DNA from: Leptolyngbyaceae cyanobacterium
GTDB taxonomy: Bacteria; Cyanobacteriota; Cyanobacteriia; Phormidesmidales; Phormidesmidaceae
Assembly (NCBI GenBank): GCA_965263355.1
Contig: CBDHHL010000044.1
Coordinates: 1 to 11,934 of the forward strand
Direction of reading: 5' to 3'
Length of the DNA stretch: 11,934 nt
Shown one piece after another: positions 1 to 11,934 of this stretch. Both the position numbers and the translations under genes were made by a program. Numbering within the stretch: the stretch's first letter is position 1; every line of letters begins with the position of its first letter. The notes under the pieces are model-generated. The model was not told the origin of the DNA. It searched no databases and was given only the letters and a program-made list of their open reading frames with translations.

Positions 1-304
1 TTTGAGATGTCATGGTCCTCTCAGGATGATCAAACTTGGGGACAAAAAGTCGAGAAATCCGAGGCCCATTAAGGGGCTAACGACAGGGGTAGATGCGTCA
101 GTTACTACTATTTAATACGGTGAACCAGGTAAATCTATGCACATTTCTACCAATCTCATATCAGCTTTCTGTCTGACTCAATAAATGACCAAACTGCTCC
201 TGCAAATCATTCCTTATAGTGAAGTAAATTCACATTGCTAGTGCGTAGTATAGGATTCAAAAAATTGGCATAAAAACGTTACAAAATATTTCACCACTTA
301 ACAC

Positions 305-1489
305 TCACGTATCCAACCTTAATTTACTTCCCAAGTTTGACAGACCATTGCCTGATAGAGCTTCTGTTTCTTCTCCACTAAACCATTTACGGTTGAGTTG
401 TTGTAGAAAGCCCTGCTGCTGGTATACCAAAATTAACTGATCGATGCCTTCTAAGAGATTTGTGTCATTTTCCCGGACGGCGATGCCGTACCCTTCACTC
501 GTTAACAATGTACCGGCTAACTTAAACGAGTCAGGATTCAGATTAACAAAGTGACGTAATACAGGAGCATCCTGCACTAAACCCTTAATTACTCCATCTT
601 CCAATGCAGTAACGGCGGTTTCAAACGTTGGATAGGTTAACAACTCCACAGGTTGACTCCTTAAAAAGCCTTCTCCTGTAGTACCCGTTAAAGCACCTAT
701 CGGCTCCCCCCTGAGGGCGGTCAAATCCAGCTCATTTTCGCTCAGCTGATACACAGTTAATGACGCAATAAAGTCCGCTACAATGAAGAAACTGAGGCCC
801 ATCCATAGGGTAGCAATCAAACGACCGGCAAATTTTGTCGGTGTAACATCGCCATAGCCAAAGGTGCCTAACGTAACTACAGCAAACCAAATTCCCTGAC
901 TGACTCCTTGAATCGGATTGCCTGAAAAATGAGCATTATGCTTACGTTCTGCTAGCCAGATTAAACTACCTACAAGCGTACTACTACCAAATATTACACA
1001 GATAGAGCGTAGATGACGCCAATTCAGCATATTGCTAGCAAAAGTGGCCATAGTCGTTTCAGGCTTAGCCACCATCAACTGCAGGCCTGATTGATAAAAC
1101 GGATATGAAAAATCTAAGCCCTCGGCTTCTCGTTGCGCGGTGACTGAAATACCGGCAATAGCGACATCTACTTCACCGGTTTTTAGACCAGTCAGCAGAG
1201 CCGTAACCGATGGATAGGTGACCCATTCCGTTTCTATCACTAGATCATCAGCGATACTTTGCCAAAGGTCGATACTGTAACCATAAGGCGGTGTAGATGG
1301 TTTCAAGGACACAAAGGGCGGCAGTTCTTTTGTCCCAACACGAATCACTGACCTGGGTTGGCCTGGACGTATGGGCAACGCCTGAAATGCTTGTGACTCA
1401 GACGTTTGCATTGATTGACTAAAAATCGATAAGGGAGCTAACCATAGCCCTATGGTAGTTACAAGCAATGCACCAATGGGTCTGAACAT
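305..1489 (-). CDS. GluR0-like amino-acid (glutamate)-gated potassium channel: SBP family 3 ligand-binding domain split by an Ion_trans_2 pore
   Basis: 394 aa. N-terminal signal-like segment; S1 lobe (VGTKELPPFV, GYSIDLW, DVAIAGISVTAQRE, DFSYPFYQSGL); TM1; pore helix and filter WFAVVTLGTFGYGD; TM2; S2 lobe (GTTG, VQDAPVL, YGIAV, LNRKWF). S1-M1-P-M2-S2 is the prokaryotic GluR0 architecture. Confidence 0.88.
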   Translation of the reverse strand: MFRPIGALLVTTIGLWLAPLSIFSQSMQTSESQAFQALPIRPGQPRSVIRVGTKELPPFVSLKPSTPPYGYSIDLWQSIADDLVIETEWVTYPSVTALLTGLKTGEVDVAIAGISVTAQREAEGLDFSYPFYQSGLQLMVAKPETTMATFASNMLNWRHLRSICVIFGSSTLVGSLIWLAERKHNAHFSGNPIQGVSQGIWFAVVTLGTFGYGDVTPTKFAGRLIATLWMGLSFFIVADFIASLTVYQLSENELDLTALRGEPIGALTGTTGEGFLRSQPVELLTYPTFETAVTALEDGVIKGLVQDAPVLRHFVNLNPDSFKLAGTLLTSEGYGIAVRENDTNLLEGIDQLILVYQQQGFLQQLNRKWFSGEETEALSGNGLSNLGSKLRLDT

Positions 1490-1768
1490 ACCTCACAAGG
1501 TTTTAACGATTGGCAAGTGCTTACTTGAAATCAAGATCTAGCTTCAATTCCAGTGGATAGATGCAAAATTAAGTTTATTCATCGAGTTTCATATAGCTAA
1601 GAGATATTGTGAAGAGGTTTTAATGGATATTATGCTAGCGCCATTTTTTGACACCGTAAACTGTCTAATATGAAATCCTGCTTGATAGATCGGTACTATC
1701 GGGCTGGCACAAGGCACAGCCAGATTTTAACTGGACATGGTTCAGATAAAATATCCCGACAAGACACC

Positions 1769-2668
1769 CTATAAGGTGCAGCAATCGACGAATGGCAGTT
1801 GGGCAAAATCTTCGAGATCAACTGACTCTAGTAGGCTATACCAATCGTTAGCAAGGTTAATATTGTCAGGATCTGCTCGATAAAGCTGACCTAATAGGGT
1901 AACGGCTTCTTGCCAAAGACCATTGCGAGCATATATGACAGCCTGGTCCCGAGGGCTAGCTTCAGCCAGAGGTAGACGTAAGTCTGGATCTAAGGGGACC
2001 CGCTCAATTGTTCCAGAGACATCCTGAAAATCATCGGCATCATCTTCAACGAGCAAAAGCCATTTATAGCGGTTATTCATTTGGAGTGCTAGTGGTAAGG
2101 TTACCTGCACGATACCCATACCACTAGCACTATTGATGGATACGTTGGCTTGGTAAAGCTGTTTTTCGTCTTCATCACTCAAGGTAAATTCTAAGGTAAT
2201 AGCATCCAGGTCATAGGGAATGTAAAACCAAAGGGTCGGTCTATCTTGGGTAGTCAGGCTTAGGACTGACTCGTAGGTATTAGTAACTAACCCTTCTGAG
2301 TTACTTTCAAAGGGGGTATGGGTCGCTGGTGTGAGAGCAGTCAGAGTGACTACACAAGTCCCTTGGCTATTGCCATTGTCTAGACTCTCGTTACCCGCTG
2401 AATGGTTGTTATCTTCTAGGCAACCTCGGCTACCCCCACCTCTACGTCCAGGGGGGGCTCCCCGATCCGCCAAAATAGGGGCATTGTAGTTGTAAGCCAC
2501 TTCTCCAATTGCATCTACCGAGAGAACGCTTAGCTCAGCTAGCCCTTGCTGAGTAGACGCTGGATTCTCGTCAGCCGATTCAGCCTGTACGCTGGTTGTA
2601 GAGAGCAGGGCCGTCGAACAGACAAAGGCACTGCTCAGTAGATAAGAAAGCATATGAGATAATTTCAT
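1769..2668 (-). CDS. DUF928 domain-containing exported protein
   Basis: 299 aa with a signal peptide (…SVQA|ES), the RGAPPGRRGGGSRG motif, RPTLWFYIPY, YARNGLWQEA and a C-terminal PFVDCC, all typical of cyanobacterial DUF928 proteins. Its start overlaps the upstream stop (ATGA, 2665-2668). Confidence 0.85.
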   Translation of the reverse strand: MKLSHMLSYLLSSAFVCSTALLSTTSVQAESADENPASTQQGLAELSVLSVDAIGEVAYNYNAPILADRGAPPGRRGGGSRGCLEDNNHSAGNESLDNGNSQGTCVVTLTALTPATHTPFESNSEGLVTNTYESVLSLTTQDRPTLWFYIPYDLDAITLEFTLSDEDEKQLYQANVSINSASGMGIVQVTLPLALQMNNRYKWLLLVEDDADDFQDVSGTIERVPLDPDLRLPLAEASPRDQAVIYARNGLWQEAVTLLGQLYRADPDNINLANDWYSLLESVDLEDFAQLPFVDCCTL

Positions 2669-5103
2669 GGGACCTCTTTCGTCATTGTGTTTGTTTGAGA
2701 CAACCTCAAATGTTCAGTTATAGGGATGCTACTGGCGATGGTCAATAATAGAATTGCTGGAGGAACCCAGGGCACCCAATAATGAGACTTGACAAGTAGT
2801 AACCCACAGATGCCCAATAGACCTAATTCTGTTCCCAATAGGGTGAATACCCAATAAGTGATGCCATGGCGGTAGGTTTTGCCAAGACTGAACATGGTCA
2901 GGATAATGATCAGGCTACCCAGACATCCCCACAACACAATCCAAAGAGTCTCACCCCATTCTGGCCAAGTTTTTAATAATGGCCGATTATCTAAAACTGC
3001 GCTGAGAAGATGACTGATCATTTGAGCTTGCAAAAATACCCCGCTGGTTTGATGTTCCACCCTGGGGCTTTGGCTATAGGGGGTGAGCCAATAATCGCCA
3101 AAACTTTTGTCGGTGGTGCCAATTAAGACAATGCGATCGCGAATTAACGCTGGTGACACCTTCCCTTCCCGTAGGTCAGTGAGGGTAACGTGTTGAGCAA
3201 TTTGATCGGGACTATCTAGCCGACGATAATTTAATAATAGCTGATGGCCCCAGGCTTCGATACCCCGATAGCCACCTTCGTTGGTTTCGATGGGAGTAAA
3301 AATAAGATTACCCAGTTGTAAATAACCTTCGGGGGAAGCCTGAATCGTCACCTTTTCTGCTGAGAGATAGCTAAAGGCCAATTTTGCACTTAAACTATGG
3401 GTCGCTAGACAGGAGGAAGCAGGATCTGGAGTTAGGGCCAACAGCTGTCGTCGCAAGACTCCATCCGCATCGGCAATAAAATCACTAAACCCAATTCTGT
3501 CTTCAGGCACTTCGGGGGGTGGTGCAATACCATCACTGTTGGCTTGAGCATCACGACTCTTGCAGATAGTAACAAGCTCATTATGGGCTGTCAGCTGTTC
3601 AGCTAATTCAGGGAAGCTAGACAAGACTGGAAAATCTCGATAAATATCTAAGCCAATTACCCGAGGTTCCATCGTTTCTAAGTGTTTCAAACTGTCTAAT
3701 AACGCTTGATCTGAGAGAGACCCACGGGGCTGTTCATCCTTTTGAGCCTGAACATCTTTTTCTGTAATCTTAACCACCACCAGACGAGGGTCAGGCAACT
3801 CTTTAGAACGCATTTTTATAAAGCTGTCGAAGGCTTTTAACTCCAGCCCCTGAAATAGACCCATGTAGCGAAGACCAATAATTGCGATAGTGAACACAGC
3901 ATGGGTAAGCAACATTAAACCAGGTCTAGGAACAGGCGGAGGTGGCGGTGGCAACGGTGGCACCTGCGGTGACAGTTGGATGAATTCATGCCACAGGGGG
4001 GGACTATGGGCCGGATTTTGATAGATGGTAGGAAGCCAAGAGGCACAGGGGAATATATCTTCTAACCCTTGTAACTTCTCTCGCGCTTCTCTCATTGCTA
4101 AATATAACGTCTCTCCCCGAGAAAAGGCTTCTAAAAAGGCTTTTAGAAATGTGTGGGCTACTCGATCAGACACCACTTCTTGCATCACAAGAATTTGGGG
4201 AATTTGTAAATCTGCCAGGGATTGGGCTAACCCGAGCCCATCACAAGAGTTAAAAATGGCAACCTTAAGCCCCCGTGCCAAGGCCGTTTGTAACGCATTT
4301 TTAAGTTGAGGAATGGTAATGACATCGGTTGAACTAATGTGCAAGAGTCCAGTTGAATTGTTCTTATTTGCAGGCGATGAACTCACTTGTTTCCAGTCTG
4401 CCTGGCTAGAGCTATGGCCTGCGAAAAATAATATATCCCAGCCTTGGGTGTCCCAGAGATGGGTATCCAGGGTTTGGCGGTCGGGTTCTGTTAAACAATG
4501 GATGTCTGTGTTGGGTAAATGATTGAGCAATGCTAAATCTGTTTCAATGTCTAACCCCTGACTATCGCCTAATACGGCTAAAATACGGACCTGATTTCGA
4601 GTTTTGGTAACGGCAGGAGTCCTTTTTTCATAAATAGGGGCGCTAAGGGCAATTTCCAGGTGGGGATAGCGATCGCAAATATCCCACCGATGCCAGGGGA
4701 GACGCTGCACAATATCCTGTTGAGTTTGCACAATTAACCGAATGGTATCGTTTGGACTCAATTGCTCCAACAGCTTGTCTTGGACAGGACGAAATGACTC
4801 TGCACGTAACCATTGGTTAAAGGCCCGTTGCAGCTTTTCAGCCAGGTCATAACAGTCTTCTACATAGGACACATTAGTAGCAAACCCGGTTGAACTCTTG
4901 CCCAGCCGAAAAGGCCCAGGGCCACTTAATTGGCGATAAGCGACCTGCCATTGCTGATAATGCGATCGCAAGTCTGGTGCAGCAGGTAAGTGGCCTATAA
5001 CTTCAGTGATGGGTATCTCGTTTTCATAGCCAACTTGTAGGTTCACCGAAAAGCCAGTGCCTAAACTACCATCATTTAGTTTTAAGGTGACACGCTTATC
5101 CAT
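2665..5103 (-). CDS. CHAT (caspase-like protease) + CHASE2 transmembrane sensor protein
   Basis: 812 aa. N-terminal CHAT region with LPWHRWD, WDILFFAGHS (His230) and AIFNSCDG (Cys287); proline linker; TM; CHASE2 motifs (LELKAFD, DPRLVVVKITEKD, PRVIGLDIYRD, GFSDFIADADGVLRRQLL, DRIVLIG, GVFLQAQMISHLL); three C-terminal TMs and no further cytoplasmic domain. Confidence 0.9.
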   Translation of the reverse strand: MDKRVTLKLNDGSLGTGFSVNLQVGYENEIPITEVIGHLPAAPDLRSHYQQWQVAYRQLSGPGPFRLGKSSTGFATNVSYVEDCYDLAEKLQRAFNQWLRAESFRPVQDKLLEQLSPNDTIRLIVQTQQDIVQRLPWHRWDICDRYPHLEIALSAPIYEKRTPAVTKTRNQVRILAVLGDSQGLDIETDLALLNHLPNTDIHCLTEPDRQTLDTHLWDTQGWDILFFAGHSSSQADWKQVSSSPANKNNSTGLLHISSTDVITIPQLKNALQTALARGLKVAIFNSCDGLGLAQSLADLQIPQILVMQEVVSDRVAHTFLKAFLEAFSRGETLYLAMREAREKLQGLEDIFPCASWLPTIYQNPAHSPPLWHEFIQLSPQVPPLPPPPPPVPRPGLMLLTHAVFTIAIIGLRYMGLFQGLELKAFDSFIKMRSKELPDPRLVVVKITEKDVQAQKDEQPRGSLSDQALLDSLKHLETMEPRVIGLDIYRDFPVLSSFPELAEQLTAHNELVTICKSRDAQANSDGIAPPPEVPEDRIGFSDFIADADGVLRRQLLALTPDPASSCLATHSLSAKLAFSYLSAEKVTIQASPEGYLQLGNLIFTPIETNEGGYRGIEAWGHQLLLNYRRLDSPDQIAQHVTLTDLREGKVSPALIRDRIVLIGTTDKSFGDYWLTPYSQSPRVEHQTSGVFLQAQMISHLLSAVLDNRPLLKTWPEWGETLWIVLWGCLGSLIIILTMFSLGKTYRHGITYWVFTLLGTELGLLGICGLLLVKSHYWVPWVPPAILLLTIASSIPITEHLRLSQTNTMTKEVP
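3133..4969. repeat. Three HIP1 octamers (GCGATCGC) at 3133-3140, 4669-4676 and 4962-4969
   Basis: Exact palindromic octamers seen in the sequence; HIP1 is a cyanobacterial genome signature. Confidence 0.8.
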
Positions 5104-5112
5104 TCACCCGCC

Positions 5113-6153
5113 TTAGACGATAAATTGTTCCGAATGGTAGATATCTTCCAATTTAAGCTGAGTTGTAAAGGGCTCACCCAGTTTGCCCGTAAACTGTAGC
5201 TGAATGTAATTATCGGCTTGCCGCGCTTGAGCTTGCATAAACACCTCCCCAGATCCATCTATGATCAACAATTCTAAATCTGGAGGTAAACAAGGTTGGT
5301 CAACCGGATAAGCTTGCACGCTGATGTGAATTTCATCCATCGTCTGAGATTGTAAGCGGATCAACAGTAAAACCCGTTGCATTCCTAGTCGCACAGCCAG
5401 GTTAAGCAGTTTACCTCTATGCACACTCGCCCCAGTCTCTTCAGTCAATTGGCTACTGAGAGGACGTTGGTGATCAAATTCAGAACTTTGAGGGTCAGGG
5501 CCCCTATGACTGAATGCGGGGGTTAAGCTGACCGTACCTAAGAGTTCTTCAAGGGTTTGCCAGCCATTGTCACTAGCATCGACAATACTATCAAACCAAT
5601 GACTCAGGGTTGCCAAGGGGCTACGATTCGCTTCCGTTTGGAGGCTAGCTGGCACTGGCGTTAAGCTATGAAGATGATCAATCAGCTCTTCTGGAGGCTT
5701 GAGATCGCTTAGTGCCAGGGTTTCATTGGTAACGTTTGAGGTAAACCCCAACAATCGGGCCGTTTGTAAATCTTCACTCAATTCCACTACGCTATAGCCT
5801 ACCCGCAATGCCCATGTTTCAGGCGGAACAGCACAAGTCGTTGAGGGTGCGTATGTAGGGCGACATTCTAATCGTCCCATACCAGGGAGGACTAGATCGG
5901 CCACATCAGCCATCAGTTGTACCGCCGGATTCCAGCTATCACTACTGACCAAATCAGTTGCAATTTCTAGCATCTGGCAATAATCATTCATTGCCCAAAC
6001 GGCTAGCGTATTGGCGTACACCTGTCTGGCTTTGGCTACCGATGGTTGCTTGGCCGCAAATTGCTCTGCCTGCTCATGCGCCTCTGCTGTAATTGGCAAC
6101 GGCACGGCCATGGCATAAATCTTATCTAAACTCTTGCTCATAATAATCCCCAT
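5113..6153 (-). CDS. DUF1822 family protein (candidate anti-sigma/adaptor)
   Basis: 346 aa (alternative ATG at 6141). Family motifs: QVYANTLAVWAMNDY, SDSWNP, ADLVLPGMGRLECRP, VPPETWALRVGY, ARLLGF, TLSHWF…GWQTLEELL, and C-terminal LPPDLELLIID…DNYIQLQFTGKLGEPF. Ends 9 nt before the CHAT-CHASE2 start. Confidence 0.85.
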   Translation of the reverse strand: MGIIMSKSLDKIYAMAVPLPITAEAHEQAEQFAAKQPSVAKARQVYANTLAVWAMNDYCQMLEIATDLVSSDSWNPAVQLMADVADLVLPGMGRLECRPTYAPSTTCAVPPETWALRVGYSVVELSEDLQTARLLGFTSNVTNETLALSDLKPPEELIDHLHSLTPVPASLQTEANRSPLATLSHWFDSIVDASDNGWQTLEELLGTVSLTPAFSHRGPDPQSSEFDHQRPLSSQLTEETGASVHRGKLLNLAVRLGMQRVLLLIRLQSQTMDEIHISVQAYPVDQPCLPPDLELLIIDGSGEVFMQAQARQADNYIQLQFTGKLGEPFTTQLKLEDIYHSEQFIV

Positions 6154-6201
6154 TCTTTTGCACAGTGACAGCTTATTTAGTGTGTTTCGGTATTGGTTTC
6201 G

Positions 6202-6837
6202 TTATAAATAGCCTTGATTTTGGCCAAATTCTCGCAAGAGGGGCATGCACTGACGCTGATAAAAGCTGGCTAAAGTACCAATAGAGACATTTAAATCTGC
6301 TGCCAATACTTTCCAAGGCGCTTCAGGGGGCAATCGTCTTAAAATCAACAAGCGGGCAGTAATATTGGGATGACCCAAAATATGAATCTGTTGAAGTCGC
6401 GGGTCTGTCTCAGCCCACTGTTTCACGTCCTGTAACATTGGTGGAATATCAGGTTTAGCCTCTAATAGATCAATTGGGTCAGTAGGGGGATTGTCTCCCA
6501 TTAGATTAAATAGAGGTTTTGCCTTTTGCTTGTTTTCGGTTGTTTTAGCAATGTACTTATCTTGTAAACGACGTTTCAAGTAAGCGTTTAACCAAGTGAT
6601 AAGACTAGCTTTTTGTGGATCGTAAACTTTGCCAGTTTTGGCTTCACATAGATTTTGACAAAAGTAAATCCAGGTCTGCTGCAAAGCGTCTTGATAATAG
6701 GAGACGTTTTCATTCCAAAGTTTATCTGACACCAGCCGAATGATTTGGGTCAAACGCTTTTGGCGTTGAGCACTCCCTATTCGGTGACGACACGCGTCAG
6801 CAATTAGGGCTTGAATATGTTCCTGGAAGTTGTCCAT
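6202..6837 (-). CDS. Atypical small sigma-70 family (ECF-like) RNA polymerase sigma factor
   Basis: About 211 aa (ATG 6837; in-frame TTG at 6840). Region-2-like segment YYQDALQQTWIYFCQNL…YDPQKASLITWLNAYLKRRLQD and a C-terminal region-4-like HTH PWKVLAADLNVSIGTLASFYQRQC. First gene of the operon. Confidence 0.75.
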   Translation of the reverse strand: MDNFQEHIQALIADACRHRIGSAQRQKRLTQIIRLVSDKLWNENVSYYQDALQQTWIYFCQNLCEAKTGKVYDPQKASLITWLNAYLKRRLQDKYIAKTTENKQKAKPLFNLMGDNPPTDPIDLLEAKPDIPPMLQDVKQWAETDPRLQQIHILGHPNITARLLILRRLPPEAPWKVLAADLNVSIGTLASFYQRQCMPLLREFGQNQGYL

Positions 6838-6880
6838 CAAAAATTATCACTCGTTACAAGGAGCAATAGTTAGCGACCTC

Positions 6881-6917
6881 TACATAACCTATCAGAGGTA
6901 ATCACAAAAATCATGCA
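6881..6917 (-). promoter_or_regulatory. Variant of the repeated bipartite promoter-like motif, upstream of the sigma gene
   Basis: Minus strand reads TGCATGATTTTTGTGATTACCTCTGATAGGTTATGTA. TGCA and TGATAGGTTA sit at the same 23-nt offset as in three of the four plus-strand copies; the site ends 43 nt before ATG 6837. Confidence 0.5.
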
Positions 6918-7009
6918 TCAGGCAGCGCTATACATAAAAATCAGCATATCTCCTACCTATTAAATGAAAAACAGCCCATAGCAGGTGATTAGCACAATAT
7001 TTGAGCTAC

Positions 7010-7046
7010 TGCAAAAAAGCTGAAATTTGCCCTGATAGATCAATAG
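7010..7046 (+). promoter_or_regulatory. Bipartite promoter-like motif, copy 1
   Basis: TGCAAAAAAGCTGAAATTTGCCCTGATAGATCAATAG, ending 127 nt upstream of ATG 7174. Confidence 0.75.
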
Positions 7047-7173
7047 GAGGCTTAGACGCTGAATTTATTGATGTTGCCTGTATGCTTCTAACCCAGATGA
7101 ATACAAACCATGGTTGCTTCAATATTACTTAATACATTCAATATTACTGAATACGAACAATGAGCAATAAACG

Positions 7174-7446
7174 ATGAAAAAGGCACGTTATTTAATTTTA
7201 CTAGGTTTCTTTGTTCCCATTATAGGTATAGGCCTGATTGCAGCCTTTATTATGCCTATTTCAATGAATTTAGGGATTTTCCTAAGTTATTTTCTAAGAC
7301 TAACTTCTTTAGTTGTCTTTACTTGGGGATGCGTAGAGTTAGCTAAGGCTAAAGGCTACCATCCGATGTGGGGAGTCTTAGGACTAGGGCTATTGTGGGG
7401 CTTATTAGCTCTTATTCTTTTACCTACAAAAAAGAAAATACGTTGA
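7174..7446 (+). CDS. Small hypothetical membrane protein (about 3 TM)
   Basis: 90 aa with a basic N-terminus, three hydrophobic stretches, a LAKAKGY…WG.LGL…LILLP motif and a basic C-terminus. Confidence 0.7.
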   Translation: MKKARYLILLGFFVPIIGIGLIAAFIMPISMNLGIFLSYFLRLTSLVVFTWGCVELAKAKGYHPMWGVLGLGLLWGLLALILLPTKKKIR

Positions 7447-7489
7447 ATTCTCCTTGAAGTATAAAAGAAAAAAATATTATTTACCAGCA

Positions 7490-8005
7490 ATGACTAAACG
7501 ACAGTCCTTGAATAACTCTAAAAAACTCACTTATTGTCCTATTTACCAATCCTTGGGACGCTTTGTTTTTCTGTTGGCAATTACCTGTGGAACCTACGGT
7601 CTTTATTGGCATTATAAACATTGGTACTGTTTTGGCTATCGTAGATTTAGTGCAGTTTGTTTCACGCTCTTTAGTCCCCTAACAATTTCAGGTCTTGCCA
7701 GACATATTTTTCAATTAGCAAACGATAAAGGGATTAAGGTAGGGATTGAACCTAAAATTTTCTTACTTGCTTATTTTATAGGCAATATTATCTCTTCTCA
7801 AGGGCCAGGACTTTGGTCGCTGTTAGGGCTATTGATGATCGTATTACCAATGCTCTACATGCAACATTGTCTGAACCTTTACTGGGTGCAACAACAGCCT
7901 CAGTGCCAGAAAAGCCTTTTTCTATCTGCAGAAGTCGTGGGTTGGTCAGTTTTAGGCGTAGGGATTTGGATGAGCAGTTTAACAAGTGACATGGGGGCTC
8001 TCTGA
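7490..8005 (+). CDS. DUF4234-like integral membrane protein
   Basis: The ORF track starts at TTG 7454; the in-frame ATG at 7490 is more likely. Motif LLAITCGTYGLYWHYKHW, several TMs, then MQHCLNLYW. Confidence 0.65.
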   Translation: MTKRQSLNNSKKLTYCPIYQSLGRFVFLLAITCGTYGLYWHYKHWYCFGYRRFSAVCFTLFSPLTISGLARHIFQLANDKGIKVGIEPKIFLLAYFIGNIISSQGPGLWSLLGLLMIVLPMLYMQHCLNLYWVQQQPQCQKSLFLSAEVVGWSVLGVGIWMSSLTSDMGAL

Positions 8006-8035
8006 CGTTAGCAATATATTAAAATTCAAGATAAT

Positions 8036-8072
8036 TGCAAAAAAATTGAAATCTTACCTGATAGGTCAATAG
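8036..8072 (+). promoter_or_regulatory. Bipartite promoter-like motif, copy 2
   Basis: TGCAAAAAAATTGAAATCTTACCTGATAGGTCAATAG, 31/37 identical to copy 1, ending 61 nt upstream of ATG 8134. Confidence 0.75.
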
Positions 8073-8250
8073 ACAGATTCAAAAGGCCAAATAAGGTTGA
8101 GCCAGGATGTGATATTGACCCAGGTATTTAACGATGATGAACAATAAGGTTTTCCATATTAATCAAATGTCTACTGTTCAAGTGGCTAACCAGTTAAAAA
8201 AGCTGAAGCTAGAAACAATGCTCAGCATTGCTGATGTTTACTACTATGCT

Positions 8251-8258
8251 AATATCTT
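8251..8258. repeat. IS66 target-site duplication, left (AATATCTT)
   Basis: Identical to 9887-9894 and directly abuts GTAA. Confidence 0.93.
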
Positions 8259-8324
8259 GTAAGCTTTCAGCGGGTCTAAGTTTTGAGAGGTCTCAAGAAG
8301 CCGAGTACCTGGTAGAGTAAGCCT

Positions 8325-9869
8325 ATGAAAGATAAGGCTCTCCCATCGATACCCACAGTCAGCGAAGCGGACTGGGAAAAGACACCGTCCAGCGTTAAGA
8401 CGTTGGTTCTGAGTCTAGTGACAAGAGTCGAGGAATTGGAGAACCAGTTCGAAGAACTGCGAGCAGAAAATACTCAACTACGCGCAGAAAATACTCAACT
8501 ACGCGCAGAAAATGAATTGCTCAAAGAGAAGCTGCAGCGCAATAGTCAGAACTCATCTCAGCCACCATCGGAGGATAAAGCCAAAGGATTTAAGCCGAAG
8601 AAACCTCGCAGTGGTCGCTCGCGAGGAGGCCAACTCGGACATCCGGGGAAAGGGCCGAAGCTATATCCACCGGAGGCGTGTGCCCGCATCGACCACTATT
8701 ATCCAAGCCACTGTCATCACTGTGGGGAGGCGTTATCAGGAGAGGACCCCAGTCCCTATCGAGTGCAAAAAGTAGACGTACCCCAGATAAAACCAGTTGT
8801 CGTCGAGCATCGATTTCACCAGTTAGCGTGTGAGTGCTGTGGGGCGTTGACACGGGGCTGGGACGAAGGGGTGATCAACACTCCGAGATATGGCGAACGG
8901 CTGACGGGATTGGTGGGGTGGCTTAGCAGTGTCGGTCATCAGTCCCATGGGCAGGTGAAGGACCTGTTGTGTGAGGTGTTTGATATCGAGATATCAACGG
9001 GAGGCATCAATCGTCTGCGGATGGAGTTGTCAGAGTCATTGTCAGCCATCGTGGAGAGTGCGGGGGAGTATATTCAGCAACAAGCCCAGGTGAACATGGA
9101 TGAGACGGGCTTTCGCCAAGGGAATGGGGATGGGAAAAATCCCCAGAAAAGTAAAGGGTGGTTGTGGGTTGTGGTGACCCCGTTAGTGAGCTATTTCTCG
9201 GTATTTCTGTCTCGCTCACAGGGGGTAGCCAAAGAGATGTTGGGTGACGCCTTCGGTGGCATTGTGGGCAGTGACCGATGCGGGGCCTATAGTTGGTTAG
9301 GCAATGCCCAACGACAAGTCTGTTGGGCTCATCTCAAACGAGATTTCACCAAAATCGCTGAACGCTCAGGGCGATCCACTAAATTGGGAAAGGCCCTGCT
9401 CAAACAACAAAAGCGATTGTTTGAGCGTTGGTATCAGGTCCGAGATGGAACCCTACCTCGAGGCGATTTTATCGAGCAGGTCAAGCCGATTCGGTGTGAA
9501 CTCAGGCGATTGCTTAATGAAGGAGCCGATTACGAGATTGAAAAAGGCGATAAGACCTCGTTCGCTAAGACGGTTCGCACCTGTCGGAAACTGCTCACCG
9601 TTGAGCCAGCTTTCTGGACCTTTGTCGAGCATGACGGGGTAGAACCCACCAATAATGCGGCGGAGCGTGCCCTGCGCCCTGCGGTCTTGTGGCGTAAACA
9701 GAGTTTTGGAGCCAATAGCCAAGAGGGGAGTCAGTTTGTGGCCCGGATGATGACTACCGTCACCAGCTTAAAGGCCCAGCAACGTTCAATTTTTGACTTC
9801 CTGAGCGATGCCGTAAAAGCTTCTCGTCATGGTTCTCCTGTGCCTTCATTGATACCTGAAGGAGACTGA
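8325..9869 (+). CDS. tnpC: IS66 family DDE transposase
   Basis: 514 aa. Leucine zipper, NSQNSSQPPSED, RGGQLGHPG, zinc finger CHHCG…CECCG, and catalytic motifs MDETG, SDR, QVCWAHLKRDF, PTNNAAERALR. Confidence 0.96.
   Translation: MKDKALPSIPTVSEADWEKTPSSVKTLVLSLVTRVEELENQFEELRAENTQLRAENTQLRAENELLKEKLQRNSQNSSQPPSEDKAKGFKPKKPRSGRSRGGQLGHPGKGPKLYPPEACARIDHYYPSHCHHCGEALSGEDPSPYRVQKVDVPQIKPVVVEHRFHQLACECCGALTRGWDEGVINTPRYGERLTGLVGWLSSVGHQSHGQVKDLLCEVFDIEISTGGINRLRMELSESLSAIVESAGEYIQQQAQVNMDETGFRQGNGDGKNPQKSKGWLWVVVTPLVSYFSVFLSRSQGVAKEMLGDAFGGIVGSDRCGAYSWLGNAQRQVCWAHLKRDFTKIAERSGRSTKLGKALLKQQKRLFERWYQVRDGTLPRGDFIEQVKPIRCELRRLLNEGADYEIEKGDKTSFAKTVRTCRKLLTVEPAFWTFVEHDGVEPTNNAAERALRPAVLWRKQSFGANSQEGSQFVARMMTTVTSLKAQQRSIFDFLSDAVKASRHGSPVPSLIPEGD
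8463..8513 (+). repeat. 21-bp tandem repeat (about 2.4 exact copies) in the transposase leucine zipper
   Basis: GCAGAAAATACTCAACTACGC at 8463-8483 and 8484-8504, plus GCAGAAAAT at 8505-8513; encodes AENTQLR AENTQLR AEN. Confidence 0.93.
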
Positions 9870-9886
9870 CCCTCCTGAATCTTTAC

Positions 9887-9894
9887 AATATCTT
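9887..9894. repeat. IS66 target-site duplication, right (AATATCTT)
   Basis: Identical to 8251-8258 and directly follows TTAC. Confidence 0.93.
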
Positions 9895-10122
9895 TGACTT
9901 ACATCAGCCTCTATTTCCTTGGAGCTTTCCTGAATCCAGGAATCCCTCTAGATAGGGAAAGTTTATCTTCAAAGTCGCGCATAAATTTTTTTCTATATAA
10001 GGTTTTCTAGTTTTCCCTCGATTCGCTGGCATCCTCCTGATTTTACAGGGGGGTGCCTTTTCTTTTAATTGACTCTTTTCATAGGTAAAAACTGCCAACT
10101 TTCAAAAAAGATTGGAGATGAT

Positions 10123-10158
10123 TGCAAAAAAAACCAACCTTAACTGATGAGTTAATAG
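10123..10158 (+). promoter_or_regulatory. Bipartite promoter-like motif, copy 3
   Basis: TGCAAAAAAAACCAACCTTAACTGATGAGTTAATAG (spacer 1 nt shorter), ending 66 nt upstream of ATG 10225. Confidence 0.7.
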
Positions 10159-10224
10159 GGCAACTTATAAAACCCTTAATAACAAAGTTGCTCAAAAAAT
10201 GTGAAACAATACGAGGATAAAGTC

Positions 10225-11511
10225 ATGAGTGGCTCATTTAACAGCATTAATGGGGACAACAATGCCAACAATATTACTGGCACCAACCGTAAAGATTTTA
10301 TTCGTGGGTTTGGCGGTAATGATACGATTTGGGCAGGAGCGGGTGATGATCTTGTCGATGGTGGTACTGGGAACGATACCCTTAGGGGCGAATCTGGCAA
10401 TGACCAGCTTAATGGACAAAATGGTAATGACCTAATCTTAGGCGGCAATGGTAATGATAGGCTTTTTGGAGGTGATGGTAACGATAGAATAGCAGGAGGG
10501 TTTGGCAACGATTATCTTGTCGGAGGTCGTGGCGGCAATGATTTTATGGCCGGTCAACAGGGCAATGACACCTATGTTGTTCTTGACTCGAATGATAAAG
10601 TGACCGAATTTTCAGGCCATGGGACTGACCTGGTGCGGAGTTTTATTCCTACCTATAGGCTGACAGCTAATGTTGAGAACCTTACATTGGCAGGCTCAGC
10701 CGTTCAGGGGTATGGTAATGGCTTGAATAATAGAATTATTGGGAATAGTGGCAACAATATCCTCTTTGGTGAAGGTGGCCGAGACTTTTTGAACGGTGGT
10801 CGTGGTGCTGATCGCATGTATGGTGGTGCCCATAACGACACTTACATGGTGGATAACAAGGGCGATAGAGTTTTTGAGTCTCGTAATCAAGGTTATGACC
10901 GTGTATTTTCGACTGTTGGATTCACTCTAGGAAACAATATAGAGGAACTAACCCTGAGGGGTACTGCATACCTAGGCTATGGAAATAACCTAAACAACAG
11001 AATTGATGGCAACAACTCTGCCAACCATCTGTGGGGGGCCGCTGGCAACGATACCATTTTTGCCAACGGCGGCAATGATCTAGTTCGTGGGGGCATTGGT
11101 AATGACTACTTACATGGTGGTAGAGGCAACGATGAATTAGTCGGCGGTAGTGGCAATGATACCTTAGTAGGGATTGCAGGCAATGACATCTTGATCGGTG
11201 ATGCGGGAGCAGATAAGTTTACATTCTTCAAATTCACCGATGGTGTTGACCAGATCAAAGACTTTTCGAGAGGACAAGGGGATAAGATTGAGGTTGTGGC
11301 TGCAGGCTTTGGAGGTGGCCTGGCGAAAGGAGTATTATCTAGCGATCAGTTTGTCTTAGGCTCTAGTGCACATGATGCGAATGATCGGTTCCTCTATAAC
11401 AATGGCGTCCTATCGTTTGACAGGGATGGTATTGGTGGGGCATCGGCTGTCCGAATCGCAACATTTAGTGGTAATCCCACATTGACCCACAGCGATATTG
11501 TTGTGATTTAG
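10225..11511 (+). CDS. RTX (hemolysin-type) calcium-binding protein, probable type I secretion substrate
   Basis: Many GGxGxDxLx nonapeptides, two related DTY.V…VE.LTL.G…GYGN.LNNRI.GN modules 90 codons apart, and a C-terminal DQIKDFSRGQGDKIEV…LTHSDIVVI tail. ATG 10225 follows GAGGA (10213-10217), so it is preferred to GTG 10201. Confidence 0.92.
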   Translation: MSGSFNSINGDNNANNITGTNRKDFIRGFGGNDTIWAGAGDDLVDGGTGNDTLRGESGNDQLNGQNGNDLILGGNGNDRLFGGDGNDRIAGGFGNDYLVGGRGGNDFMAGQQGNDTYVVLDSNDKVTEFSGHGTDLVRSFIPTYRLTANVENLTLAGSAVQGYGNGLNNRIIGNSGNNILFGEGGRDFLNGGRGADRMYGGAHNDTYMVDNKGDRVFESRNQGYDRVFSTVGFTLGNNIEELTLRGTAYLGYGNNLNNRIDGNNSANHLWGAAGNDTIFANGGNDLVRGGIGNDYLHGGRGNDELVGGSGNDTLVGIAGNDILIGDAGADKFTFFKFTDGVDQIKDFSRGQGDKIEVVAAGFGGGLAKGVLSSDQFVLGSSAHDANDRFLYNNGVLSFDRDGIGGASAVRIATFSGNPTLTHSDIVVI

Positions 11512-11598
11512 AAGGTAGATAGAGTTGTTTTCATAGGGGATTCTCAGCATCTTTAACGGTTGCATGTATCTCCTGAAGAGAGGCTCCTTGAGATATGG

Positions 11599-11635
11599 TG
11601 CATCGCCCGATTTTTGGAGTCGAGTGGTGCATTTT
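11599..11635 (+). terminator. Possible intrinsic terminator after the RTX gene
   Basis: TGCATCGCCCGATT-tttgg-AGTCGAGTGGTGCA forms a 14-position stem with three G-U pairs and one mismatch, followed by TTTT. Confidence 0.5.
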
Positions 11636-11719
11636 CATATGATACCAAATCCGAATTTCCCGACTTAAATTGATATCCAACATTTGCACAGTTAGATGCC
11701 AAAAATAATTTTGGGATAG

Positions 11720-11756
11720 TGCAAAAAAGTTAAGAGTTTACTTGATAAGTCAATAG
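11720..11756 (+). promoter_or_regulatory. Bipartite promoter-like motif, copy 4
   Basis: TGCAAAAAAGTTAAGAGTTTACTTGATAAGTCAATAG, ending 81 nt upstream of ATG 11838. Confidence 0.75.
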
Positions 11757-11837
11757 AGCTTATGTTGCCCATTTTTTATCTACGCCTATTTTCAATTATT
11801 CAAAACTTTGACCTCTTCGACTTAAAGGAAAAAACTC

Positions 11838-11934
11838 ATGGCTACAATTAATGGCACTCCCTTTAATGACAACAATACTGTTAATGGCGTTCCTCTCATT
11901 TTTCGTTCAGCATTGGTAGGTACTCCGTTGAATG
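11838..11934 (+). CDS. 5' part of a probable second RTX/calcium-binding protein (runs off the window)
   Basis: AAGGA (11825-11829) then ATG; reads MATINGTPFNDNNTVNGVPLIFRSALVGTPLN…; I.GT..ND starts are typical of cyanobacterial RTX proteins. Confidence 0.65.
   Translation, partial: MATINGTPFNDNNTVNGVPLIFRSALVGTPLN

Follow-up and report, generated by a model that had tools for sequence, protein, structure and literature searches.

Four co-oriented genes on a contig of a Leptolyngbyaceae cyanobacterium raise the question of whether a sigma-like protein, a DUF1822 protein, a membrane-bound caspase-like protease and an exported DUF928 protein could form one pathway from an outside signal to transcription. 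The window analysed here is the whole stretch of 11,934 nucleotides (contig CBDHHL010000044.1). In its ORF list the quartet lies on the minus strand and spans 6840-1769:

6840..6202, minus strand: sigma-like gene, 212 aa from TTG or 211 aa from the ATG at 6837
6153..5113, minus strand: DUF1822 gene, 346 aa
5103..2665, minus strand: CHAT-CHASE2 receptor gene, 812 aa, with CHAT and CHASE2 by Pfam
2668..1769, minus strand: DUF928 gene, 299 aa, its start overlapping the receptor-gene stop by 4 nt

The 211-aa form of the sigma-like protein, starting at the ATG, is the form in the protein database. The ORF coordinates agree with the initial annotation, which had described four co-oriented genes with gaps of 48 nt, 9 nt and -4 nt (an overlap) in gene order, and its assignments of DUF1822, CHAT plus CHASE2 and DUF928 were all confirmed by Pfam. 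One terminator-like site was found in 1400-7250, compared with 5.5 expected by chance. We regard the four genes as one operon and, with good support, as a genuine example of an already catalogued system, with the pathway function itself a sound candidate. The cassette is a testable candidate pathway, not a new kind of system.

Across cyanobacteria the four genes stay linked, in line with the initial annotation. Eighty cyanobacterial loci were fetched with the sigma-like protein, and loci with enough downstream sequence served as denominators. DUF1822 lies directly after the sigma-like gene in 66 of 74 loci (at least 1200 nt downstream available), the sigma-DUF1822-CHAT/CHASE2 order is found in 54 of 64 (at least 3800 nt), and the complete quartet in identical order, ending with DUF928, in 37 of 55 (at least 5500 nt). 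This arrangement is not due to chance. DUF1822 is not always part of the cassette, because three of 64 loci (L016, L017 and L032) have sigma, CHAT and DUF928 without it; the genome of L016, an incomplete MAG, contains only DUF1822 fragments. CHAT is absent from three loci with sigma and DUF1822, and the sigma-like gene is on its own in five. In eight genomes the upstream neighbour of DUF1822 is of two types, either the 212-aa sigma-like protein or a ~400-aa protein matching TIGR02937 sigma70-ECF (E 1e-27 to 1e-37).

The sigma-like protein matched no Pfam or NCBIfam family at E<=0.1, so its sigma identity is unreadable from sequence models. NCBI names some of its 859 homologues sigma-70 family. 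The structure prediction supports the sigma2/sigma4 fold initially expected for the first gene. In the AF2 model (pLDDT 78), VIA-align matched the sigma2 region to SigW (Z 9.8, rmsd 2.6, 88 aa), SigC (Z 8.7) and SigK (Z 8.5), and the sigma4 region to SigR (Z 6.3, rmsd 2.1, 64 aa) and sigmaE region 4 (Z 5.8); the overall Z ranges are 9.8-7.5 and 6.3-5.1, respectively. The best Foldseek rows are ECF sigmas, none at E<=1e-3, and the sole PDB profile match, ECF SigE 2q1z (E 0.5), is colinear across both domains. The first gene product is thus predicted to be a very divergent ECF-type sigma-like protein.

The DUF1822 protein (Pfam E 2.7e-71) was modelled by AF2 with a pLDDT of 85 as an N-domain (1-165), a disordered linker and a C-terminal beta-sandwich (243-345). 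It has no TM segment by hydropathy; the candidate anti-sigma is soluble. The linker contains a conserved W..GWQ..F-R motif that includes Arg217, and 35 of 37 aligned DUF1822 proteins, drawn from all subtypes, have Arg at this position. The profile of this subfamily aligns with other DUF1822 proteins, taken from beside ~400-aa sigmas or from fusions to STAND NTPases, at positions 170-330 only. Neither a known anti-sigma domain nor Csx30 is among the DUF1822 fold matches.

Anti-sigma genes typically lie directly after their sigma genes, and the interaction of sigma with DUF1822 suggested by the initial annotation is supported in silico. The complex model scored 0.90 in three of three runs, and the best of three controls 0.14; the score mark was attained by 116 of 157 solved complexes versus 2 of 215 mismatched pairs. 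The partner pLDDT is 75-76, and at least 90% of the contacts are common to the runs. The score is not recall of a like complex, because DUF1822 has no solved relative by sequence. In the model, DUF1822 contacts the sigma through residues 15-162 exclusively, touching sigma2 (20-61) and sigma4 (132-211, including the helix 186-208) together. Simultaneous contact with sigma2 and sigma4 is the anti-sigma geometry that blocks core binding and promoter recognition. On the sigma side, 32 of 51 interface residues are conserved versus 48 of 160 other residues (p 5e-5). The model lends support to an anti-sigma-like hold of the DUF1822 N-domain on both sigma domains. DUF1822 is a predicted sigma-binding partner and likely an anti-sigma.

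In the receptor, a conserved N-terminal region precedes CHAT (residues 202-374, E 1.4e-12) and CHASE2 (residues 404-730, E 4.9e-63). His230 and Cys287, initially proposed as the catalytic dyad, are correct and intact, invariant in 30 of 30 aligned relatives. Hydropathy predicts a TM helix at 396-414, ahead of CHASE2, and three more within 716-795, behind it. Therefore, the CHAT half is cytoplasmic and CHASE2 extracytoplasmic, with four TM helices in all. By hhalign the CHAT domain is homologous to a HetF orthologue, with 26% identity across 226 columns (probability 97.8%, E 7e-13), and the GHS and FNSC motifs are common to both. With the HetF model the receptor reaches 14.8 bits, where the cut-off is 1200, and the HetF orthologue has no CHASE2 by Pfam, unlike the receptor. 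The last protein (DUF928, E 4.1e-43) has a hydrophobic N-terminal leader in its translation.

The initial annotation had also mentioned motif-bearing RTX and membrane-protein genes; a promoter-like motif common to such genes and to the sigma gene was recovered here, with the two-box consensus TGCAgAA-N15-CTGATAGgT. The features in the window are:

6877..6920, minus strand: motif copy of the sigma gene, TGCATGA-N15-CTGATAGGT..., 36 nt upstream of the start codon
7007..7050, plus strand: motif copy pointing away from the operon, PWM 31.5, repeat family D3
8033..8076, plus strand: motif copy before a 42-codon ORF, PWM 33.9
10120..10158, plus strand: weaker motif variant upstream of the RTX-repeat gene, a core match with one mismatch
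10201..11511, plus strand: RTX calcium-binding repeat protein, 436 aa, HemolysinCabind E 2e-58
11717..11760, plus strand: motif copy upstream of ORF 11838..11933, PWM 18.9

The copy at the sigma gene (regex match at 6916, minus strand; PWM score 37.4) is likely the autoregulated promoter of the operon. The copy at 7007..7050 precedes two small membrane-protein ORFs, 7174-7446 and 7454-8005, both with TM segments by hydropathy, and the 42-codon ORF terminates at an IS66-type insertion. In the variant at 10120..10158 the spacer is one base shorter and the mismatch lies in the second box, with a PWM score below the threshold of 15; the RTX protein is a likely regulon member. ORF 11838..11933 is 3'-open and leaves the window. 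The regex matched 43 times in 1.07 Mb, compared with 0-7 times in 20 shuffles. By regex, 19 of 80 loci have the motif 37-110 nt ahead of the sigma gene; by PWM, 37 of 80 have it 25-113 nt ahead (cut at the 99th percentile of 800 control windows), and 18 of these 37 belong to the 61 loci left out of the training. In 43 of 80 loci the region upstream of the sigma gene has no motif copy. RTX-repeat proteins make up 9 of 21 motif-preceded non-cassette genes versus 14 of 505 others (Fisher p 2e-8; related genomes are non-independent samples, and Fisher p-values overstate the support). Among 28 motif-preceded ORFs, Pfam identified RTX (11), TPS exoprotein (1), ShlB/FhaC (2), PPC (2), PPIase (1) and GerE (2). 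We infer the pairing of this sigma with the motif from position only.

How the locus relates to known systems bears on its reading. The sigmas of the RseA/sigmaE and RsiW/SigW pairs autoregulate their own operons, and a signal at the envelope triggers proteolysis of the anti-sigma, which sits between sigma2 and sigma4. The best fold matches of the sigma-like protein include both pairs. RseA and RsiW are membrane anti-sigmas, whereas the DUF1822 candidate is soluble, and here the sensor and the caspase-like protease domain are parts of one protein. The non-CRISPR novelty claimed by the initial annotation was overstated. The gene set has been known since a computational catalogue of EACC2-caspase neighbourhoods with ECF sigma and DUF1822 (Kaur, Iyer, Burroughs and Aravind, eLife 2021, PMC8195603). 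The parts of that paper used here describe a constant N-terminal region, a caspase-type domain and a variable C-terminus, for example CHASE2 with TM helices, next to genes for a sigma factor and a DUF1822 protein, and propose a reading from stimulus through protease to transcription. In those parts, autoproteolysis is proposed, DUF1822 is given no anti-sigma role, and DUF928, the promoter motif and the RTX regulon go unmentioned; DUF1822 is labelled a 'TPR protein', whereas our model has an alpha+beta N-domain, a linker and a beta-sandwich, with no TPR.

The route from CHAT through an inhibitor to an ECF-type sigma has likewise been tested at the bench, in Anabaena. According to the portions of the two reports drawn on, HetF of Anabaena PCC 7120 cleaves PatU3 after Arg117 (Xing et al. 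PNAS 2022, PMC9457339), and PatU3 inhibits sigma-HetZ (Hu et al. PNAS 2026, PMC13342950). The present gene set resembles this switch, in which a CHAT protease cuts, after arginine, an inhibitor of an ECF-type sigma, and the inhibitor gene is co-transcribed directly downstream of the sigma gene. However, hetF is unlinked to hetZ-patU, and sigma-HetZ has 401 aa, three insertions and TCCGGA / TGnA promoters, whereas the sigma here has 211 aa and another motif. None of the 18 ~400-aa sigmas beside DUF1822 matches more than 6 of the 15 sigma-HetZ residues named in the latter report (PMC13342950). As far as the sources used describe them, type III-E CRISPR Csx29 (TPR-CHAT)/Csx30/RpoE also has a signal-activated CHAT protease that cuts the partner of an ECF-like sigma and changes transcription, and CalpL/CalpT/CalpS follows the same logic of a signal-activated protease and a sigma partner, although CalpL is Lon-type, not CHAT. 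The triggers there are RNA or cyclic oligoadenylate, whereas here the trigger would act at extracytoplasmic CHASE2. Neither cas genes nor a CRISPR array turned up among the ORFs or repeats of the window.

We consider it slightly better than an even chance that the operon encodes a protease-gated sigma switch, in which DUF1822 holds the sigma inactive and the CHAT-CHASE2 receptor cuts DUF1822 upon a signal. The N-domain of DUF1822 would keep the divergent ECF-type sigma inactive. When the outer CHASE2 domain senses the signal, the membrane-bound CHAT would cut DUF1822; we infer this cleavage, with a candidate site after Arg217 in the disordered linker, placed by analogy with the cut after arginine that the homologous CHAT protease HetF makes in PatU3. 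The part recognised by the protease may be the C-terminal half, linker motif and beta-sandwich, because it is constant across paralogues, as is the protease, while the N-domain varies with the sigma type. Because the N-domain would still sit on the sigma after a cut in the linker, release would also require a degradation step. The freed sigma would then read the TGCAgAA-N15-CTGATAGgT promoters, increasing expression of its own operon and inducing RTX-repeat proteins along with others that are exported or membrane-bound. As an exported protein whose translation is coupled to that of the receptor, DUF928 could be a co-sensor or a ligand-binding partner at CHASE2.

DUF1822 could instead be an adaptor or scaffold that recruits the sigma to the receptor or assists it, with the stimulus causing self-processing of the caspase-domain protein and the sigma being switched by membrane release or by processing of another component. 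The proposal of 'autopeptidase activation', ending with the ECF sigma, in the parts of the 2021 catalogue used here (PMC8195603) agrees with this, as do the cassettes that do without DUF1822 and its make-up, in which the C-terminal module is constant and the N-domain variable. Conserved residues are also not enriched on the DUF1822 side of the predicted interface (10 of 42 versus 31 of 123, p = 1). We nevertheless think an adaptor rather unlikely, since the predicted contact spans sigma2 and the sigma4 helix and would block core binding as in known pairs, the gene order is that of an anti-sigma, and PatU3 in the tested analogue is an inhibitor (PMC13342950).

Returning to the protease-gated switch, two further readings change what is cut or what is released, and both seem improbable to us. 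The cassette might be a conflict system, anti-invader or programmed-death, as understood in the 2021 catalogue (PMC8195603), the DUF1822 N-domain, restriction-endonuclease-like in fold, being a nuclease effector unleashed by the caspase while the sigma adds a transcriptional response. The best N-domain fold matches are indeed PD-(D/E)xK nucleases (I-Ssp6803I Z 9.0, Hjc 8.3 and 7.5, D212 7.2, NhoI 6.8 and DpnI 6.0), but these values are near or barely above the tool's usual background of Z 7-8. Asp86 and Glu96-Cys97-Arg98 are invariant and lie on successive strands as D...(D/E)xK would, yet Arg takes the place of Lys. The 2-20 DUF1822 matches per genome (eight genomes), with cassette paralogues accompanied by variable sensors, STAND NTPases included, are conflict-system-like; against this, the neighbours marked by the motif encode exported RTX, TPS and protease products instead of defence functions, and neither phage nor defence genes were identified by Pfam in the window. 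Alternatively, CHAT may cut the sigma linker, DUF928 or an unlinked substrate such as a division protein, the sigma and DUF1822 being a separate pair that merely shares the operon. In the sigma linker (D-P-I-D...P-D-I-P-P), Asp120, Pro121, Pro129, Asp130 and Pro132 are almost invariant in a region of low model confidence, and, in the part of the report used (PMC9457339), HetF is also functionally connected with cell division. However, the DUF1822 and CHAT genes remain neighbours across subfamilies despite changes of sigma type or sensor domain, and the C-terminal half of DUF1822 is retained beside CHAT even when joined to another N-terminus (L089 and L094).

The ORF listing confirmed the arrangement described in the initial annotation: four co-oriented genes, with gaps of 48 nt and 9 nt and a 4-nt overlap between the last two. 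A promoter-like two-box motif (TGCAgAA-N15-CTGATAGgT) lies ahead of the first gene.

Parts of the cassette in the window
6920-6877, minus strand: copy of the two-box motif, 36 nt upstream of the sigma start
6840..6202, minus strand: gene for the sigma-like protein (ORF listing)
6153..5113, minus strand: DUF1822 gene (Pfam DUF1822, E 2.7e-71)
5103..2665, minus strand: receptor gene (Pfam CHAT, E 1.4e-12, residues 202-374; CHASE2, E 4.9e-63, residues 404-730)
2668..1769, minus strand: DUF928 gene (Pfam DUF928, E 4.1e-43)

The Pfam matches agree with the families already assigned to the DUF1822, CHAT and CHASE2, and DUF928 products. The catalytic dyad proposed for the CHAT domain, H230 and C287, was also right, as both residues are invariant in 30/30 relatives. 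Residues 1-170 of the receptor are conserved across the same 30 relatives in the alignment. The hydropathy profile contains four transmembrane segments, one before CHASE2 and three after it. This placement puts residues 1-395, with CHAT among them, in the cytoplasm and turns CHASE2 outward, in agreement with the proposed combination of a cytoplasmic protease and an extracytoplasmic sensor.

The sigma-like first protein matched no Pfam or NCBIfam family at E<=0.1, and phmmer found no match to it in the PDB. Its 859 homologues are similar in length, and some carry the NCBI name ‘sigma-70 family’. An AlphaFold model computed from 24 relatives (pLDDT 78) contains two helical domains and, between them, a linker of low confidence; in this 211-residue protein only 30 residues separate sigma2 from sigma4. 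In a Foldseek search of the PDB, the top rows were almost all ECF sigma factors, none at E<=1e-3. A fold comparison with VIA-align against 48,161 chains matched the N-domain to the sigma2 domains of SigW (Z 9.8, rmsd 2.6, 88 aligned residues, 20% identity), SigC (Z 8.7, rmsd 2.1, 82 aligned residues), sigmaE (region 2, Z 8.6) and SigK (Z 8.5). The C-domain matched SigR region 4 (Z 6.3, rmsd 2.1, 64 aligned residues), SigL sigma4 (Z 6.1) and the DNA-bound region 4 of sigmaE (Z 5.8), so that the sigma4 fold, the helix-turn-helix for the -35 box, is found on the model with moderate Z values. A profile of the 24 relatives matched only the ECF factor SigE (2q1z) in the PDB, at E 0.5 and colinear over both domains. 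The sigma2/sigma4 fold expected of the first gene product is thus present on the predicted model, whereas the sequence-model searches failed to recognize it, and we accept the protein, on its modelled fold, as a very divergent ECF-type sigma factor. Only one longer form of this sigma was found, P0121, an 824-residue protein from a cyanobacterial MAG. It is not a DUF1822 fusion; a SAV_2336 N-terminal domain (NF041121, E 5e-114) precedes the sigma-like domain, suggesting that the sigma module can also be connected to a different type of sensor or adaptor.

Complex modelling supports binding of DUF1822 to this sigma. The predicted complex scored 0.90 in all three runs, against 0.14 for the best of three controls. 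The score mark was reached by 116/157 solved complexes and by 2/215 mismatched pairs, counts that hold only roughly here because our own alignments were used for the complex model. The partners have pLDDT values of 75-76 and at least 90% of the contacts agree between runs. We found no solved relative of DUF1822 among known structures, so the result does not reflect recall of a similar complex. In the model, only DUF1822 residues 15-162 contact the sigma, and they touch both sigma2 (residues 20-61) and sigma4 (residues 132-211). The sigma side of the interface is richer in conserved residues than the rest of the protein (32/51 vs 48/160, p 5e-5), and the DUF1822 side shows no such enrichment (10/42 vs 31/123). 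The sigma-DUF1822 interaction implied by the initial annotation is therefore supported as a controlled prediction, and binding itself stands as predicted. Four Cys residues of the sigma-like protein (16, 60, 64 and 197) are invariant in 24/24 relatives, and C60 and C197 lie within the predicted interface. DUF1822 has two invariant Cys residues in its alignment, C97 and C107. A metal or redox site is possible.

The DUF1822 model (pLDDT 85) consists of a confident alpha+beta N-domain (residues 1-165), a disordered linker (residues 167-240) and a beta-sandwich (residues 243-345). On this model DUF1822 is not a TPR protein. Foldseek found nothing in the PDB at E<=1e-3 for the model, and a protein atlas query with the N-domain gave no usable match. 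The C-domain has generic Ig/macroglobulin-like fold matches. No helical anti-sigma domain was among the matches listed, most of which concern the C-terminal domain and barely cover the N-domain. The fold matches of the N-domain are all PD-(D/E)xK nucleases, I-Ssp6803I (Z 9.0), Hjc (8.3 and 7.5), D212 (7.2), NhoI (6.8) and DpnI (6.0), with Z values only slightly over the usual background of the fold-comparison tool. Within this domain (residues 39-167), the invariant D86 and E96-C97-R98 are on successive strands and, in the model, are placed as D...(D/E)xK would be, with Arg replacing Lys.

When the DUF1822 proteins linked to ~400-residue sigmas or fused to STAND NTPases are compared with a profile of the window's DUF1822 subfamily, the match is confined to their positions 170-330. 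This suggests that the sigma-facing N-domain varies with the sigma and that the linker motif and the beta-sandwich stay constant, like CHAT. The linker contains Arg217 (...A-F-x-F-R-S...), which is Arg in 35/37 aligned family members of all subtypes and is followed by a hypervariable, disordered stretch. Arg217 is a candidate cut site for the CHAT protease.

The linkage of the four genes was assessed in 80 loci fetched with the sigma alignment, all cyanobacterial, in which relatives of the four proteins were located.

Gene order in fetched loci, by length of sequence available downstream of the sigma gene
At least 1200 nt, 74 loci: DUF1822 gene next in 66
At least 3800 nt, 64 loci: sigma-DUF1822-CHAT/CHASE2 in 54; sigma followed directly by CHAT in 3 (L016, L017, L032)
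At least 5500 nt, 55 loci: all four genes in order in 37

Where there is enough room, the four-gene linkage is therefore conserved across cyanobacteria (66/74, 54/64 and 37/55). In rarer arrangements, DUF928 is divergent upstream (three loci), the sigma gene is alone (five loci), only sigma and DUF1822 are present (three loci) or the locus is inverted (one locus). In one locus, an orphan sigma gene has in its vicinity (L026:13075-14916, minus strand) a gene for a 613-residue protein with a GerE/sigma4-like HTH, TIR and AAA_35, an architecture that is defence-like.

DUF1822 is multi-copy: the eight genomes searched contain 2, 7, 3, 10, 3, 20, 14 and 14 matches. The last three counts are from G006-G008 (the genomes of L071, L023 and L034), large filamentous cyanobacterial genomes in which DUF1822 has undergone a large paralogous expansion and in which most of the DUF1822 loci fetched are flanked by a sigma-type gene immediately upstream and, on the downstream side, by a CHAT gene. 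The upstream gene of the extra copies encodes either the 212-residue type or a protein of ~400 residues that matches TIGR02937 sigma70-ECF (E 1e-27 to 1e-37) and Pfam Sigma70_r2/r4; hhalign detected no similarity between the 212-residue sigma profile and two of the ~400-residue paralogues. The downstream CHAT protein carries CHASE2 or a STAND NTPase. CHAT is fused to an nSTAND1 NTPase in place of CHASE2 in L098, and in L082 a FecR-domain protein follows sigma-DUF1822. In L089 and L094, the C-half of DUF1822 is fused behind a STAND NTPase N-terminus; a CHAT-CHASE2 gene follows the fusion in L089, and the fusion in L094 reaches the contig end.

The exact two-box pattern had no match in the 80 loci, and looser searches then found the motif. 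The pattern GCA..A-N14-16-CTGATA[GA] occurs 43 times in 1.07 Mb of the loci, compared with 0-7 times in 20 shuffles; in 19/80 loci it stands on the strand of the sigma gene, 37-110 nt ahead of that gene. With a weight matrix, 37/80 sigma-upstream windows score over the 99th percentile of 800 control windows, 18 of these 37 being among the 61 loci outside the training set. Copies also precede DUF928 genes (L027, L046, L047, L057 and L079) and neighbouring genes. Of 28 motif-preceded ORFs searched with Pfam, 11 encode RTX-repeat proteins, and three of these also have serralysin parts. ShlB/FhaC transporters, PPC proteins and GerE regulators are encoded by two ORFs each, and a TPS exoprotein and a PPIase by one each; the others are unnamed. 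Among non-cassette genes of at least 100 residues, RTX repeats are encoded by 9/21 motif-preceded genes and 14/505 others (p 2e-8, drawn from related genomes that are not independent samples). The outputs are likely to be RTX-repeat proteins, serralysin-like proteases and two-partner-secretion proteins, and a pathway with such exported products may govern surface remodelling or neighbour interaction of filamentous cyanobacteria. From the position of the motif alone, we infer that the sigma reads it.

Gene neighbourhoods of this kind have been catalogued. Kaur et al. (2021; PMC8195603) describe proteins in which a constant ‘EACC2’ domain and a caspase domain come before a C-terminus that varies and can be CHASE2, for example, and they propose stimulus-induced activation of the autopeptidase with a sigma as output. 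Both the set of genes and the broad idea have therefore been published. The window receptor resembles these proteins in its caspase-type CHAT domain with catalytic His and Cys and its C-terminus of CHASE2 and four transmembrane segments, and its neighbourhood resembles theirs in the adjacency of sigma and DUF1822; the libraries searched returned no EACC2 model for it. A tested analogue exists in Anabaena PCC 7120. In that organism, the CHAT protease HetF cleaves PatU3 after Arg117 (Xing et al., 2022; PMC9457339), and PatU3, co-transcribed downstream, inhibits sigma-HetZ and cross-links to its sigma4 and two of its insertions (Hu et al., 2026; PMC13342950). The window CHAT domain is homologous to that of a HetF orthologue (hhalign probability 97.8%, only the CHAT domain aligning), but the receptor is not a HetF equivalog (NF045509, 14.8 bits vs a cut-off of 1200). 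The sigmas differ as well: sigma-HetZ has 401 residues and three insertions, unlike the short window protein. The novelty claimed in the initial annotation was therefore overstated, and the window operon adds one more member to a catalogued system that has a tested analogue.

We also considered whether PatU is a DUF1822 protein and whether the ~400-residue sigmas linked to DUF1822 are HetZ orthologues. These sigmas show at most 6 matches to a fingerprint of 15 residues, and none matches a HetZ-named NCBIfam model. In the heterocystous genome G006 there are only 8 full-length sigmas of the DUF1822-linked type, all beside DUF1822 genes. The only name among the 120 best of 2249 DUF1822 matches is ‘DUF1822 family protein’, with no PatU-type name. 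Together these results provide no evidence of orthology. The term ‘DUF1822’ appears in the accessible parts of neither Anabaena study, and our literature search found no bench study of the sigma-DUF1822-CHAT/CHASE2 cassette. Unlike the type III-E Csx29/Csx30/RpoE system, the window has no cas-like family among 9 ORFs searched with Pfam, and no repeat array. A likeness to class I anti-sigma factors is seen in the complex prediction, where DUF1822 is placed between sigma2 and sigma4 of its sigma.

The protease-to-sigma cascade of the initial annotation is our best reading, and it holds up in all the in-silico tests applied, apart from its proposed cleavage and sensing steps. A broader reading, which we offer tentatively and consider rather unlikely as a whole, is that DUF1822 is a new modular class of anti-sigma cut by CHAT after Arg217, that this mode is used cyanobacteria-wide, and that the present copy controls RTX secretion. 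The restriction-endonuclease-like N-domain of DUF1822 would clamp sigma2 and sigma4 of its cognate sigma, and the constant linker and beta-sandwich would provide the handle and the cut site for CHAT receptors. Sensors (CHASE2, STAND NTPase or FecR-type) would be interchangeable across cassettes, and the developmental switch formed by HetF, PatU3 and HetZ would represent a specialised branch of this mode. The window cassette would control secretion of RTX-repeat exoproteins on an envelope signal. If true, the 2 to 20 DUF1822 matches per genome would make this a major, unrecognised mode of cyanobacterial signal transduction. Should the cascade of our best reading hold, the logic of the single HetF-PatU3-HetZ case would extend to the family behind these matches in the eight genomes checked. 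Two widespread domains of unknown function would then be explained, DUF1822 being an anti-sigma and DUF928 a partner of the sensor, and a sigma family of 859 relatives, which the Pfam and NCBIfam models used here do not detect, would be recognized. The window supplies testable parts: the promoter motif, H230 and C287, the candidate cut site R217 and the predicted interface. Compared with what is accessible of the cited papers, at least the following are new: the predicted geometry of the sigma2/sigma4 clamp by the DUF1822 N-domain, the modelled nuclease-like fold of that domain, the apparent division of DUF1822 into an N-domain that varies and a C-module that stays constant, the candidate cut site Arg217, and the RTX enrichment behind the motif.

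The neighbours of the operon in the window include further motif copies, which a repeat search found as a family of ~45 nt.

Repeat copies in the window
7000-7046, plus strand: ~45-nt repeat
8026-8072, plus strand: ~45-nt repeat
about 10120-10158: variant of the repeat
11710-11756, plus strand: ~45-nt repeat

The motif copy at 7007-7050 precedes two small membrane-protein ORFs. The RTX gene in the window is preceded by a weak variant with a shorter spacer, under the matrix threshold. The copy at 8033-8076 precedes a 42-codon ORF (8135-8262) that stops at an IS66-type insertion, and an IS66-family transposase gene (8325-9869; NF033517, E 9e-85) separates this strong copy from the RTX gene (region 8135-9903). 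The stop codon of the ORF is formed at the sequence GTAAGC, a possible IS end of the kind that IS66 elements have. An ORF stopping at such an end suggests that the IS66 element may have cut a motif-driven gene. The last motif copy is followed, after 78 nt, by another ORF (11838-11933, plus strand), which starts MATINGTPFNDNNT and runs off the window; it is short and may encode another repeat-type exoprotein. On the other side of the operon, the gene at 305-1489 (minus strand) encodes a 394-residue protein with an SBP_bac_3 periplasmic solute-binding domain and an Ion_trans_2/Lig_chan ion-channel pore, a domain composition that identifies it as a GluR0-type ligand-gated channel. A weak partial copy of the motif (~1656-1696) lies between this channel gene and the DUF928 gene.

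Follow-up and report, generated by a model that had tools for sequence, protein, structure and literature searches.

Neighbourhoods that bring together an EACC2-caspase, an ECF sigma factor and DUF1822 have been catalogued by Kaur et al. (2021; PMC8195603), who, in their section on this cassette, propose a transcriptional output triggered by the protease. Among the nearest known counterparts are the type III-E CASP system of Csx29 (CHAT), Csx30 and CASP-sigma, as set out in the relevant part of Strecker et al. (2022; PMC10028731), and, in Anabaena PCC 7120, Sigma-HetZ with the DIF1 promoter, as described in the promoter passages of Hu et al. (2026; PMC13342950). The cassette is widespread, DUF1822 (E<1e-30) being present in 93 and absent from 52 of the 145 sampled genomes that measure 3 Mb or more, and among the papers found it has no experimental study. 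Here, the caspase-fold/CHASE2, sigma and DUF1822 neighbourhood as defined by Kaur et al. is present in the window, a stretch of 11,934 nucleotides from a Leptolyngbyaceae cyanobacterium, together with five copies of a two-box motif.

The cassette and its sigma-like protein

The features of the window are as follows.

1769–2668, minus strand: DUF928 gene, signal-like N-terminus predicted
2665–5103, minus strand: CHAT (caspase-fold) and CHASE2 membrane protein (CHAT E=1.4e-12, CHASE2 E=4.9e-63)
5113–6153, minus strand: DUF1822 gene (E=2.7e-71), candidate sigma partner
6202–6840, minus strand: divergent ECF-type sigma-like gene, 211–212 aa, predicted sigma-4 helix SIGTLASFYQRQ
6881–6917, minus strand: motif copy 5, TGCATGA-N15-CTGATAGGT, predicted to drive the sigma operon
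7010–7046, plus strand: motif copy 1, whose first box TGCAAAA is A-type, with a spacer of 15 nt and CTGATAGAT
7174–8005, plus strand: two small proteins of 90 aa and 183 aa, both predicted to lie in the membrane
8036–8072, plus strand: motif copy 2, predicted to drive the small ORF at 8134
8134–8258, plus strand: 5′ portion of a conserved small ORF, disrupted by IS66
8259–9886, plus strand: inserted IS66 element flanked by an 8-bp duplication of its target, transposase at 8325–9869
10028–10057, plus strand: terminator-like hairpin, 12 pairs then a T-run, just upstream of copy 3
10123–10158, plus strand: motif copy 3, with a spacer of 14 nt, predicted to drive the RTX-repeat gene
10225–11511, plus strand: RTX calcium-binding repeat protein gene, from profile matches
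11720–11756, plus strand: motif copy 4, predicted to drive the ORF beginning at 11838
11838–11934, plus strand: start of a further ORF, truncated by the window end

The product of 6202–6840 matches no Pfam or NCBIfam model, those for sigma factors included, and a PDB search with the single sequence returned nothing. In its AF2 model (pLDDT 80.3) a linker of low confidence at 106–131 connects two ordered domains, and the best fold matches to it are ECF sigma factors. Residues 5–105 of the model adopt the fold of an ECF sigma-2 domain (SigW, Z 9.7, rmsd 2.8, 88 aligned; SigC, Z 8.7; RpoE region 2, Z 8.4), while the C-terminal domain aligns with sigma-4 domains at Z 5.3–6.8 but also with other HTH proteins. 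At 211 aa, and without sigma-3 or region 1.1, the protein has the small size of this class. The profile of its family matches SigK (E=0.0014) and RpoE (E=0.002), and 26 of 100 family members match Sigma70_r2 (PF04542), with PF04545 matched by 2 of 100. The protein, called sigma-like in the sequence-only reading, thus models as an ECF-type sigma factor. Foldseek gave no match at E≤0.001 for this model or for that of DUF1822.

The DUF1822 gene comes after the sigma gene in 68 of 80 related loci. Its product models as an α/β nuclease-like domain together with a β-sandwich, the N-terminal domain resembling the PD-(D/E)XK fold of I-Ssp6803I (Z 8.9, rmsd 2.9, 114 aligned). The CHAT protein contains the His and Cys motifs (AGHS and NSCD); about 200 residues lie N-terminal to the CHAT match, and the label EACC2 is borrowed from the cassette section of Kaur et al. 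(2021). On the other side of the sigma gene, the 183-aa protein shows a weak, below cut-off match to DUF4234 (E=0.0019). The interrupted small ORF has homologues of about 55 aa at the related loci L001 and L002 (62% and 46% identical over 42 aa), where they also sit downstream of A-type sites. No enzymatic or toxin model matched the RTX protein at cut-off.

A two-box motif in the window and in related genomes

The four plus-strand copies reported from the sequence alone, at 7010, 8036, 10123 and 11720, are found exactly where they had been placed, and the repeated two-box motif is real. The distances from the copies to their start codons (7174, 8134, 10225 and 11838), given before as 61–127 nt, measure 127, 61, 66 and 81 nt, and the flanks are near background as had been claimed, with 10–18 of 40 positions identical upstream and 7–12 of 40 downstream. 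The copy list was however incomplete, a fifth, candidate autoregulatory copy on the minus strand (6917–6881) having been missed. It lies about 41–44 nt upstream of the sigma-like gene start and has a score of 16.7 compared with 20.9–32.2 for the other four, where 0.035 matches scoring at least 16 are expected by chance per resampled window. The original pattern gave four matches in the window and none in 200 dinucleotide shuffles, a test which overstates the significance because the pattern was fitted to those same copies. No family in Rfam was matched, and a scan for the housekeeping sigma-70 consensus gave no plus-strand site coincident with the four copies. Copy 1 is predicted to be the promoter of 7174–7446 and 7454–8005.

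Across relatives, from whose genomes and loci the regulon was deduced, the general motif is YGCA(G/T/A)AA-N15-CTGATARST, with GCA.AA and GA..(R)(S)T, at a 15-nt spacing, as the invariant parts. The consensus first proposed was over-fitted, its terminal AATAG being weakly conserved among relatives. A PWM scan of 80 sigma loci yielded 89 matches against 1, 2 and 7 in Markov controls; a site stands upstream of the sigma gene in 48 of these loci and is missing there in 32, including those of Moorena, Fischerella and Acaryochloris. The near-constant spacer of the sequence-only reading is borne out in relatives (15 nt in 80 of 84 sites), as is its expectation of oriented sites near start codons, with 77 of 84 sites intergenic (random positions, 63 of 252) and an ATG on the same strand no more than 300 nt away in 71 of 84 (opposite side, 18; random positions, 43 of 252). 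The downstream genes include those for RTX, serralysin-like, TPS, PPC and subtilase proteins, in line with the predicted RTX and secreted targets, and sites also precede adhesin genes and genes of the cassette itself. Two conserved boxes, a fixed spacer and an orientation towards start codons are the features of an ECF-type target promoter, and the element displays all three. The genomes of Fischerella, Scytonematopsis and JS3 yielded no site under a stricter pattern. In Moorena, by our count, 22 of the 27 pattern matches listed consist of repeated GCTGATA heptamers, which imitate the second box, and in some loci the unit bearing the motif is tandemly duplicated.

In the 145 genomes the motif occurs at 0.477 matches per Mb where DUF1822 is encoded and at 0.068 where it is not, a reversed control pattern giving 0.059 and 0.068 respectively, so that enrichment is limited to DUF1822-carrying genomes. 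At least three matches occur in 33 of the 93 genomes with DUF1822 and in none of the 52 without, counts confounded by shared ancestry; the other 60 have fewer than three. For the A-type version (TGCAAAAAA), 18 matches are found in 120 family genomes against seven for its control pattern, half of them in G001 (five) and G002 (four), and the remaining nine occur singly across the other 118. These two genomes encode the closest relatives of the window sigma (74% and 70% identical), and the A-type version appears, on this sequence comparison, specific to this branch of the family. By our own table count, the G-type pattern has 76 matches in 51 genomes with a sigma homologue and nine in 69 without.

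The fifth base of the first box follows the sigma-4 helix, though over only two to three independent contrasts (p=0.5). Out of sample, G..S helices go with G in 12 of 14 cases, S..S helices with T in 7 of 8 and K..E helices with G in 21 of 21, with exceptions at L396 and L399, and paralogous loci of one genome carry different first-box bases.

A promoter probably read by the neighbouring sigma factor, and alternative explanations

The motif is real, a fifth copy precedes the sigma-like gene and sites recur beside related cyanobacterial genes, which makes it likely that it is a promoter for self-activation of the sigma factor and for secreted-protein genes. We consider it probable that its boxes are the −35 and −10 elements read by the ECF-type protein of 6202–6840. 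Region 4 of the sigma factor would contact YGCA(A)AA and region 2 would open CTGATARST, with transcription starting about 6–8 nt past the last invariant T, that is at 7045–7047, 8071–8073, 10157–10159, 11755–11757 and, on the minus strand, 6882–6880. RNA reads from four runs on the related locus L302 are too shallow to reveal starts, mostly <16x, and show no 5′ pile-up at the predicted starts. Copy 5 would provide positive feedback on the sigma operon, by autoregulation or cross-regulation; being a weaker, T-type version, it may be read by a paralogue.

On a rival view the sites are again sigma promoters, but their main reader is a different DUF1822-linked sigma factor, either a long form or a short paralogue, encoded at another place in the genome, with the adjacent gene as a target; this seems to us unlikely. 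A second DUF1822-linked family of longer proteins (390–560 aa), with no detectable profile homology to the short forms, shares the first box with them and exceeds the TIGR02937 sigma-70 cut-off; in G171, G191, G223 and G289, genomes in which the short form was not found, the full T-type motif TGCATAA-N15-CTGATAAGT lies upstream of the long form. T-type sites also lie away from the short sigma gene in several Nostocales-type genomes, the copies in front of the sigma gene in the window, L001 and L003 belong to the T type, against A- or G-type neighbours, and each form has at least three genes in G001. However, at most long-form loci TGCATAA is followed by a different second box, CCTATA, and enrichment of A-type sites is confined to the two genomes whose sigma factors have the GTLAS helix, though long forms are widespread.

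An operator for a protein other than a sigma factor, such as DUF1822 or a LuxR-type regulator, is a still weaker candidate that we regard as improbable: the modelled nuclease-like domain of DUF1822 could bind DNA, LuxR genes follow some sites and TGA-N4-TCA occurs in three window copies, but this palindrome, rejected as the basis of the motif, is kept in 14 of 84 sites only, the element is strictly directional, and boxes at −35/−10 spacing beside an ECF-fold protein, with base 5 tracking the sigma helix, better fit a sigma factor. Remnants of a dispersed repeat, a MITE end or a duplicated cassette, devoid of regulatory meaning, would account for the tandem duplications and the Moorena heptamers; this explanation is largely refuted and very improbable, given the dissimilar window flanks, conservation confined to the two boxes across distant cyanobacteria, a strong orientation bias and background density in genomes without DUF1822. 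Genome-wide scatter regardless of orientation was looked for and not seen.

Beyond promoter recognition by the adjacent sigma factor, a broader reading is put forward tentatively, as possible though less likely than not, in which caspase-gated sigma circuits have expanded in cyanobacteria on a common YGCAxAA-N15-CTGATARST scaffold, a single base of the −35 box being read by the sigma-4 helix (Gly..Ala for A, Gly..Ser or Lys..Glu for G, Ser/Ala for T) and insulating paralogues. The window would then be the A-coded circuit that drives genes for secreted proteins, perhaps governed in turn by a T-coded sigma factor upstream, and DUF1822 would be a regulator with a nuclease fold and not a TPR protein. 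Within the favoured reading of the motif, the most speculative step, drawn by analogy with Csx29, Csx30 and CASP-sigma, is that a signal at the CHASE2 sensor would activate the CHAT protease and free the sigma factor from DUF1822, so that a small regulon, made up of secreted and surface proteins, would be switched on. A precisely placed promoter lends itself to reporters, start-site mapping and genome-wide regulon prediction, and would permit screening for the trigger of the caspase-fold sensor; if a single −35 base separates paralogues, it would be a compact natural case of sigma factors insulated from one another, from which cyanobacterial engineering could draw orthogonal switches.

Comparison with known systems

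With SigW, SigK and RpoE the window protein shares a predicted sigma-2 domain and a predicted sigma-4 domain, a candidate self-promoter, a small predicted regulon and an adjoining candidate regulator, but it is 14–20% identical to them in structural alignments and differs in matching no Pfam or NCBIfam sigma model. The motif boxes are unlike those of RpoE or SigW. In our searches no paper describing the motif or promoter was found, most subscription journals and bioRxiv supplements lying outside their coverage; exact-string searches with few variants gave one TGCATAA lacking the second box, and no match to the second-box variants, in the Synechocystis 6803 promoter table (PMC10359606) and no promoter match in the supplement of PMC8155712.

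Sigma-HetZ, in the promoter passages of Hu et al. (2026), is likewise an atypical cyanobacterial ECF sigma factor whose partner is encoded alongside it and whose two-box promoter has a 16–17 bp spacer, but it reads TCCGGA/TGnA and is a protein of about 400 aa with insertions. Kinship with HetZ is not supported: the boxes differ, the window protein does not match NF037963 and the hhalign probability is 0.6%; an Atlas lead from DUF1822 to ‘putative PatU’ (score 0.83) is likewise unsupported, with 0.05% in the profile alignment, the profiles in both cases being shallow (five PatU-position and nine HetZ-like sequences).

The gene set is identical to that of the Kaur et al. (2021) cassette, a caspase/CHAT protein with CHASE2, an ECF sigma factor and DUF1822, a precedent which the sequence-only reading had overlooked. 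The section of that paper on the cassette gives no promoter, regulon, paralogue specificity or experiment, and describes DUF1822 as a TPR protein where our model has a nuclease-like α/β domain and a β-sandwich. The CASP system, in the corresponding part of Strecker et al. (2022), is CRISPR RNA-triggered and cytoplasmic, whereas the window lacks Cas genes and its CHASE2 sensor is a membrane one, and Csx30 is an inhibitor where the window DUF1822 is a candidate anti-sigma factor or substrate. Both nevertheless combine a CHAT protease and an ECF sigma factor with a third component, an inhibitor in the CASP system, in which sigma sites are clustered within the locus and positive autoregulation is found, the arrangement that the motif copies of the window resemble.

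The motif in the window and at related loci

The sequence-only reading had described four plus-strand copies of a bipartite motif, each before a start codon and with dissimilar flanks; their positions proved exact, with ATG codons 127, 61, 66 and 81 nt further on, and identity around the copies is near background. The fitted pattern gave no match in 200 shuffles of the window. A further copy emerged with a weight matrix rebuilt from matches at related loci, which was seeded with the window copies and is thus not fully independent of them.

7010, plus strand: motif copy 1, preceding two small membrane ORFs
8036, plus strand: motif copy 2, preceding a small ORF conserved at related loci L001 and L002
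10123, plus strand: motif copy 3, after a terminator-like hairpin and preceding an RTX-repeat protein gene
11720, plus strand: motif copy 4, preceding an ORF that runs off the end of the window
6917-6881, minus strand: fifth motif copy, ~41-44 nt before the sigma-like gene
8259-9886: IS66, interrupting the small conserved ORF after copy 2

Naming sites by the fifth base of the first box (base 5), copies 1-4 are A-type and the fifth is T-type. The small ORF of ~55 aa (window 8134-8258, L001:1173-1337, L002:9251-9415) follows an A-type site each time, and has no Pfam match.

The motif is real. Across 80 loci of sigma homologues an iterated search returned 89 matches, against 1, 2 and 7 in Markov controls, with the consensus YGCA(G/T/A)AA-N15-CTGATARST and a 15-nt spacer in 80 of the 84 distinct sites. 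Of these, 77/84 are intergenic, and 71/84 face a same-strand ATG within 300 nt, against 18 for the opposite side; the values for random positions were 63/252 and 43/252. The orientation expected of relatives in the earlier reading was thereby recovered, as were RTX genes downstream. Genes following sites include cassette and regulatory genes (the sigma itself, DUF1822, DUF928, TPR-CHAT, LuxR-type) and those for RTX, M10 protease, TPS, PPC, subtilase and FG-GAP proteins, joined in some genomes by kinases, TerD, an Hsp70-like protein and a PLD-helicase; 11 of the 29 downstream proteins scanned lacked a Pfam match. The sigma gene itself has a same-strand site on its 5' side in 48/80 loci, the 32/80 where it is missing falling mostly on one side of the tree.

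Several arrangements stand out among these loci. At L011, L012, L032, L035, L037, L146 and L147 a LuxR-type HTH gene with a G-type site of its own lies 3-7 kb downstream of the sigma, which suggests a second regulatory layer. L203-L206 and L213-L215 carry the promoter-bearing unit in 2-4 tandem copies (e.g. G285:C1:248761-249228) of 143-146 nt, or ~350 nt with an inserted element, before a divergent large gene that is RTX-rich where scanned; expression is possibly tuned by promoter copy number. At L301, L302 (6557-7657) and L303, where the family member is extended at its C-terminus (367-375 aa), the site lies at the sigma gene's 3' end, directly before DUF1822, rather than before sigma.

For genome-wide counts, 145 genomes of at least 3 Mb were kept from 301 sampled. 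Motif density was 0.477 per Mb in the 93 with DUF1822 (E<1e-30) and 0.068 in the 52 without, the latter equal to the reversed control, and at least three matches occurred in 33/93 against 0/52, although these genomes are not independent. Regulons look small: a loose pattern gives ~10-12 matches per genome, against 1-4 for the control. In the genome of L018 (G006) most matches are GCTGATA heptamer tandem repeats mimicking the second box; its five non-repeat sites are all T-type.

The sigma-like neighbour and base 5

The 211-aa protein has no match in Pfam or NCBIfam. Its AlphaFold model (pLDDT 80.3) most closely resembles ECF sigmas (SigW, Z 9.7; SigC, 8.7; RpoE region 2, 8.4), and sigma factors make up nearly all of the best Foldseek matches, though no match reaches E<=0.001. 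A profile of 100 diverse family members matches SigK (E=0.0014) and RpoE (E=0.002), and 26 of the 100 match Sigma70_r2; from these we infer sigma activity. Identity with HetZ was rejected, given that the HetZ promoter (TCCGGA / TGnA) differs and profile homology was not found.

L001 and L002, which lie in genomes G001 and G002, encode sigmas that have 74% and 70% identity to that of the window and the same GTLAS helix. With the strict A-type pattern, G001 gives 5 matches and G002 gives 4; the remaining 118 genomes of the family yield 9 single matches, and control matches total 7. For the G version, the 51 genomes that encode a homologue have 76 matches and the 69 that lack one have 9. Base 5 differs between paralogous loci within G001, G002 and G004, and follows the predicted recognition helix as tabulated.

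Predicted recognition helix and base 5 of associated sites
Helix, base 5: all loci; new loci only
G..A, A: 9/11; -
G..S, G: 71/81; 12/14
K..E, G: 26/26; 21/21
S..S, T: 22/23; 7/8

The tree of the 111 proteins with sites, out of 218 distinct, offers no more than 2-3 independent contrasts (p=0.5), of which none runs the opposite way, and L396 and L399 do not fit the pattern; a putative helix-to-base-5 code of the sigma paralogues should accordingly be treated as a lead rather than a result.

A second family, of long-form sigma-70 proteins (390-560 aa), also precedes DUF1822 genes; profile homology between it and the short form, the family of the window protein, was not found. The full T-type motif lies upstream of the long form in four genomes in which the short form was not found, so that T-type sites, including the fifth copy of the window, are not assignable to one sigma. 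Other long-form loci mostly present TGCATAA with a different second box; among L318-L337 and L293-L298, a divergent TGCATAA-N15-CCTATA site often overlaps the start codon of the long-form gene itself.

The cassette and its predicted promoter

The minus-strand operon encodes, in order, the 211-aa sigma-like protein, DUF1822, a CHAT-CHASE2 protein with His and Cys motifs, and DUF928. Downstream on the same strand lies a solute-binding-protein and ion-channel gene (305-1489), which we take to be GluR0-like. In the predicted model of DUF1822 (5113-6153) the N-domain, with invariant D86 and R98, is PD-(D/E)XK nuclease-like (I-Ssp6803I, Z 8.9; Hjc-type, Z 7.6), and the C-terminal domain is an Ig-like beta-sandwich. 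The motif is probably a dedicated ECF-type promoter, as predicted, of this sigma/DUF1822/caspase cassette. RNA reads at L302 were shallow and revealed no transcription start. The full motif had no match in one published promoter table, and a description of such a promoter was not found in the literature searched, whose coverage is limited. A protease-release step would follow by analogy with Csx29/Csx30/CASP-sigma (PMC10028731).

The window operon matches the EACC2-caspase neighbourhoods with ECF sigma and DUF1822 of Kaur et al. (2021, PMC8195603), where DUF1822 is labelled as TPR, whereas our model contains no TPRs. Section 9 of that paper gives no promoter for these neighbourhoods; the cassette itself is already known.
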